In this document: piece by piece, positions 1 to 64,000 of the stretch
How positions within the stretch are numbered: position 1 is the stretch's first letter
How the letters are laid out: every line of letters starts with the position of its first letter
Assembly: GCA_041446545.1 (NCBI GenBank)
Contig: JBGOEJ010000004.1
Coordinates: 59,181-123,180 of the forward strand
Direction of reading: 5' to 3'
Length of the DNA stretch: 64,000 bases
Source: Candidatus Fervidibacter canadensis
GTDB lineage: Bacteria > Armatimonadota > Fervidibacteria > Fervidibacterales > Fervidibacteraceae
Notes under the pieces: model-generated
Databases searched by the model: none
Told to the model about the DNA's origin: nothing
The model's input: only the letters and a program-made list of their open reading frames with translations
Program-made: the position numbers and the translations under genes

Positions 1-1
1 A

Positions 2-580
2 CGGTTCAAGCGAGAAATGATTGCCGCTGGCTTTTCTGTCAATTGGAGTGTTCCAACTCTGCCTGCTAACAGCCAGCAAGCCTTAGTGGCGGAAAGCAGC
101 GAAATCATCGTGGATGCGACGATCGTTTTGGAAGAGTTCGCTTTCAAAGCCCAGCCGAGCACGGAGGCTAAAAGCATCGCTGAATGGTTGGCGGAAAATG
201 CATTTCCGCAAAGCGATGAATACAAACCCTTCCGTGAATGGCTTCCCAAACGCTTCGTGATCTTGCCTGACAATGCCTTTCGGGATTTCACTCAGTTGGC
301 GACAGAGGTCATCGCCCGCATCCGCTTGAAGCCTGAGACGAAAACGGTTGCTGAAGGCGCCTTGTGGAGTGAAGAGCACTTGCCCAGCGAAACTTTGCTT
401 TACGCTCCCATTTTCGTCAGCAAACCGCTTGCACCTAACGCCAATCAGTTGGGCTTAACTGATAGCAATGCAGTGCTGCAGGTGTTGAACAACTTGCAAC
501 TTGACCGCCTGCAAATCGGTGGCGACGAGACTGTTGGACGAGGCATTGTGAAGGTGCGATTGAATGTCCCAACTTCGTAA
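2..580 (+). CDS. cmr4: Type III-B CRISPR RAMP backbone subunit Cmr4, C-terminal part (5' end upstream of window)
   Basis: Frame is open from the window edge. C-terminal glycine-rich RAMP motif LQIGGDETVGRGIVKV. Followed by Cmr5 and Cmr6 in canonical III-B order. Confidence 0.8.
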   Translation, partial: RFKREMIAAGFSVNWSVPTLPANSQQALVAESSEIIVDATIVLEEFAFKAQPSTEAKSIAEWLAENAFPQSDEYKPFREWLPKRFVILPDNAFRDFTQLATEVIARIRLKPETKTVAEGALWSEEHLPSETLLYAPIFVSKPLAPNANQLGLTDSNAVLQVLNNLQLDRLQIGGDETVGRGIVKVRLNVPTS

Positions 581-593
581 GGAGGTGACCGCC

Positions 594-983
594 ATGACTT
601 CGGTGCTTCGGACATTGGAACAAGAACGAGCTCAACATGCGTGGAGTTGCGTGCAAGAAGTGAAAGATAAACCTTTCGCTGGCGACTACCGCACCATTGC
701 TGTTAAAGTGCCTTCGCTAATTGTGACCAACGGCTTGGGGCAAACGCTGGCATTTTTGAAGGCGAAGGGCAAGGGTGAGCCAAGCAACGAACATGAAATC
801 CTTTATCGCCACCTTGCTGATTGGGTTGGCAGTAAGGTTCACGCAGATGGCGACCTTCTGAATTGGCTTGTCAACAAAGCCGACAGCCAGCAATATCGCT
901 TGGCGACGATGGAAGCGTTGGCGCTTTTGCAATGGCTCAAACGCTTCGCCGAGGCTGAACTGCCCAAAGGGAGGGAGGAGTGA
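594..983 (+). CDS. cmr5: Type III-B small subunit Cmr5
   Basis: SD TAAGGAGGTGA just upstream of ATG 594 (the ORF-track start 564 overlaps cmr4). Small helical protein. PSLIVTNGLGQTLAFLKAKG and C-terminal LQWLKRFAEA resemble Thermus-type Cmr5 as I recall it. Lies between cmr4 and cmr6. Confidence 0.8.
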   Translation: MTSVLRTLEQERAQHAWSCVQEVKDKPFAGDYRTIAVKVPSLIVTNGLGQTLAFLKAKGKGEPSNEHEILYRHLADWVGSKVHADGDLLNWLVNKADSQQYRLATMEALALLQWLKRFAEAELPKGREE

Positions 984-1810
984 TGGGGCGACGACAGCAA
1001 CCGCAATGGCGACCACAGCAAAGGCAGCAACAACCGTCACCAGTCATCTTGCCTTTGCCCAAAGAAGTGCGCCAAGTGGCAGGCAACGGTAACCGTTGCG
1101 AAAACATTGGCTTGTGGTTGGATCGCTTTCTGACCGTCAATCAGCAAACTTGGGAACTCACTCAAGACGCAAAACGCCGTCACCGAGTGATGGAACTGGC
1201 AAATCAATCTAAAGTAAGAGAACTCGTTGACGCATTGCGAAAACGCTACGAGGCAATGTTGAAGTGGTGTGAGCGACGAGGCTTCCTTGTGAAGCGTATG
1301 AAGGCTCAACCTATTTGGCGTTTTGTCGTCGGTTTGGGGGCGGCGCATGTGTTGGAGACGGGCATAACCTTGCATCGCTTGTTCGGGTTGCCCATCGTTC
1401 CCGGAAGCGCTTTGAAAGGCGCCGCGCGGGCTTACGCAAAACTTGTGGAGGGAAAGCCTGACGACGATGCCGACCTCATCGCTGTGTTTGGGACGACCGA
1501 GAAGGCAGGAAGCGTCATCTTCTTTGACGCCATCCCTCTCAACCCGCCCAAGTTTCAACTGGACATCGTGAACCCGCACTATCCGAACTACTACCGTGAG
1601 CAAGGTGGTAAACCGCCTGCCGATTGGGAATCGCCCAGTCCCGTTTTCTTCCTGACCGTCCACGCAACGCCCTATCTTTTTGCCATCGCTGCCCGAAGCG
1701 AGCAGGGCAATCGCTTGCTTGACCTTGCTGAACAGTGGCTCAAGGGAGCGTTGAGGGAATTGGGCATCGGGGCGAAGACCAGCGCCGATTATGGCTACTG
1801 GGCGATTTGA
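983..1810 (+). CDS. cmr6: Type III-B RAMP subunit Cmr6
   Basis: ATG 983 overlaps the cmr5 stop (TGATG). Motifs NIGLWLDRFL, GLPIVPGSALKGAARAY and C-terminal GIGAKTSADYGYW glycine loop. The Gln/Arg-rich N-terminus may be spurious; in-frame GTGs at 1067 and 1076 are alternative starts. Confidence 0.8.
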   Translation: MGRRQQPQWRPQQRQQQPSPVILPLPKEVRQVAGNGNRCENIGLWLDRFLTVNQQTWELTQDAKRRHRVMELANQSKVRELVDALRKRYEAMLKWCERRGFLVKRMKAQPIWRFVVGLGAAHVLETGITLHRLFGLPIVPGSALKGAARAYAKLVEGKPDDDADLIAVFGTTEKAGSVIFFDAIPLNPPKFQLDIVNPHYPNYYREQGGKPPADWESPSPVFFLTVHATPYLFAIAARSEQGNRLLDLAEQWLKGALRELGIGAKTSADYGYWAI

Positions 1811-1823
1811 AGGAGGCGCGACC

Positions 1824-3317
1824 ATGAAGGCGCTAACTTTTCTCGGCACGGGCAAATACGAAACCGTCACTTATGTTTGGCGAGACGAGCAAGGTGAGCG
1901 GTCTTGGAAGACCCATCTTTTTCCCGAAGCCATCGCCCGCATCTTCAAGCCTGAGAAACTTATCGTCTTCGTGACCCCACAAGCAAAGGCGCACAAAAAC
2001 TTTCAAACGCTTGCGCAACGATTGGGCGATTTGATGAAGGCTGTGGACATCCCTGAGGGCAAATCGGAAGCGGAATTTTGGGAACTCTTTGAACGGGTCG
2101 CTTCGGTGGTGAGCGAGGGAGACACCATCCTTTTGGACATCACCCATGCCTTCCGATCCATCCCGACGATTGTCTTTGCCGTCGCCACTTACCTTCGGCG
2201 GGTAAAGAATGCCCGCGTGGGGGGTCCCAAACTGCCGGGCATCGTCTACGGGGCTTTTGATGCGCGGGATGAAAACAAACGAGCACCTATCTTTGACCTG
2301 ACGCCGATTTTGGATTTGTTGGATTGGTTGAGCGGAGTGGAGTTCTTCCTTCAACGCAGCGATGCTACCTTGTTGGCGGAACGGCTACAAAGTATTCACC
2401 GACAAGCGTGGCAAACTCGGTCAGGCGATGAATTGCCGAGGCACTTGCAGCCCGTCGCAAATAAGTTGCGACTGCTTTCGCAGGCTTTTCTTCTGGCACG
2501 CCCGCTTGATGTGATGCGCCACGCCCATGAGTTGCTACCGATGCTAAAAGAAATGGCTGTGGATGCAGAGAAATGGGCGAAACCTTTCGCTGCCGTTTTG
2601 GAACAAATCCGCTTGAAAGCCCAAAAGTTCGCCCACGATGCGCCTGACCGACTGGACAAGGAGAACCTGCAAAAGCAACTGGCGTTGATGGAGCATTTCG
2701 TGGAGAAAGGCTTATGGATGCAGGCGACATTGTTGGCGAGGGAATGGGTTGTCAGTTGGGTGGCGCTTCAACGGGGCAGTGGCGATTGGTTGGACAGGAA
2801 ATACCGCGAGGGTGAAATTGAGAAGGCACTCGGTGCGGCAGGGCAAAGACTTCGGCAGCCAAGCGAAGAAGTGCCTGATTGGTTTGACGAAATGCCGAAA
2901 AGCGAGGAAGTCGCCAAACTGTGGGATTGGCTCGGCGGTCTCCGCAACGATTTGGCGCATTGCGGGATGCGCAAGGACGCTGCTGGCATCGCAAGCATTG
3001 AGCAGCGGGTAAGGGAAATCCCGCAACGCCTGAAAGCGCTCATGGACGATGTGCCTGAGCGGGTGCTTTACGGCGGTCGGGTCGTCATTGACCTGAAGAA
3101 CCTTTACGGCGAGGTCGCCAAACTGGACGAACTGCCGATTTATCTTGAGCGGGCGAAGGAGTTAGCAGGGGAGGGTAACGAGGTGGTGCTGACGGGTCAA
3201 GCGCCCATTTGGCTTTACCTTGCTGTCGCCCACGCATTGCATGGCAAAACGCGTCGTTTGCTTTACGCGTCTCCGACGACTGGCGAGGTTCTCATCTTTG
3301 ACCATTCGGCACGATGA
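1824..3317 (+). CDS. csx1: CARF (DxTHG/TM1812-type) + HEPN Csx1-family cOA-activated RNase fused to a C-terminal Csx3/Crn3-like domain
   Basis: SD GAAGGAGG precedes ATG 1824. MKALTFLGTGKYETV and LLDITHAFRS (2136-2150) are the CARF DxTHG signature. LRNDLAHCG (2943-2960) is a HEPN Rx4H motif. The last 79 aa resemble Csx3. Lies immediately downstream of cmr6. Confidence 0.8.
   Translation: MKALTFLGTGKYETVTYVWRDEQGERSWKTHLFPEAIARIFKPEKLIVFVTPQAKAHKNFQTLAQRLGDLMKAVDIPEGKSEAEFWELFERVASVVSEGDTILLDITHAFRSIPTIVFAVATYLRRVKNARVGGPKLPGIVYGAFDARDENKRAPIFDLTPILDLLDWLSGVEFFLQRSDATLLAERLQSIHRQAWQTRSGDELPRHLQPVANKLRLLSQAFLLARPLDVMRHAHELLPMLKEMAVDAEKWAKPFAAVLEQIRLKAQKFAHDAPDRLDKENLQKQLALMEHFVEKGLWMQATLLAREWVVSWVALQRGSGDWLDRKYREGEIEKALGAAGQRLRQPSEEVPDWFDEMPKSEEVAKLWDWLGGLRNDLAHCGMRKDAAGIASIEQRVREIPQRLKALMDDVPERVLYGGRVVIDLKNLYGEVAKLDELPIYLERAKELAGEGNEVVLTGQAPIWLYLAVAHALHGKTRRLLYASPTTGEVLIFDHSAR
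3078..3314 (+). other. Csx3/Crn3-like (cA4 ring nuclease family) domain at the C-terminus of the Csx1 ORF
   Basis: RVVIDLKNL...VVLTGQAPIWLYLAVAHALHGKTRRLLYASPTTGEVLIFDHS aligns by eye with A. fulgidus Csx3 (AVIDRKNF...VVISGRGPIWLHCFLAHKYHHTPFVAVYDPRLGAVVVQSHS, recalled from memory). Not verified by search. Confidence 0.6.
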
Positions 3318-3449
3318 GCGAAATGCCAGAAAGGCGTCGGAAATCTTGCGCCACGAAGACCACGAACGAAGGCGCACGCGAGGCGTCTGACGCAGCGGCT
3401 GCAATCGGTTTTTTTCGTTTGGCTTAAAGAGAGAAAGGGGTGTCAAGGT

Positions 3450-4226
3450 ATGACGCCTGTATTTGCGTTGGAAATCGCTGATGCCGAGTTGCGGGATTAC
3501 CTTGCGGTGAATTTGAGTCGCATTCAGGAACTCTTTTCACCCCGCCACCTCATCGCCTTCGGCTCTCGCGTCAACGGGACGGCAAGACCCGACAGCGACC
3601 TTGACTTGATCATCGTCTCCGATGCTTTTGAAGGCATCCCTTTTGGGGAGCGGTCAAGGCGGTTCAACGAACTAATTCCTTGGCATCTGCGGGTGGATGC
3701 ATGGTGTTTGACGGTGAAGGAGTTTGAAGTGCAGCGAAGGCAAGTAAGTTTGGTGGTGCAGGCGTGTCGGGAAGGGGTTTGGATTTTGAGGGGAGAGTTT
3801 TTGCCTGATAGTGAGGTGAACGGCGTCATGACACCAGAGGAGCAGGCGCGGGAATTGATGGCGCAAGGCGATCATGATTTGGCTGCCGCCAGAGCCAACT
3901 TCAATCTTGACCTTTACGACATCGCCACTTTCCTCGCCCAGCAAGCGGCGGAGAAGTTTTTAAAGGCGTTGTATCTTTTCCGTTTCCAGACCCTTCCGCC
4001 TCGAACTCATGACTTGGAGCGCTTAGCCAATGCCTTGGGGGCGCCTCCTGAGATCGTGGCGTTGGGGAGACCGCTGACGGATGATTACATCCGAAGCCGA
4101 TATGGGGATGCAGCGGGGATGGCGCCCTACAAACTTTTTGATGCTGCCATCGCTCAAGAACGCCTTCAACAAGCCGAAAAAATTCGTGAGTGGGTGCAAA
4201 GTTGCCTTTCAGGGGCGCAACCGTGA
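3450..4226 (+). CDS. Single-chain nucleotidyltransferase (Pol-beta/MNT type) + HEPN domain protein (KNTase-like architecture)
   Basis: N-terminal LIAFGSRVNGTARPDSDLDLIIV (GS...DxD NTase motif). C-terminal HEPN PF05168-type signatures AAEKFLKALYL, THDLERL and YIRSRYGD. Confidence 0.75.
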   Translation: MTPVFALEIADAELRDYLAVNLSRIQELFSPRHLIAFGSRVNGTARPDSDLDLIIVSDAFEGIPFGERSRRFNELIPWHLRVDAWCLTVKEFEVQRRQVSLVVQACREGVWILRGEFLPDSEVNGVMTPEEQARELMAQGDHDLAAARANFNLDLYDIATFLAQQAAEKFLKALYLFRFQTLPPRTHDLERLANALGAPPEIVALGRPLTDDYIRSRYGDAAGMAPYKLFDAAIAQERLQQAEKIREWVQSCLSGAQP

Positions 4227-4265
4227 TTTTGAAGGCGGAAACATCGGCGGCAGGCGCTTATCGCC

Positions 4266-4295
4266 TTAACCGAATGGGCGTTGGGTGCTTATAAT
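4266..4295 (+). promoter_or_regulatory. Candidate sigma-70-type promoter for spoVR
   Basis: -35 TTAACC (4266-4271), 18-nt spacer, perfect -10 TATAAT (4290-4295). SD GAGGTGA (4309-4315) and ATG 4321 lie downstream. Confidence 0.35.
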
Positions 4296-4320
4296 TGCTG
4301 GCGACAGCGAGGTGAACGCC

Positions 4321-7008
4321 ATGAGTTTGCCGCCTGAACTGGAGAAGGCGCGGCGGGAGATAGAGGCGATTGCCCGCGACTACGGGTTGGACTTTTTCCC
4401 TGTCGTCTTTGAGTTGGTCAGTTACAAGCAGATGCACCAACTCGCTGCTTACACGGGCTTCCCCGTCCGCTATCCTCATTGGCGCTGGGGCATGGAGTAT
4501 GAGCGCATCCGCAAGAGTTACACCTACGGCTTGCAGGTCATCCACGAGATGGTCATCAACAACAATCCTTGCTACGCCTACTTGCTCTCCAACAACACGA
4601 TGCTGGAGCACAAGATGGTCATGGCGCATGTCTATGCCCACGCCGACTTTTTCAAGAACAACCAATGGTTCGCCCACACCAACCGAAAGATGCTGGACGA
4701 GATGGCGAACCACGCCGTCCGCGTGCAACGCTACATTGAACGCTATGGCGAGGAGCGGGTGGAGAGTTTCATTGACCTTTGCCTGTCCATTGAGGACATG
4801 ATTGACTTCCACGCTGCTCATGTCAAACGCTATCCCGCCCCCGACGAGGGCGAAAGTGAAGACCCTGAAGCGCCCGTCACCACTGTGCCCCGATTGCCCA
4901 GCAAATCTTACTTGGACAAGTGGGTGAACCCGCCAGAGTTTTTGGAGGAGTTGCGCCAATTGCGCCAGCGCCGCCGCCAAGCCCAACGCAAGTTCCCACC
5001 CCGTCCCGAAAAAGACCTGCTGCTCTTTCTGATTCAACATGCCCCGCTGGAAGAGTGGCAGCGCGATATCTTGTCCATCATCCGCGAGGAGAGTTACTAC
5101 TTCGCCCCGCAGATGATGACGAAGATTCTCAACGAAGGTTGGGCTTGTGTCGTCGGCGACACGCTGGTCTTCACCGACCGAGGTCTCTTGCCGATGCGCG
5201 ACATCGTGGCTCAAAAGTTGCCTGTGAGGGTGCAGGACGGGGAAGAGATGCAGCGCGTTTACGATTGGGCGCATTTCGTTAATCGCCAGACCGTTTGGGT
5301 GCGGACGAAGCGGGGGTTGGAACTGGAAGGAAGCACGACCCACCGCCTCCTGATGGCGGATGGCTCTTGGAAACCGTTGGGAGAAGTGGTCGTCGGCGAT
5401 CGGGTGCGCATTTCCGGCGGGCATAACCTTTGGGCGAAGGAGTATGTCGCCGTGCGATGGCGACCTGTCCAACGGCTGACACTGGAGCGAGTCGCTGAAC
5501 TGGCGGGCGTCCATCCCAGCACCATCATCCGCTTCCGAAAGGGACGCCATAGCGTCCATGCCGACCGCATCGCCCCTGTCTTGGCAGTTTACGAAGAGGA
5601 AATGAGGCAAGGGCACACGAACCCTAACCATCGCCAACGAATCAAAGTGCCGAAAGTTGTGGACGAAAGTTTAGCGGCTTTTCTGGGTTATCTCATCGGG
5701 GACGGGCACATCAGTGAGCGGAAGCGAGTGGTTGGGTTCACCAACAGTGACGGGGAATTGGCGTTTCGTTTCGCCTCGTTGGGCGAGAGGCTCTTTGGCA
5801 TCCAGCCAAGGTGCTGGCAGGACGGCAGTCGCTGGCGGGTGAACTTTTACGCCCAAGACTTGATTGACCTGCTCAAGCATCTTGGCTTGCCGACAGGCAT
5901 GGCAGCACGACAAAAAACCGTCCCACCCGTCATCTTGTGCTCTCCCAAATCGGTTGTCGTTGCTTTCCTTCGGGCGCTGTTTGATTGCGACGCTTATGCG
6001 GGTGAAAGCGGTGTCATCTTCTCCACCAGCAGCGAAGAGATGGGGAAGGTGGTGCAATTGTTGCTGCTGAACTTTGGCATCCTTTCCGCCCGGCGTCGCT
6101 GTCCTGATGGGTGTTGGCGGGTGCAAATCGCTGGCAAGTCAGCCCTGACTTTTGAGCGGGAAATCGGCTTTGGGTTGGAACGGAAGCGCCAAGCCCTTCG
6201 CCGCTACCTTGCCGAGCATCTCTGGTTCAAAGAGGAACGATGGGACGACGAGATCGTGGCAGTGGAGAGGAGGCGGGCGGATGTTTACGACATCTCCGTG
6301 ACGAAGACCCACCGTTATGTGGCGGCAGGCTTTATCAACCACAACAGTTTCTGGCACAGCAAAATCATGACGGAGCGGGTGCTCAAGGACGAGGAGTTGA
6401 TTGACTACGCCGACCGCCACGCAGCGGTGACGGCGGCAGCGCCAGGGGTTCTCAACCCTTACAAACTGGGCTTGGAGTTGCTGCGGGACATCAAGGAACG
6501 GTGGGATAAGGGGCGGTTCGGCAAAGAGTATGAGGAGTGCGACGACTTGGCATTGAAAGGGGCGTGGGACAAGGGGCTCGGTTTGGGGATGGCGAAACTC
6601 TTTGAGGTTCGGCGCGTCCACAACGATGTCACCTTCATTGATGCCTTCCTGACCGAAGAGTTCGTCCGCAAGCACAAACTGTTCACTTACGACTTCAACC
6701 GCTACACAGGCGCTTACGAAATCAGCAGCCGCCAATTTGAGACGGTCAAGCAAAAGTTGCTCTTTCTGCTGACCAACTGTGGTCGTCCTATCATTTGGGT
6801 CGTGGACGGCAATTATCGCAATCGGGGCGAACTTTACCTTTGGCATCAGCATGAGGGCGTGGACTTGCGCTGGGATTACGCCGTTGAGACGACCAAAAAC
6901 ATTCACGCCCTTTGGAAGCGCCCTGTGCATTTGGAGACGGTCAAAAACGGGCGAAAGGTGCGGTTGAGTGTGCTGGACAAAGACCGCGTGCAAGAGGAAG
7001 TCCTTTAG
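4321..7008 (+). CDS. spoVR: SpoVR/YcgB-family protein interrupted in frame by an intein
   Basis: N-extein DFFPVVFELVSYKQMHQLAAYTGFPVRYPHWRWGMEYE, NNNPCYAYLL, HVYAHADFFKNN, PPRPEKDLLLF and ILNEGWA. C-extein SFWHSKIM...LNPYKLGLELLRDI. All match SpoVR as I recall B. subtilis SpoVR. ATG 4321 has an SD. Confidence 0.9.
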   Translation: MSLPPELEKARREIEAIARDYGLDFFPVVFELVSYKQMHQLAAYTGFPVRYPHWRWGMEYERIRKSYTYGLQVIHEMVINNNPCYAYLLSNNTMLEHKMVMAHVYAHADFFKNNQWFAHTNRKMLDEMANHAVRVQRYIERYGEERVESFIDLCLSIEDMIDFHAAHVKRYPAPDEGESEDPEAPVTTVPRLPSKSYLDKWVNPPEFLEELRQLRQRRRQAQRKFPPRPEKDLLLFLIQHAPLEEWQRDILSIIREESYYFAPQMMTKILNEGWACVVGDTLVFTDRGLLPMRDIVAQKLPVRVQDGEEMQRVYDWAHFVNRQTVWVRTKRGLELEGSTTHRLLMADGSWKPLGEVVVGDRVRISGGHNLWAKEYVAVRWRPVQRLTLERVAELAGVHPSTIIRFRKGRHSVHADRIAPVLAVYEEEMRQGHTNPNHRQRIKVPKVVDESLAAFLGYLIGDGHISERKRVVGFTNSDGELAFRFASLGERLFGIQPRCWQDGSRWRVNFYAQDLIDLLKHLGLPTGMAARQKTVPPVILCSPKSVVVAFLRALFDCDAYAGESGVIFSTSSEEMGKVVQLLLLNFGILSARRRCPDGCWRVQIAGKSALTFEREIGFGLERKRQALRRYLAEHLWFKEERWDDEIVAVERRRADVYDISVTKTHRYVAAGFINHNSFWHSKIMTERVLKDEELIDYADRHAAVTAAAPGVLNPYKLGLELLRDIKERWDKGRFGKEYEECDDLALKGAWDKGLGLGMAKLFEVRRVHNDVTFIDAFLTEEFVRKHKLFTYDFNRYTGAYEISSRQFETVKQKLLFLLTNCGRPIIWVVDGNYRNRGELYLWHQHEGVDLRWDYAVETTKNIHALWKRPVHLETVKNGRKVRLSVLDKDRVQEEVL
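5146..6345 (+). mobile_element. Class-1 intein (400 codons) with LAGLIDADG homing-endonuclease domain, inserted in spoVR
   Basis: Starts with Cys (CVVGDTLVF). TTHRLL is block B (TxxH). LAGLIDADG motifs LAAFLGYLIGDGHI (~5671-5712) and VVAFLRALFDCDAY (~5953-5997). Ends ...VAAGFINHN with Ser at +1. Splits the normally contiguous SpoVR motif NEGWA|SFWH. Confidence 0.85.
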
Positions 7009-7028
7009 CCTTCTGGGAGGTGACGCCG

Positions 7029-7469
7029 ATGCGCACGATGCAACTGGCGCAACGGCTTTGGGACGCCCTGCAAAAGGGCGAGACGATGCCCCGCTTGGAC
7101 GCCAACGGGCTCTCCGTGCAACTTTATGCCTGCGCTCATGACGCTTTTTCCTGTGCCGCCAAACAACTGATGGTGCGGTGGCGACCGAAAGGCGATTGGG
7201 ACGATACTCTCGCTCGGTGCGAACGCGCCCTTAAAGTCCTTCACCCGCAGGCAGGTTTGGTGGAGCGGGATGACGGGGGAGGATTGGCGCTCTTTCGTTC
7301 GCCTTTAACGCGGGGCGTTTATTGGGAAGGGCGATTGCGATTGAGCGAACGGGACGCCAATTTCACGGTGCAGCGGTGGTGCCCTGATGAGCGGGGCAAC
7401 CGCCAACCGATGCAGTTTTTGATGACGATAGAGCAAATGGCAGAACTGCTCGCCGCTTTTTTGGAGTGA
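7029..7469 (+). CDS. Hypothetical protein (146 aa), no recognisable domain
   Basis: SD GGGAGGTGA precedes ATG 7029, 20 nt after the spoVR stop. The ORF-track start 6912 would overlap spoVR. No motif recognised. Confidence 0.45.
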   Translation: MRTMQLAQRLWDALQKGETMPRLDANGLSVQLYACAHDAFSCAAKQLMVRWRPKGDWDDTLARCERALKVLHPQAGLVERDDGGGLALFRSPLTRGVYWEGRLRLSERDANFTVQRWCPDERGNRQPMQFLMTIEQMAELLAAFLE

Positions 7470-7478
7470 GGCAAAAGG

Positions 7479-10022
7479 TCACGACGCCTTCAAGCGATAA
7501 ATGCCACCCGCCTTTGTCTCAAACTCCGTCACGAAAGTGACAGGCAAATCAGGGCGAGAGGTAGCCCAACGCTCTGGGGCGACAAACGAGACAGGTGGTT
7601 GAGGTTTAAGGAGTGGGTTGGGAACTTCGCCCTTCGGCTCTCGCACCTTTGCTCCGACCACTTGGACGGGCACGGTTGTTTTGACCCGACAAACGCCGCC
7701 GAGGTGTGAGCGGATAGCCGCTTCCTTCAGTTGCCCACCTTGCCAAAGGATGTCCACCTCAAAGCCGCCCCGCGCCCGCAAGCCCTTGACAAAACCGTCC
7801 CGCCACGCTTTGGGCAACGCAGGCAACAGATGCAACTCACCATCGTGGCTTTGAAGGAGCATCTCGGCAATTCCCCCACAGCCGCCGAAGTTGCCGTCAA
7901 TCTGAAAGGGCGGATGGTTGTCAAAGAGGTTCGGCAAGGTAGAACGGCGCAGCAACAGCAGCAAGTTTTCGTAGGCTTTCTCGCCATCCAACAACCGCGC
8001 AAAGAGGTTGACCGTCCAAGCGCGGCTCCATCCCGTCGCTCCGCCACCGTGAGCCAACCGATGTTCCAAAGAGCGACGCGCCGCCATCGCCAAAGCGGGT
8101 GTCCGCCAGACGGAAATTTGCCTGCCAGGGTGCAAGCCGAAAAGGTGCGACATATGCCGATGACCTGGTTCGGGTTCGTCAAACTCTTCGTGCCACTCCA
8201 TCAACCGACCGTCGCTGCCAATTTTCAGCGGCTCCAGTTCAGCGAGGCGTTGTTTCAGTTGCTCCCGCAACTCTTCGTCCACACCGAGGAAGGTTGCCGC
8301 CTCTATGCAGTTGCAAAAGAGGTCGTGAATCAGTTGCAAGTCCATCGCACTGCCGATGCAGAAACTGGCTTCCTGCCCATCTTTAGTTCGGAAGGCGTTT
8401 TCGGGCGAGAGGGACGGGCAAGTCGTCCATTTGCCCGTCGTTGGGTTGCGCACCATCCAGTCCAGCAAAAAGAGCGCCGCTTCCCGCAGGATGGGGTAAG
8501 TTCGCTCCAAAAACTTGCGGTCGCCCGTGAACAAAAAGTGCTCCCACAAGTGTTGACATAGCCACGCACCACCCATGACCCACAAGCCATAACGCGGAGC
8601 GGCGTCAACGGGAACGGTCACTCGGAAGATGTCAGTGTTGTGATGCAGAACCCAACCGCGACAGCCGTAATGCCCCCTTGCGACTTTTCTGCCCGGCTCA
8701 ACCGACTCGGCGATCAGGCGCAAAAGGGGTTCGTGGCATTCGCTCAAATTCGTCGTCTCGGCTGCCCAGTAATTCATCTCGGCGTTGATGTTCGTCGTCC
8801 ACTTGCTGCCCCAAGGCGGTGTCGTGCTTTCGTTCCAGACGCCTTGCAAATTTGCTGGCTGCGTGCCGGGGCGACTACTGGCGATGAGCAGGTAGCGACC
8901 GAACTGAAAGTAAAGGGCGACCAAGCCGGGGTCTTCTGCGCCACCTTGCACCGCTTTCAATCGCTCGTCGGTCGGCAACTCTTCCAACCTCTCGTCGTGC
9001 CCCAAATCAATGTCCACACGCCGAAAGAACCGTTGATGGTCAGCGATGTGGGCGCTTTTTAGTTGGCGGTAACTTTTGCGGCGCAAGGAAGCGAAATAAT
9101 CGGCACAGCGTTGACGGGGGTCGGCAGAAATGTCTTGATAGTTGCGGTAACTCGTTGCGGCAACGAGGAGCAAAGTGACGGCGTTAGCCTCCTTGACCGT
9201 CAACGCTTCCCCGCTCACTTCCACCTTGCCACCTTTTGCTTGCGCCGCCAGCCAGATTTCAAAGCGGATGCCTTTGCCGGGCAAATCTGTTTGGCTTCTG
9301 CGCACTTCGCCATCGCCAACCCATTGCCCCCGCAAGATGAGCCAGTTATCACCGCCCTTCAGCGTCTCATGGTTGGGATGGGGCGTGGTGAGGCGGGCAG
9401 TGAAGGTGACTTGTTTGGGCTTGTCGGCAACGATGCGACAGACAAGGGCTTGGTCAACGGCAGAAATGAACATTTCGCGGGCGAAGGTGATTTCGCCGAT
9501 GCGATAGCGGATGCGAGCGATGGCTTCGTCCAAGTCCAATTCCCGCCGATACTCTGTCGGCTCGGCATCATGAGGGAACGAAAGCCAAAGGTCACCGAGG
9601 GGCTGATAAGCCATCAAGCGGCGAAAAGGGGCATAAAGGCGGTCGCCGATTTTCAAGACGCCCATCATCTTCTGGTCGGCGAGTTGCTCCGCCTCCCGAT
9701 ACTTGCCCGCAAAGACAAGTCGGCGCACTTGCTCAAGGGAAGCAAAGGCGTCGGGGTTGGTGGGGTCGTAAGGGTAACCCGACCACATCGTGTCCTCATT
9801 GAGTTGCAAGCGCTCCTGAGCGACACCGCCAAAGACCATCGCCCCCATCCGCCCGTTGCCTAAAGGCAGGGCTTCATTCCAGTGGCGAGCGGGCTGACGA
9901 TACCAAAGCACCCAACGCCTTCCCGACACTTTCGCCTTCTCCGACGAACTTTTCGCCACCGTTATCACTCCTTTCGCTGCCATCGCTGTCAAGCCCAACC
10001 GCAGCAATGCCCGACGCTTCAT
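7479..10022 (-). CDS. Glycoside hydrolase family 95 (alpha-L-fucosidase-type), secreted
   Basis: [43 protein letters not shown] is the GH95 N-terminal signature. KRRALLRLG is a twin-arginine-like signal. Confidence 0.85.
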
Positions 10023-10143
10023 CGCCCTTCCCCCTTTCGCTTTTGTTCGGTGGCAAAAACAGGCGGCGTCGCCCCATCGCTAAAAAGGATAGCGTTGCGC
10101 CACAATCATCCCCGACGCTGTATGGCGAAAGGGGGCAACGAGG

Positions 10144-11385
10144 ATGAAAATCACGGAGGTTCGGGTGTTCGTCGTCAACCCGACGGCGACGGAGCGGTTT
10201 GAGGGCATCGGGCATTTGTATCGGCGGGGCGGGATGAACTATGTCGTCGTCAAGGTGCTGACGGATGAAGGCGTTTACGGCGTCGGCGAAGGGACGCTTC
10301 ATGCCAGCGAACTGGCGGTCGCCGCCGTGCTCCATCACTTGAAAGACCTGCTCATCGGCAAAGACCCCCGCAACATTGAAGACACTTGGCACTTCCTCCA
10401 TCGCGCCACCTATTGGCGGGGCGGTCCGATTTTCAAGAGCGCCATCGCCGCCATTGACATGGCGCTTTGGGACATCAAGGGCAAATTGGCGAACATGCCC
10501 GTTTACCAGTTGCTGGGTGGGGCGTGCCGAAAGGGAGTTTTGGTCTACCGCCACGCCGACGGGCGCGACTTCAAGGAAGTCACCGACAATGTGCGCAAGT
10601 GGCTGGAGCAGGGCTACAAGGTCGTGCGGGCGCAAATGGGTGGCTACGGGGGTTCGGGCAAATTGCGCTCTGAGCCATCCGAACGGGAAGGACTGCCGGG
10701 CACGACTTACTTTGAGCCAACCCGCTACTTGATTGAAGTGCCCAAACTCTTTGAGCACCTTCGCAGCGAACTGGGCATGGAGGTGGAGTTGCTCCACGAT
10801 GTCCACGAGCAACTTTCCCCCATTGAAGCCGCTCAACTGGCAAAACGCTTGGAGCCTTATCGCTTGTTTTTCCTTGAAGACCCTGTCTCGCCAGAGCAAA
10901 AAGAGGCGTTGGCGTTCATCCGCTCGCAAACGACGACGCCATTAGCCATCGGCGAAATCTTTTGCGACCGCGAACAAATCCTCCCGCTCTTTATCAACCG
11001 ATGGATTGACTACATTCGTATCCCGCCGTTGCATGTCGGCGGCATCACGGAGTCCAAAAAACTGATGGCGCTGGCGGAACCTTTCGGGGTCAAGTCAGCC
11101 TTTCATGGCGCTGCCGATTTGGGTCCGATCGCACAGGCAGCGGCGCTCCATGTGCAAATGTCCATCCCTAACTTTGGCGTGCAGGAGTGGACGGACTTTC
11201 GCAGCGTTCCCGTTTTGTGCGACTTGTTCCCGACGCCCTGCGAGGTGCGAGACGGTTACGCTTACCCCAACGAGGCGCCCGGGTTGGGCATTGATTTCAA
11301 CGAGGAGTTGGCGGAACGCTTCCCGTATGTGCCGACCTACATGCCCCAAATTCGGCGCGCCGACGGGACGGTGCATGGCTATTGA
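10144..11385 (+). CDS. Enolase-superfamily acid-sugar dehydratase, D-mannonate dehydratase (ManD) subgroup
   Basis: MKITEVRVFVV..., RNIEDTWHFLHRATYWRGGPIFKSAIAAIDMALWDIKGKLANMPVYQLLGG closely resembles ManD/RspA-type proteins. Confidence 0.85.
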   Translation: MKITEVRVFVVNPTATERFEGIGHLYRRGGMNYVVVKVLTDEGVYGVGEGTLHASELAVAAVLHHLKDLLIGKDPRNIEDTWHFLHRATYWRGGPIFKSAIAAIDMALWDIKGKLANMPVYQLLGGACRKGVLVYRHADGRDFKEVTDNVRKWLEQGYKVVRAQMGGYGGSGKLRSEPSEREGLPGTTYFEPTRYLIEVPKLFEHLRSELGMEVELLHDVHEQLSPIEAAQLAKRLEPYRLFFLEDPVSPEQKEALAFIRSQTTTPLAIGEIFCDREQILPLFINRWIDYIRIPPLHVGGITESKKLMALAEPFGVKSAFHGAADLGPIAQAAALHVQMSIPNFGVQEWTDFRSVPVLCDLFPTPCEVRDGYAYPNEAPGLGIDFNEELAERFPYVPTYMPQIRRADGTVHGY

Positions 11386-13096
11386 CAAAATCGGGCAACG
11401 CCGACGGCGGGAGGTGAAAGCCGTGACGGCACAACGGACGGGGTATGTCATCGGTGTGGATGTCGGGACGATGAGCGTTCGGGCGGGCGTGTTTGCCTTG
11501 GACGGGACGATGTTGGCGCACGCCGTTGAATTCATCCAAATCGCCCGACCCAGAGAAAATTTCGTGGAGCAATCCTCCGACGAAATTTGGGAGGCGACGG
11601 GACGGGCAGTGCGGGCTGCTGTCGCTAATGCCGGCATTCGCCCTAAGCAAGTTATCGGCATCAGTTACGACGCCACCTGCTCGTTGGTGGCATTGGGCAA
11701 AGACCTTCGTCCCATCTCTGTCTCGCCGACAGGCGACCCAAAGTGGAACATCATCGTTTGGATGGATCACCGCGCCGTTGAATTCGCCGACCGCATCAAT
11801 GCGACTTGTCATCCTGTCCTGCGATATGTCGGTGGCGTCATCTCACCAGAGATGGAGCCGCCCAAATTGCTTTGGCTCAAGCACTACCTGCCCGAAACTT
11901 GGCGGCAGGCGGGCAAATTTTTTGACCTCGCCGACTTTATGGTCTTTCAATCCACTGGGCACGATGTCCGCAGCCTTTGCACCGTCGTCTGCAAGTGGCT
12001 GTATCTTGGGCACGAGGGGCGATGGGACAGGAGTTTCTACGAGCAAATCGGGTTAGGCGATTTGTTGGATGGTGAGCGGGTGAGGGACGAAGTTCGTCCG
12101 ATGGGCGAATGGGCAGGCAACTTGACGCAAGAAGCCGCTGAACATTTGGGCTTGACAACCGACACAGCCGTCGGCGTCGGCATCATTGACGCCCATGCAG
12201 GAGGGATCGGGTTGCTGGGCGCTGTTTGGAAAGACGAAGGTGTGGACGGGGCGCCCTTAGAGACGCTGGAAATCGCTTTGGCGCTCATCGGCGGGACCTC
12301 CTCATGCCACATGGCAGTTTCCCGTGAGCCCAAGTTTGTGCCCGGCGTTTGGGGACCTTACTTTGGGGCGATGGTGCCGAACATGTGGCTGACAGAAGGG
12401 GGACAAAGTGCCACAGGCGCCCTCATTGACTATGTCGTCACCAACAACGCTCAATGGACGACCCTGCAGCGGATGGCAGCAGAACGCAACATGACCTTTT
12501 ACGAAATCCTCAACGACATCGTCTTGCGTTTGCAACGGGAGACAGGTTTGGGTTGGCGGTTGACGAGGGACTTGCATGTTTTGGACTACCATCACGGCAA
12601 CCGTTCGCCCAAAGCCGACCCATACGCCAAAGGGGTCGTGGACGGCTTGACGCTGGAAACTTCCCTGGAAGCCGTCGCAAAACTCTATTACGCCACCATC
12701 CAAGCCATCGCTTATGGGACGAGGGACATCATAGAGACGATAAACCGACACGGACATCGCATCCGACGCATCTATGCGACGGGCGGTGGGACGAAAAACC
12801 CTCTTTGGCTTCAAGAGCACGCCGACATCACGGAAAGCGAAATTCGCTTGCCCAAAGAGCCCGAGGCAGTGCTGTTGGGGACGGCAATTTTGGCAGCAGT
12901 GGCGGCGAAAGCCTACCCTGACATCCCGACGGCGATGCGGGCGATGTGCCACACGGGTGACATCATCCGACCCCGCCCCGAAACCTTTGACTTTCACCGC
13001 GCTAAGTTCGCCATCTACCGTGAAATGTATGAGGAGCACCTGCGCCGACGACAGCGGATGGCGCCTTTCATGGGAAGGCAGGTGAAACGCCCATGA
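11375..13096 (+). CDS. FGGY-family pentulose/ribulokinase-like carbohydrate kinase
   Basis: YVIGVDVGTMSVRAGVF, EQSSDEIW, DATCSLV, IVWMDHRA, SPEMEPPKLLWLK and CTVVCKW. Start is uncertain: ATG 11375 overlaps the manD end, and a GTG near 11414-11423 lies after GGGAGGTG. The ORF-track start 11105 was rejected. Confidence 0.85.
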   Translation: MAIDKIGQRRRREVKAVTAQRTGYVIGVDVGTMSVRAGVFALDGTMLAHAVEFIQIARPRENFVEQSSDEIWEATGRAVRAAVANAGIRPKQVIGISYDATCSLVALGKDLRPISVSPTGDPKWNIIVWMDHRAVEFADRINATCHPVLRYVGGVISPEMEPPKLLWLKHYLPETWRQAGKFFDLADFMVFQSTGHDVRSLCTVVCKWLYLGHEGRWDRSFYEQIGLGDLLDGERVRDEVRPMGEWAGNLTQEAAEHLGLTTDTAVGVGIIDAHAGGIGLLGAVWKDEGVDGAPLETLEIALALIGGTSSCHMAVSREPKFVPGVWGPYFGAMVPNMWLTEGGQSATGALIDYVVTNNAQWTTLQRMAAERNMTFYEILNDIVLRLQRETGLGWRLTRDLHVLDYHHGNRSPKADPYAKGVVDGLTLETSLEAVAKLYYATIQAIAYGTRDIIETINRHGHRIRRIYATGGGTKNPLWLQEHADITESEIRLPKEPEAVLLGTAILAAVAAKAYPDIPTAMRAMCHTGDIIRPRPETFDFHRAKFAIYREMYEEHLRRRQRMAPFMGRQVKRP

Positions 13097-14559
13097 ATGT
13101 AGAGCCACATTTGCTCGTCATCTTCGGGGCGTCAGGTGATTTGATGCGGCGGAAGTTAGCGCCCGCTTTGTTGCGCCTTGCCGAGCAAGGGTTGCTGCCA
13201 GAGCGCTTCGCCATCTTGGGCTTCGCCCGAACGGAACTTTCCGACGAAACTTTTCGCTCGGCGCTTCAGGATGCCCTGCGGGTGCAACCCGAAGACGAAG
13301 CGTGGCGTTGGCTGCAAGAGCGGTTGTTTTACTGTCAAGGCAACTACGGCGATGCAGCATCTATGGCACGATTGCGAGGATGCGTTGAAAGGCTCAACGA
13401 ACGCTGGCAATTGGAAGGCAATCGGCTTTTTTACTTGGCGACACCCCCCGATGTCTTTGACGATTTGGTCATCGGCATTCGGGAAGGCGGGTTGAACAAA
13501 AGCGCAGGTTGGGTGCGCATCGTCGTGGAGAAGCCTTTCGGGCACGATTTGGAAAGCGCCCAGCGACTCAACCGTTTGCTTTGGACGGCGTTTGACGAAC
13601 CCGCCATCTTCCGCATTGACCACTACTTGGGCAAAGAGACGGTTCAAAACCTTCTCGTCTTTCGCTTCGGCAACACGATTTTTGAGCCCCTTTGGAACCG
13701 CCGCTACATTGACCATGTGCAAATCACCGTCGCCGAAGATGATGGCGTGGGACATCGTGGGCGCTATTATGAGGCGGCGGGAGCGTTGCGAGACATGGTG
13801 CCCAACCACCTGTTTCAACTGTTGACGCTGGTGGCGATGGAACCGCCGATTGCGTTGGACGCTGACGAAGTGCGCGACGAAAAGTTGCGGGTTCTGCGGG
13901 CTATCAAACCGTTTGACCCTGAGGAAGTGGACGAAAATGTCGTGCGGGGTCAATACGGAGCGGGCGAAATCGCAGGGCAAAAAGTCGTCGCTTACCGGCA
14001 AGAACCTTTCGTTCACCCCCAATCGGTGACGGAAACCTTTGTCGCCCTGCGGCTCTTCGTGCGCAATTGGCGGTGGGAAGGCGTGCCCTTTTACCTGCGG
14101 ACAGGAAAGCGGTTGCCCAAACGCGTCACTGAGGTGCACATTCAGTTTCGTCCCGTCCCCCACCTTTTGTTTCCGCCCGAAACGGCGGGGCAACTGAAGC
14201 CCAATTTGCTGACCTTGCGCATTCAACCCGACGAAGGGATTATCCTGCGGATTGAGGCGAAAGTCGTCGGGATGGGGATGCAAGGGAGGTCGGTGCCTTT
14301 GGACTTTCGCTACGCTGATTTTGGCACGCCCATTCCCGACGCTTACGAACGATTGCTTTTGGATGCGATGCGGGGTGACCAGACGCTTTTCATGCGCGCC
14401 GACGAAGTGGAAGCGGCATGGCGCATCGTCACCCCCATCTTGCATCGTTGGTGGCAACTTCCCCCGCCATCCTTCCCCGACTACGCCGCCGGCACTTGGG
14501 GACCGAAAGAGGCCGACGAGTTGATCCGACGAGACGAACGCCAATGGCTAACACAGTAA
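13093..14559 (+). CDS. zwf: Glucose-6-phosphate 1-dehydrogenase
   Basis: LVIFGASGDLMRRKL (NADP site), RIDHYLGKE (active-site motif). ATGA overlap with the kinase stop. Confidence 0.9.
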   Translation: MNVEPHLLVIFGASGDLMRRKLAPALLRLAEQGLLPERFAILGFARTELSDETFRSALQDALRVQPEDEAWRWLQERLFYCQGNYGDAASMARLRGCVERLNERWQLEGNRLFYLATPPDVFDDLVIGIREGGLNKSAGWVRIVVEKPFGHDLESAQRLNRLLWTAFDEPAIFRIDHYLGKETVQNLLVFRFGNTIFEPLWNRRYIDHVQITVAEDDGVGHRGRYYEAAGALRDMVPNHLFQLLTLVAMEPPIALDADEVRDEKLRVLRAIKPFDPEEVDENVVRGQYGAGEIAGQKVVAYRQEPFVHPQSVTETFVALRLFVRNWRWEGVPFYLRTGKRLPKRVTEVHIQFRPVPHLLFPPETAGQLKPNLLTLRIQPDEGIILRIEAKVVGMGMQGRSVPLDFRYADFGTPIPDAYERLLLDAMRGDQTLFMRADEVEAAWRIVTPILHRWWQLPPPSFPDYAAGTWGPKEADELIRRDERQWLTQ

Positions 14560-14597
14560 CGAGTGGGTAGAAAAAACGCACGGAAGGAGGTCGGAGC

Positions 14598-16163
14598 GTG
14601 GAAGCGGTGATGCTTTGGACAGCGTTGGAGTTGGTGCTGCAGAGCCAGCGCAATGACGACAACCCGCTTTGGGATGTGACGGTGCGGGTGCATTTCACGG
14701 CACCGTCGGGCAAGACACAGACGGTAGAAGCCTTTTGGGACGGCGGACGAATTTGGCGCGTCCGCTTTTGCCCTGAGGAAGTGGGAGAATGGCGATGGCG
14801 CTCGGAAAGTTCGCCCGAAGATGCGGGTTTGCACGGTCAGACAGGTTCCTTCCGCTGCGTCCCTTATGAAGGCGATAACCCGCTCTATCGGCATGGCGCT
14901 TTGCGTCTCTCTTCTGACCGTCGCTTTTTCGTCCATGCTGACGGGACACCCTTTTTCTGGCTTGCCGACACGGCGTGGAACGGCGTCTTGAAAGCCAAGC
15001 CCGAAGATTGGGAGCGTTACTTGCAAATCCGTCGCCAACAAGGGTTCACTGTCATCCAATTTGTCAGCACCCATTGGCGCGCCTTCCCCCAAGATGCCTT
15101 CGGCGAGACGGCTTATACGGGCACGAGCCGCATTCGCATCAACCCCCATTTCTTCCAGCGCTTGGACGGCAAAGTCGCTGCCATCAATCGGCATGGACTG
15201 ATCGCAGCGCCCGTTTTGCTTTGGGCATTGCGCCCGCCTTCGCCCGCTGCTGTCTTATCCGATGACGACTTAATTCGGCTCGCCCGCTACCTTGTCGCCC
15301 GATGGGGCGCTTATCAAGTCGTCTGGATTTTGGGCGGTGACGGCGACTATCGGGGCGAAAAGGCGGAACGGTGGAAACGCATCGGGCGTGCCGTTTTCGG
15401 TGACCGTCATGACCGTTTGGTGACGATGCACCCACAAGGTTTGCATTGGGTTGCCGACGAGTTTCGCGAGGAAGCGTGGTTTGACTTCATCGGTTACCAG
15501 AGTGGGCACGGCGATAGCGCCAACGATTTGCGTTGGCTTGTCTTCGGTCCGCCCGCAAGTGAGTGGCGGAAAGAGCCGCCGAGACCCATCGTCAACTTGG
15601 AGCCAAATTACGAAGCCCATCGTGCCTATCAATCGCGCCAACCCTTCACGGCGTTCCATGTCCGACGGGCGCTTTACTGGAGTTTACTCGTTTCACCGAC
15701 GGCGGGCGTCACTTACGGGCATCATGGCATTTGGTCGTGGGCGGAGAAGTCCGAAGAACCCCTTGACCACGCAGGGAGCGGGATCGCCCCACCCTGGCAC
15801 GAAGCAGTTCAAAGCGAAGGCGCTCAATGCGTCACTTATTTGCGTCGCTTTTTTGACGCTATCCGCTGGTGGACTTTGCGCCCCGCCCCCGAATTGCTGG
15901 CGGAGCAACCGGCAACGCCCGAAATGCCCCACGCCTTTATCGCCGCTGCCAAATCGGAAGATGGCATGCTTGCCGTTCTTTACACGCCGCAGGGTGGCAC
16001 GCTATCGGTGCGAACGGAGTTGTTAAAGTGTCCCATCGTTGTCCGCTGGTTCAATCCCCGCACGGGTGAATGGACAGAAGCGGGGGAAGTGACCGACCGT
16101 TGGCATCGCTTTACGACGCCCGATGAGGGCGACTGGTTGCTTTGTCTTCAGGGAAAGCCATGA
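14598..16163 (+). CDS. DUF4038/GH140-like glycoside hydrolase with N-terminal Ig-like (DUF5060-type) domain
   Basis: DGTPFFWLADTAWNG motif and N-terminal beta-sandwich-like segment. SD GGAAGGAGG precedes GTG 14598. Confidence 0.65.
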   Translation: MEAVMLWTALELVLQSQRNDDNPLWDVTVRVHFTAPSGKTQTVEAFWDGGRIWRVRFCPEEVGEWRWRSESSPEDAGLHGQTGSFRCVPYEGDNPLYRHGALRLSSDRRFFVHADGTPFFWLADTAWNGVLKAKPEDWERYLQIRRQQGFTVIQFVSTHWRAFPQDAFGETAYTGTSRIRINPHFFQRLDGKVAAINRHGLIAAPVLLWALRPPSPAAVLSDDDLIRLARYLVARWGAYQVVWILGGDGDYRGEKAERWKRIGRAVFGDRHDRLVTMHPQGLHWVADEFREEAWFDFIGYQSGHGDSANDLRWLVFGPPASEWRKEPPRPIVNLEPNYEAHRAYQSRQPFTAFHVRRALYWSLLVSPTAGVTYGHHGIWSWAEKSEEPLDHAGSGIAPPWHEAVQSEGAQCVTYLRRFFDAIRWWTLRPAPELLAEQPATPEMPHAFIAAAKSEDGMLAVLYTPQGGTLSVRTELLKCPIVVRWFNPRTGEWTEAGEVTDRWHRFTTPDEGDWLLCLQGKP

Positions 16164-16193
16164 AGGATGAAGGCTTCGTGCGCTGAAGGTCGT

Positions 16194-16202
16194 TGCTACA
16201 AT
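16194..16202 (+). promoter_or_regulatory. Candidate extended -10 promoter element (TGcTACAAT) for the DUF1080 gene
   Basis: TGCTACAAT at 16194-16202, about 45 nt upstream of ATG 16247. The -35 element is weak. Confidence 0.3.
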
Positions 16203-16246
16203 CCCAACGGCATCCTTTTTCACCCTTGGCATGGAGGGATGAACCG

Positions 16247-17068
16247 ATGCGTCGGTGGATGGCGATATCGTTGGCGTTATTGGCAGGTGCTGCCTTTTGG
16301 GCAGTCGGGCAATTCGGCTACGACGATACACCTTTTTTGCCCGGCTCCAAGTGGCGGGTGCATGACAGCAAGCGTCCGCAACCGCCCGTCGTCACACCGG
16401 GCAAAAATTTCGGCGACCCACCCTCGGACGCCATCGTGCTCTTTGACGGCAAAGACTTGTCCAAATGGCGCAGCGTCTTTGGTGGTCCTGCCCGTTGGCG
16501 TGTGGAGAAGGGCTACATGGAAGTCGTGCCCGGAACGGGCGACATCCAGACGGTGGACGAGTTGGGCGACTGCCAATTGCACATAGAGTGGAGTGTCCCC
16601 CCCGATGTGAAAGGCAGCGGACAAGGGCAGGGCAACAGCGGCGTCTTTTTGATGGGACGCTACGAAATTCAGGTGCTGGACAGTTTCAAAAACCTAACCT
16701 ACGCCGACGGGATGGCAGGGGCAATTTACGGGCAATATCCGCCGCTGGTTAACCCTTGCCGACCGCCGGGCGAATGGCAAACTTACGACATCGTCTGGAT
16801 TGCGCCCCGTTTTGACGCCAAGGGCACTTTGATTCGCCCTGGCTACCTGACCCTGATTTTCAACGGCATCGTCGTCCATTATCACACGCCCGTTCTGGGG
16901 TCAACCGTCCATCGCGCCCTCGCCCGTTATCAACCTCATCCACCCGTCGGACCGTTGCGGTTGCAAAATCACGGCTATCGCGTCCGCTTCCGCAACATTT
17001 GGTATCGCCCGTTGAAAGGCTATGATGGAGAGGGCGAATGGTCGCCAGTGCCTTACCAGCCAAAGTGA
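16247..17068 (+). CDS. DUF1080 (3-keto-disaccharide hydrolase-like) secreted protein
   Basis: SD GGAGGG, signal peptide MRRWMAISLALLAGAAFWA. LFDGKDLSKW...W.VEKGYME...GNSGVFLMGRYEIQVLD is the DUF1080 pattern. Confidence 0.8.
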   Translation: MRRWMAISLALLAGAAFWAVGQFGYDDTPFLPGSKWRVHDSKRPQPPVVTPGKNFGDPPSDAIVLFDGKDLSKWRSVFGGPARWRVEKGYMEVVPGTGDIQTVDELGDCQLHIEWSVPPDVKGSGQGQGNSGVFLMGRYEIQVLDSFKNLTYADGMAGAIYGQYPPLVNPCRPPGEWQTYDIVWIAPRFDAKGTLIRPGYLTLIFNGIVVHYHTPVLGSTVHRALARYQPHPPVGPLRLQNHGYRVRFRNIWYRPLKGYDGEGEWSPVPYQPK

Positions 17069-17078
17069 GGCAGGCACA

Positions 17079-17098
17079 AAGGGCGAGCCATCGCCCTT
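17079..17098 (+). terminator. Stem-loop after the DUF1080 gene (possible intrinsic terminator without U-tract)
   Basis: Perfect 8-bp stem AAGGGCGA / TCGCCCTT with 4-nt loop GCCA, 10 nt after the stop codon. No T-run follows. Confidence 0.3.
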
Positions 17099-17128
17099 GC
17101 CCTCGGACACGCTGAAGGGGTGACTTGA

Positions 17129-20029
17129 ATGCGCCGCTACGGATGGCTTGTGGCGCTTGCTGTCGTGTTGGGACTGTTTTTGGCGGGGCGGCAAATCGCT
17201 TGGCTGGTGACGGAGTGGGCATGGTTTCGGGAAGTCGGCTACACCTCCGTCTTTTGGGCGAGATTTTGGATGAGGTTAGGGGTTGGGGTGGCTGTCGGGT
17301 TGCTCTTTGCTTTTGCCATCGGGGTCAACTTGGTTTTGGCACAACGATGGACTTTCCAACGCCTTCGCCGTTTCTACCCGCCTGGCTGGATAGGGGCGTT
17401 GATGGTCTGGTTGGAGCAAGGTTTTCGGTTCACCCTTTTGGTCATCGTGGCGATGTTTGGTATCGTCAGCGGTTGGGCAGCGGCGAGGGAATGGGAGACG
17501 GTGTTGCGGTTTGTCTTCGGGGCAACCATCAAAACAGGCATCAATGACCCTTTGTTCGGCAAGGACATCAGTTTCTACCTGTTCGCTCTGCCTTTTTGGC
17601 GGTTCATTTACAACTACCTGTTTGCTGCCCTTTTGTTGGCGCTTGTTTTGACGGGGCTTTTTTATGCTTTTCACGCCGTCGCCGACATGGTGGTGGCAGG
17701 TCGTTACCCACCGACTTTGCGGGGGCAAGTGCGGGCTTTATTGCTGTCGGCGACGCCGATTGTCCGCGCCCATTTGCTCTTCCTTGTAGCATTGCTCCTC
17801 TTCGCCATCGCAGGTCATTTTCGGCTGAGCATGTTTGAGTTGCTTTACGGGCGCAGGGCAGGGGAAGTCGTTTGGGGGGCTGGCTACACCGATGTCCATC
17901 TTCGCTTGCCTGCTTTGTGGGTTTGCATGCTCGTTTTTTTGGCGGGCGGGCTGTTGATGCTTTGGAGCATCCGCGCCAGAGCCTCGCTAAGGGCAGGGAT
18001 TGTTCTCGGTGCGCTTTTTGTGACGGCGTGGTTGACCTTGACTTTTGTGCCAGCCCTCTTTCAACGCTATGTCGTCAAGCCCAATGAACTGGCGATGGAA
18101 AAGCCCTACATCGCCCACAACATCAGGATGACCCGTATCGCCTACGGTCTTCACAAGGTTCAGATGGACGCCTACCCATTTCACGGCGCTGTGACACCGG
18201 ACTTGATCGCCAACAACCGCACCCTTTTGGAGAGCGTTCGCCTTTGGGATTACCGTCCGCTTCAGGAGAACCTACGGCAAAACCAAGCCATCCGCACTTA
18301 CTACACTTTCGCCGATGTGGACATAGACAGGTATCGGGTGGGAGGGTCTTATCGGCAGGTGATGATAGCGGCGAGGGAGTTGGATATAGAGCAGTTGCGT
18401 CCCAGTTGGTTCAGCCGCCACTTTCTATGGACGCATGGCTTTGGCGTTGTCGTCGTCCCCGTCAACGAAGTGGAACGGGAAGGGATGCCTGTCCTTTGGG
18501 TGCGAGACATCCCACCTTTTAGCCAGTTCCGTGAGTTACAGGTGAAAGAACCTCGCATTTACTTTGGCGAGTTGACGAACGACTACATCGTCGTCCGAAC
18601 CCGTCAAAAGGAGTTTGACTACCCGACCAGCGGAAAACGGGGCGGGGGACGAGGGACGGGGGAAGGAAGCGAGACGATGGCTCGGACGACTTATCGGGGG
18701 CGAGGCGGTGTGCCGATTGGCAACCCGTTGATGCGCCTCGCCTTTGCCCTGCGTTTTGGGGAGGTCTCTTTAGCCCTCAACCGCGACATCCTGCCCGAAA
18801 GCCGCTTGCTTTTCCGCCGCCAAATTCACGAGCGTGTCAGAGCCATCGCTCCCTTTCTGCTCTTTGACAAAGACCCTTACATCGTCATCGCTGACGGACG
18901 CCTGTTTTGGATCATGGACGCCTACACCTACAGCGACCGCTTTCCCTACGCGGAGCCGACAGTGTGGGAGCAAACGGTGCTTTTCTCTGGCGGAGAAACA
19001 GTGGAGCGGGTTGACATCAATTACATCCGCAACTCTGTCAAGGTCGTCATTGACGCCTACCATGGGACGGTGAGGTTTTACCTCGCCGACCCGACCGACC
19101 CAATCGTTAGGGTATATGCCCGCATCTTTCCTTCCATGTTCCGTCCCCTTTCGGAAATGCCCAAGAGTTTACAGGCGCACTTGCGCTATCCCGCCAACTT
19201 GCTGCAACTGCAAGCGGAGCGATTGTTGCTTTACCACATCACTGACCCAGAGCAGTTTTATCAGCAGGAAGACAGGTGGGCAATCGCCCAAGAGGTTTAT
19301 GGCGAGGAGCGGCAACTGATAGAGCCCTACTATGTCATGATGCGCCTGCCTGGTGGTCGGGAGGGAGGACAAGCCTCTTCAGGGCGTCCCGTTGAATTTG
19401 CCCTTATTTTGCCCTTCACGCCTTACGGTGTGCCGGGCAAACAGGAGCGGCACAATTTAGTGGCATTGTTGATGGCACGATGTGACCCCCCCCACATCGG
19501 CGACTTGTTCATCCTGCGGATGCCGCCGGGTGAGCAAGTTTACGGACCTGCCCAAATTGAAGCCAGAATTGACAATGACGCCGAAATCTCCAAAGACTTG
19601 ACCCTTTGGCGGCAACGGGGCTCGGATGTCATTCGGGGAAACCTGCTCGTCATCCCTTTGGACGGTGCTTTGCTCTATGTAGAGCCGCTCTTTTTGGTCT
19701 CCACGCAAACACGGTTGCCCGAACTCAAACGGGTCATCGTCGCCGACCAACAGCGGGTCGTCATGGACGAGACATTGCCGAAAGCCTTGGCGCGCTTGCT
19801 CGGACGAACCGTTGCGCCGACTCCTTCCTTGCCGACCGATGAACACTTCGCCAACGCCGAATTGCGAGGGTTGGCGGAAGCGATGGAACGCACTTTGACG
19901 GAAGCGGAAACAAGCGCCCGACAAGGCGATTGGGCAAAGTTCGGCGAGCGCCTTCGCCAATTGCGTTCGCTCATCCAGCAACTGCAAGAGCGGTTAAAGG
20001 CTTCGACGCCTTCGCCAGCGACGAGGTGA
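17129..20029 (+). CDS. UPF0182-family large integral membrane protein
   Basis: About 966 aa with multiple N-terminal TM helices. EWAWFREVGYTSVFW start motif and a large C-terminal soluble part typical of UPF0182 (COG1615). Confidence 0.75.
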   Translation: MRRYGWLVALAVVLGLFLAGRQIAWLVTEWAWFREVGYTSVFWARFWMRLGVGVAVGLLFAFAIGVNLVLAQRWTFQRLRRFYPPGWIGALMVWLEQGFRFTLLVIVAMFGIVSGWAAAREWETVLRFVFGATIKTGINDPLFGKDISFYLFALPFWRFIYNYLFAALLLALVLTGLFYAFHAVADMVVAGRYPPTLRGQVRALLLSATPIVRAHLLFLVALLLFAIAGHFRLSMFELLYGRRAGEVVWGAGYTDVHLRLPALWVCMLVFLAGGLLMLWSIRARASLRAGIVLGALFVTAWLTLTFVPALFQRYVVKPNELAMEKPYIAHNIRMTRIAYGLHKVQMDAYPFHGAVTPDLIANNRTLLESVRLWDYRPLQENLRQNQAIRTYYTFADVDIDRYRVGGSYRQVMIAARELDIEQLRPSWFSRHFLWTHGFGVVVVPVNEVEREGMPVLWVRDIPPFSQFRELQVKEPRIYFGELTNDYIVVRTRQKEFDYPTSGKRGGGRGTGEGSETMARTTYRGRGGVPIGNPLMRLAFALRFGEVSLALNRDILPESRLLFRRQIHERVRAIAPFLLFDKDPYIVIADGRLFWIMDAYTYSDRFPYAEPTVWEQTVLFSGGETVERVDINYIRNSVKVVIDAYHGTVRFYLADPTDPIVRVYARIFPSMFRPLSEMPKSLQAHLRYPANLLQLQAERLLLYHITDPEQFYQQEDRWAIAQEVYGEERQLIEPYYVMMRLPGGREGGQASSGRPVEFALILPFTPYGVPGKQERHNLVALLMARCDPPHIGDLFILRMPPGEQVYGPAQIEARIDNDAEISKDLTLWRQRGSDVIRGNLLVIPLDGALLYVEPLFLVSTQTRLPELKRVIVADQQRVVMDETLPKALARLLGRTVAPTPSLPTDEHFANAELRGLAEAMERTLTEAETSARQGDWAKFGERLRQLRSLIQQLQERLKASTPSPATR

Positions 20030-20035
20030 GCGAGG

Positions 20036-21157
20036 ATGTTTTGGCGACGCCACCGTCCTGCTGACACACCACCACCGGTTGACCTTTCGCCCAGAGAACG
20101 GGTCTGGCGGGCGTTGAGGCGCCAACCCCTTGACCGAGTGCCGTGCGTAGACTGCTACTTCTTGCCCGAAACCCTTCAGCAATGGCAACGGGAAGGTTAC
20201 CCGAGCGATGTCGCTCCCGCCGACTTTTTTGACTTGGACTTGGTTTGCCTGCCCGTTGATTGCACGATGGGTTGGCGGGAGGAAGTGATAGACGAGACGG
20301 ACGAGTATCGCATCGTCGTGGAAGCCGATGGTGTCACCCGAAAGCGTTGGAAGGTTTATCACGCTCAACCGCAGGAACTGGATTTCCCTGTCAAACAAAT
20401 GCGCGATTGGCGGCAAATCCGTCCCGCCTTGAAAGCCCACGAGGGACGGTTGCCCGACGATTTGCCTGAGCGCGTTGCCCACGCCCAAAAACACCATCGC
20501 TTCATCGCCCTGTCCTTCGTGGAGCCGTGCACTTTGGTGCGTCGGTTGCTCGGCAGCCGTCAATGGGTGGAAGCCTTTCAAACCCAGCCACCTTTGCTGG
20601 ACGAAATCTTGGAGACGGGCGTTCGGCTCATCATAGAGACAGTGGATTTGTCGCTCAAAGCGTTGTCCTCGTTCCAATTGGACGGCGTTTGGTTGCACGC
20701 TGACTTGGCTTACACGCATGGGGCGTTTCTGACGGAGGGAGATTATCGGCGCATCCTCTTGCCTTATCATCGGCAACTAACGAGGGAGTTGCATCGGCGG
20801 GGGCTTGCGGTGCTCCTTTACACGCAAGGCAAAGTAGACCTTTTTGTCAAGATGGCTCAAAAGAGCGGGATAGACGCCGTTTTGCCGCTGGAAACTTTCA
20901 GCCAAAATGACCTTGCCGCCTACAAGGAAACTTTCGGTCAAAAGGTGACGCTGGGCGGCGGCGTTTCTGCGGATCGGTTGATGGAAAGCGATGAAGCCGC
21001 CGAAGAAGAGGTGCGCACCAAAGTGGCTTTGGGGATGGGGGCATCGGCGACGGGCTACTTGTTCTGCCTTGATCGTCCCGTCCCGCCTTTCATCCCTTTT
21101 CAACGCTACCAACGCCTTTTAGAGTTGGCGCGCACCTTGAGCAAAAAGGGCGTGTGA
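20036..21157 (+). CDS. Uroporphyrinogen-decarboxylase (URO-D)-like family protein, function uncertain
   Basis: N-terminal RERVWRALRRQPLDRVP and overall TIM-barrel-like pattern resemble URO-D/MtaA-like proteins. Weak by-eye call. Confidence 0.5.
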   Translation: MFWRRHRPADTPPPVDLSPRERVWRALRRQPLDRVPCVDCYFLPETLQQWQREGYPSDVAPADFFDLDLVCLPVDCTMGWREEVIDETDEYRIVVEADGVTRKRWKVYHAQPQELDFPVKQMRDWRQIRPALKAHEGRLPDDLPERVAHAQKHHRFIALSFVEPCTLVRRLLGSRQWVEAFQTQPPLLDEILETGVRLIIETVDLSLKALSSFQLDGVWLHADLAYTHGAFLTEGDYRRILLPYHRQLTRELHRRGLAVLLYTQGKVDLFVKMAQKSGIDAVLPLETFSQNDLAAYKETFGQKVTLGGGVSADRLMESDEAAEEEVRTKVALGMGASATGYLFCLDRPVPPFIPFQRYQRLLELARTLSKKGV

Positions 21158-21195
21158 AGGGCGGAAACCGACGGCAAGACGGGAGGTGTTTGGTG

Positions 21196-22158
21196 ATGGC
21201 GTTGAGGGTGGCGGTCATCGGCGTGCGCGGTGTCGGGAAGTTTCATGCCCAGTGGTTCGCCCATGAAGGGGCGCAGGTCGTCGCCTTCGTCGCTTCCCGT
21301 CCTGAAACCCTCCATGCGAACGAAACCGCTCTGCGCCAAGTCGTTCCCGACTTTGCTGGGCGCGGTTATGCCGATGTGGCGGAGATGCTTCAAAGGGAAC
21401 GCCCCGATGCCGTCAGCGTCTGTTCCCCTCATCACCTACACGCTGAGCACGCTTTGTTAGCCCTTCGGCACGGGGCGCATGTGTTGTGCGAAAAGCCGTT
21501 GGTGTGGCTGGGCGAAGACCGCATGAAGGAAGCCCTTGAATTGTCGCGACAAGTAGTCGCCGAAGCAAAGCGGCTTGGACGGCAATTTGCCATCAACACG
21601 CAATATGTCGCTGCCGCCCCCCACCTTCGGGCGCTTTTGGGACAACGGTTTTCGTCCCTCCCTCCTTCGGTGCGTTTGACGATGGAGGCGCGAATGAGGG
21701 AGCGCGACTTTAGCGGCGTCGGTTTGTGGGTGGACTTGTCGCCCCATCCCATCAGTCTGCTCCTCGCTCTTTTCCCTGATGCGGAAGTAGAGACAGAGAC
21801 AGCCACTTTTGACGAAAGCATCAATGCTTTGACGGCTCACTTTTCCCTCCGCCTCTTAAGCGGCGAAGAGTTGCCCGTGACCCTTCGGGTTGCCCGACTG
21901 GAGGGAGCATGGGAGCGGAGCATCGCATGGGGCGATTGGCTCGTCCGCTTTGAACCTTTTCGGGATGAACAAGGCATCTTCCACACCCGCCTTCGCTTTG
22001 ACGATGGCGAACGCATCGTGGACGATTTCATGCGGGTCTCCATCCGCCGCTTTATCCAAGCCGTAGAGGGCAAAGGCGAACCCCTTTGCGATGGGGCGAT
22101 GGCGCTGCGGCAAATGGAGTGGCTCATCGCCTTGTTGCGCTGCTACCTGAGGCAATAA
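21196..22158 (+). CDS. Gfo/Idh/MocA-family NAD(P)-dependent oxidoreductase
   Basis: LRVAVIGVRGVGKFHAQ Rossmann motif; EKP motif (VLCEKPL). SD GGGAGGTG precedes ATG 21196. Confidence 0.8.
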   Translation: MALRVAVIGVRGVGKFHAQWFAHEGAQVVAFVASRPETLHANETALRQVVPDFAGRGYADVAEMLQRERPDAVSVCSPHHLHAEHALLALRHGAHVLCEKPLVWLGEDRMKEALELSRQVVAEAKRLGRQFAINTQYVAAAPHLRALLGQRFSSLPPSVRLTMEARMRERDFSGVGLWVDLSPHPISLLLALFPDAEVETETATFDESINALTAHFSLRLLSGEELPVTLRVARLEGAWERSIAWGDWLVRFEPFRDEQGIFHTRLRFDDGERIVDDFMRVSIRRFIQAVEGKGEPLCDGAMALRQMEWLIALLRCYLRQ

Positions 22159-22195
22159 CTCATCGGAGCGGCTGAAAGCCGCGAAAGGAGCGACT

Positions 22196-23080
22196 ATGGC
22201 GGTCAAACTCGTCCTTGATACCGACATCGGCGACAATGTGGACGATGCCTTTGCGTTGACCTTGGCGGCGCGATTGCCCGAAGCGGAGTTGCTGGGCATC
22301 GTGACCGTCGGCAGCGCCCCGACTTTGCGGGCGCAATTGGCGCGCAAGGTTTTGGGCGCTTGTGGGCGGGTGACGGTGCCGGTCGCCGCAGGTTCTGCCC
22401 AACCGTTGGTCGCCGAACCCTTGCGCCATTTTCCTGATCAAGCCGCTGTGTTGGAAACGATTGACCGCGTCTTCGTCCCACCCGCCGATGGCGTGGATTT
22501 TTTGCGGACGGTCATCCGACAAAATCCCACCGAACTCACGGTCGTCACGCTGGGCATGCTGACCAATGTGGCGTTGGCTTTCCGCATGGAGCCGGGGCTG
22601 ACGAGGTTGGTCAAAAAGGTCGTGATGATGGCGGGGGCGACGGGTTTGCCTTATGCCGAGACAAATGCCCGCAGAGACCCTGAAGCCCTCCACATCGTCG
22701 TCAGCAGCCCCGCCCCTTTCACCCTCGTCACCAAAGACATCACCCAACATGCCGTCATGCCTGAAGAGATGTTGGAGCGATTGCGCACCCACGAGAGCCC
22801 TTGGTGTCAATTGCTTTGGCAGTTGACGACGCTTTGGCAGCGCAGCACGGGCGCTGTGTTGCCCGTCTTAAACGACCCCCTTGCTGTCGCCATCGCTCTC
22901 TTCCCCGATTTGGCGGAAACGGAGCGGGTGCGGGTGGAAGTGGAATTGCGAGGCGAACAAACCAAAGGCTGCACTGTCATCACCGCTGACCCGACAGGCA
23001 ATGGCGAAGTCATTAAAAGCGTGGACTGGCAACGCTTCTGGGCGCTGATGGAGCAAGCCTTGTTCAAAACGGACGCATAA
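22196..23080 (+). CDS. Nucleoside hydrolase (IUNH family)
   Basis: N-terminal LVLDTDIGDNVDDAFAL aspartate cluster signature. Confidence 0.85.
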   Translation: MAVKLVLDTDIGDNVDDAFALTLAARLPEAELLGIVTVGSAPTLRAQLARKVLGACGRVTVPVAAGSAQPLVAEPLRHFPDQAAVLETIDRVFVPPADGVDFLRTVIRQNPTELTVVTLGMLTNVALAFRMEPGLTRLVKKVVMMAGATGLPYAETNARRDPEALHIVVSSPAPFTLVTKDITQHAVMPEEMLERLRTHESPWCQLLWQLTTLWQRSTGAVLPVLNDPLAVAIALFPDLAETERVRVEVELRGEQTKGCTVITADPTGNGEVIKSVDWQRFWALMEQALFKTDA

Positions 23081-23090
23081 CTTCGCCTTC

Positions 23091-24233
23091 TCAAACGCCT
23101 CCCTCGTCCCCAATCAAGTGTTCCAACACTTTTTGTGCCAGCAAAACTTGCTCAATGGCGACCCACTCTTCTGCGGCGTGGGCTTGCTCAATGCTGCCAG
23201 GACCGAAGACGCAAGCAGGGATGTTCGCCCGCACCAATTCGCTGGCATCGGTCGTGTAACGGACACCGCCCAAGGTTAACGGGCAGTAAGCCCGCTCCCC
23301 CGCTTCCTTCAACCGCAACACGGGCAAACTGTCGGCGGGCAACTCCATGCCCCAATGCATCAACAAAGGTGGCGGGATTTCTATCGGCAACCCTTGCAAT
23401 TCGGGTTGGCTCAAAAGGAAAAGGCGCAATTCATCCCATGCGCTCAGCGGATCTTCCTGAGGCAAGGTTCGGCGGTCTATGCCGATGGCGCAATGGTCAG
23501 GCACCAAATTCAACCCCCGTCCGCCTTGAATGGTGGCGACCGTGAGAGTTGGGCTGCCGACGAGAGGATGATGGCGCATCCGCAGTTCTGCATCGTAACG
23601 CTCCAGCGCCAAAAGGACTTTCGCCATGATGCCGATAGCGTTCACACCCCGTTCGGGATGGGACGAATGAGCGCTAACGCCTTTGGTGACGATGTAGCCA
23701 CGCACAATGCCTTTGTGGGCGTGAACGATGCGCAGGTCGGTCGGCTCGCCGACGACGGCGTAATCGGTGCGGAAACCGTCGGCGATTAGTTTTCGGATGC
23801 CCAAAACGGCATTCTCTTCGTCCACTGTCGCTGCCAACCAAACGGTGCGCGGTGGCGTTCCCTTTCGGGCGACTTCTATCAACGCTTGCAGCATCGCCGC
23901 CAAACTTGCCTTCGTGTCGCATGCCCCTCGCCCGAACACGCGGTTGTCTTTCACTTGCGGGTCAAAGGGTGGGATGGTCATCCCTTCCGCCGTCACCGTG
24001 TCCATGTGGGCTTCCAACAGAACGGTCTCGTTGCCCTGCCCGACGATGCCGATAAGCACATTGTCCCGCCCATCGGCGACAGGTTGTCGCTGCACTTCCA
24101 AGCCTGCCTTGCGGGCGTGGGTTTCTAAAAAATCGGCGATTGCCCCTTCTCCCGTCCCGTCGGCGAAACAGGGGTTGACGCTGGGAATGGCGATCAGGTC
24201 GCAGAGCAAACGGATGACGGGTTCCATGCTCAA
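23091..24233 (-). CDS. M20-family metallopeptidase (ArgE/DapE-type deacylase)
   Basis: LIAIPSVNP, LLEAHMDTV, GRGACDTK and VDEE motifs. Confidence 0.85.
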   Translation of the reverse strand: MSMEPVIRLLCDLIAIPSVNPCFADGTGEGAIADFLETHARKAGLEVQRQPVADGRDNVLIGIVGQGNETVLLEAHMDTVTAEGMTIPPFDPQVKDNRVFGRGACDTKASLAAMLQALIEVARKGTPPRTVWLAATVDEENAVLGIRKLIADGFRTDYAVVGEPTDLRIVHAHKGIVRGYIVTKGVSAHSSHPERGVNAIGIMAKVLLALERYDAELRMRHHPLVGSPTLTVATIQGGRGLNLVPDHCAIGIDRRTLPQEDPLSAWDELRLFLLSQPELQGLPIEIPPPLLMHWGMELPADSLPVLRLKEAGERAYCPLTLGGVRYTTDASELVRANIPACVFGPGSIEQAHAAEEWVAIEQVLLAQKVLEHLIGDEGGV

Positions 24234-24251
24234 GTCACTCCATCGGATCGG

Positions 24252-24629
24252 TCAAAGGGTGGCGATGCACTCCACTTCCACTTGGAAGCCGCCGGGCGGT
24301 TGAGCCTGAATGGTCGTGCGGGCGGGGTAGGGCTGAGGGAAAAACTCGCGGTAAATCTCGTTGAGTTTCGGGAAGTTGCTCATGTCGGCGAGGAAGACGG
24401 TGACCTTGACGACTTTGTCCAATCCACTGCCCGCAGCCTCCAAGATGGCTTTCAAGTTGCTCAGCGTCAGGCGCAGTTCGTCTTCAAAAGTGCCGTGCAC
24501 AGGGTCGCCCGTTTGAGGGTCAATGGCGACCTGTCCCGAGACAAAGACGAACCCGTTAGCGACGATGGCTTGCGAATAAGGCGCTTTCGGTGTCGGCGCC
24601 TTCGGTGTGAAGACGGCTTGCTTGCTCAT
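24252..24629 (-). CDS. ridA: RidA/YjgF-family reactive-intermediate deaminase
   Basis: PKAPYSQAIVANGFVFVSGQVAIDPQTG and C-terminal ARTTIQ...VEVECIA. SD GGAGGTG precedes ATG 24629. Confidence 0.9.
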   Translation of the reverse strand: MSKQAVFTPKAPTPKAPYSQAIVANGFVFVSGQVAIDPQTGDPVHGTFEDELRLTLSNLKAILEAAGSGLDKVVKVTVFLADMSNFPKLNEIYREFFPQPYPARTTIQAQPPGGFQVEVECIATL

Positions 24630-24710
24630 TCCCCTTTCACCTCCGTGCCCATTTGATAAGCCGCTCAAAGGTTAACACGAAAGGCAAGTTCACCGTTAGG
24701 CGAAGGGTTT

Positions 24711-24740
24711 TTGTCAAACGAGACGGGAGACGGGTAGAGT
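24711..24740 (+). promoter_or_regulatory. Candidate promoter for the helicase gene
   Basis: -35 TTGTCA (24711-24716), 18-nt spacer, -10 TAGAGT (24735-24740). Confidence 0.25.
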
Positions 24741-24801
24741 GTTGCGATGACTGGCAAACTTGTTGGGAGACGACGGAAGAGAAACGATGGAGGGCGAAAG
24801 G

Positions 24802-26874
24802 ATGGCACGAAAGCATCGGTCGCCGGTGAACCCGACGGTCACTGCCCCGCGTTTTTTGGCAGGACGGGATGTCCGCCAATGGGTGCGGGAGTTTTTGGAA
24901 GGGATGGGCGAACCCGAACCTCAGCCCTTCACGCCGTCCGATTTTCAATTGGCTGCCCTTCAAGCCGTCATGGAACGAGACACCCTCGTCGTCGCCCCGA
25001 CGGGCAGCGGCAAAACTTGGATCGCCGAACAAGCCATCGCCCACTTCGTCGCCGAAGGGCGACGCTGTTGGTATACGACCCCGTTGAAGGCATTGAGCAA
25101 CCAGAAATACGATGCCTTCCGTGAGTTGTTTGGCGAGCACCAAGTCGGATTGTTGACCGGCGAGCGGCGGGAGAATTCGCAGGCGCCCATCATCGTGGCG
25201 ACGACGGAAGTGCTGCGCAACCTGCTCTATGCGGCGCCGACGGTCGGTGAAGTCGCCGCCGACTTGATTGTTTTGGACGAAGCCCATTACCTTGCCGACC
25301 CAGAACGGGGTGTGACTTGGGAAGAGGTCATCATTTTGGCGCCCCCTGAAAGTCGCTTGTTGCTGCTGTCGGCGACCATCGCCAATGCCGATGAGTTGGC
25401 GGGTTGGATGAAAGAGGTGCGAGGGCAAGAGATAGCGCTCATTTGGGTGGACAGCAAAGCCCGTCCCGTCCCCCTTCGCTACGGCTTTTTAGACCGCTTC
25501 GGTCGCCCCTTGCCCTTGGAAATCGCCAAGATGTTGCCTGAGCGGGCGTTGCGTCGGCTGCTTTGGCAGCGCGTCCATCCCGTTGATTTGGTGCAGCGGC
25601 TGAGGGAGCGGAATTTGTTGCCCGCCATCCTCTTCCTTCCCCGCCGACGCGATTGTGACGAGGCGGTGCGAGCCTTCCGCCACTTCAAGATGCCTGAAGG
25701 TCGTGAGGAACGGGAAGCGATGTTCGCTCAACTGGCACAACTGTTCCCACGCCTTTGGGAGCACCCGATGGCGCGCTATTTGATTGAGGCAGGCGTTGCG
25801 CCCCACCATGCAGGGCACTTGACAGCATGGAAAATTTGTGTGGAGCGGATGCTAAGGGCGGGTTTAGTGCGAGCCGTCTTTGCCACGACGACCTTAGCGG
25901 CAGGTTTGGATGTTCCCGCCCGAACGGTTGTCCTACCGACTTTGCGGGTGCGAGACGAAAAGGGTGAGCGAATGCTCACAGCGTTAGAGTTCCATCAAAT
26001 GACGGGACGGGCAGGACGGCGAGGCAAAGATAAAGTCGGCTTCGTCCTCGTCCTCCCCCGCCACCCTCGCGACTTTGAGGTAGCAAGGGAGTTGGCGGCA
26101 AGCGAACCAGAGGATTTGAGGTCGGCGTTTCGTGTGCAGTATTACCAAGTCCTCAACTTGCTGGCGCATCATGGCTTTGAGGCGGCGTTGACGATTGTGG
26201 ACAAAAGTTTCGCCGTCTATCAAATGGCGCGACGCAGCCACCGACGAGCGCGGGCTGTCCGTCAAGAACTGCGCACGGAGTTCAAACGGCGGGCGGAATT
26301 GCTTCAAGAGTTGGGCTACTTGACGGAGGATTGGAGACCGACGGTCATCGGCGAGTGGGCGTTGCTCATCCGTCACGAGCGGTCGCTGTTCATCGTGGAA
26401 GCCATCCGACAGGGCTTGATGGACACCTTGACGCCTGAGGAGGTTGCCGCATGGGCAGCCGCCTTCACGACGGAACGGTCGCCCCGCTTCCCTGTCGCCC
26501 GCGTCAACTTGGAGCCCCTTTGGTGGCTCGCTTATGAGTTGGAAGAGTTGGAAGAGCGCCACAAACTGCCCCCGTCAAAGTTCACCGACGAACTGGAGGG
26601 CGAGCAATGGAGTGATGCCCATCGGCGCGCCGCCGCCGCTTTCCGATGGGCAGAAGGCAAATGGGATTGGACGGTGTTGGTGCAACGCAGTGGGAGCGAG
26701 GAGGGCGATTTGCAACGGTTGATGCTTCAGACAGCGGAGTTATTGCGGCAACTGGAAGACTTGCCCTTGCCCGTCGCCCAACGGGCACGGATGGCGCGCT
26801 TGATGCTGCTGCGCGAGCCTGTCGTGGAAACTTTTGCGCTCCCCACCCCAAGCGATAGCGACACCACCAATTGA
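24802..26874 (+). CDS. Ski2/HelY-like DEAD/DEAH-box superfamily-2 helicase
   Basis: APTGSGKT (motif I), LDEAHYL (motif II), SAT, TTTLAAGLDVPA and MTGRAGRRG (motif VI). Start is ATG 24802 (after GGAGGG) or ATG 24787. Confidence 0.85.
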   Translation: MARKHRSPVNPTVTAPRFLAGRDVRQWVREFLEGMGEPEPQPFTPSDFQLAALQAVMERDTLVVAPTGSGKTWIAEQAIAHFVAEGRRCWYTTPLKALSNQKYDAFRELFGEHQVGLLTGERRENSQAPIIVATTEVLRNLLYAAPTVGEVAADLIVLDEAHYLADPERGVTWEEVIILAPPESRLLLLSATIANADELAGWMKEVRGQEIALIWVDSKARPVPLRYGFLDRFGRPLPLEIAKMLPERALRRLLWQRVHPVDLVQRLRERNLLPAILFLPRRRDCDEAVRAFRHFKMPEGREEREAMFAQLAQLFPRLWEHPMARYLIEAGVAPHHAGHLTAWKICVERMLRAGLVRAVFATTTLAAGLDVPARTVVLPTLRVRDEKGERMLTALEFHQMTGRAGRRGKDKVGFVLVLPRHPRDFEVARELAASEPEDLRSAFRVQYYQVLNLLAHHGFEAALTIVDKSFAVYQMARRSHRRARAVRQELRTEFKRRAELLQELGYLTEDWRPTVIGEWALLIRHERSLFIVEAIRQGLMDTLTPEEVAAWAAAFTTERSPRFPVARVNLEPLWWLAYELEELEERHKLPPSKFTDELEGEQWSDAHRRAAAAFRWAEGKWDWTVLVQRSGSEEGDLQRLMLQTAELLRQLEDLPLPVAQRARMARLMLLREPVVETFALPTPSDSDTTN

Positions 26875-26914
26875 TGGGACGCGGTTAAAACCTTGTCGCT
26901 TTTCTGTCCCACGC

Positions 26915-28894
26915 CTAAAGTCCTTCGTCCCGCCAGAGAGGTGGCGGTAATTTCCTGCGGACTCGCTCTCTCCACGCCCGCAAAACTTCAGCGACGCTCC
27001 ATGCCTGAGCAAAGCAGCCGCGTGGTTCATGAGGTGGGTCGCCGTCAAAAATTTCCGCCACCTGCCCGACACATCCTTCCCGCAAATGCCGCCGCAGAAA
27101 CGCTTCCAACAACGGACGCACTTTTTGCCGCACCGCTTCGTCCCCTTCCACCTGCGCAACGGCATCGGCGTAAGCACCGAACCACCACGCCCAAACCGTC
27201 CCTTGATGATAAGCGGCATCACGGACTTCAGGCGGACCAAGGTAACGCCCGCAGTAGCGAGGGTCATCGGGAGAAAGCGTCCGCAAGCCGCAAGGCGTCA
27301 GCAATTTCGCCTCCACGCACCGCAACACTGCCTTCGCCTTTTCGGACGAAAGGAGCGGGAAGGGCAACGCAAGTGCCAGCAATTGATTGCACCGAACGGA
27401 TGGGTCGGGGGTGCCGTCGGGAGCGATGGCGTCAAAGAGGCAACCTGCCGAAGGGTTCCAAAAAGTCGGTTCAAAGTTTTGCCGTGCTTTCTTTGCCCAA
27501 CTTTTTGCCGTCCGTTCCATCAACCCATCGCCCAACTCGGCAGCGAGATGGGCAAGGATGAGAAGAGCGTTGCACCAAAGGGCGTTGACTTCCACGGGCT
27601 TACCCATGCGGGGCGTGACAGGAACACCGTTGACTTTTGCGTCCATCCAAGTGAGGGCTTCGCCTTGCGCCTGCCAACGCAGCAAGCCATCTTTCGGGTC
27701 AGCGCCAATGCCGTCCCGCGTCCCACGCAAATGCCAATCCACAATCTCCCGCAAAGGTCGCCAAAAGTGCGCCCGCAAGGTCGCAAAGTCACGGGTGTAA
27801 CGCAGGTAGCGGTAAAGGGCGAGGACAAACCAGAGGGTGGCATCTACGGTGTTATATGCTGGCGGGTCACCGCTTTCAGGGAAAAAGTTGGGCACCAACC
27901 CGTCAGAAAGGTGGCGGGCAAAGGTCAGCAAAATCTCGCGGGCAACTTCAAAGCGTCCCGTCACGAGGGTCAAGCCTGTCAAGGCGATCAAGGCATCCCG
28001 CCCCCAATCGGTGAACCAAGGGTAGCCTGCGATGACCGTGCGAGTGCCCGACGACGAACGCAGAGCGATGAAGGCTTCCGCCGCCCGCCTCAAAACCTTC
28101 GTCAACTCGTCATCATCACCCACCATTCGCCATCGTCTCCGCTTCTCCGCCTCCCATTCCGCTACCTCCGCAATATCGGATGGTTCTACGGATGCCACGA
28201 TGTCCAAATGCCCATCATTGCCCTCCCAACCCTTGACGATCGTGCCGACGCAAAAGAGCGACTCGGTGTCATCCAACCCTCGCTCCGCTTCTATCGGCAG
28301 CCAAAAGTTGTGCCACCAGTTGCCATCAGGCAAAAACAAATCGCCGTTGTGGGCAAAGTAGCAAAGGGCTTGACCGTTGGCGCTGATGGCGAAACCGTTT
28401 TCGGTCGGGACGATGGAAAAGGGCACGACGGGGCGCATTGTCCAATGGTGGTCGCGCCAAGCAACGAACAATCGGATGCGCAAGGTAATGGGCGAGGAAG
28501 CGCAGACGAAGTAACGCAGGGCGACGGCGTTGCGCAAATAGGGCATGAAGAGGCGTTTGACAATGAGGGCGCAAGGCAAACGGTAACGCCATTGAGGACA
28601 CCAGTCCAGCGAGAAACTTTCTAAGGGCGTCCAAGCCGTCATTGTCCCATCCCGAAAAAGGTGAGCGGTGAGAGGGAAGGTGTTTTTGCCGTCGCTCGCT
28701 TGCTCGTCGGCGGCGGCGAACAGCAAGGTGCGTCCTATCGGCGGGCGCAAAGCGGCGACAAGCAAGCCATGATAGCGGCGGGTTCGGATGCCGCTGACGG
28801 TGCCGCAGGCGTAACCGCCCAAGCCGTTCGTCTCCAGCCACTCTAACTGCGTCGCTGTTTTTAATGCCAAGTCGGTGAAAGTCAGCGCTGCCAT
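26915..28894 (-). CDS. Glycogen debranching enzyme / amylo-alpha-1,6-glucosidase (GDE_N + GDE_C)
   Basis: TNGLGGYACGTVSGIRTRRYHGLLVAAL N-terminal motif and GYPWFTDWGRDALI catalytic-domain motif. Start trimmed to ATG 28894 (MAALTF...). Confidence 0.85.
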   Translation of the reverse strand: MAALTFTDLALKTATQLEWLETNGLGGYACGTVSGIRTRRYHGLLVAALRPPIGRTLLFAAADEQASDGKNTFPLTAHLFRDGTMTAWTPLESFSLDWCPQWRYRLPCALIVKRLFMPYLRNAVALRYFVCASSPITLRIRLFVAWRDHHWTMRPVVPFSIVPTENGFAISANGQALCYFAHNGDLFLPDGNWWHNFWLPIEAERGLDDTESLFCVGTIVKGWEGNDGHLDIVASVEPSDIAEVAEWEAEKRRRWRMVGDDDELTKVLRRAAEAFIALRSSSGTRTVIAGYPWFTDWGRDALIALTGLTLVTGRFEVAREILLTFARHLSDGLVPNFFPESGDPPAYNTVDATLWFVLALYRYLRYTRDFATLRAHFWRPLREIVDWHLRGTRDGIGADPKDGLLRWQAQGEALTWMDAKVNGVPVTPRMGKPVEVNALWCNALLILAHLAAELGDGLMERTAKSWAKKARQNFEPTFWNPSAGCLFDAIAPDGTPDPSVRCNQLLALALPFPLLSSEKAKAVLRCVEAKLLTPCGLRTLSPDDPRYCGRYLGPPEVRDAAYHQGTVWAWWFGAYADAVAQVEGDEAVRQKVRPLLEAFLRRHLREGCVGQVAEIFDGDPPHEPRGCFAQAWSVAEVLRAWRERVRRKLPPPLWRDEGL

Positions 28895-28953
28895 CAACCA
28901 TCGCCCTTTTTCGGCAAGATGCGTCGCAAAATTGTGGCGGAAGGTGACCGTTG

Positions 28954-29745
28954 ATGTTGACGCGCACTTTTTTGCATTTCCCGCAGGTCGGCGAGCGGCG
29001 GGAGCGAGCCTTGTGGCGGTTTGGCTTTTGCGATTGGCATGCCATCGTCCGTTCCGTTGCGCCATCGCCTTGGCGCCACTTGTGGGATGAGTGGCAGCGG
29101 GAAGCGGAAGCATCGTTGGAGGCGTATGAAGTGGGTAACGCCGCTTACTTTGCGATGCGGTTGCCCAAATCGGCATGGTGGCGCGCCATCCCTGATTTTG
29201 TCCATCGGGCTGTTTTTCTGGATGTGGAGACGGACGGGACGCACCGCATCACCGTGCTGGGCATCGCCGACAGCGAGGGCTATCGCGCCTTCGTTCGGGG
29301 GCAAGACAACTTTGACGAAGCAAGGGAACGGTTGGAGTCGGCAAAAATGCTCGTCACTTATGGCGGCAGCCACTTTGACTTGCCCGTCTTGCGGGCAAAC
29401 TTTCCCGATTGGCAACTGCCCCCCTTGCACCTTGACCTTTGCCCGCTGCTGCGCCGTTTGGGTTTGCGGGGTGGGTTGAAAGCCGTAGAGCGACAAGTGG
29501 GATTATCTCGCTCGCCCCAAACGGACGGGTTGAACGGTTGGGATGCCGTTCACCTTTGGTGGCGCTATGTGGATGGCGGCGATGAGCGAGCCCTGCAGAC
29601 CCTTTTGTGCTACAACCGAGAAGATGTCATGCCCTTGCCGACGCTGTTGGCGTTGGCTTACGAACGACTTTGGGCACAAACTTTGAAGGCATCGCAACAG
29701 ACATTTTTGCCGATGATGGGCAGTAAGGAAAGGCGGACGGGGTAA
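28954..29745 (+). CDS. RNase H-like 3'-5' exonuclease-fold protein (YprB/COG3359-like)
   Basis: VFLDVETDG (ExoI-like), TYGGSHFDLPVL, YNREDV. SD GGAAGGTGA precedes ATG 28954. Confidence 0.6.
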   Translation: MLTRTFLHFPQVGERRERALWRFGFCDWHAIVRSVAPSPWRHLWDEWQREAEASLEAYEVGNAAYFAMRLPKSAWWRAIPDFVHRAVFLDVETDGTHRITVLGIADSEGYRAFVRGQDNFDEARERLESAKMLVTYGGSHFDLPVLRANFPDWQLPPLHLDLCPLLRRLGLRGGLKAVERQVGLSRSPQTDGLNGWDAVHLWWRYVDGGDERALQTLLCYNREDVMPLPTLLALAYERLWAQTLKASQQTFLPMMGSKERRTG

Positions 29746-30899
29746 TGAAGAGGCTTTCGGTTTGGCAATGGGCATGTGCCTTAGCCGTCTTCATGGACTT
29801 TGCGGGTGCCTTGGTCGGCGTGGCGACAGCCATGTTGGCAGTGCAATGGAAGGCAAGCCCTACCACCTTGGGCATCATCGGGGCAGCAGGACCGCTGGGC
29901 TATACCATCGGTTGCTTCCTCTTTCAACCCCTCACCGACGCTTGGGGACGAAAACGCAGCATGCTCATCAGTAGCGTTGGCGTCCTGTCGCTGTGCGGCA
30001 TGTTGGCAGGCATCAGCGTGACCCAATGGGTGACAGCGTTGGGCATGTTGAACTGCCTGAACGGGCTTTGCTTAGCCCTCTTTTGGCCACCCACTCAAGC
30101 ATCGGCAGGAGTGGGCATTTCGTCGTCTCGCTTGCTTTATGCCTTGCTGGCTTACAACCTATCGTGGAGCGGCGTTCGGACCGTTGGGACGGCAATCGTT
30201 GGGACGCTTTTTGAGCGACATCCTGCCCTCCCTTTCCTTCTGGCGACCATGAGTGTCTTGGTCGTCATGCTGATAGCGTTGAGGCTTCCTTCCGAGGTGG
30301 ATATGCCCTCAACGCCCAAAGAAATCGCCGACGACCCATTGCCTCCCGACGAATTGGTGGTTGGAGCGCAGTTAGGCAACTTGGTGCGTTCCTTCGCCTT
30401 CTTTGAGACAATCGTCCTCTTCACGGAATTGGGCAAGCGTTGGGGTTGGACTCCCGGGGAAGTGAGCCAAGTTTTGGCGTTTCTGAACGGAGGTCAATGG
30501 TTGGCGTTCATCGTGGCACCGAAGTTGCTTCGGCGGGTCGGATGGCGGTGGGTCGTTGGGGCACAAGGGAGCGTCGCCTTTTCTGCCTTGCTGCTGGGCT
30601 TGCTAAGAGACCGAATGGCACTGGGCATCGTTTTATTTGCGCTGGGGTTTGCGGCGGGGTTGGTGACCATCATTAGCCTTTACCTGTCCATCCTTTCGCA
30701 GGGTCGGAGCGTGAAAGGGAGCGCTCGCCACGAAGCCGGGGTCGGAGCGGGGGCAGTGCTCGGTCCGCTTTTGGGCGGTTGGGTGTTGCAGCATCACACC
30801 GCCTTCACTGCCTTCCTTCTGCCCTCCCTACTTGCCACCTTCATCCTTTCTGCCGCCCTCTGGCGAAAGAGGCGTTTTGCCCGCACCTCTGTGCAGTGA
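29745..30899 (+). CDS. MFS transporter
   Basis: About 12 hydrophobic segments. MFS motif-A-like TDAWGRKRSML between TM2 and TM3. Confidence 0.7.
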   Translation: MKRLSVWQWACALAVFMDFAGALVGVATAMLAVQWKASPTTLGIIGAAGPLGYTIGCFLFQPLTDAWGRKRSMLISSVGVLSLCGMLAGISVTQWVTALGMLNCLNGLCLALFWPPTQASAGVGISSSRLLYALLAYNLSWSGVRTVGTAIVGTLFERHPALPFLLATMSVLVVMLIALRLPSEVDMPSTPKEIADDPLPPDELVVGAQLGNLVRSFAFFETIVLFTELGKRWGWTPGEVSQVLAFLNGGQWLAFIVAPKLLRRVGWRWVVGAQGSVAFSALLLGLLRDRMALGIVLFALGFAAGLVTIISLYLSILSQGRSVKGSARHEAGVGAGAVLGPLLGGWVLQHHTAFTAFLLPSLLATFILSAALWRKRRFARTSVQ

Positions 30900-31034
30900 C
30901 CCGACGAAAGTCAGATTTGTAGGGAACGAAGGGCAGTGTCATGCTTAAGGGTGTAAGACATCGCTGAAGGAGGAGGTGAAGGGGCGCTTCCCTGCGTCGC
31001 CAAAAGGCGACGAGGCATCAGCGCTCTCTTGTCC

Positions 31035-31967
31035 ATGAGGGGGCAAAATTTCGTCCCATTTCAGTTGGGCGTCGTGCAATTCATGGCGTTTCCGAACACT
31101 GACCAAGACCCCGAAGCGCTGCTCGCTTCTTTGCGGGCATTGGCACTGGACGATGCCTTCTCGCTGGTGGAACTGACCAAGATGCCTGATGAGGCGACAC
31201 GGGAGAGAGTGCGAAGGTTGCTGGAGGCAGCGCATCTTGACTGCGCCTTTGCCGCAACGCCCGTCATCTTGCGAAGGCAGTTGAACCCATCAGCGACCGA
31301 CACCGCCACGCGCCGTCATGCCCTTGAGATTTTGATGGCGTGTCTGGACGAAGCCATCGCCCTCAACGCCCGCACCTTCGTCCTAATGAGTGGTCCCTTT
31401 GGCGGCGATGAGGCGGGCGAGTTAAACGCCTTTGTCCAAACCCTCAATGACCTTTGCGCTTACGCTGCCGACCATGCCCAAGGAGAACCGATGTGGATTT
31501 TGGTGGAGCAATTTGACCGCGAGGTGGACAAAAGAACCCTCATCGGTCCCAGTTCATTGGCGCGGGTGCTGGCAGAAAGGGTGCGGGCAAATCACCCTCA
31601 CTTCGGCTTGCTCGTTGACCTGAGCCATTTGCCTTTGCTGAAGGAAGCACCCGAAGATTGCCTGTCAGAGTTGCTGGGCGATTTCGTCTTTCATGTCCAT
31701 TTGGGAAATTGTGTTCTGGACGCCACTGACCCACTTTATGGCGACCAACATCCGCCCTTCGGATATCCGAAAGGGGAAAACGATGTCCCGCAAGTGCGCG
31801 TCTTTCTGGAGGCGTTGCATTACAGCGGTTACTTCCATCGCCCCGGTCCCTTTGGAGTGCCCAGCCTCAGTTTTGAAGTGAAGCCGTTGCCTGACCAAGA
31901 GCCACTTATCGTTTTGGCGAATGCCAAGCGAGTCCTTTGGCAAGCGTGGCGGAGTGTGGGGCAGTAA
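31035..31967 (+). CDS. Xylose-isomerase-like TIM-barrel protein (sugar phosphate isomerase/epimerase family)
   Basis: Weak by-eye similarity (..VDLSHLPL.., HVHLGNCV metal-ligand-like His). Start is ATG 31035 or TTG 31029. Confidence 0.5.
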   Translation: MRGQNFVPFQLGVVQFMAFPNTDQDPEALLASLRALALDDAFSLVELTKMPDEATRERVRRLLEAAHLDCAFAATPVILRRQLNPSATDTATRRHALEILMACLDEAIALNARTFVLMSGPFGGDEAGELNAFVQTLNDLCAYAADHAQGEPMWILVEQFDREVDKRTLIGPSSLARVLAERVRANHPHFGLLVDLSHLPLLKEAPEDCLSELLGDFVFHVHLGNCVLDATDPLYGDQHPPFGYPKGENDVPQVRVFLEALHYSGYFHRPGPFGVPSLSFEVKPLPDQEPLIVLANAKRVLWQAWRSVGQ

Positions 31968-31968
31968 G

Positions 31969-32502
31969 TTAGAAGCCCAAATTGAGCGCTAGCAAAGCAC
32001 CCGTGTTGAACTTAGAACTGCCGACTTGATAGCGCAACTCCAAACCTAACCGCCGCTGCCACGCCCAACCGATGCCGACCGTGCCCGCAGCCCGAATGCG
32101 AGTCGTCTTGTTGCCCATATCCTCCACGCGGCTCCAAAGGGGACCGATGCCAGCAGTCCAGTAAAAGTGGCTCTTTCCTTCACGGTCAGCGGAAGCCCCT
32201 TGCCGAACCACTGCCAGCAAATCCACTTGGGTCACTTTAGACTGGGTGTTGCTGTTTTTGCGCCCCGTCCAATCCAGAAGGAGCGCCAAAGGGGTTTCCC
32301 CTTCGCCTGCATGAAGCGAATAGGTCAAGGCGACATACGGCCAGGTGCTTTTGATTTGCCGCCGAACGCCGCTGGAAGTCGGACGCCACGCTCCCAACTG
32401 CAGCCCGACCCGACTTCCTTCCCCATTCTCTTGTTCGGCTGCCCACGCGCCGCAAAGGAGACAGACCGATAACCCTAACACCATCAGCAGGCACCGCGCC
32501 AT
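31969..32502 (-). CDS. Small outer-membrane beta-barrel protein (OmpA-like 8-strand/PF13505-like)
   Basis: Signal peptide MARCLLMVLGLSVCLLCGAWA, alternating hydrophobic strands, C-terminal ...LNLGF (terminal Phe). SD AAGGAGG. Paralogous to the next gene. Confidence 0.6.
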   Translation of the reverse strand: MARCLLMVLGLSVCLLCGAWAAEQENGEGSRVGLQLGAWRPTSSGVRRQIKSTWPYVALTYSLHAGEGETPLALLLDWTGRKNSNTQSKVTQVDLLAVVRQGASADREGKSHFYWTAGIGPLWSRVEDMGNKTTRIRAAGTVGIGWAWQRRLGLELRYQVGSSKFNTGALLALNLGF

Positions 32503-32631
32503 GCTGAATCGCCTCCTTGCTTTCGGATTTGCCCCACACTCCGCCGTTTGCTTTAGCGCTGTGCCTGCCTTTTGAGTTCCGTCGGAAGGTTTTCAGTGGA
32601 GGGCGTGAGACGGGCGAAGGGCGGCAAGGGG

Positions 32632-33120
32632 TTAGAAGCGAAAGTTCACTGTCGCCACAAAACCGTTGACCTCCTTGAAGCCCCCGACTTGATAGCGCAC
32701 CTGCAATTCCACCCGAGGGGTCAGGGCATAAGCGACCCCAACGGTTCCGCCCAATCGGGTGCGGGTGCGGTCAACACCGGCTGCGGTAACTTTGGCGTTG
32801 ACAATGCCCAAGCCCGCCAGCAAGTCCAACTTGGGAGCATAGTTTTGGCGGGAGTTGACAAACAGCGAGAACATGCGGACTTTGTTGTTGGTGTCCGAAC
32901 CTTCACTGTAGTCCAAACTCACGGTGCCGATGGTCGGAAGGTAACGCTCTGCGCCGAAGTAGACCCAGAAGTTTGTCGTAGCGTTTCGGACGGAACTGGA
33001 ACTGGGATACCAAACGCCCAGCCGAAATGCCCAGTTTTGGGCTTGCGGCTCTTGTTGGGCGGCAGCAGGGAGCACTGCTGCCAAGGCTAACGCTGCCACA
33101 CTGATCATCCGTCGCCACAT
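32632..33120 (-). CDS. Small outer-membrane beta-barrel protein, paralogue of 31969-32502
   Basis: Signal peptide ...ALALAAVLPAAAQQ. Shared motifs LGVWYPSSSSVR / GTVGVAY...ELQVRYQVGG. C-terminal NFRF. Confidence 0.6.
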   Translation of the reverse strand: MWRRMISVAALALAAVLPAAAQQEPQAQNWAFRLGVWYPSSSSVRNATTNFWVYFGAERYLPTIGTVSLDYSEGSDTNNKVRMFSLFVNSRQNYAPKLDLLAGLGIVNAKVTAAGVDRTRTRLGGTVGVAYALTPRVELQVRYQVGGFKEVNGFVATVNFRF

Positions 33121-33139
33121 CCGTCAACCCCTCCTTTTG

Positions 33140-34597
33140 TCAAGTGGCGGCACTTTCCGCACCGCTTCGTAGCCATGCGACCGCCCTTCGCAACCGTCCC
33201 ACGCACCGCTCCTTGCCCAACACTGCCATCAAATGGAAAAGGCTCGGTCCTTCCATCCGTCCCGTCAAAGCGGCACGGGTCGGATGAATGACTTCCGCCG
33301 CTTTGATGCCTCGCTCCGCCGCCAACTGCCGCACTGTCCTTTCCACTTCTTCCCCATCAAACCCTTCCAACCTTTCCAGTCGGTTAGACAGTTCCCAGAG
33401 CAATTCAGCAACCCCTTCCTTGCTCAAGCGCGCCCTTGCCTTTTCGTCGTAACTTTCTGGCTCACGGTAGAAAAACTCCGCCAACTCTACGGCTTCTTGC
33501 AGCGTTCGCATCCGCTCCTGCACCAATGGTGTCACTTGTATCAGGTAGCGCCATTCCTCATCCGTCGGCGGGTTATGAAGCCAACCCTGTTCGGCAAAGT
33601 AGGGCACTAAAAAATGCGCCAGTTCGTCCACAGGTTTTTGGCGGATGTAGTGTCCGTTCATCCAGAGCAACTTCTCCAAGTCAAAGATTGCCCCTGATGC
33701 CTTGACCTCCCGCAGGTCAAACTCAGCGATTAACTCCTCTCGGCTTTTGATTTCCCGCTGGTCTCTCGGATACCAGCCCAGCAATGCCAAAAAGTTGACC
33801 ATCGCTTCGGGCAAGATGCCCATCCGCCGATACTCGCTGAGTGAAACCGCCCCGTGCCTTTTGCTCAACTTGCTTCGGTCAGGTCCAAGCAACAAAGGCA
33901 AGTGAGCAAATTGAGGTGGCTCGTAACCTAAGGCGGCGTAAAGGTGCAATTGGCGGGGCGTGTTGGAGATGTGGTCTTCGCCCCGAATGACATGGGTGAT
34001 GCCCATCGCATGGTCATCCACGACGCAAGCGAAGTTGTAAGTCGGAAAGCCATCGCTCTTGACGATGATGAAATCGTCCAACTCGCGGTTGGCGAACCGA
34101 ATTTCCCCTCGGATGATGTCGCGAAAACGAATCTCGCCTTCCAACGGCATCGCAAACCGCAAGACGAATGGTCGCCCCTCTTTCATCAACCGCTCCCGCT
34201 CTTCGGGTGACAACCGACGGCATCGTCGGTCGTATTTGGGCGTGATGCCTTTTGCCAACATCTCTTGCCGTCGTCGCTCCAACTCTTCAGGCGGGCAGAA
34301 ACACGGGTAGGCTTTGCCCATTTCCAACAGCCGTTGCGCTTCCTGCCGATACAACTCCAATCGCTGCGACTGATAGACGATGGGTTCATCCCAGTCCAGT
34401 CCCAGCCACTGCAAGCCCTCAATGATGTCCCGCTCGAACTCAGGCTTACTGCGTTCCCGATCGGTGTCCTCAATGCGCAGCAAAAACTTGCCACCTTCCT
34501 TGCGGGCGAACAACCAATTGAACAGCGCCGTCCGCGCCGTCCCGACATGCAAGGAGCCTGTCGGCGATGGGGCGATGCGCACCCGAACTTTGCTCAA
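33140..34597 (-). CDS. gltX: Glutamate--tRNA ligase
   Basis: IAPSPTGSLHVGTARTALFNWLFA (HIGH) and KLSKRHG (KMSKS). TTG start; its SD GAGGTGA overlaps the upstream gene's stop. Confidence 0.95.
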   Translation of the reverse strand: MSKVRVRIAPSPTGSLHVGTARTALFNWLFARKEGGKFLLRIEDTDRERSKPEFERDIIEGLQWLGLDWDEPIVYQSQRLELYRQEAQRLLEMGKAYPCFCPPEELERRRQEMLAKGITPKYDRRCRRLSPEERERLMKEGRPFVLRFAMPLEGEIRFRDIIRGEIRFANRELDDFIIVKSDGFPTYNFACVVDDHAMGITHVIRGEDHISNTPRQLHLYAALGYEPPQFAHLPLLLGPDRSKLSKRHGAVSLSEYRRMGILPEAMVNFLALLGWYPRDQREIKSREELIAEFDLREVKASGAIFDLEKLLWMNGHYIRQKPVDELAHFLVPYFAEQGWLHNPPTDEEWRYLIQVTPLVQERMRTLQEAVELAEFFYREPESYDEKARARLSKEGVAELLWELSNRLERLEGFDGEEVERTVRQLAAERGIKAAEVIHPTRAALTGRMEGPSLFHLMAVLGKERCVGRLRRAVAWLRSGAESAAT

Positions 34598-34603
34598 CTT
34601 TGG

Positions 34604-35326
34604 TCACCTCACCCCTGCTTTGCCATCCGTTCCAAGGCGTCTAATAAACTGTGCCACACGGTCTCGCCAAGTCTGAAAGTGCCCTTCAGGGTTGTCTTGC
34701 GGATAGTCGCCTTCATACCAAAAACGAACATGCAAAGCGTTGATGAACTCCCGAAATTCGCTTTGGAAAGGCTCAGGCAATTGCCCCCGCAAGACGCCCC
34801 ATCGGCTCTCTTGCGTGTTCAAAAACGCCATCGCCCCCCTCCGCGCCGCCTCAAAAAGCCAGTTGTATGCGCTGTGCCACCGACTGTCGGCATGCCACGC
34901 ATCTTGCGAACGCATCGCCTCTTGGGCATCCATTTCGGCTTCCCTGACCGTCCGTCGGGCGTCGTCAAAGGATGGGATGGGCATGTCTTTTGTCACCTCC
35001 CAAAGCCATCTTTCGTCACCCCACAAGACTTTCCCGAAGGCTTTGACCGCCCCTGAAAGCCCTCTCACCTTCTCCCCCACCCTGCAGACGACGACATCCA
35101 CCTCCCACCCTCGGGCAACTTGCAAGGCTGCCTCTTGATAACGCTGGCGCTCCTTTGGGTCACCCGTGATGACGAGAAAGTCAAGGTCTCTGGCAAGGTC
35201 AGGAGCATAAACGGCGGAACCGAACAAAATCACCGCCACCAAATCAGCATCAACATCCCGAAAGGTTTGAACGATGGCGGAAAGCAAATCGTCGGTGATG
35301 GCAGGCAAAGTCCTGACTTGGCTCAT
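34604..35326 (-). CDS. Nucleotidyltransferase-domain + HEPN-like helical domain protein (second single-chain NTase-HEPN)
   Basis: VILFGSAVYAPDLARDLDFLVI NTase motif. C-terminal helical domain with REFINALH (Rx6H-like) and HVRFWYEGDYP resembling PF05168-type HEPN. Stop lies 6 nt before the gltX start. Confidence 0.55.
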   Translation of the reverse strand: MSQVRTLPAITDDLLSAIVQTFRDVDADLVAVILFGSAVYAPDLARDLDFLVITGDPKERQRYQEAALQVARGWEVDVVVCRVGEKVRGLSGAVKAFGKVLWGDERWLWEVTKDMPIPSFDDARRTVREAEMDAQEAMRSQDAWHADSRWHSAYNWLFEAARRGAMAFLNTQESRWGVLRGQLPEPFQSEFREFINALHVRFWYEGDYPQDNPEGHFQTWRDRVAQFIRRLGTDGKAGVR

Positions 35327-35434
35327 CGCTCTCCCCGACCTTGTTTTTGGGTTCAGAGAAAGTTTGGCAGGACTGTCTTTTAGGGATTGCGCTGCAGCGA
35401 CAAGACGAGCGACATCTTCGTCACAATCTGGGCG

Positions 35435-36589
35435 TTAGCAAAGGTTGGCTAATTGGCAGAGGGCTTGAACTTGATAGAAGGCGTCAGGGATTTGGCGGGC
35501 TAAGGAAAGGGCGCTGGACAAATCGGTGCGACCTAAGGCGATGGCGATGTCCGCTAACGCCGAAGACCGTTCCTGAAGGTCGTGAATTTGTTCGGCAACT
35601 TCCAATGCCGTCTCAGCGTCTCGCTCAGCAAGGACGGCGGCGATGTCACCAAAAGTCCAGTCACGCCAATCGCGGTCACGAATTTGGCGCGCCCAATTGA
35701 GCGCTTGCTCGCCGTCTAACCGTGCCATCACCGTCGCTAAGTTGCGCCATACTGACGCTTGTCGGTCGGGGTCTTTCACCTTGCGGGCGATGTCAGCGGC
35801 TTTTGCCAAAAGGGCTTTTGCCCGCTCCGCTTCGTTGCGAGCGAGCAAGGCTTGGGCGATCACACCGTAAGCGACGGCTTTTCGGTCAGGAAAAGGTTGC
35901 ATCTCCGCAAGCGCCAAGGCTTGCTCTATGTCAAGGGCACTCAGCGTTTCAATCAAGTCATCCAGCACTATCGCTTTTTCTTCGGCGTCCCGCAACCGCT
36001 TCGCCAATTCCGATGCCTGTTGCGCAACCGCCTTTGCCCGCAACGCATCAAACGATGAAAGGGTTCGGGCGATGGCAGTGAGGGCGGAAGCGCGCTGAGC
36101 GATGTTTTGGATTTGGTCGGCAAGTTTCAAGGCTTCGTCGGCGTCTACAAGCGCCCACGCTTCCGCGACGGCTGCCATCGCTTCATCACGGCTGTCGGGG
36201 TCGCGAATACTTTGGGCGATGCGCAGGGCATCGTGCAGAAACCGAAGTGCCGTCCTTTTGTCATGCTCCATTAATCGTTCAACGGCATCGGTGAGGGCGA
36301 GCACTTGCGTCGTCTCACTGGGCAAATCCATCGCCAACTGATAAGCCTGCTCGGCGTCCACAGCGGCAAAGGCATTGATGACGGTCAGCAGCACTGAGAG
36401 TTGCCATGGCGGGTCATCAATTTGGCGGACAAAACGCAAGGCATCGTCCAAAAGCGCCAGTGCTTGCGCTCGGTCGTGGGGCGCCAAAGCGGAAGCGATT
36501 TGGCTGAGCGCTAACGCTTTTTCATCAGGTTCAGCGATTTGCCGCGCCGCCTGAACGGCTTCGGCGAACAGGTTTGCCAATTGGCTCAT
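35435..36589 (-). CDS. Alpha-helical (HEAT/TPR-like solenoid) repeat protein, unknown function
   Basis: About 10-11 degenerate ~33-37-aa repeats of the form I.D(P)...A.AL..IA.AL...D.E.AL.LA. Ala/Leu/Asp-rich, no TM or signal peptide. Confidence 0.55.
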   Translation of the reverse strand: MSQLANLFAEAVQAARQIAEPDEKALALSQIASALAPHDRAQALALLDDALRFVRQIDDPPWQLSVLLTVINAFAAVDAEQAYQLAMDLPSETTQVLALTDAVERLMEHDKRTALRFLHDALRIAQSIRDPDSRDEAMAAVAEAWALVDADEALKLADQIQNIAQRASALTAIARTLSSFDALRAKAVAQQASELAKRLRDAEEKAIVLDDLIETLSALDIEQALALAEMQPFPDRKAVAYGVIAQALLARNEAERAKALLAKAADIARKVKDPDRQASVWRNLATVMARLDGEQALNWARQIRDRDWRDWTFGDIAAVLAERDAETALEVAEQIHDLQERSSALADIAIALGRTDLSSALSLARQIPDAFYQVQALCQLANLC

Positions 36590-36908
36590 TATCCTTCACG
36601 CCTTTCCGTTTTCGCTGGGTTGTTGTTGCGGATGGGCGTTCAAAGGGCAGTTTGGGCATGACCAAGATGAGGGCATTGTGCTTTATGAGGAGTTGAGCGC
36701 GCAGTCGGCGCAAGGCTTTCCGAACCCGATCCAATGCTTGCGCCTCTTGCGCCTTGGGCAGGTCAAAGCAGACATAGACCGTCTCTTCAGGACCGCGCCG
36801 ATAGTAAGCCTTATCCGCCAAGTCGGGGAAGCGAACCTTCAGCGCTTTCAGAAATTTTTCGGCTGCCAATCGCTCGTCGTCCGTCAACGGCTGTTCATGG
36901 TCTTTCAT
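36531..36908 (-). CDS. Hypothetical small protein (125 aa), basic C-terminal tail
   Basis: ORF with ATG start. Its 3' end overlaps the repeat-protein start by 59 nt. No motif recognised. Confidence 0.35.
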   Translation of the reverse strand: MKDHEQPLTDDERLAAEKFLKALKVRFPDLADKAYYRRGPEETVYVCFDLPKAQEAQALDRVRKALRRLRAQLLIKHNALILVMPKLPFERPSATTTQRKRKGVKDNEPIGKPVRRSRSGGAANR

Positions 36909-37038
36909 GACCTTTCACCCCCGAATAGGCACAGCCAATGCAAGGGGCGTATTCCCCTGCAGCCAGTAAAAGCCGCGCCGATCGCAAGTTGCTTTCTGCC
37001 TTTTGCCAATGCCCTTGCCAGTAAGGGCGCATCCGCAA

Positions 37039-38337
37039 TCACCACAGAGCGGGGGCATCGGGAGCAAAAAGCATGGCATCCCGTTCGGGACCGACGGAGA
37101 CGAAGGCGATGGGTGTTTCAGTCAACTCGCTGAGGCGATCTAAAAAACGGCGGGCGTTAGCGGGCAATTGATGCCATTCCTTCAAGCCGTTGAGGGGTTC
37201 TTCCCAGCCAGGCAAAGTTTCGTAAACGGGTTCAACCTCACTGAGCACGCAGGCATCGGCTGGAAAAGTCGTCAAGGTATCGCCTCGCCATCGGTAGGCG
37301 ACACAAAGTTTCACTTCGGGGAAACCCGAAAGGACATCCAATTTGGTCACTGCCATCGCTGTAAAGCCGTTGACTTGAGCGGCGTAGCGGACTAAGACGG
37401 CATCAAACCAGCCACATCGGCGGGGTCGTCCCGTCGTCGCTCCATACTCTCGTCCTTTCTCCCGCAGCGTCGTTTGTGCTTCCTCGGGCAATTCTGTCGG
37501 GAAGGGACCATCGCCCACGCGGGTCGTGTAGGCTTTGGTGATGCCCAAGACGGCAGTGATTTTGGTCGGTGGAAGTCCCGTGCCCGTGCAAGCGCCGCCG
37601 GCGGTCGTGTTGGAGGAAGTGACGAAGGGGTAAGTGCCGAAATCCACATCCAAACCCGTCCCTTGCGCGCCTTCTAACAGCAAGCGCTTGCCCGCATCGG
37701 CTTGTTCGTTCAGCCAAGTCACCGTGTCGGCGATGAAGGGTCGGAAAGTTTCGGCAACTCGTCGTAACTCTTCCCACAAAGCGTTGACATCGGGGCGCTC
37801 TTCGGGCGGGAGGGCATTGAAGAAAGCGCGCTTGTGCTCAAAGTTGATGAGCAACTTCTCCCGCAACCGTTCGGGATGGCGCAAATCGCCGACCCGCAAG
37901 CCGACGCGGTCTACTTTGTCCACATAAGTCGGACCGACACCTCGCCTTGTCGTGCCCAAACGCAACTGAGAGCCTGCCCGTTCGCGGGCGGCATCCAGCA
38001 TCCGATGGTAAGGCAAAGTCAAGTGGGCTCGGTCGCTAAGTTTCAACCGTTCGGGCGTGACCGTGATTCCTCGCTGACGGACAGCAGCCATTTCCTCCAG
38101 CAAGGCATGAGGGTCTACGACGACGCCGTTGCCGATGACACAAACGGTGTGGGGGTGGACGATGCCGACAGGTAAAAGGTGCAAGGCAAGCGGTTCGCCG
38201 TCGTGGATGACGGTGTGACCGGCGTTGGCACCGCCTTGAAAGCGGACAACGATGTCGGCTTCGCTGGCGAGGCGATGGACAACGGCTCCCTTGCCTTCGT
38301 CGCCCCATTGCGCCCCGATGATGACCAAGATAGGCAT
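37039..38337 (-). CDS. purA: Adenylosuccinate synthase
   Basis: IIGAQWGDEGKGAVV P-loop, GTTRRGVGPTY, TKLDVL. Confidence 0.95.
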   Translation of the reverse strand: MPILVIIGAQWGDEGKGAVVHRLASEADIVVRFQGGANAGHTVIHDGEPLALHLLPVGIVHPHTVCVIGNGVVVDPHALLEEMAAVRQRGITVTPERLKLSDRAHLTLPYHRMLDAARERAGSQLRLGTTRRGVGPTYVDKVDRVGLRVGDLRHPERLREKLLINFEHKRAFFNALPPEERPDVNALWEELRRVAETFRPFIADTVTWLNEQADAGKRLLLEGAQGTGLDVDFGTYPFVTSSNTTAGGACTGTGLPPTKITAVLGITKAYTTRVGDGPFPTELPEEAQTTLREKGREYGATTGRPRRCGWFDAVLVRYAAQVNGFTAMAVTKLDVLSGFPEVKLCVAYRWRGDTLTTFPADACVLSEVEPVYETLPGWEEPLNGLKEWHQLPANARRFLDRLSELTETPIAFVSVGPERDAMLFAPDAPALW

Positions 38338-38387
38338 GCACCTTCCCCCTTCTCGCGTCAGCCACAGGGATGCGAGCGGTCGTTTCC

Positions 38388-38417
38388 TTGACGGTTGTGT
38401 CCCTGCGGTGCTATAAG
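38388..38417 (+). promoter_or_regulatory. Candidate sigma-70-type promoter with extended -10 for the response-regulator/ABC operon
   Basis: -35 TTGACG (38388-38393), 18-nt spacer, TGcTATAAG (38409-38417). Confidence 0.45.
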
Positions 38418-38474
38418 TTTTAGCGCGCTTTGCTAAATGCCTTCCATGGATGCTTGGGGAGAGGTGAATCGCCG

Positions 38475-38894
38475 ATGCAGCAGCCAGTGGTCGGACAAAA
38501 AAAACGGGTTTTAGTCGTGGACGATGAGCGACACATCGTCCGCTTGGTGCAAGTTAATCTGGAGCGGCAGGGCTATGAAGTCCTGACGGCTTACGACGGC
38601 GTGGAGTGCTTGGAGAAGGCGAAGGCAGAAAAACCCGACTTGATCGTCTTGGATGTGATGATGCCCCGCATGGATGGCTTTGAGGCTCTCCAACGCCTCA
38701 AAAGTGACCCTGAAACCAGCCAAATCCCCGTCATCATGCTCACCGCCCGCGCTCAAGATAGAGATGTGCTGCAAGGCTATCAGTATGGCGCCGACCTTTA
38801 CCTGACCAAGCCCTTCAGCCCGCTGGAGTTGATCTCCCTCGTCAAGCGGGTCTTTGAGAGCCAAGAGGAAGAAGAGGGCACTTATCGGTTGTGA
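38475..38894 (+). CDS. Single-domain response regulator (CheY-like receiver)
   Basis: VLVVDDE, LIVLDVMMPRMDG (phospho-acceptor Asp), LTA, KPF. SD GAGAGGTGA precedes ATG 38475. Confidence 0.85.
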   Translation: MQQPVVGQKKRVLVVDDERHIVRLVQVNLERQGYEVLTAYDGVECLEKAKAEKPDLIVLDVMMPRMDGFEALQRLKSDPETSQIPVIMLTARAQDRDVLQGYQYGADLYLTKPFSPLELISLVKRVFESQEEEEGTYRL

Positions 38895-38914
38895 CGCCTC
38901 AAGGAGTCGGCGGG

Positions 38915-39913
38915 ATGGAAGAGTGCGTTCGTGTCGTTGACCTGCGCAAGTATTATCGGGTGCATGAACGAGAGCCGGGGCTTTGGAACGCCGTCAAGAG
39001 CCTGTTGCGCCGTCGCTATCGTCTCGTCAAAGCCGTTGATGGCGTTTCCTTCTCCATCTCTCAGGGAGAAATCGTTGGCTTTCTGGGACCGAACGGGGCG
39101 GGGAAAACGACGACGCTGAAAGTTTTGGCAGGGCTTCTTCATCCAACGGGCGGCGAGGTGCGGGTTTTGGGTTTTGAGCCCTTCCGTCGCCAACCTGATT
39201 TCCTGCGTCGCATCACTTTGGTCATGGGTCAACGCTCTCAACTCGTCTGGGATTTGCCTCCGATGGAAACTTTCCTTTTGCACAAAGCCCTCTATGACCT
39301 CAGCGATGCCGCCTTTCGGGAGGCTTTGGATGAACTCGTCGCCTTGCTGGATTTGTCGCCCTTACTTTCCAAGCCTGTCCGACAACTTTCGTTGGGCGAA
39401 CGGATGCGATGTGAATTGGCGCTGGCGCTGTTGCACCGCCCTCATGTTTTGTTTTTGGATGAACCGACTTTGGGGTTGGATGTCTTGGCTCAAGGGCAAA
39501 TTCGCCAATTCATCCGAGAATACAACCGCCGCACTCAAGCGACCATCTTGTTGACCAGCCACTATATGGACGATGTGATGGCTTTGTGTCGTCGGGTCAT
39601 GGTCATCAACCATGGACGGCTTATTTACGACGGCGACTTAGAGGAATTGCTGCGGCGTTACGGTCGCATGAAGGTCTTGCAAGTCCTCTTGGAGGATGGT
39701 GCCGATCCCCGTCCCCTTTCCCGATGGGGCGAAGTGGTTGCCTGTCAAGGGCAGCGGGTGACCTTGCGAGTAGAGCGGGAGGCAACTTCGGCGGTGGTGG
39801 CGGAATTGTTGGCGAGCGTGCCCGTGCGAGATTTGACCATTGAAGAGCCCCCCGTTGAAGAAATCATCGCCGCCATCTTCAACGAACCTGCCCCGGCGGC
39901 TTGCTTACCTTAA
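38915..39913 (+). CDS. ABC transporter ATP-binding protein (COG4586-like), no adjacent permease
   Basis: GPNGAGKTTT (Walker A), LSLGERMR (signature), LFLDEPTLGLD (Walker B), H-loop SHYM. SD AAGGAG precedes ATG 38915. Confidence 0.85.
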   Translation: MEECVRVVDLRKYYRVHEREPGLWNAVKSLLRRRYRLVKAVDGVSFSISQGEIVGFLGPNGAGKTTTLKVLAGLLHPTGGEVRVLGFEPFRRQPDFLRRITLVMGQRSQLVWDLPPMETFLLHKALYDLSDAAFREALDELVALLDLSPLLSKPVRQLSLGERMRCELALALLHRPHVLFLDEPTLGLDVLAQGQIRQFIREYNRRTQATILLTSHYMDDVMALCRRVMVINHGRLIYDGDLEELLRRYGRMKVLQVLLEDGADPRPLSRWGEVVACQGQRVTLRVEREATSAVVAELLASVPVRDLTIEEPPVEEIIAAIFNEPAPAACLP

Positions 39914-40021
39914 CTTTCGGCGAGACCCGTTGCGTTCGCACAAAGGCAGTGACACGCTTATCAGCGGTTCTTTTCCTTCAAAAACGACGCAGCAAACAAC
40001 GCCGTCAAGGGCAGGTGATTT

Positions 40022-40630
40022 GTGATGGCGCGCACTCATTTGGCGTCTTGGCGTTTTTCTCCCGCTGACGACCTTGCCGCTGAGTTTGAGGCGGCGGTTT
40101 TGCCTTTGCGAGATGAACTTCGCCGCTTCGCTTTGCGCCTGACCCAATCCCCTGAAAGCGCTGAAGATTTGGTGCAGGAAACTTTACTTCACGCCTTTCA
40201 AGGTTTTGGGCGCTTTCGGCGCGGCACGAATTTGCGGGCGTGGTTGATGCGCATCTTGCTCAACCTTTTCATCAGCCACTACCGTCAACAACAACGGGGT
40301 GTCCCGACGGTCTCGTTGGAGGGATTGCTGGAGGAGATGGAACTGGCGGAGGAAGAGGCGAGTTTGCTGACGGACCCTGCCGCTATCTCGCCCGAAGACG
40401 CTTTGTTGGCGCAGGTGTTGGACGAAGAAGTGGAACGGGCTTTAGCCCAATTGCCTGATGCCTTCCGAGAAGTGGTCATCTTGTGTGACCTGCAAGGGTT
40501 CTCTTACGCTGAGGCAGCGCAGCAATTGGGTGTGCCCATCGGCACGATTCGCTCTCGCCTCTTTCGGGGGCGGGAAATCTTGCGGCGGTTGCTTTGGGAT
40601 TACGCCCGCAAACGGCGTTGGGTGTCGTAG
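40022..40630 (+). CDS. ECF-type RNA polymerase sigma-70 family factor
   Basis: Region 2 (AEDLVQETLLHAF...RGTNLRAWLMRI) and region 4 HTH (FSYAEAAQQLGVPIGTIRSRLFRGRE). Confidence 0.85.
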   Translation: MMARTHLASWRFSPADDLAAEFEAAVLPLRDELRRFALRLTQSPESAEDLVQETLLHAFQGFGRFRRGTNLRAWLMRILLNLFISHYRQQQRGVPTVSLEGLLEEMELAEEEASLLTDPAAISPEDALLAQVLDEEVERALAQLPDAFREVVILCDLQGFSYAEAAQQLGVPIGTIRSRLFRGREILRRLLWDYARKRRWVS

Positions 40631-40649
40631 CGCCCTGCACGGTTCAAGG

Positions 40650-41420
40650 ATGGTCACCATGGAACGCTTTGAAGGCGATGCTGCCTGCGCAACTTGGCGG
40701 GAAGCCATCAGTGCGATGGTGGATGGCGAGTTGGCGCCGTCAGAGCAAAAAGCCCTTTGGGCGCATTTGCGCCATTGTGCTGCCTGTCGGGCTTACTACC
40801 GCCAACTCGCTGCCCTCCGCCAACGCCTCCACCGCACTGATGTCGTTCGCCTCTGGCTTCAATCGGTGAAAGCCAACCGACGGCTACGGCGTGGCTTGGT
40901 GGCGGCAATCATCGTGACGGCGTTGTTATCGGCGGGCGTGACGGCATCCTTCGTTCGCCGTCGGTGGCAGCCACCTGTCATGACGCCCCCCATCGCCGTC
41001 GGTCTCTTTGAGCGCCACCTTCAAGCGCCTCCTGAATGGCAAGCAAACCCTCACTGCTTTGCGGGGATGGAATGCTTGCATCAACGAACCGCCACGATCG
41101 CTCCCCTCTTCCTTGCTTTGCCCCGTTGGGGGCGATTGGAACGGATGGGCCTTTGTGAGTGCCTGAAAACGCCTATCGCCCTCTATCGCCTCACTGTCCA
41201 TGGGCAGCCCGTGTTGCTCTTCCAGTTTCCCGTTGACCGATTACCCTTGCAACCGACCGAGCAGGAACGCTTCACCTTCAACGGACGGACGGTCACCTGC
41301 GCTGTCGTCGGCGATGTTCATTTGCTGATGTGGCAAGAACGGGGACAAGGCTTCGTCTTGGCAGCACGGTCGGGCACGGTCAACCTTTTCCAAGTCCTTC
41401 AGCGCATCACCCTTCCTTGA
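40650..41420 (+). CDS. Anti-sigma factor (zf-HC2) with one TM segment
   Basis: CATWREAISAMVDGEL...HLRHCAACRAYY zinc-finger anti-sigma motif. TM segment LVAAIIVTALLSAGVTASFV. Start is ATG 40650 or 40659. Directly downstream of the ECF sigma. Confidence 0.65.
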   Translation: MVTMERFEGDAACATWREAISAMVDGELAPSEQKALWAHLRHCAACRAYYRQLAALRQRLHRTDVVRLWLQSVKANRRLRRGLVAAIIVTALLSAGVTASFVRRRWQPPVMTPPIAVGLFERHLQAPPEWQANPHCFAGMECLHQRTATIAPLFLALPRWGRLERMGLCECLKTPIALYRLTVHGQPVLLFQFPVDRLPLQPTEQERFTFNGRTVTCAVVGDVHLLMWQERGQGFVLAARSGTVNLFQVLQRITLP

Positions 41421-41432
41421 GGTGGACGGAAA

Positions 41433-42377
41433 ATGCAACGGCTGTCGGTCATCCTTCCTGCTTACAACGAACGGGGCAACCTCGCCCCTCTTTTGCGGGA
41501 AATCGCTGCCGTCGCCCAACAATTGCCTTGCGCGACGGAAGTCATCGTCGTGGATGATGGCAGCACGGATGGGACACCGTTGGAAGTGGAGCAAGTGGCT
41601 GGTGAAGTCCTGCCGCCACTGGAGGAAGTGACCCTCGTTCGGTTGAAAGGCAACTATGGGCAAACGATAGCGACGATGGTGGGCATTTTGCAGGCGGAAG
41701 GCGATGTCCTCATTTTGATGGATGCCGACCGCCAAAACGACCCCGCCGACATCCCCAAGTTGCTGGCGAAACTCTCCGAAGGCTTTGATGTCGTCTCAGG
41801 TTGGCGGAAGGAACGCAAAGACCCCTTCACAAAAACGCTCCCTTCCAAAATCGCCAACGCTTTGATCGCTTGGGCGACAGGTGTTCGGGTGCACGATTTA
41901 GGCTGTTCGTTGCGGGCTTATCGGGCTTGGGTGTTGCAAACCCTCGCTCAGGAAGGGTTGCACCACCGCTACATGCCCATCTATTGCGCTGCCAAAGGAG
42001 CCCGCATCGCGGAAGTCGTTGTCCACCATCGCCCCCGAACTGTCGGCAAGTCCAAGTATGGCTTGAGACGCTTCTTCGCTGTCCTGCACGACTTGCCCTT
42101 GCTCATCTTTCTCGCCCGCTATAGCCAAAACCCCTTTTCGGGTCTGATGACGATGGGGGTCGTGGCGGCAACCATCACCTTCCTCGGCTCGCTGATGGCA
42201 TTCTGGCTCCGACAAATGTGGCTGCTCCCTTTGATGGCAACTTTTGCCCTCGCTGGCATTTTTGGCGGGTTGGGCATCGTCGCCGAGCAAGGGCTGCGAT
42301 TAAGCGGCAAGCGGGTTGAGTTTGCCCGCCACGCCATCGCCGAAGTCCGTCAGTTTGCCCCTATTCGGCGCATCTAA
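41433..42377 (+). CDS. Family-2 glycosyltransferase (polyprenyl-phosphate sugar synthase-like) with C-terminal TM helices
   Basis: LSVILPAYNERGNL, VVDDGSTDGT and MDADRQNDP (DxD) motifs. Confidence 0.85.
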   Translation: MQRLSVILPAYNERGNLAPLLREIAAVAQQLPCATEVIVVDDGSTDGTPLEVEQVAGEVLPPLEEVTLVRLKGNYGQTIATMVGILQAEGDVLILMDADRQNDPADIPKLLAKLSEGFDVVSGWRKERKDPFTKTLPSKIANALIAWATGVRVHDLGCSLRAYRAWVLQTLAQEGLHHRYMPIYCAAKGARIAEVVVHHRPRTVGKSKYGLRRFFAVLHDLPLLIFLARYSQNPFSGLMTMGVVAATITFLGSLMAFWLRQMWLLPLMATFALAGIFGGLGIVAEQGLRLSGKRVEFARHAIAEVRQFAPIRRI

Positions 42378-42402
42378 GTGCAATTCCCTCGTCCCTGTCC
42401 CA

Positions 42403-43260
42403 CTACACCGCCAAATCTATCGCTGTCGCCACAAAGAGCAGGACGCTGACGATACCGTTGACGGTGAAAAAAGCGGTGTTGACTTTTTGAGGGTTGCCGG
42501 GTTCGGCGATAGCGTGCTCGTAGGCGATGAAGCCGACGATGAACAGCCACGCCACCCAAAATACCCGACCCAACCCCGCCAGTTCCCCGAAAAGGGCTAA
42601 CGCCAAAAGGAAAAGGGCATGAAGCATTCGGGCAACCCACAATGCTTTGCGGGCGCCATAGCGCACGACCAACGAATGCAGCCCGATGCGTCGGTCAAAT
42701 TCTTCGTCCAGCGTCGCATAGATGATGTCAAAGCCTGCCACCCAGCAAGTGACGGCGACCATCAAAACGATCGGCAACAACTCAATCGTGCCCTTCAACG
42801 CAATCCATGCCCCGACAGGTGCAATGCCCAGTGCTGAACCGAGCCAAAGATGCGACCAATCGGTGAAGCGTTTGGTGTAAGAGTAACCGAAGAGCCAAGC
42901 CAGCGTCGGGAAGGAAAGGACGAAAGCGAGCCGATTGAGTTGATAGGCAGCGAAGACGAAGATGAACGAAGCGATAAGGACGAACGCCCACGCTTGGCGC
43001 AAAGTCAACTTGCCCGTCGGCAACTCGCGATGACAGGTGCGGGGGTTGAGGCGGTCAAAGTGCAAGTCAGCGATGCGGTTGAAGCCCATCGCTGCCGAAC
43101 GCGCCCCGACGGCGGCGACGATGATCCAAAAGAGCTGCCGCAAAGGCGGCATCCCACCCGAACAAACCCACGCCGAAGTCAGGACAAAAGGCAAGGCGAA
43201 AACGGTGTGCTCAAACCGAACGAACGAAAGGTAAGTGCGGATGCGCTCTAAAACGAGCAT
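42403..43260 (-). CDS. UbiA-family aromatic prenyltransferase (4-hydroxybenzoate/MqnP-like)
   Basis: FVRFEHTVFALPF, NRIADLHFDRLNPRT (NxxxDxxxD) and a second Asp-rich motif YATLDEEFD. Lies divergent from the Mqn radical-SAM gene. Confidence 0.8.
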   Translation of the reverse strand: MLVLERIRTYLSFVRFEHTVFALPFVLTSAWVCSGGMPPLRQLFWIIVAAVGARSAAMGFNRIADLHFDRLNPRTCHRELPTGKLTLRQAWAFVLIASFIFVFAAYQLNRLAFVLSFPTLAWLFGYSYTKRFTDWSHLWLGSALGIAPVGAWIALKGTIELLPIVLMVAVTCWVAGFDIIYATLDEEFDRRIGLHSLVVRYGARKALWVARMLHALFLLALALFGELAGLGRVFWVAWLFIVGFIAYEHAIAEPGNPQKVNTAFFTVNGIVSVLLFVATAIDLAV

Positions 43261-43525
43261 GCTGCTATCGCCCCTCGGATGACGCTATCGCAACGATTGC
43301 CGACGCTCAATGCACCGTCTGCATCATAACGCATCCGACCTGACCCTCGCCATTCAGCGTCGTGGCTGCAATTGTCGCAACTAACCCGACGCTCTCTCCG
43401 ACCTTCCGTTGGAGCGGCTATTAGCCGCGAAGATGGCGATGCATCCTTTTGCCGATAAAACGAGATGGCGATGGGCGCGTTATCTTTTGCGGTGCGATGG
43501 TCGTTGCCTAAGGAGGTGCCTGTGC

Positions 43526-44626
43526 GTGCACGAGTTGTTGGCTCGCTCGGAACTGGCGGACATCGCCGAGAAGGTTTTGGCTGGCGAACGGCTGACGGAG
43601 GAAGACTGCGTTCGGATGTATCAAAGCCGCGACTTGCTCACCATCGGTTTCCTTGCCGACTATGTGCGACGGCAGCGGCATGGCGACAAAGCCTACTATG
43701 TCGTCAATGTGCACCTGAACTACAGCAATGTTTGTTTTGCGGGATGTCCTTTTTGCGCCTTCGGCAAGTTTCAAGATGACCCTGACGCCTTTGAGTTCAC
43801 GGTGGACGAGTATGTGGAGCGGTTGGGTCAGATGCTTTGGGATCGGGTGAGTGAGGTGCACATCGTCGGCGGGTTGCATCCTGACTTGCCCTTTGACTAC
43901 TATGTGAACTTGGTGCGGCGTGTCAAGGAAGCCTTCCCGCACATCCACATCAAAGCCTTTACCGCCGTAGAAATCCAGTTCTTCAGCGAGATTTCAGGGT
44001 TGAGCGTTCGCAAGGTTTTGGAGCGGCTGAGGGAGGCAGGGTTAGGCAGTTTGCCCGGTGGCGGAGCGGAAGTGTTAAGTGAGCGGTTGCATCGCATTTT
44101 GTTCCCCCGAAAAGCATCCCCGCAGCAATGGCTTTATGTCCATCGGGTCGCCCACGAGTTAGGGCTCAAGAGCAACGCCACGCTCCTTTATGGGCACATT
44201 GAGACGCCCGAAGAGAAAGCCCGCCACTTCGCTTTGTTGCGCCAGTTGCAGGATGAGACAGGTGGGTTCATGTGTTTCATCCCGTTGGCTTATCATCCCG
44301 CCAACACCCAACTGGGTGGGAAGCCGACGACGGGCGTGCAAGACCTCAAGGAAATCGCCATCGCACGGTTGATGCTGGACAATTTCCCCCACATCAAGGC
44401 TTACTGGATTTCGTTGGACCCCAAGTTGGCGCAAGTGGCGCTCAGTTTTGGTGCGGACGATTTTGACGGGACGGTCGTCAACGAGAAAATCTTCCACATG
44501 GCGGGAGCGCAAAGCCCGACGGGGTTGACAGAGGCGGAATTGCGGCGGCTCATTGAGGAGGCGGGCTTCGTGCCCGTTCGGCGCAACTCCCTTTACGAGC
44601 CGATAGAGGAAGTCGCCGTGCGTTGA
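43526..44626 (+). CDS. Radical-SAM menaquinone (futalosine pathway) enzyme, MqnC/MqnE family
   Basis: NYSNVCFAGCPFCAFG (CxxxCxxC cluster), GGLHPDLPFDYY, GLGSLPGGGAEV, NATLLYGHIET. SD AAGGAGGTG sits 7 nt before GTG 43526 (ORF-track start 43409 rejected). Confidence 0.8.
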   Translation: MHELLARSELADIAEKVLAGERLTEEDCVRMYQSRDLLTIGFLADYVRRQRHGDKAYYVVNVHLNYSNVCFAGCPFCAFGKFQDDPDAFEFTVDEYVERLGQMLWDRVSEVHIVGGLHPDLPFDYYVNLVRRVKEAFPHIHIKAFTAVEIQFFSEISGLSVRKVLERLREAGLGSLPGGGAEVLSERLHRILFPRKASPQQWLYVHRVAHELGLKSNATLLYGHIETPEEKARHFALLRQLQDETGGFMCFIPLAYHPANTQLGGKPTTGVQDLKEIAIARLMLDNFPHIKAYWISLDPKLAQVALSFGADDFDGTVVNEKIFHMAGAQSPTGLTEAELRRLIEEAGFVPVRRNSLYEPIEEVAVR

Positions 44627-44672
44627 GTCACTTTGGAAGGCGAAGGGAAGCACAACACTTTTGTGCGGGGTG

Positions 44673-46574
44673 ATGGCGATGTCCTTACTGCAGCGCCTTC
44701 GGCAAGGACAGCAAGAAGCGACCATCCCATCAACGGTGAAGGCAGCGGAGGCAGAAGCAGCGGAAGCGGAGCGGCATTTGAAAGAGTTGCGGGATGCCTT
44801 GATGGATCGGGTGCTGGAAAGTCTGCCCCCGAATGCTGAAGAGATGGCGCCGATGAACCTGCGTTCCCACATAGAGACGGTCTTGGAAGCGGCGATAGAG
44901 GAGCAAGGGCTTTCGGTGCGTCCTGAAGAGCGGCGGATATTGCTGGAAGAGTTCGTCAACGAGGTGAAAGGGTTTGGACCGCTGGAGCAATTCCTCAACG
45001 ACCCGATGGTCACTTCCATCACCGTCAACGGACCGAGTGAGATGTTGGTGGAACGGATGGGAAGTGTTCAACGGGTTGGGATAACATTTCGGGATGAGGA
45101 GCATTTAAACCGCATCATCCGCAAAATCGCCCGTTTGCTGGGGGCGCGGGTGGATAGTCGGGTGCCCGTGCTGGATAAGGGCTTCCCAGAGGGAGGAAGG
45201 GTGCGCATCAAAGTGCCCCCTTTGGTGCCGACACCGACTTTGACCATTGACAAAGGTCCTGAAAACCCCTTCAGGTCGTTGAAGGAACGCTATGAACGGT
45301 CGCAATGGCAGCAGGATGCTTTGGAACATCTTCGGCAAACCCTTCAAGAACGGCTGATGCAGGAATTAGACAGAGACCCGGCTTTGATTCAGCAACGGGA
45401 TGCCTTGACACGAGTGTTGGAGGCAGCCTTTGACGAAGAGGTCACTGCCCGCAACCTCGTCCTTTCCCGCAGCGAGTGGGTGCAACTGCAAATCAGCCTC
45501 ATCAACGACATCCTCGGTTACGGTCCTTTGCAACCGCTGCTGAATGACCCAGAAATTTCCGAAATCATGGTCAACGGACCGCACCAAATCTATGTGGAGC
45601 GCAAGGGAAAGGTGGAACTGACAGGGGTGCGATTTCGGGACGAACAGCACTTGATGCGCATCATTGAGAAAATCCTTTTGCCTTTGGGCAAGCGGGTGGA
45701 TGAGCGGGTGCCGATGGTGGATGCCCGATTGCCCGACGGCAGCCGAGTTAACATCGTTATCCCGCCCATCGCCCTCAACGGTCCTTGCGTGACCATCCGA
45801 AAATTCGCCCGCGACCCCTTTACGATGAGCGATTTGATCGCCTTCGGGACGCTGACGCAGGAAGCCGCCCAATTTCTGCAGGCAGCCGTCCAAGCGCGGT
45901 TGAATATCGTCATTTCAGGCGGGGCAGGGTCAGGGAAGACGACCCTTTTGAATGTCTTGTCGGCTTACATCCCCAATGACGAACGCATCATCACCATTGA
46001 GGACACCGCTGAGTTGCAACTGCGTCAAGAGCATGTCGTTCGCCTGGAAGCCAGACCGCCCAACATTGAAGGAGTAGGCGAAGTGACCATCCGTGACTTG
46101 GTTCGCAATGCCTTGCGGATGCGTCCCGACCGCATTATCGTCGGGGAGTGCCGAGGTGGCGAAGCCTTAGACATGTTGCAGGCGATGAACACAGGCCACG
46201 ACGGCTCCATGACGACCATCCACGCCAATAATCCCAGAGAAGCCTTCGCCCGATTGGAGACGATGGTGCTGATGGCGGGAGTGGACTTGCCAGTGAAAGC
46301 GATTAGAGAGCAAGTGGCGGGAGCCATTGACCTCATCATTCAAGTGCAACGGATGCGGGACGGAAGCCGAAAGGTGGTGGTCATCAGCGAGGTGACGGGA
46401 ATGGAAGGCGATGTCATCGCTTTGCAAGACATCTTCGTCTTTGAGAGCGAGGGCGTGGATGAAATGGGGCGGGTCAAGGGAGCATTGCGCCCGACAGGTA
46501 TCCGACCCAAGTGTTTTGAGCGGTTCATTGAACGAGGCATTCGGCTCCCTGCTTCCCTGTTCTATCGGGGCTAA
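44673..46574 (+). CDS. cpaF: CpaF/TadA-family pilus-assembly (type II/IV secretion) ATPase with duplicated N-terminal module
   Basis: GGAGSGKTT Walker A, IITIEDTAEL, RPDRIIVGECRG (Walker B/Asp box), GHDGSMTTIHAN (His box). Unusually long (634 aa). Start could be ATG 44673 or 44679. Confidence 0.9.
   Translation: MAMSLLQRLRQGQQEATIPSTVKAAEAEAAEAERHLKELRDALMDRVLESLPPNAEEMAPMNLRSHIETVLEAAIEEQGLSVRPEERRILLEEFVNEVKGFGPLEQFLNDPMVTSITVNGPSEMLVERMGSVQRVGITFRDEEHLNRIIRKIARLLGARVDSRVPVLDKGFPEGGRVRIKVPPLVPTPTLTIDKGPENPFRSLKERYERSQWQQDALEHLRQTLQERLMQELDRDPALIQQRDALTRVLEAAFDEEVTARNLVLSRSEWVQLQISLINDILGYGPLQPLLNDPEISEIMVNGPHQIYVERKGKVELTGVRFRDEQHLMRIIEKILLPLGKRVDERVPMVDARLPDGSRVNIVIPPIALNGPCVTIRKFARDPFTMSDLIAFGTLTQEAAQFLQAAVQARLNIVISGGAGSGKTTLLNVLSAYIPNDERIITIEDTAELQLRQEHVVRLEARPPNIEGVGEVTIRDLVRNALRMRPDRIIVGECRGGEALDMLQAMNTGHDGSMTTIHANNPREAFARLETMVLMAGVDLPVKAIREQVAGAIDLIIQVQRMRDGSRKVVVISEVTGMEGDVIALQDIFVFESEGVDEMGRVKGALRPTGIRPKCFERFIERGIRLPASLFYRG
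44772..45275 (+). repeat. CpaF N-terminal module, copy 1 (degenerate)
   Basis: LKELRDALMDRVLESL...GFGPLEQFLNDPMVTSITVNGPSEMLVERMG...FRDEEHLNRIIRKIA...VPPLVPTPTLTIDKG parallels copy 2. Confidence 0.7.
45315..45824 (+). repeat. CpaF N-terminal module, copy 2 (canonical, abuts the ATPase domain)
   Basis: LEHLRQTLQERLMQEL...GYGPLQPLLNDPEISEIMVNGPHQIYVERKG...FRDEQHLMRIIEKIL...IPPIALNGPCVTIRKF. Confidence 0.7.
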
Positions 46575-46607
46575 AGGGCTGTCCTATCAAAGCGTCGGTG
46601 ATGCGCG

Positions 46608-47654
46608 ATGGTGGAAATTGCCCTTTTGGCAGTCGGCGCACTGTGGCTGATGTCTTTGGCTTGGGGCTTTTACCAGTATTTGCAGGAAGCCCGCAAAATC
46701 CCTTTGAGGCTTCGGACTTTGGAAGCGACGACGGGGGAGTTGGAAGGGGTCAACCTTGCCCAGCCCAGTAACGCCAATTTGGATGAGGCGTGGGAACGGC
46801 AAATCCTCAAGACAGCGCCGCCAATGTTTCCGACCCTTCAACGCTATCTGAGCGGAAAGCAATGGATGAGTCGGCTGGAGCAGGAAATTCAAAAAGCCCA
46901 TGTCTCTTTAGAAGCCAGCAGCCTCGTGGCGATGACCCTTTTGGGGATGGGCTTTGCCTTGGCGGTCACTGCCATCCTTGTCACCTTGTTTGCCCCGACT
47001 GCCTCACCTTTTGCGCGATTGCTTTTGGCACTATTGGCAGCAGGGAGCGTTCCCTTCTTCGTCTTGCAATGGTTGCGATACTGTCAACGGCGTTTCCTTC
47101 GTCGGGTGGAACTCATTTTGCCTGACACCCTCAGTCTGCTCGCCAACACCTTGCGGGCAGGGATGGGATTTCAGCAAGCGTTGGAGATCGCCTCCCGGGA
47201 GGGGTTGTCGCCCTTGAAGGAGGAATTTGCGGCTGTCACCCGTTCCCTGACTTTGGGGGTAACGATAGAGGAAGCCTTAGAGGCGTTGATGCAGCGAGTT
47301 CCCAGCCCTGAATTGCAACTGGCGTTGGTGGCAGCGTTAGTGCAACGAGAGGTCGGCGGGAGTTTGGCGCAAGTGTTTGAGACGGCGGCAGTGACCGTCC
47401 GTCGCCGCTTGCAAGCCCGCCGTGAGTTGCAAGCGGAAACGGCGCTTCCTCGCCTTAGCGCCATCGCTTTAGCCTTTGGCTTGCCCCTTTTCATGTTCGT
47501 CGCCATCAACCTCGTCACTTATCTGCAAACCCGTGAAGCGTGGTCGGCACCCATGTTCACTTCCGAGGGACGCTTCTTTTGGGGCATCATCGCCCTCTTG
47601 GAGGTGTGCGGTTGGGTTTGGCTCTCTCAAGTCCTCGCCCGCTTGAGCGAATAA
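46608..47654 (+). CDS. tadB: TadB-like pilus platform protein (T2SSF domain)
   Basis: TM helices plus LPDTLSLLANTLRAGMGFQQALE...VGGSLAQVFE T2SSF motif. Follows cpaF. Confidence 0.7.
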   Translation: MVEIALLAVGALWLMSLAWGFYQYLQEARKIPLRLRTLEATTGELEGVNLAQPSNANLDEAWERQILKTAPPMFPTLQRYLSGKQWMSRLEQEIQKAHVSLEASSLVAMTLLGMGFALAVTAILVTLFAPTASPFARLLLALLAAGSVPFFVLQWLRYCQRRFLRRVELILPDTLSLLANTLRAGMGFQQALEIASREGLSPLKEEFAAVTRSLTLGVTIEEALEALMQRVPSPELQLALVAALVQREVGGSLAQVFETAAVTVRRRLQARRELQAETALPRLSAIALAFGLPLFMFVAINLVTYLQTREAWSAPMFTSEGRFFWGIIALLEVCGWVWLSQVLARLSE

Positions 47655-47675
47655 CCTGACAAGGAGGGGCGAAAG

Positions 47676-48500
47676 GTGTGGCTGCGTCGGTCGCCGTTGG
47701 AACGGTTGCAGTCTCCTGAAGAAACCCGACGGATTGTTCGTCCGCCTTGGTTGCTGCTGGCGGGGTTGATAGGATGGCGCTTTCCGAAAGGCTATCTGAA
47801 CCGCTACCGCTTGCTCGTTCATAGAGCGGGCTTAGTGGGGCGAGTGCTGCCAGAGGAGATCGTCGGGTTCAAATTGCTCTGTGGGCTGGGGGGAGTCATT
47901 GTCGGTGTTGCCCTGCACTCCTTAGTGGCGCAAGGGTTAGGGCAAGGAGTGGCTTTGCTGGTGCCCTTCCTTGCCGCTTTTGGGGGCTTTTCCTTCCCTG
48001 ATTTTTGGCTTCGCCGTCATATCGCCCGACGGCGCCACCAAATTATCCGTGCCCTCCCTGATTTCGTGGATTTGCTGGCGGCGACTGTTTCGGCGGGATT
48101 GAGTTTGGATGCTGCCATTGACCGCATCGCCCGCCGTTTCCCAGGTCCTTTGGGCGAGGAGTTTCAGCGTTACCTTTGGGAGGTGCAATTGGGACGAAGG
48201 CGGGGGGAAGCCTTGTTGGCGATGGCGGAACGGGTAGACAGCGACGATTTACGGCTATTGGCTGCCGCCCTGACGCAGGCGGACTTGTTCGGCATCCCTG
48301 TCGCCAATGTCCTTCGGGCGCAAGCGGAGGATTTGCGAGACCGCCGCTTCCAACAAGCCCGCGAGCGAGCCCGAAAAGCCCCCCTTTGGATGGTGCCTGC
48401 CATCGCCCTCTTTTTCTGCCCCATCCTCTTTCTGCTCCTCTTTGCTCCGTTGCTCTTACGGTTGCGCGCTTCGGGGTCTTTGAGCGTCTTCGGTTTTTAG
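47676..48500 (+). CDS. tadC: TadC-like pilus platform protein (T2SSF domain)
   Basis: LPDFVDLLAATVSAGLSLDAAI...FGIPVANVLRAQAEDLR. SD AAGGAGGGG precedes GTG 47676. Confidence 0.7.
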   Translation: MWLRRSPLERLQSPEETRRIVRPPWLLLAGLIGWRFPKGYLNRYRLLVHRAGLVGRVLPEEIVGFKLLCGLGGVIVGVALHSLVAQGLGQGVALLVPFLAAFGGFSFPDFWLRRHIARRRHQIIRALPDFVDLLAATVSAGLSLDAAIDRIARRFPGPLGEEFQRYLWEVQLGRRRGEALLAMAERVDSDDLRLLAAALTQADLFGIPVANVLRAQAEDLRDRRFQQARERARKAPLWMVPAIALFFCPILFLLLFAPLLLRLRASGSLSVFGF

Positions 48501-48509
48501 CCCATCGGA

Positions 48510-48890
48510 TTGGGGGCGACAGGGTTGTGGTGGGCGAAGGTCATCAACTTGCGGACGGGCAACATCCTTTGTGAGCGGTGTGCCATCGCCACAAGTTACT
48601 GGCTTCGTCTTCGGGGTTGGATGTTCCGCCGCCACCTTGACCCTGAGGAAGGTTTGCTTCTTGCCCCTGCCATCGGCGGCATCCACACCTTTTTCCTCGG
48701 TTGCCCCATTGATGTCGCCTACATGGATGCCCACTTGAAAGTTGTCGCCCTTTGGCGGGCGATGCCTCCTTGGCGCCTCTGGATTCCTCGGCGTCGGGAT
48801 GCGATGATGGTGCTGGAACTGCCTTCGGGAGGGCTTGCCGAAACCCAAGTGGGCGATCAGTTAAAAATCGTCTTGGTCTGCTGGCGGTGA
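48510..48890 (+). CDS. DUF192 (COG1430) family protein
   Basis: A..YWLRLRGWMFR...GLLLAP..GIHTFFLGCPIDVAYMD...VLELPSG matches the DUF192 pattern. TTG start is uncertain. Confidence 0.55.
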   Translation: MGATGLWWAKVINLRTGNILCERCAIATSYWLRLRGWMFRRHLDPEEGLLLAPAIGGIHTFFLGCPIDVAYMDAHLKVVALWRAMPPWRLWIPRRRDAMMVLELPSGGLAETQVGDQLKIVLVCWR

Positions 48891-48933
48891 GCCCGTTACC
48901 ATATCCCTGAGCGGTTGTCTAAGCCAATGAGCG

Positions 48934-48959
48934 AGGTGAAGGGGCTGCCCCGCTCACCT
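48934..48959 (+). terminator. Stem-loop downstream of the cpaF-tadBC-DUF192 unit (possible terminator, no U-tract)
   Basis: AGGTGA-A-GGGG-CTG-CCCC-GC-TCACCT: 6+4 bp interrupted stem, 44 nt after the stop. Confidence 0.2.
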
Positions 48960-49023
48960 GTCCTCAAAGCCCAAAGGAAAGGGGCAGTCCGTTTGCAAAA
49001 TGGAACGCACATCGGTGCTTTCC

Positions 49024-49824
49024 ATGTCTGGGCGAAACATTCACCCGACCGCCGTCGTCAGCAGCAAGGCGGAGTTAGGCGATGGGGTCGTCATCGGACC
49101 TTATTGCATCGTGGAAGAGGACGCCGTCATCGGCGACGGATGTATCTTAGAGGCGTATGTCGTCGTCAAGCGCTACACCCAACTGGGCTGTTTCAATCAC
49201 ATCTACCCAGGCACTGTCTTGGGTGGCGAACCGCAAGACCAAAAGTTCAAAGGCGAACGAAGTTTTTTGATCATCGGCAACCGCAACATCATCCGAGAAC
49301 ATGTCACCATCCATCGGGCGACCGGGGAAGACCAAGCCACCATCATCGGTAACGATAACCTCATCATGGCTTACTGCCACATCGGACACAACTGTCGGCT
49401 GGGTGACCAAATTTCCATCGCCAGTTATTCGGGCATCAGCGGGCATGCCGTCATTGAGTCCTTCGTCACCATCGGCGGGATGACAGGCATCCACCAGTTC
49501 GTCACTGTCGGCAAACTGGCGATGATTGGGGGCATGTCTAAGGTCGTGCAGGATGTCCCGCCCTTCATGTTAGCGGATGGTCGTCCCGCTAAGGTCGTCG
49601 GGCTCAATGTCGTCGGGCTGCGTCGGGCGATGATCCCCCCCGAAGTCCGTGAGACCCTCCATGAAGCCTATCGCCTGCTCTATCGGGCGAACCTGAACAC
49701 CCGCCAAGCCTTAGAGCAAATTGAGACGGAATTGCCCGAAAGCGAAGAACTTCGCTACCTCGTGGACTTCATCCGTCGTGTCTCTCAGGGTTATCTGGGA
49801 CGGCAACGCAACGCCCACCGCTGA
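49024..49824 (+). CDS. lpxA: Acyl-ACP--UDP-N-acetylglucosamine O-acyltransferase
   Basis: IHPTAVV..A.LG.GV.IGPY hexapeptide repeats, MAYCHIGHNC, and C-terminal helical domain (GLNVVGLRR...EAYRLLYR). Confidence 0.9.
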   Translation: MSGRNIHPTAVVSSKAELGDGVVIGPYCIVEEDAVIGDGCILEAYVVVKRYTQLGCFNHIYPGTVLGGEPQDQKFKGERSFLIIGNRNIIREHVTIHRATGEDQATIIGNDNLIMAYCHIGHNCRLGDQISIASYSGISGHAVIESFVTIGGMTGIHQFVTVGKLAMIGGMSKVVQDVPPFMLADGRPAKVVGLNVVGLRRAMIPPEVRETLHEAYRLLYRANLNTRQALEQIETELPESEELRYLVDFIRRVSQGYLGRQRNAHR

Positions 49825-50046
49825 AACGGCGGCGAAGGTCGTCAGTCCGCACCGTAAGGACTTTCCAAACGCACTTTCGTTGAAGGGCGTTCCTCTTTTG
49901 AGGCACCATCGGTCTGTCAGCGCTACACTTACCCTCGTGGCTAATAGCCGCTTTCGTGGCGGGGTGTCGTGAAGGCAAAAAAGCGGTGTCGGGTTGGCAA
50001 GGGCGCTCGTTAAGGGGCGAAAGCAACGGTCATGGGGGGATTTCGC

Positions 50047-51894
50047 ATGCCCTTGGCTATCCTGCGCATTTGCCGACTTTCAGCAACTCTTCCCCCCTGC
50101 CCATCGGCTTACCGACAAACCGTTGGGCTCAGCGGCAACTTCGCCCTCCTCTTGCCTTGCCTTCTCTTCTTCTCCTTGCCCTTATCGGCACAACTTGCAC
50201 CCTCTGAGCCTGCTCCTTCAGGGGTCGCCGAAAAAGGCACAGTGAATGTTTTGGGCAAAGAGTTTGCTGACTTGCCAATTCTTTGGCGAGACGAACCCTA
50301 TGTGCCTGTGGGCGAATGGTTGAAGGGTTTGGGACTTTCTTGGACGGTGCAAGGGAAGGCGCTTGTCCTGCAACTTCCTCAAAGCGGGACGGAACAAATG
50401 TCGGTGGTCTGGACGGCGGAAACCGTCACCCTTTCCGTCCGTGACCTCTCTGTCAAGGTCGCCCCACTCCTTCAAGCCGATGGGCGATGGTGGTTGCCTT
50501 TAGTAAGTCTCGCCCGTCTGTTGGGACTGCGATGGTTTGTGAACGAAAAGGAGCGTCAAGTCAAACTCCTTGCTGCCCTGCAAAGGGTGCAATTGCGTCC
50601 CATCTCTGTCGGTTGGCTTTTGGAGGTGACAGTGAGTTACCCTCTTCCCTCTCCTCCCCGCCTTCAAACCCTTTCCCAACCAGACCGCGCTTATGCCGAT
50701 TTTGACGGCGCTTGCTTAGACCTCTCGGAGGTTTTGCCCTCAGGGATGGACATTTTAATGGGTGTTCGGGTCGGGCAATTCAGTAGCGACCCACCCATCG
50801 TCCGTGTCGTCGTGGATGCCAAAGAGCCGTTGCGCCTTTATTGCCTCGGTCGTCAGCCAAGCAAAGCAAGGCGGGAAGGTGAGACTTCTTTTGAGCCACC
50901 TTTTGGAGAACGATGGCTTTTTTTGCTGCAACCAGCTCAACGACGACAACCTTGGTTGGGTGCTATCACGCTGGAAGAAAACTCCTTTCAAAGAGCCGTC
51001 GTTCGCCTTCAGGGTTGGTTTGAGGCTGTCCCGACCCTCACTCAACAAGGCAACCGCTTGATGGTGGAAGTGCCCGCTTTGTTTCTCCTAACGGAACGGG
51101 ACGAGGGACGAGGGACAGGGAGCGGAGAGAAGGGAGGCAGCGAGAAACCATTGCTCCTTGCGCCTTCGGAGGGTGTCATCCAAGACATTGACATCGTACC
51201 GACGGAACGAGTCACCCGCATCCTCATCCTTTTGCGCGCCCCTCTAAGCGGGCGACTTCACCCATCGGGAGACGAGGCATGGCTTTTGGTCATAGAACCT
51301 TCTCAAAAGCCTCTTCGGCAACGGCTCATCGTCGTGGACGCTGGGCATGGTGGGACTGACCCGGGCGCTTCGTCGCCTTTCAGCCCTCTCGTGGAAAAGC
51401 AGTTAACTTTGGACATCGCTTTGCGCCTTCGTCGGTTACTTCAGCAGGCGGGTTATCGTGTCCAAATGACCCGTGAAGCGGATGTTTACATCTCCCTTGC
51501 CGAACGGGTCGCTATCGCCAACAAACTGCAAGCGGATGCTTTCGTCAGCGTCCACCTCAACTCGTTCCCTCGTCCCGGCGAGCGCGAGGGCACGGAAGTT
51601 TACTATTGGACGCCTCAAAGTTTTCCCTTGGCGGAAGCCATTTACCGCAACCTGTTGGCGTTGGTAGGGCGCAAGGGCAACGGAGTTCGGCAGCGGCGCT
51701 TTTATGTCATCCATCACACGACGATGCCGTCCGTGTTGGTGGAAGCCTGTTACCTGAACCATCCCGAAGAGGAACGGCTGCTGCGAGACGAAAACTTTCG
51801 GGAGAAAATTGCCCTCGCCATCTTTCGGGGCATCGTGGAATTTTTCGGCGACCGCCAACTCCTTCAACGAGCGCCCAGCGAAATTGGCAGGTAA
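50047..51894 (+). CDS. N-acetylmuramoyl-L-alanine amidase (Amidase_3) with N-terminal copper-amine-oxidase-N-like and AMIN-like domains
   Basis: LIVVDAGHGGTDPGA, FVSVHLNS, EACYLNHPEE. AMIN-like VRVGQFSSDPPIVRVVVD. Signal-like hydrophobic segment. Confidence 0.8.
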   Translation: MPLAILRICRLSATLPPCPSAYRQTVGLSGNFALLLPCLLFFSLPLSAQLAPSEPAPSGVAEKGTVNVLGKEFADLPILWRDEPYVPVGEWLKGLGLSWTVQGKALVLQLPQSGTEQMSVVWTAETVTLSVRDLSVKVAPLLQADGRWWLPLVSLARLLGLRWFVNEKERQVKLLAALQRVQLRPISVGWLLEVTVSYPLPSPPRLQTLSQPDRAYADFDGACLDLSEVLPSGMDILMGVRVGQFSSDPPIVRVVVDAKEPLRLYCLGRQPSKARREGETSFEPPFGERWLFLLQPAQRRQPWLGAITLEENSFQRAVVRLQGWFEAVPTLTQQGNRLMVEVPALFLLTERDEGRGTGSGEKGGSEKPLLLAPSEGVIQDIDIVPTERVTRILILLRAPLSGRLHPSGDEAWLLVIEPSQKPLRQRLIVVDAGHGGTDPGASSPFSPLVEKQLTLDIALRLRRLLQQAGYRVQMTREADVYISLAERVAIANKLQADAFVSVHLNSFPRPGEREGTEVYYWTPQSFPLAEAIYRNLLALVGRKGNGVRQRRFYVIHHTTMPSVLVEACYLNHPEEERLLRDENFREKIALAIFRGIVEFFGDRQLLQRAPSEIGR

Positions 51895-51943
51895 GGGACA
51901 GCAGGGAAAAGGCAAGGTCGCCAACGAAGGGAGATGCAGAAGG

Positions 51944-52486
51944 ATGCGAAAGAGAGAGGCGACAATGTTTCTCTTGGCTGCAGCGGTGGCTGTCTTTACC
52001 GCTTTGGCACTCTTCGCCTTGATGCACTTTTCCTTTTCCCGCCAACCTCCGCCAGAGGACGAAAGCGCTGCCAGTGCCACTTTTCAAGTCATCCTTTGCT
52101 ATCCTGACCTGAAAAACGACCGCTTAGTGCGCGAGCCGATGGTGTTTGTAGGGATGAGCCGAAAGAGGGTCGTGGAGGAAATCGTCAGGCGGTTGCAATC
52201 GCCTCCCGCCGGGCTTGACCCTGCCTTGCCGCCTTCTGTAAGGTTGCAATCGGTTCAATGGCAAGGGACGACGCTGGTCTTGGACTTTGATGCTGCCTTG
52301 ACCGACCCGCAGTTTTGGCAAGGGAGCGAAGTCGCCCACCTGCGCTTGCAAGCCCTTGTCCATTCCCTCACTTCTCTGCCGCAGGTGCAACGGGTGCAGT
52401 TAACGGTGAACGGTCAACCGCCTGAACCGTTGGGAGGGCACGAAGAAGTGAGTGAACCGCTCCCTCCTGACCCTTCCTTGCGTTGA
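51944..52486 (+). CDS. GerMN-domain protein with N-terminal membrane anchor
   Basis: TM segment FLLAAAVAVFTALALFAL. LVLDF...QALVHSLTSLPQVQRVQLTVNGQ is typical of GerMN. Confidence 0.55.
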   Translation: MRKREATMFLLAAAVAVFTALALFALMHFSFSRQPPPEDESAASATFQVILCYPDLKNDRLVREPMVFVGMSRKRVVEEIVRRLQSPPAGLDPALPPSVRLQSVQWQGTTLVLDFDAALTDPQFWQGSEVAHLRLQALVHSLTSLPQVQRVQLTVNGQPPEPLGGHEEVSEPLPPDPSLR

Positions 52487-52517
52487 AGGTGTCGGCTTCC
52501 TGCGGCGGTTGGAGCGG

Positions 52518-53258
52518 TTAGCAAGGCGACGGGCTATTAGCCTCAAAGTTGCAACTACCCTTTTGTTGCCTCCCTTGCAGGAGGGCTTCAGCGAGGAGCA
52601 AGTCAGCGGGATAAGTGACCTTCAAGTTGGTCGGTTCGCCCATGACCAAACGGATGGGTGCGCCCATCCGTTCTACGAGCGTCGCATCATCGGTGGCGGT
52701 AAAGCCATCGGAAAGGGCTTTTTCGTGGGCGGCAAGTAAAAGGTCGGCAGCAAAGACTTGAGGCGTCTGCGCCAGCCAAATTTGTTGGCGATCCAAGGTC
52801 TCGGCGATGAGCACGCCGTCCAAAGAGCGCTTGACCGTATCGGGACAAGGCAAGGCAGCGATGGCGGCGCTGCCGATTTCCCTCGCTGCTTCCCAGACGG
52901 CGATGAGCAATGCCGGTGTCACTAAAGGGCGGGCGGCGTCGTGGACGATGACCCATTCGGTCCCTGAGGGCAATGCTTGCAAGCCCCTCCAAACTGATTG
53001 CTGGCGGTCTTCGCCACCTTCTACCAGCCAAACAGGTTTGCACAGGGCAAGGGCTTGACAACATCGTTCAAACTCCGAGCGGTGAGAAGATGGGACGACC
53101 AAGACGATACCATCCACGATAGGCGTTTGCTCCAACGCTTCCATCACCCAACCGACCATCGGCTTACCAGCAATGGTCACCAACGCTTTGGGCACATCCT
53201 TTGTCCCGCTTTTAAGCCTTTTGCCCAGACCGGCGGCGGGGACTACCGAAATCGTCAT
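52518..53258 (-). CDS. ispD: 2-C-methyl-D-erythritol 4-phosphate cytidylyltransferase
   Basis: VVPAAGLGKRL...PKALV..AGKP, VIVHDAARP, QTPQVF. Conserved radA/PIN-TRAM/ispD synteny as in Bacillus. The start is uncertain (overlaps the upstream gene). Confidence 0.85.
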   Translation of the reverse strand: MTISVVPAAGLGKRLKSGTKDVPKALVTIAGKPMVGWVMEALEQTPIVDGIVLVVPSSHRSEFERCCQALALCKPVWLVEGGEDRQQSVWRGLQALPSGTEWVIVHDAARPLVTPALLIAVWEAAREIGSAAIAALPCPDTVKRSLDGVLIAETLDRQQIWLAQTPQVFAADLLLAAHEKALSDGFTATDDATLVERMGAPIRLVMGEPTNLKVTYPADLLLAEALLQGRQQKGSCNFEANSPSPC

Positions 53259-54444
53259 CAAAAGGGTCACCACCTTCCACCTTGACGACATTGCGTCGGA
53301 CGACTTCTTTGAAATCGCCGAAAATCATCTTGCCGACGGGCGATTGAAGGACGCTGGTGACTTTAATCTTGACCTCATGCCCCAAGTAATTTCGCCCCCG
53401 CTCCACGACGACCATCGTCCCATCGTCTAAGTAGCCGACACCTTGCCCTGGCTCTTTGCCCGCTCGTTGCAAGACGACGGTCAATTCTTCGCCGGGCAGG
53501 ACGACGGGTTTGAGGGCGGTCGCCAGTTCGTTGACGCAAAGGACAGGCATACCTTGCAGTTCGGCGATTTTTTGCAGGTTGTTATCGTTGGTGACGATGG
53601 CAGCCCCCAATTCCTTTGCCAACCGCACTAATTTCAAATCCGTCGTCGGCGCTGATTCCACTTCAGGGCTGAAAGTGTCGATGACTTCCACGACGGTGTC
53701 GGGCAAACTCTTTAGCGTCTCCAACACCGCCAAGCCTCGTCGTCCTCGTGCCCGCCGCAGTTCATCTTCCGAGTCAGCAATCATTTGCAGTTCGTTTAAC
53801 ACAAACGACGGCACGAGCAAGCGTCCTTCAATGAACCCTGTGCGGACGATGTCGGCGAGGCGTCCGTCAATGATGACGGAAGTGTCCAGCACTTTATCCC
53901 GACTTTTGGGCATTCGGTGGTTAGAAGCGACGGTTTCTTGAGCACCCCGAAGCATTTGGGCAATTTGAGGGAAGGACAGGGAAATCGCATCCCGCACCCT
54001 CAGCAAAGTGTGGACGGCGAAGTAGACGATGACCAAAGTGATCGCTAAAGTCAAAGCCAACAAGGGCAAGGGAGGGACTCGTCCCCACACCAACATCATC
54101 GGCACCAGCAAGACCAAATACGCCAGCGCCAATCCCAACATCGCCCCAAAGAGCGCCGCGATTTTGTCTACGGGAGAGAGGGCTTCCAAAGTTTCCCAAA
54201 GCGACCAAAGGCGTTGGGTGAACCAACTGCCCAAAAGGAATGCCGTCAAAACGCCAATCATCACAAAGCCCAAGTCCACCAAAAATTGCTGCTGGGCGGA
54301 AAGTTTGCCTTGAAAGTAAAGGCGCTGAAGGGTCTGGGTGTAATAGTTCGCCGCCACGCTCCCCAGCCAACCCAAGGCAAAGGCTAAAGCGGTCGTGGTG
54401 GTGACGAAAAAGAGGCGATAACCCCATTGCTGCCAGTTGTTCAT
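53212..54444 (-). CDS. PIN + TRAM domain membrane protein (YacL-like)
   Basis: N-terminal TM helices, VLDTSVIIDGR PIN motif, C-terminal TRAM (G.EVKIKVTSVLQSPVGKMIFG). Confidence 0.8.
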   Translation of the reverse strand: MNNWQQWGYRLFFVTTTTALAFALGWLGSVAANYYTQTLQRLYFQGKLSAQQQFLVDLGFVMIGVLTAFLLGSWFTQRLWSLWETLEALSPVDKIAALFGAMLGLALAYLVLLVPMMLVWGRVPPLPLLALTLAITLVIVYFAVHTLLRVRDAISLSFPQIAQMLRGAQETVASNHRMPKSRDKVLDTSVIIDGRLADIVRTGFIEGRLLVPSFVLNELQMIADSEDELRRARGRRGLAVLETLKSLPDTVVEVIDTFSPEVESAPTTDLKLVRLAKELGAAIVTNDNNLQKIAELQGMPVLCVNELATALKPVVLPGEELTVVLQRAGKEPGQGVGYLDDGTMVVVERGRNYLGHEVKIKVTSVLQSPVGKMIFGDFKEVVRRNVVKVEGGDPFDDDFGSPRRRSGQKA

Positions 54445-54467
54445 CGCCGTCTAAACCCTCCTTCGGC

Positions 54468-55838
54468 TTATTTTGTCGGACGGATGAGCCCCAATCGTTG
54501 GACGGCTTCAGCAAGGGTGCTGACGACCTGCCACAAAGGTTGATGACCGCTTGTCCGTCGCTTCGGTTCAGGCGGTCCAAGGCATTGAGCAAACCCCAAC
54601 CGTTTTGCCTCCCGCACCCGCACCTCCCCTTGAGGAACAGGACGAACCTCCCCTGTCAACCCCAGTTCCCCAAACGCCACGACATTAGAAGGGATAGGCA
54701 CATCCAAGCGACTGGACAGCAATGCCAAAGCGACGGGCAAATCAGCGGCTGGTTCGGTCACCCGCAGCCCCCCCACGATGTTGACGAACACATCACGGTC
54801 GCTAAACCGCACCCGCAAATGGCGTTCTAAGAGAGCGAGCACCATCAACACCCGTCCTATCTCTAACCCTGTCACGACCCGCCGAGGCATCCCGAAAGGG
54901 TTTGGAGCGACTAAGGCTTGCACCTCCACAAGCAACGGGCGGTGTCCTTCCATCAAAGCCGCCACGACCGTTCCCGTCGCCGGTTGCGGGCGCTCGGACA
55001 GCAACCATTCTGATGGGTTGGGCACCTCCTCTAAGCCCTTCTCGTTGAGCCGAAAGACTCCGACCTCCCCCGTCGGACCGAAGCGATTTTTGGTCGCCCG
55101 CACCAATCGCAGGGCATAACCTGCTTCCCCCTCCAGATACAGCACGGCGTCCACCATGTGCTCCAGCACTTTCGGTCCCGCTAAAAACCCTTCTTTGGTC
55201 ACATGTCCGACGAGCACCAGCACCGTTCCCGTGCGTTTGGCGATGCGCAGCAAATGAGCGGCACTCTCCCGCACTTGACTAACGCTGCCAGGCGAAGAAG
55301 TGAGCAGCGGATGATAGGCGGCTTGGATGGAATCCACGACGGCAAGGGTCGGTCGGCTCGTTTCAATGGCTGCCCCAATTGCCGTAACATCCGTCTCCGC
55401 CAAAACAAGTAAGCCCTCGTCTTCTACGCCTAACCGCTCCACCCGTAAAGCGATTTGCTCTAACGACTCTTCGCCCGTGACATAAAGCGTCTTCTGCCCA
55501 CCTTGTGCCATCTGCCCTGCCACTTGCAAAAGGAGCGTGGATTTTCCGATGCCCGGTTCACCGCTGAGGATGCTGACGCTGCCAGGAACAAAGCCCCCAC
55601 CCAAAACCCGATCCAGTTCGCCGAAGCCTGAAGGGAGGCGTTGAAGAGGTCGGCGGCGCAACTGAGGGGCTGGGACAGGGCTTACCCCTTCCTTGCGCAA
55701 GGTGCGCTCAGGGACGGCTTCCTCCGCCAACTCTTCTACGAGGGTGTTGAACGCCCCGCAGTTGGGACATCGCCCTAACCATTGAGCACTTTCGTAGCCA
55801 CATTCTTGGCAGACAAATTTGCTGCGTCGTTTGGGCAT
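54468..55838 (-). CDS. radA: DNA repair protein RadA/Sms
   Basis: CQECGYESAQWLGRCPNCGAFN zinc finger, GEPGIGKST Walker A, KNRFGPTGE, Lon-like C-terminal domain. Confidence 0.95.
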   Translation of the reverse strand: MPKRRSKFVCQECGYESAQWLGRCPNCGAFNTLVEELAEEAVPERTLRKEGVSPVPAPQLRRRPLQRLPSGFGELDRVLGGGFVPGSVSILSGEPGIGKSTLLLQVAGQMAQGGQKTLYVTGEESLEQIALRVERLGVEDEGLLVLAETDVTAIGAAIETSRPTLAVVDSIQAAYHPLLTSSPGSVSQVRESAAHLLRIAKRTGTVLVLVGHVTKEGFLAGPKVLEHMVDAVLYLEGEAGYALRLVRATKNRFGPTGEVGVFRLNEKGLEEVPNPSEWLLSERPQPATGTVVAALMEGHRPLLVEVQALVAPNPFGMPRRVVTGLEIGRVLMVLALLERHLRVRFSDRDVFVNIVGGLRVTEPAADLPVALALLSSRLDVPIPSNVVAFGELGLTGEVRPVPQGEVRVREAKRLGFAQCLGPPEPKRRTSGHQPLWQVVSTLAEAVQRLGLIRPTK

Positions 55839-55882
55839 AGCAACTCGCCACCTGTCGGGAGAAAAACAACCTTCCCAACATC

Positions 55883-55912
55883 GTCACAAATCGCTGGCTG
55901 TGGCTGTATAAT
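55883..55912 (+). promoter_or_regulatory. Candidate promoter for cpaA-cpaB-cpaC-cpaE
   Basis: -35-like GTCACA (55883-55888), 18-nt spacer, perfect -10 TATAAT (55907-55912). Confidence 0.3.
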
Positions 55913-55990
55913 TATGCGCACCAGCAGCCGAATTTTGAGGTTTAGGGGGAAGGCAGGGTGCCGCTGGCAAATAGGAGGTGGGGGGTGCCG

Positions 55991-56566
55991 ATGGCTTTGG
56001 CAGATGCTTTGATTATCGCCCTGTCCTTGACAACGATGGTGACGGACAGCCGATGGCGACGCATCCCGAATTGGCTGACCTTCCCGGCGATGGGCTTGGG
56101 GCTGTTCATCAACGCCTTAGAGGGTGGATGGGACGGGCTTTGGCGCGGGATAGGAGGGCTATTTTTAGCGCTGTCGTTTACCATCCCCCTTTTCGCCCTT
56201 GGCTTCGTCAAGGCGGGAGATGTCAAGTTGATCGCCGCTTTTGGCTCAATAAAAGGCATTGGGGCACCGCCTACCCAATCCTTCGCCCTTTGGGCATTTC
56301 TTTACGGCGCTCTCGTCGGTGGGCTGTGGGCGTTAGCGACCTTAGTCCAAGCCCGCTCGTTGGGAGTGGCATGGGCGCGGATGCGAGGGATGCTGACCTC
56401 CTTCGTTGTCGGGGGAACGCCTCGCATGCCCGCCGTCTCGGAAGGTAACGAAGAAAATGCCTTGCGTCAGCCCATGCCCTATGGTGTCGCTTTAAGTTTG
56501 GGGGCATTGATGGCGCTGGCTTGTGAGTGGTTTTGGGGACAACCCTTCCCACTCTTAGGTGGCTGA
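55991..56566 (+). CDS. cpaA: A24-family prepilin peptidase, CpaA type (no methyltransferase domain)
   Basis: TDSRWRRIPNWLT (first catalytic Asp region) and GDVKLIAAFG (second Asp). SD GGAGGTG precedes ATG 55991. Confidence 0.75.
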   Translation: MALADALIIALSLTTMVTDSRWRRIPNWLTFPAMGLGLFINALEGGWDGLWRGIGGLFLALSFTIPLFALGFVKAGDVKLIAAFGSIKGIGAPPTQSFALWAFLYGALVGGLWALATLVQARSLGVAWARMRGMLTSFVVGGTPRMPAVSEGNEENALRQPMPYGVALSLGALMALACEWFWGQPFPLLGG

Positions 56567-56585
56567 CAACTCAGGTGACGAGGCA

Positions 56586-57575
56586 ATGCGAAGGAGGCTT
56601 CGCTACTTTCGGCTCTCGCTTTTGATGACCGTTTTGGTCATTGTCCTTGGGGCGGTTTATTGGGCAACAAGAAGGAGCCCGAGCCAAGGTGCTCAAAGCC
56701 CTAAGGATGCTCCGATTGCCCAGCGTTATCGGGTCGTTGTCGCTACGACAGACCTTCCGCCCTTTACCCTCCTCAGCCCTGAGATGGTGCAGGTGCGAGA
56801 GAGCGAGACGCCGCCGCCTCCAAACACTTTCACCTCGCCGCAGGAAGTTGCCCAACGGCTCACCCGCACTTTAATCCGAGCGGGAGAACCCATTTTTGCC
56901 CATCAAGTGACACCACCTCTTTCCGCTGGCACGGTTGCTCCGATGTTGCCCGTTGGCATGGTCGGTGTTGCCATCCCCCTTAACCGTCGGGAGCAATTGC
57001 CACCGGTGCGGGTCGGCGACCTCGTGCGCATTTACGCCGTTTTCTCCCGCCAGAAAGTGAAGCCAGTGGCGATGCGGGCGATCGTTTTGATGGGTGGGGC
57101 TGCCAGTGCGGCGCCATCCAGCCAGCAGGCGGGTCAATCCACGCCCCAAGGAGCGCCCCCAGAGAGCCCGCCTGTGTTGCTTGTTGCCGTCACCCCTGAG
57201 GAAGCCAAAGCCATCGCTTTGGCGATAGATAGCGGGGCGACCCTTTACTACGCCGTCCTTCCGCCCCCACCCTTTTCGCCTCAGTGGGAGCGCCCCCTCA
57301 CTTTGGACGAATTGGTCGGACCACTCCCGAACAAACCGCCTGCCAATCCTTCCCCGTCGCCATCCCGCCCTGCTGCCTCGCCCTCGCCGCCGAGGGGGCA
57401 ATCTTCTGCTCCCCCACCTATCCCCCTAAGATTGCCGCCGTTGAGCCCTCAGGATAATCGGAAAGCGCCTGAACCGAAGCCTAAAAGCCCTTCGCCGCCT
57501 TCCATCTTCGGGATTGTCGGTGACCGCCCTGTTGTTTTGAGCGTGCCAGTGGCGGAAGAGGTGAAGAGGCAGTGA
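56586..57575 (+). CDS. cpaB: CpaB/RcpC-like Flp pilus assembly protein with Pro-rich C-terminal extension
   Basis: N-terminal TM anchor. SAF-like RYRVVVATTDLPPFTLLSPEMVQVRE. Positioned between cpaA and the secretin. Confidence 0.7.
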   Translation: MRRRLRYFRLSLLMTVLVIVLGAVYWATRRSPSQGAQSPKDAPIAQRYRVVVATTDLPPFTLLSPEMVQVRESETPPPPNTFTSPQEVAQRLTRTLIRAGEPIFAHQVTPPLSAGTVAPMLPVGMVGVAIPLNRREQLPPVRVGDLVRIYAVFSRQKVKPVAMRAIVLMGGAASAAPSSQQAGQSTPQGAPPESPPVLLVAVTPEEAKAIALAIDSGATLYYAVLPPPPFSPQWERPLTLDELVGPLPNKPPANPSPSPSRPAASPSPPRGQSSAPPPIPLRLPPLSPQDNRKAPEPKPKSPSPPSIFGIVGDRPVVLSVPVAEEVKRQ

Positions 57576-59311
57576 AGCGATGGTCGGGTGTTTGGTGGAG
57601 TTGGATGGCGACTTTGTTTTTCGGCGTTGCTTTGAACCCGTCGGCTGCCCTTTCTGAAGGGGCAAGGGAGCGGGTCATAGACGCTCAAATCAGCCCCATC
57701 GTTCTGCTGCAACCAGAAATGCCGACCCGTTTGATTTTGCGCCGGGGCATCAGTGCGGTGCTGTTGACCAAAGGGAAAGTTAGCCGTTTCGTTTTGGGCG
57801 ACCCGCAAATTGTTGCCCTCAATGTCTTGACGGAACGGGAACTGGTCGTGAACGCCAAAAGCGAAGGGACGACGAATTTGCTCGTTTGGGAGGAGCGGGC
57901 GGGACAAACTTTTGTCTCCACTCTTTGGCTGGAAGTCGTCCCCTTCAAAAAAGAAGAGCCGCCTTCTCCCCCGAAACCGCCTGACCCGTCCCGATTGCAA
58001 GCCTTCCTCGCCCAAGCCCTGAAAGGCTTGCCCATTGAACCCCTCGTTTTCGTCCTCCCCGATGGCACGGTCGTCGCTGTCTTACGGGGTGAAGTGGCGA
58101 CCCCTGAAGAAGCCAAGGCAGCGCAAGAGTTAGCCAGTTTGGTCGCCACAAAGGTCATCAATTTGCTGAAGGTTCGGACAGCCCCAACGATTTCCCTTGC
58201 CCCTGAGGAACTGAAAGCGATCCGCATAGAGACGGCGATCGGCATCCCCAGCGTGCGCGTGGTTGTCGTGGACGACAAAATCGTCCTGCATGGGACGGTC
58301 AACAGTTTGATGGAGCGGCAGACAGCGGAAGAGCGGGCGAAACCTTTTGGCACCGTCATCAACCGTTTGGAAGTCGCCCAGCCCAAAATCCGTCAGTTCG
58401 TGACCGAAGTGAAAGTGTTGGAGGTTTCCCGAACCGCCTTGCAGCGGTTGGGCATTACCCTCGGCTCAGTCATCGGCGCAGGAGTTGCCCAACCAGGTCA
58501 ACCGCAGGCGGGCATCTTTTCTGTCCGACCTGGACAAGCCATCTTCGGCGAACCGGGGACTCCCGACCGACCCATCGCACGGGTAACCCCTCTTGGGGCG
58601 CAGTTGGATGCCTTGATCCAAAGCGGATTGGCTCGGCTATTGGCAAACCCGCAACAACGCACCCTTGAAGGGGCAGATGCCACTTTCCTCGTCGGCGGTT
58701 TAGTGCCCATTCCTGTCTTCGGGTTCTTCGGCGCGGGGGCGGGAGCGGCAGCGCCCGGTGCGGCGACCGTCGTCTTCTTCCCCTTTGGCATCACTTTGAC
58801 CCTTCATCCTGAAGCGACCTGGCAGGGCGAAATTTTCCTGCAAATGCGGGTGGAGGTGACCTCCCCCGATTTCGGTTTAGCCGTCCAAGTCTTGGGCACG
58901 ACAGTGCCTGGCTTTCGCTTTCGCGGGCTGGACGATGTTCGGTTGTTGCTGAAGGACGGCGACACCATCGTCATCTCTGGGCTTATTCAGGACGAACTGC
59001 GCGAGCAAGTCAACCGTGTCCCCTTGCTCTCTCGAATCCCCATCTTGGGCGAATTGTTCAAAAGCCGCGAGTTTGTCCGACAGCAAACGGAGTTAGTCTT
59101 GCTCGTCACCGTCCGAATGGAAGAAGTTACCGTCAGCCCTGATGCCTTACAATTGCTGCGGACATATCAACGCCGTCCCGTTTTGCCCCGTCCCTCTTTT
59201 GTCGTCCCATTAGGGGGCGCTGGGGGCGGCTTAGGTGGCATCGGCGGTGGCTTGGGGGGCGTCGGTGCGACAGGTGGCGCTCTCGGTGGAATGCCGACCC
59301 TCGCACCCTAA
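57572..59311 (+). CDS. cpaC: CpaC/RcpA-type secretin
   Basis: Signal peptide; BON-like domain. Secretin core LLANPQQRTLEGADATFLVGG...VPGFRFRGLDDVRLLLKDGDTIVISGLI...VPLLSRIPILGELFKS. GTG start overlaps the cpaB stop. Confidence 0.85.
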   Translation: MKRWSGVWWSWMATLFFGVALNPSAALSEGARERVIDAQISPIVLLQPEMPTRLILRRGISAVLLTKGKVSRFVLGDPQIVALNVLTERELVVNAKSEGTTNLLVWEERAGQTFVSTLWLEVVPFKKEEPPSPPKPPDPSRLQAFLAQALKGLPIEPLVFVLPDGTVVAVLRGEVATPEEAKAAQELASLVATKVINLLKVRTAPTISLAPEELKAIRIETAIGIPSVRVVVVDDKIVLHGTVNSLMERQTAEERAKPFGTVINRLEVAQPKIRQFVTEVKVLEVSRTALQRLGITLGSVIGAGVAQPGQPQAGIFSVRPGQAIFGEPGTPDRPIARVTPLGAQLDALIQSGLARLLANPQQRTLEGADATFLVGGLVPIPVFGFFGAGAGAAAPGAATVVFFPFGITLTLHPEATWQGEIFLQMRVEVTSPDFGLAVQVLGTTVPGFRFRGLDDVRLLLKDGDTIVISGLIQDELREQVNRVPLLSRIPILGELFKSREFVRQQTELVLLVTVRMEEVTVSPDALQLLRTYQRRPVLPRPSFVVPLGGAGGGLGGIGGGLGGVGATGGALGGMPTLAP

Positions 59312-59363
59312 GGAAGCCCGCAAAGGTGCTCAACGGACAGCGACCTTTACGGAGGGATGCGCC

Positions 59364-60575
59364 ATGCCCGCCCGAGTCGTCCTTGCCATCCATCATGAGC
59401 AAGAACAATTAGCCGTCGCTCCTATCTTGACAAAAATGCCCGGCATAGACCTCGTTGCCACCGTCACCAGCCCAGGGGAATTGGAGCAACTGATCGCCCA
59501 GCAACTGCCTGACTTGGTCATCCTTTCCAGCGAATTGGCGGGAGGGGCAACGGCGGGATTGATTGAACGCCTTGTCGCCCGCTATCGCCTTGCTGTCCTC
59601 GTCCTTTTGCCCGCCGAAGACTTGCGCACTGCCCGCCGTTTCCTGAAAGCGGGCGCTGCCGATGTGCTTCCTTTGTCTTCCGTCGCCGACGAACTTCCCG
59701 AATTGATCCAGACGGTTTTACGGCAGGGGGCACCCGCTTTGCGTTCTCCTTTGCAAGTCGGGCGCATCATCGTCTTTTACGGGACGAAAGGCGGCGTCGG
59801 CACCTCGCTATTGGCGACCAATGTCGCTGTCGCCCTTGCCCGCTACCTCCCTCCCGAATCGGTTTGCCTTGTGGATTTGGACTTGCAGTTTGGGGCGACA
59901 CCGATGTTGTTGAACTTGCAACCCAAGATGAACCTTGCCACCCTCGCTCAACGCTTTCAGGGCGAACTGGACTTTGAGATGCTCCGCTCCTTTTTGCTCT
60001 TACACAGCGAGAGCAACTTGCGGGTCTTGGCGGCTCCTTCCCGACCCGAATTGGCGGAACTGGTGACGACCTACTTGATAGAGCGCGTCCTTCAAGTCCT
60101 CAAAAACCATTTCGCCTTCATTATCGTGGACACACCCAACCTGCTCCAAGACACCACCCTCGCCGCCTTGGATGCTGCCGATCACATCCTCATCGTCACT
60201 GCCTTGGATTTGCTCGCCATCCGCAACGCCGAAATTGTCCTGACGATGTTCCAGAAACTCTACCCTGCCGAACGCCTCCGCCTCGTCCTCAACCGTTCCA
60301 ACACTCGTTTCGGTGGCTTGACACCAGAGCAAGTGGAAGAGCATTTGCGGATGACCATCGCTGCCCGCATCCCTTCCGATGGGCAACTGGCGGTGACCTC
60401 CATCAACGAAGGCGTTCCCTTCGTCCTTCAAGCCCCCGATGCCCCTATCTCCCAAGCCATCTTTCAACTTGCTTCCCTCATCGCAGGACAACCCATCGGT
60501 CTAAGGGAAACAGCGGAAACAACCGGCGGCAGCCTTTTCCGCCGCCTCGTCGGTTATCTGCTGGGAGAAGAGTGA
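59364..60575 (+). CDS. cpaE: CpaE/TadZ-like pilus-localisation ATPase (pseudo-receiver + ParA/MinD domain)
   Basis: The receiver-like N-domain lacks the acidic pocket and acceptor Asp (VLAIHHE, LVILSSEL). Deviant Walker A YGTKGGVGTS. SD GGAGGGA precedes ATG 59364. Confidence 0.8.
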   Translation: MPARVVLAIHHEQEQLAVAPILTKMPGIDLVATVTSPGELEQLIAQQLPDLVILSSELAGGATAGLIERLVARYRLAVLVLLPAEDLRTARRFLKAGAADVLPLSSVADELPELIQTVLRQGAPALRSPLQVGRIIVFYGTKGGVGTSLLATNVAVALARYLPPESVCLVDLDLQFGATPMLLNLQPKMNLATLAQRFQGELDFEMLRSFLLLHSESNLRVLAAPSRPELAELVTTYLIERVLQVLKNHFAFIIVDTPNLLQDTTLAALDAADHILIVTALDLLAIRNAEIVLTMFQKLYPAERLRLVLNRSNTRFGGLTPEQVEEHLRMTIAARIPSDGQLAVTSINEGVPFVLQAPDAPISQAIFQLASLIAGQPIGLRETAETTGGSLFRRLVGYLLGEE

Positions 60576-60647
60576 CGGAGAAGGCGAAAAACTTGTTGGG
60601 GCGGCTATCAACCGCGACAAAAATAGCCAATCGGAGTGAACGGACGA

Positions 60648-62069
60648 ATGGCAGTTCGGTGCCAGAAAGCGGCGTGGGCGCTTCTAATCATCGCTTACCT
60701 GACCTTCACCTGCCTCTACAATGCCCTCATCCCTCTGGGCTACGGTCCCGACGAAGCCCACCATTACGGCTACATCCAACACCTCGTTTTGTATCGCTCG
60801 TTGCCTGTCCTCGGTCCGCAAGAGCATCCCATCCTTTGCCATCGCGACCCACGACCGCCGATGGCAATTGGCATCCATCCACCTCTTTACTACGCCTTGC
60901 TTGCTCCGATTTACGCCTTCGTCGCAGGACGCCGCATTGACTACCCCGCCGAAGCGGCGAGGAAAACGCCCTTTCCGTTGCTGGGACGCTTGCGCAGTGA
61001 GTTGGTGCAACGGTTGTTGCGAGGCACTTCAGCGGTCATGGGTTTGCTGACTTTGCTTTGCCTTTCCCGCCTCGTTGCCTTGCTAACGGAGGATGGGTGG
61101 CGGCAATTTGCCGTCGTGGGTTTTGTCGCTTTGCTGCCTCATTTCCTCATGCTCGGCGCCGTCATGAACAATGACAACCTCGCCGTCTTGACAGGGACTT
61201 TGTTTTTGCTGTTGCTCGTTCGGCAAATCGTCCGCCCCTTGGAACCGTTGCGGGAAGCGATGCAATTGGGTTGCATCGGTGGGGCAATGTTGTTGAGTAA
61301 GGCGTCGCTTTTGGCGTGGCTACCACTGCTTTTCTTTGGCGCATGGCAATCGTCACGCCGCCTGCCGACCACGAGGCGTTGGCGGGCATGGCTTTTTGCT
61401 CTTGCCCTTCCCGCTTTGCTTTCGGGTTGGTGGTATGTTCGCTTCTACCTGCTTTACGGACGCATCATGCCCATCGTCCAGTGGACTTATGAACCGCAAA
61501 TGCTTTTTCTCTCACCGACCGAATTGTTCACGCAGCCTGAGAAATGGTGGCTGATTTGGCGCTTCCTTTCCGGGTCGCACCGAAGCCTTTGGGGGCAAGT
61601 GGACTGGTTTCTCCTCAAACCCGAACATGTCGCCCTGTGGCATCAAAAATTCGGCAGCGATTTCGCCGCTGCCTACCCGATTTCCGAACCGCTTTATGCC
61701 CTCCTTGTCCTCTTGACCGTTGCGATGGTCGTGGGTTGGTTTGTTCGGCTCAGACGATGGTGGCGGGAGCGGCAAACGACAACAAGGCACATCGCCCTTT
61801 TGACCCTTGCTGGCGCTTTCGCTTTGCTCTATGGGGCGCTGATGCATTACACCCTTTTCACGCACCCTGGCGGTTACGAAGGAGGGCGTTACTTGCTTCC
61901 TGCCATCGGGGCTTTTAGCGTCCTGTTTTGGTGGGGCATTGAAGGCTGCGTGCCAACCCGTTGGCATCGTCCCATCATCGTCGCCGTCCTTTTACTGCTG
62001 GTCGCCCTCAATGTTTGCTGCGCTATCAACTTGCATGCCTTTTTGAACCCTCTCTATGCGCCCCGATGA
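60648..62069 (+). CDS. Polytopic membrane protein, GT-C-like (ArnT/PMT/DUF2142-type) putative glycosyltransferase
   Basis: About 11 TM segments. First-loop motif GYGPDEAHHYGY resembles GT-C/DUF2142 proteins. By-eye call only. Confidence 0.5.
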   Translation: MAVRCQKAAWALLIIAYLTFTCLYNALIPLGYGPDEAHHYGYIQHLVLYRSLPVLGPQEHPILCHRDPRPPMAIGIHPPLYYALLAPIYAFVAGRRIDYPAEAARKTPFPLLGRLRSELVQRLLRGTSAVMGLLTLLCLSRLVALLTEDGWRQFAVVGFVALLPHFLMLGAVMNNDNLAVLTGTLFLLLLVRQIVRPLEPLREAMQLGCIGGAMLLSKASLLAWLPLLFFGAWQSSRRLPTTRRWRAWLFALALPALLSGWWYVRFYLLYGRIMPIVQWTYEPQMLFLSPTELFTQPEKWWLIWRFLSGSHRSLWGQVDWFLLKPEHVALWHQKFGSDFAAAYPISEPLYALLVLLTVAMVVGWFVRLRRWWRERQTTTRHIALLTLAGAFALLYGALMHYTLFTHPGGYEGGRYLLPAIGAFSVLFWWGIEGCVPTRWHRPIIVAVLLLLVALNVCCAINLHAFLNPLYAPR

Positions 62070-62079
62070 CCATGGGTCC

Positions 62080-62439
62080 TCAAATCGGGCGGGACGCCAG
62101 TTGTTTCAGCGACGCAAGGAAGGGTTCAAAGGATGGGCGTGTCTCGGCAGGAAAGCGTTCCAAAAATTCCAACAGCGTCATCGCGATAGCCGCACTGAGC
62201 AACCCAACGCCGTCGGCACCCTTGACGGAAATGCTGACCGCCTCTTCCGTGTCGGCTTCCTGAACGGCGATGACGATTTGCGTTTCACCCCGTTGCCAAA
62301 CGCTTGCCTCAACGCCCGCGACTTCGCCCGCACGCACTTGCTCTTGGAAACCTCGTTCCTTCAGCAACCGTTCCATCACTGCGATGAAAGTGTCGGCAAG
62401 CCCTGTCGGCAAAGAGATGCGAAAAGTTTGCTCATCCAT
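62080..62439 (-). CDS. Hypothetical acidic protein (119 aa), co-transcribed with the antiporter
   Basis: ATG overlaps the antiporter stop by 8 nt. No motif recognised. Confidence 0.4.
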   Translation of the reverse strand: MDEQTFRISLPTGLADTFIAVMERLLKERGFQEQVRAGEVAGVEASVWQRGETQIVIAVQEADTEEAVSISVKGADGVGLLSAAIAMTLLEFLERFPAETRPSFEPFLASLKQLASRPI

Positions 62440-63712
62440 GAACCTTCGCCTCCTTCACACGCACGCCGCTTTGCGGGTTACGGAAGAGCGGCACCAAAAC
62501 GATGGGAGCGAGGAAAGTGGTGACGAAGGTCATCATGATGGCGACACCAAACTCTGCTTCGTTGATGGCTTTGTAAGCCAATCCCATCCCTGCCACGATT
62601 AACCCCACTTCCCCACGCGGCATCATCCCCAAGCCGATGCGCGCCGCACCGAGGGTGTTGAAACCAACCGTCAAAGCGGGCAACCCGCACCCGAAAACTT
62701 TCCCGACGATGCCTGCCACCGAGAGCGCCGCACCGAACCCCAAAGCGGGCAGCATCGCCGAGAAATTCACCAACATCCCCATCGCCACAAAGAAGATGGG
62801 CACTAAGCCGTGAAGGAGCGGGCGAAGGGCATGCTCCAAATCTTCCCGCAACTCTGTCCGTGAAAGAGCCAAACCAAGGGCATATGCCCCCACGATCATC
62901 GCTAACTTGCCGACACTCTCCGTCAGCGATGCAATCAAGAAACACAAAGCCAACGCCAAGGCGATGAAGGCACCCTCGCTTTTTAACGACCGCAGAAACT
63001 TCGCCAGCGTCGGCGCAAGGGCAGTCAGCAAGCAAGTTAGCACCAACCAGAACCCAAAGGCTTTCGCGGCGATGCCGAGAAGTTGCCTCGCATCCACTTG
63101 CCCGACCTGAACGATGTTGGTCACAACGGCTAAGACGATGATGCCCAGCACATCGTCAATGACGGCAGCCGCCAACACTGTCACGCCCTCAGGTGTCCCC
63201 AAGCGCCCTAACTCCGAAAGCACCCGCGCCGTGATGCCCACAGAAGTTGCCGTCATCACCGCTCCCATAAAAAGTGCCGACGGATGCATCAAGTTGTCGG
63301 CAAAACCGAACATCACCGTCAAAACGACGCCGAAAAGGAACGGAAAAATGACGCCCCCCATCGCCACGACAAAGGCGGGAATACCAAACCGCAAAAACAG
63401 GCGGAAATCTGTCTCCAATCCCGCCCCAAAGAGCAAGAGCACTGCCGCCAGTTGCGCTACACCCCAAAGTTCGGGCGACAACGGGATGCTTCCGACATGC
63501 CCATGCGGGATGGCGAAAAGAGGCTCTTGCGTCCCCGGCAATCGGATGAGATGACCGAGGGCATAAGGACCGATAAGCATCCCGCCGATAAGTTCGCCCA
63601 AAACTGCCGATTGCTTCAGGTAGCGCTCAAATAACTCACCAAACAGTTTGGCGACGAGCAAGATGACACCGAGTTGGGCAAGCAAATGCGCCGCCCGTTC
63701 CACCAACTCCAT
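62432..63712 (-). CDS. Cation:proton antiporter (CPA2/Kef-NapA type Na+/H+ exchanger family)
   Basis: About 12 TM segments. N-terminal LGVILLVAKLFGELFERYLKQSAVLGELIGGMLIGPY is typical of the family. SD GAAGGAGGG precedes ATG 63712 (ORF-track start 63832 rejected). Confidence 0.85.
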   Translation of the reverse strand: MELVERAAHLLAQLGVILLVAKLFGELFERYLKQSAVLGELIGGMLIGPYALGHLIRLPGTQEPLFAIPHGHVGSIPLSPELWGVAQLAAVLLLFGAGLETDFRLFLRFGIPAFVVAMGGVIFPFLFGVVLTVMFGFADNLMHPSALFMGAVMTATSVGITARVLSELGRLGTPEGVTVLAAAVIDDVLGIIVLAVVTNIVQVGQVDARQLLGIAAKAFGFWLVLTCLLTALAPTLAKFLRSLKSEGAFIALALALCFLIASLTESVGKLAMIVGAYALGLALSRTELREDLEHALRPLLHGLVPIFFVAMGMLVNFSAMLPALGFGAALSVAGIVGKVFGCGLPALTVGFNTLGAARIGLGMMPRGEVGLIVAGMGLAYKAINEAEFGVAIMMTFVTTFLAPIVLVPLFRNPQSGVRVKEAKVHG

Positions 63713-63834
63713 TGACAACCCTCCTTCAGGGCAAAATTTGGCGCGCCTTGATTTTGAACGGCAGCGACAGAAGAAAAAGCGATGCGCTAACCTTTCAGCG
63801 ACGACCGCCACTGGTGAAAGGTAGGTGACCACCC

Positions 63835-64000
63835 ATGACCAAACGCATCCGAGCCGTTTACCGCGATGGCGCCCTTCATCCCGCTGAACCCTTGGATTTG
63901 CCCGATGGGACGGTTGTCTGGTTGGACATCACCCCCTTGACACCCGAAGAGCGGCTGGAGGAAGCCACCCGCCTTTACGAAGGGCTGAGCGACGAAGAGG
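63835..64000 (+). CDS. DUF104-type (AF2212-like) antitoxin-family protein, 3' end beyond the window
   Basis: MTKRIRAVYRDGALHPAEPLDLPDGTVVWLDI matches the DUF104 'YENGVLKPLEPLDLPEG' pattern. ORF runs off the window edge. Confidence 0.55.
   Translation, partial: MTKRIRAVYRDGALHPAEPLDLPDGTVVWLDITPLTPEERLEEATRLYEGLSDEE

What the first reader, a model, noticed from the sequence alone, without database searches (positions are those of the whole stretch)
1824..3317. Type III-B ancillary effector fuses a CARF(DxTHG)-HEPN Csx1 to a C-terminal Csx3/Crn3-like ring-nuclease domain
Seen in sequence:
- One uninterrupted 497-codon ORF lies directly after cmr6.
- MKALTFLGTGKYETV and LLDITHAFRS (2136-2150) give the DxTHG-type CARF signature.
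- LRNDLAHCG (2943-2960) is a canonical HEPN Rx4H motif.
- The last 79 residues (3078-3314) align motif for motif with A. fulgidus Csx3 as I remember it: VVIDLKNL / AVIDRKNF; VVLTGQAPIWLYLAVAHALHG / VVISGRGPIWLHCFLAHKYHH; Y.SP..GEVLIFDHS / YDPRLGAVVVQSHS.

Established knowledge: Cas10 makes cyclic oligoadenylates. CARF-HEPN Csx1/Csm6 are cOA-activated RNases. Csx3/Crn3 degrades cA4. Effector-ring-nuclease fusions have precedent (Csx1-Crn2).

Inference: this is an effector with a built-in off-switch. The Csx3 module is short, and the Asp after the conserved Tyr in my recalled alignment is Ala here. It could therefore be a binding-only sensor rather than a nuclease. I cannot tell whether this exact three-module architecture has been described.
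Basis: partly seen in the sequence, partly recalled or inferred. Interest (0 to 1): 0.7.

Follow-up and report, generated by a model that had tools for sequence, protein, structure and literature searches.

The report
Csx1 RNase fused to Csx3-like module
This gene encodes a CRISPR type III helper RNase (Csx1) with a small Csx3/Crn3-like domain fused to its end, probably a built-in off-switch for the cA4 alarm signal; the architecture is already catalogued and widespread among thermophiles, but nobody has tested it and two catalytic residues of the known enzyme are missing.

Summary
A 497-codon ORF (1824-3317, +) with a good Shine-Dalgarno site follows cmr4-cmr5-cmr6. It has a DxTH-type CARF domain, an invariant HEPN R-x4-H motif and a C-terminal ~80-residue Csx3-family domain. 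That domain passes Pfam's threshold, gives hhalign probability 96%, and its AlphaFold model finds only A. fulgidus Csx3/Crn3 as the top nine PDB hits.

The architecture is not new. PADLOC-DB holds a profile named 'CARF2--CARF_HEPN_CSX3', and the protein matches it end to end (E 2e-196). More than 100 full-length relatives exist, in 34 species-representative genomes of many, mostly thermophilic, phyla. I found no biochemical study of it.

New detail: the fused module belongs to a separate short Csx3 subfamily.
- It keeps the His triad (H57/H60/H80 equivalents).
- It replaces D69, R71 and R46 with Ser, Thr/Val and Gln. These residues are invariant or nearly so in 77 stand-alone Csx3 proteins, and D69 and R71 are needed for AfCsx3 activity.
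- It lacks the C-terminal strand.
- It is the most conserved part of the protein.
- It also occurs as ~80-100 aa stand-alone genes next to Can2/Card1-type effectors.

The most likely function is a self-limiting cA4-activated RNase. Whether the module cleaves cA4 or only binds it is open.

The parts
1..580 (+). 3' part of cmr4 (type III-B RAMP); the gene starts upstream of the window
   Evidence: TIGR02580 Cmr4 equivalog, 112 bits (cut-off 87), matching profile positions 134-283 of 283.
564..983 (+). cmr5
   Evidence: PF09701 E 2e-38; TIGR01881 86.5 bits (cut-off 27.9).
980..1810 (+). cmr6 (RAMP)
   Evidence: TIGR01898 158 bits (cut-off 51.1).
1810..1817 (+). Shine-Dalgarno-like GAAGGAGG, 7 nt upstream of the ATG at 1824
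   Evidence: Read directly from the sequence.
1824..3317 (+). csx1-csx3 fusion gene, 497 aa plus stop (CARF - helical domain - HEPN - Csx3-like)
   Evidence: ORF. End-to-end match to PADLOC PDLC01844 CARF2--CARF_HEPN_CSX3, E 2.2e-196. AF2 model pLDDT 91. Best PDB fold match is 8Y6Z Csx1-Crn2, E 7e-16.
1824..2390 (+). CARF sensor domain (about aa 1-189)
   Evidence: TIGR02221 cas_TM1812 116.9 bits (cut-off 76.25). Residues 4-178 align to the CARF of Csx1-Crn2 8Y75/8Y7G.
2136..2150 (+). DxTH motif, here D105-I-T-H-A109
   Evidence: TIGR02549 36.3 bits (cut-off 21). D105 and T107 are invariant and H108 and A109 are at least 90% conserved in 100 relatives. Coordinates.
2391..2720 (+). helical middle domain (about aa 190-299; approximate borders)
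   Evidence: Precomputed Pfam PF27248 MJ1674_2nd on homologues. All-helical in the AF2 model. Corresponds to the HTH domain of Csx1-Crn2.
2721..3047 (+). HEPN RNase domain (about aa 300-408; approximate borders)
   Evidence: PADLOC Csx1/Csm6 CARF+HEPN profiles cover aa 1-409. Close Csx1 relatives without the extra module end at about aa 405-410.
2943..2960 (+). HEPN catalytic motif R374-N-D-L-A-H379 (R-x4-H)
   Evidence: Coordinates. R374, N375 and H379 are invariant in 100 relatives.
3072..3314 (+). Csx3/Crn3-like module (aa 417-497), a short subtype with one helix between each of strands 1-3 and a hairpin joining strands 3 and 4
   Evidence: PF09620 27.9 bits (cut-off 21). hhalign probability 96.3%. 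Domain model pLDDT 91.9. Foldseek ranks 1-9 are AfCsx3, TM 0.57-0.62. It is the most conserved part of the protein.
3192..3212 (+). T457-G458-Q459-A-P-I-W463 loop, equivalent to the AfCsx3 S44-G45-R46-G-P-I-W50 cA4-binding loop; R46 is Gln here
   Evidence: Alignments; conservation; role of the AfCsx3 residues from PMC7371418.
3231..3242 (+). H470 and H473, equivalent to AfCsx3 H57 and H60
   Evidence: Invariant in 109 fused proteins and in 77 stand-alone Csx3 proteins. H60A abolishes AfCsx3 activity.
3270..3278 (+). S483-P484-T485, in the place of AfCsx3 D69-P70-R71; the catalytic Asp and Arg are absent
   Evidence: hhalign and phmmer alignments. S483 and P484 are invariant and position 485 is V or T in the fused clade. 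D69, P70 and R71 are 77/77 in stand-alone Csx3.
3300..3305 (+). D493-H494; H494 is equivalent to AfCsx3 H80, and the protein ends 3 residues later
3450..4226 (+). downstream gene: a nucleotidyltransferase and a HEPN domain in one polypeptide (MNT-HEPN type); link to the CRISPR locus unproven
   Evidence: PF01909 E 6.5e-10 and PF05168 E 7.6e-24. The same neighbour is found in the closest genome locus L006.

Best explanation
The gene encodes a cyclic-oligoadenylate-activated Csx1 ribonuclease of a type III-B (Cmr) CRISPR system that carries its own Csx3/Crn3-family module.

Proposed mechanism:
1. The Cmr complex recognises target RNA, and Cas10 makes cA4.
2. cA4 binds the dimeric CARF domain (aa 1-~189) and switches on the HEPN RNase (R374/H379).
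3. The C-terminal module (aa 417-497) also binds cA4 and most likely cleaves it in a metal-dependent reaction that uses the conserved His triad (H470, H473, H494).
4. RNase activity therefore needs a cA4 threshold and shuts itself off, as in Csx1-Crn2.

Crn3 sandwiches cA4 between two stacked dimers, and the Crn2 domains of Csx1-Crn2 pair in trans. The fusion therefore probably works as a dimer of dimers or a larger assembly.

Shown here: domain architecture, homology, fold, residue conservation and genomic context. Inferred: cA4 specificity, ring-nuclease activity and oligomeric state.
For: Architecture and membership:
- End-to-end match to PADLOC CARF2--CARF_HEPN_CSX3, E 2.2e-196.
- TIGR02221 and the DxTHG model are both above cut-off.
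- The HEPN R-x4-H motif is invariant.
- The full-length AF2 model (pLDDT 91) best matches the cA4-activated Csx1-Crn2 (8Y6Z, E 7e-16), then SisCsx1 and TtCsm6.

The C-terminal module is Csx3 family: Pfam above threshold, hhalign probability 96.3%, and Foldseek ranks 1-9 all AfCsx3/Crn3.

The module is under stronger purifying selection than the rest of the protein. Mean column identity is 0.88-0.91 against about 0.6 elsewhere. It is nearly unchanged even in relatives that are only 40% identical overall.

H57, H60 and H80, whose only known roles in Crn3 are on the catalytic, Mn-linked face, are invariant in the fused clade. The T-G-x-x-P-I-W cA4-binding loop is also kept.

The same short subtype exists as real stand-alone genes of 80-84 aa. 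These lie immediately after Can2/Card1-type CARF effectors in Csm and Cmr loci, the typical position of a ring nuclease.

Context: synteny cmr4-cmr5-cmr6-fusion recurs in about 13 other loci, and a GGDD-containing (cyclase-competent) Cas10-size ORF is seen in about 13 loci with the fusion. Ring nucleases are found only with cA4 effectors (PMC12409355).
Against: - D69 and R71 are invariant in 77/77 stand-alone Csx3 proteins. D69A kills AfCsx3 and R71A strongly reduces it. Here they are Ser483 (invariant) and Thr/Val485, and R46 is Gln459.
- The module ends 3 residues after the H80 equivalent, so it lacks the last ~18 residues of Csx3. It has one N-terminal strand where Csx3 has a hairpin.
- It fails the NCBIfam Crn3/Csx3 equivalog cut-off (24-28 bits against 55.4).
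- A candidate substitute acidic residue, E488, is conserved in the fused clade but not in the stand-alone short proteins.
- No biochemical data exist for any member in the literature I could search.
- cas10 of this locus lies outside the window.
Confidence: 0.55

Rival explanations
1. The Csx3-like module binds cA4 but does not cleave it. It would act as a built-in buffer that sets an activation threshold, or as a cA4-dependent stacking surface that drives Csx1 into tetramers or filaments, which are needed for full HEPN activity.
For: - The catalytic D69 and R71 of Crn3 are replaced, as is R46, while the main-chain and loop elements that hold cA4 (T-G-x-x-P-I-W) are kept.
- Catalytically dead AfCsx3 H60A still binds cA4 and forms fibres.
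- In Csx1-Crn2 the C-terminal domain is required for tetramerisation, HEPN integrity and more than 10-fold of the RNase activity.
- The module fails the NCBIfam equivalog cut-off.
Against: - The His triad, which has no known binding-only role, is invariant in 109 fused proteins and mostly kept in the stand-alone short proteins.
- The same module occurs as a free-standing gene beside an unrelated effector (Can2/Card1). That fits a diffusible enzyme better than an assembly surface tailored to Csx1.
Confidence: 0.3
2. The module is only a structural oligomerisation or stabilisation domain that has lost nucleotide binding altogether. Signal removal, if any, would be done by the CARF domain itself or by another protein.
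For: - Several canonical Csx3 features are lost (D69, R71, R46 and the C-terminal strand).
- Many Csx1/Csm6 CARF domains degrade their own activator (PMC12409355).
- Close Csx1 relatives (52-63% identical) work without the module.
Against: - The ligand-loop and His residues are extremely conserved.
- The module exists as a stand-alone gene in ring-nuclease position.
- A purely structural role would not explain invariant surface His residues.
Confidence: 0.1
3. The Csx3 resemblance is a chance or compositional match, and the C-terminal 80 residues are just an extension of the HEPN domain.
For: Single-sequence matches are weak: phmmer against PDB gives E 0.003-0.04, and the NCBIfam score is below cut-off.
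Against: - Pfam is above its gathering score.
- The PADLOC Csx3 profile gives E 1e-11.
- Profile-profile probability is 96.3%.
- A confident independent fold model has AfCsx3 as all nine top PDB hits.
- Csx1 relatives end cleanly before the module.
Confidence: 0.01

Closest known systems
PADLOC-DB profile PDLC01844 'CARF2--CARF_HEPN_CSX3' (the name follows the CARF-superfamily classification of Makarova et al. 2020, which I could not read)
   Same: Same three-part architecture. The window protein matches residues 1-496 to profile positions 1-464 of 464, E 2.2e-196.
   Different: Nothing at the level of architecture. The window protein is simply a member, with its closest genome relative 89% identical (Ca. 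Fervidibacter sp.). The catalogue entry carries no functional data.
Marinitoga Csx1-Crn2 fusion (PDB 8Y6Z/8Y7G; Samolygo et al. 2020, Zhang et al. 2024)
   Same: It is the best sequence and fold match for the CARF-helical-HEPN body. It follows the same design logic: a cA4-activated RNase with a cA4-handling domain fused to its C-terminus. It is a tetramer through the C-terminal domains.
   Different: The appended domain there is Crn2/DUF1874, which is unrelated in fold and metal-independent. Here it is Csx3 family. Overall identity is only about 15-20%.
Archaeoglobus fulgidus Csx3/Crn3 (AF1864; PDB 3WZI, 6VJG, 6YUD)
   Same: Same fold core (Foldseek ranks 1-9, TM about 0.6). Shared G-x-x-P-I-W loop and the H57, H60, H80, P70 and G73 equivalents.
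   Different: D69 is Ser, R71 is Thr/Val and R46 is Gln. There is no C-terminal strand after H80, and a single N-terminal strand replaces the hairpin. The module is fused rather than free. It scores about 25 bits on a stand-alone Csx3 HMM against about 160 on its own family HMM, with no intermediates seen.
Csx1 fused to Csx16, Csx20 or Unk01/Crn4 (predicted or shown ring nucleases)
   Same: Sibling architectures in the same catalogue (PDLC01842, 01843, 01845). Their Csx1 parts match this protein at E 1e-18 to 1e-58. Such fusions are taken in the literature as indicators of a regulatory role.
   Different: A different appended domain family.
Csx3-AAA and AAA-Csx3 proteins (Shah et al. 2019 clusters 35 and 67; Synechocystis Slr7080)
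   Same: A Csx3 domain fused to another domain in type III loci.
   Different: The partner is an AAA ATPase of unknown function rather than an effector RNase. Those proteins carry canonical Csx3 domains: 98-103 bits on the stand-alone HMM in L071, L077 and L082.

Membership tests
Csx1 (CARF-HEPN cOA-activated RNase) | N-terminal CARF domain of the DxTHG/TM1812 type | tested here: met
   TIGR02221 116.9 bits (cut-off 76.25) and TIGR02549 36.3 bits (cut-off 21). The motif reads D-I-T-H-A.
Csx1 (CARF-HEPN cOA-activated RNase) | C-terminal HEPN domain with an R-x4-6-H catalytic motif | tested here: met
   R374-NDLA-H379; R374, N375 and H379 are invariant in 100 relatives. PADLOC Csx1/Csm6 CARF+HEPN, E 7e-97.
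Csx1 (CARF-HEPN cOA-activated RNase) | Fold like solved Csx1/Csm6 structures | tested here: met
   Foldseek: 8Y6Z E 7e-16 (TM 0.67), 6QZT SisCsx1 E 9e-11, TtCsm6 E 5e-8.
Csx1 (CARF-HEPN cOA-activated RNase) | cA4-dependent RNA cleavage | not testable with these tools
   Needs an enzyme assay.
Csx1 (CARF-HEPN cOA-activated RNase) | Encoded in or next to a type III CRISPR-Cas effector operon | tested here: met
   Lies directly after cmr4-cmr5-cmr6. The same synteny, with a GGDD Cas10, is seen in Rhodothermus profundi and others.
Csx3/Crn3 ring nuclease | Match to the Pfam Cas_csx3 (PF09620) domain above the gathering score | tested here: met
   23.5 bits (whole protein) and 27.9 bits (module alone), against a cut-off of 21.
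Csx3/Crn3 ring nuclease | NCBIfam TIGR02579 equivalog score (functional equivalence to Crn3/Csx3) | tested here: not met
   24.1-27.9 bits against a cut-off of 55.4.
Csx3/Crn3 ring nuclease | Csx3 fold | tested here: met
   Domain model pLDDT 91.9. Foldseek ranks 1-9 are AfCsx3, E 2e-3 to 3e-2, probability 0.99-1.00, TM 0.57-0.62. The match is to the core only.
Csx3/Crn3 ring nuclease | His triad of the 'H60 face' (H57, H60, H80) | tested here: met
   H470 and H473 are 109/109 and H494 is 108/109 in the fused clade. H57, H60 and H80 are 77/77 in stand-alone Csx3.
Csx3/Crn3 ring nuclease | Catalytic D69 and R71 on the cA4-binding face (D69A inactive, R71A strongly impaired) | tested here: not met
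   They align to S483 (109/109 Ser) and T485 (Val or Thr). D69 and R71 are 77/77 in stand-alone Csx3.
Csx3/Crn3 ring nuclease | cA4-contacting S44-G45-R46 loop | tested here: inconclusive
   T457 and G458 are kept, but R46 (75/77 Arg) is Gln459 (107/109).
Csx3/Crn3 ring nuclease | Full-length domain including the C-terminal strand after H80 (G86 nearly invariant) | tested here: not met
   The protein ends 3 residues after H494.
Csx3/Crn3 ring nuclease | Mn2+-dependent cleavage of cA4 in a head-to-tail tetramer | not testable with these tools
   Needs biochemistry or a multimer-plus-ligand model.
CARF2 'CARF_HEPN_CSX3' architecture (PADLOC PDLC01844) | End-to-end match to the family profile | tested here: met
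   Residues 1-496 match profile positions 1-464 of 464, 651 bits, E 2.2e-196.
Csx1-Crn2 fusion | C-terminal Crn2/AcrIII-1 (DUF1874) domain | tested here: not met
   The Pfam scan at E up to 1 finds only Cas_csx3 in the C-terminal part, and the module's fold matches Csx3.

The most novel reading that the evidence does not exclude
The short 'S-P-x-x-G' Csx3 subtype, whether fused to Csx1 as here or free-standing beside Can2/Card1, may be a mechanistically distinct class. One possibility is a ring nuclease with a re-wired active site: the His triad plus residues other than the D69-R71 pair. The other is a non-catalytic module whose cA4-mediated stacking polymerises Csx1 and so acts as an on-switch or threshold device rather than an off-switch.
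Probability: 0.2. Interest if true: 0.6.

Novelty: new member of a known kind. Interest (0 to 1): 0.3.

Why it matters
Ring nucleases decide whether a type III CRISPR response ends in recovery or in dormancy or death. Fusing one to the effector is the simplest way to make the response self-limiting.

Only the Csx1-Crn2 fusion has been studied, among the papers I could search. The Csx1-Csx3 architecture is at least as widespread: 34 species-representative genomes across Armatimonadota, Rhodothermus, Chloroflexota, Acidobacteriota, Bacillota, Caldatribacterium, Bipolaricaulota and others.

The 2025 ring-nuclease survey would have missed it, because that survey used a 250-aa length limit. Counts of type III loci 'without a ring nuclease' may therefore be too high.

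The missing D69 and R71 make this family a natural test of how much of the Crn3 active site is really required. None of this changes the overall picture of type III signalling, so the importance is moderate and mainly for specialists.

Tried and rejected
- Chance similarity of the C-terminus to Csx3: rejected.
- A start at the upstream ATG (1791): rejected, because homologues begin at MKAL and the SD site precedes 1824.
- A decaying relic domain: rejected, because the module is the most conserved part of the protein.
- A split csx1 + csx3 arrangement in the close Csx1 relatives that lack the module (Archaeoglobaceae and others): none found within 8 kb. Canonical csx3-domain genes lie next to only three distant Csx1 relatives (L071, L077, L082).
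- E488 as a universal replacement for D69: conserved in the fused clade but not in the stand-alone short proteins, so only weakly supported.
- A CRISPR array or any Rfam family in the window: none found.
- A paper describing a Csx1-Csx3 fusion: none in the held library. Makarova et al. 2020 and Brown et al. 2020 are not held, so I cannot say what they state about it.
- Model coordinates are not exposed, so I could not measure which side chains occupy the D69 and R71 positions. No multimer or ligand model could be built.
Full report
**1. What is in the sequence**

It runs from 1824 to 3317 on the + strand and encodes 497 codons plus a stop. An in-frame ATG at 1791 would add 11 residues. However, all relatives start at MKA(L/I)(T/S)FLGTG, and GAAGGAGG sits 7 nt before the ATG at 1824, so 1824 is the start.

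The three genes upstream are the 3' part of cmr4, then cmr5 and cmr6. Each scores above its NCBIfam equivalog cut-off. The window begins inside the cmr operon, so cas10 is not visible. No CRISPR array and no Rfam family is present anywhere in the 64 kb.

The best match among species-representative genomes is a Candidatus Fervidibacter sp. MAG (Armatimonadota), 89% identical at the protein level. It has the same neighbours on both sides.

**2. The Csx1 body**

- Residues 1-~189 are a CARF domain of the TM1812/DxTHG type: TIGR02221 at 116.9 bits (cut-off 76.25) and TIGR02549 at 36.3 bits (cut-off 21).
- The motif at 2136-2150 reads D-I-T-H-A rather than DxTHG.
- The HEPN motif R374-N-D-L-A-H379 lies at 2943-2960. 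R374, N375 and H379 are invariant in an alignment of 100 relatives.
- An AlphaFold2 model built on that alignment is confident (pLDDT 91, pTM 0.79).
- Its best PDB match is the Marinitoga Csx1-Crn2 fusion (8Y6Z, E 7e-16, TM 0.67). Next come Sulfolobus islandicus Csx1 and the cA4-activated Thermus Csm6.
- By sequence, too, the best solved relative is Csx1-Crn2.

**3. The C-terminal module is Csx3 family**

Five independent tests agree:
- Pfam Cas_csx3 is above its gathering score: 27.9 bits for the module alone, E 2e-6.
- The PADLOC Csx3 profile PDLC01040 gives E 1e-11.
- phmmer finds only A. fulgidus Csx3 chains in the PDB (E 0.003).
- A profile of the module from 109 fused proteins aligns to a profile of 77 stand-alone Csx3 proteins with hhalign probability 96.3% and E 1.6e-9 over 46 columns.
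- A domain-only AlphaFold model (pLDDT 91.9), built only from fused-family sequences, returns AfCsx3/Crn3 structures as ranks 1-9 in Foldseek (TM 0.57-0.62). CARF domains rank below them.

**4. The architecture is already catalogued and common**

PADLOC-DB (2023) contains a profile named CARF2--CARF_HEPN_CSX3. The window protein matches it from residue 1 to 496 over all 464 profile positions, at E 2.2e-196. Sibling profiles exist for CARF_HEPN_CSX16, _CSX20, _Unk_f1 and _CARF.

In the 5.8-billion-protein collection, 355 relatives were found. More than 100 clusters cover the full length at 50% identity or more, and many carry the precomputed Pfam pair PF27248 (MJ1674_2nd) plus PF09620.

Among GTDB species representatives, 34 genome loci encode the fused form. 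They come from Fervidibacter and other Armatimonadota, Rhodothermus, Thermoflexus and Chloroflexota, Acidobacteriota including Pyrinomonas, Moorellaceae and other Bacillota, Caldatribacterium, Bipolaricaulota, Poribacteria and Dehalococcoidia. Source names in the protein search add Bathyarchaeia and Sulfolobales.

In roughly a third of these loci the gene follows cmr4-cmr5-cmr6 as it does here. A Cas10-size ORF with the GGDD cyclase motif is seen in a similar number. In others, such as Ca. Fervidibacter sacchari PD1 and Acetomicrobium, the gene heads a type I cassette.

I found no paper in the searchable library that describes or tests a Csx1-Csx3 fusion:
- Reviews list Csx1 fusions to Crn2, Csx16, Csx20 and Unk01, and Csx3 fusions to AAA ATPases.
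- The 2025 ring-nuclease census used a 250-aa upper length limit, which would exclude this protein.
- Makarova et al. 2020, from which the PADLOC name evidently derives, is not held.

**5. The module is a distinct, short Csx3 subtype**

In 77 stand-alone Csx3 proteins, W50, H57, H60, D69, P70, R71, G73 and H80 are invariant, and R46 is Arg in 75. In AfCsx3 (PMC7371418):
- H60A and D69A abolish ring-nuclease activity.
- R71A and H80A strongly reduce it.
- S44, G45, R46, I49 and R71 contact cA4.

In the fused clade the picture is mixed:
- The His triad is kept: H470 and H473 are 109/109 and H494 is 108/109.
- The loop is T457-G458-Q459-A-P-I-W463.
- D69 aligns to an invariant Ser (S483), R71 to Thr or Val (485), and R46 to Gln (107/109).

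The module also ends three residues after the H80 equivalent, whereas stand-alone Csx3 continues for about 18 residues. It has one N-terminal strand and a longer first helix where Csx3 has a hairpin. It fails the NCBIfam Crn3/Csx3 equivalog cut-off (24-28 bits against 55.4).

It is not degenerating. It is the most conserved part of the protein, with mean column identity 0.88-0.91 against about 0.6 elsewhere. It is almost unchanged in relatives that share only 40% identity overall. On HMMs, fused modules score about 25 bits against the stand-alone family and about 140-170 against their own, with nothing in between.

**6. The same subtype exists as a free-standing gene**

An exhaustive profile search of 1.84 billion representatives with the module found 236 proteins (120 at E of 1e-10 or better). 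Many are 75-130 aa proteins that start with Met right at the first strand and end in (V/I)(I/V)FDH, the same ending as the fusion. In 41 such short proteins the S-P pair, Y440, the T-G...P.W loop, H470, H473 and D/N493-H494 are mostly conserved. Position 459 is variable, and position 488 is acidic in fewer than half.

I looked up two of them, and both are genuine genes in type III loci. P0215 (84 aa) lies 14 nt after a Can2/Card1-type effector (CARF_Card1 plus Card1 endonuclease) at the end of a csm operon. P0257 (80 aa) overlaps the end of a CARF_Card1-domain gene a few genes downstream of a cmr operon.

PADLOC has no dedicated profile for these. They score best on the C-terminal 80 positions of the fusion profile (77-131 bits) and only 37-58 bits on the general Csx3 profile, where canonical Csx3 scores 75-147.

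Close Csx1 relatives without the module also exist (Archaeoglobaceae and others, 52-63% identical, ending at about residue 405-410). They have no csx3 gene within 8 kb. The module is thus a mobile accessory unit that pairs with different cA4 effectors, either in cis or in trans.

**7. How it most likely works**

Shown by the evidence: a complete, conserved Csx1 RNase with an appended Csx3-family module, encoded in a Cmr locus. The rest is inferred from relatives.

Inferred signal:
- The signal is probably cA4. The nearest solved relatives (Csx1-Crn2, SisCsx1, TtCsm6) use cA4, and Crn3 is cA4-specific.
- Ring nucleases are found only with cA4 effectors.

Inferred role and assembly:
- The module most likely binds cA4 and degrades it, giving a self-limiting RNase like Csx1-Crn2.
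- Crn3 forms its active site between two stacked dimers.
- The C-terminal domains of Csx1-Crn2 sit 45 A apart and pair in trans to make a tetramer that the HEPN domain needs for integrity.
- A dimer-of-dimers or larger assembly is therefore likely here too.

The invariant His triad and the ring-nuclease-like position of the stand-alone form favour catalysis. The loss of D69, R71 and R46 and of the last strand argues for altered chemistry or for binding only. My estimates:

| Explanation | Probability |
|---|---|
| Active off-switch | about 0.55 |
| cA4 binding without cleavage (buffer or cA4-driven assembly) | about 0.3 |
| Purely structural domain | about 0.1 |

**8. Verdict**

The architecture is not new. 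It is a named, widespread family, and the window gene is one more member. What remains open, and is of moderate specialist interest, is this: the family's Csx3 module belongs to a separate short subtype that lacks two residues essential in the only characterised Crn3, and no member has been tested.

Noticed in passing
window 4285-7008 (+): A 907-aa SpoVR-like protein (PF04293, E 2.5e-129, split into two stretches) is interrupted by an intein carrying a LAGLIDADG homing endonuclease (PF14528 E 1.5e-20; intein splicing domain PF14890).
   Followed up: partly
window 3450-4226 (+): The gene directly after csx1-csx3 encodes a nucleotidyltransferase (PF01909) and a HEPN domain (PF05168, E 7.6e-24) in one 258-aa polypeptide, a fused MNT-HEPN toxin-antitoxin-like arrangement. 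The same neighbour follows the fusion gene in the closest genome locus L006. It is unknown whether it is functionally linked to the CRISPR locus.
   Followed up: partly
L083 6001-6255 (also L084, L085); P0257 locus (no DNA held): Free-standing 80-84 aa proteins of the same short Csx3 subtype (S-P instead of D-P-R, ending in IFDH) lie immediately after Can2/Card1-type CARF effector genes in type III-A and III-B loci. PADLOC has no specific profile for them.
   Followed up: partly
L011 7992-15480 (Ca. Fervidibacter sacchari PD1); L003 10001-16889 (Acetomicrobium): In these genomes the csx1-csx3 gene is not behind cmr6. It heads a type I cassette: an unannotated ~500-530 aa protein, then Cas7/DevR, Cas5 and Cas3. 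In Acetomicrobium a Cas_NE0113 CARF protein precedes it.
   Followed up: no
L071 7082-7981, L077 7089-7982, L082 9002-9967: Canonical Csx3 domains (98-103 bits on the stand-alone HMM) inside ~300-aa ORFs lie directly next to distant Csx1 relatives (29-33% identity). These are probably the longer Csx3-fusion proteins described in the literature.
   Followed up: no
window 1-64000: There is no CRISPR array, no tRNA-like or other Rfam family, and only one trivial tandem repeat in the whole window. Downstream of the cmr/csx1 genes the window turns to carbohydrate metabolism: a GH95 glycosidase at 7479-10022 (-), an enolase-superfamily enzyme at 10144-11385 and an FGGY kinase at 11105-13096.
   Followed up: partly
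P0280 (1659 aa, representative library): A very long protein matched the last 18 profile positions of the module in 10 separate stretches. This is probably a repeat-driven spurious match.
   Followed up: no
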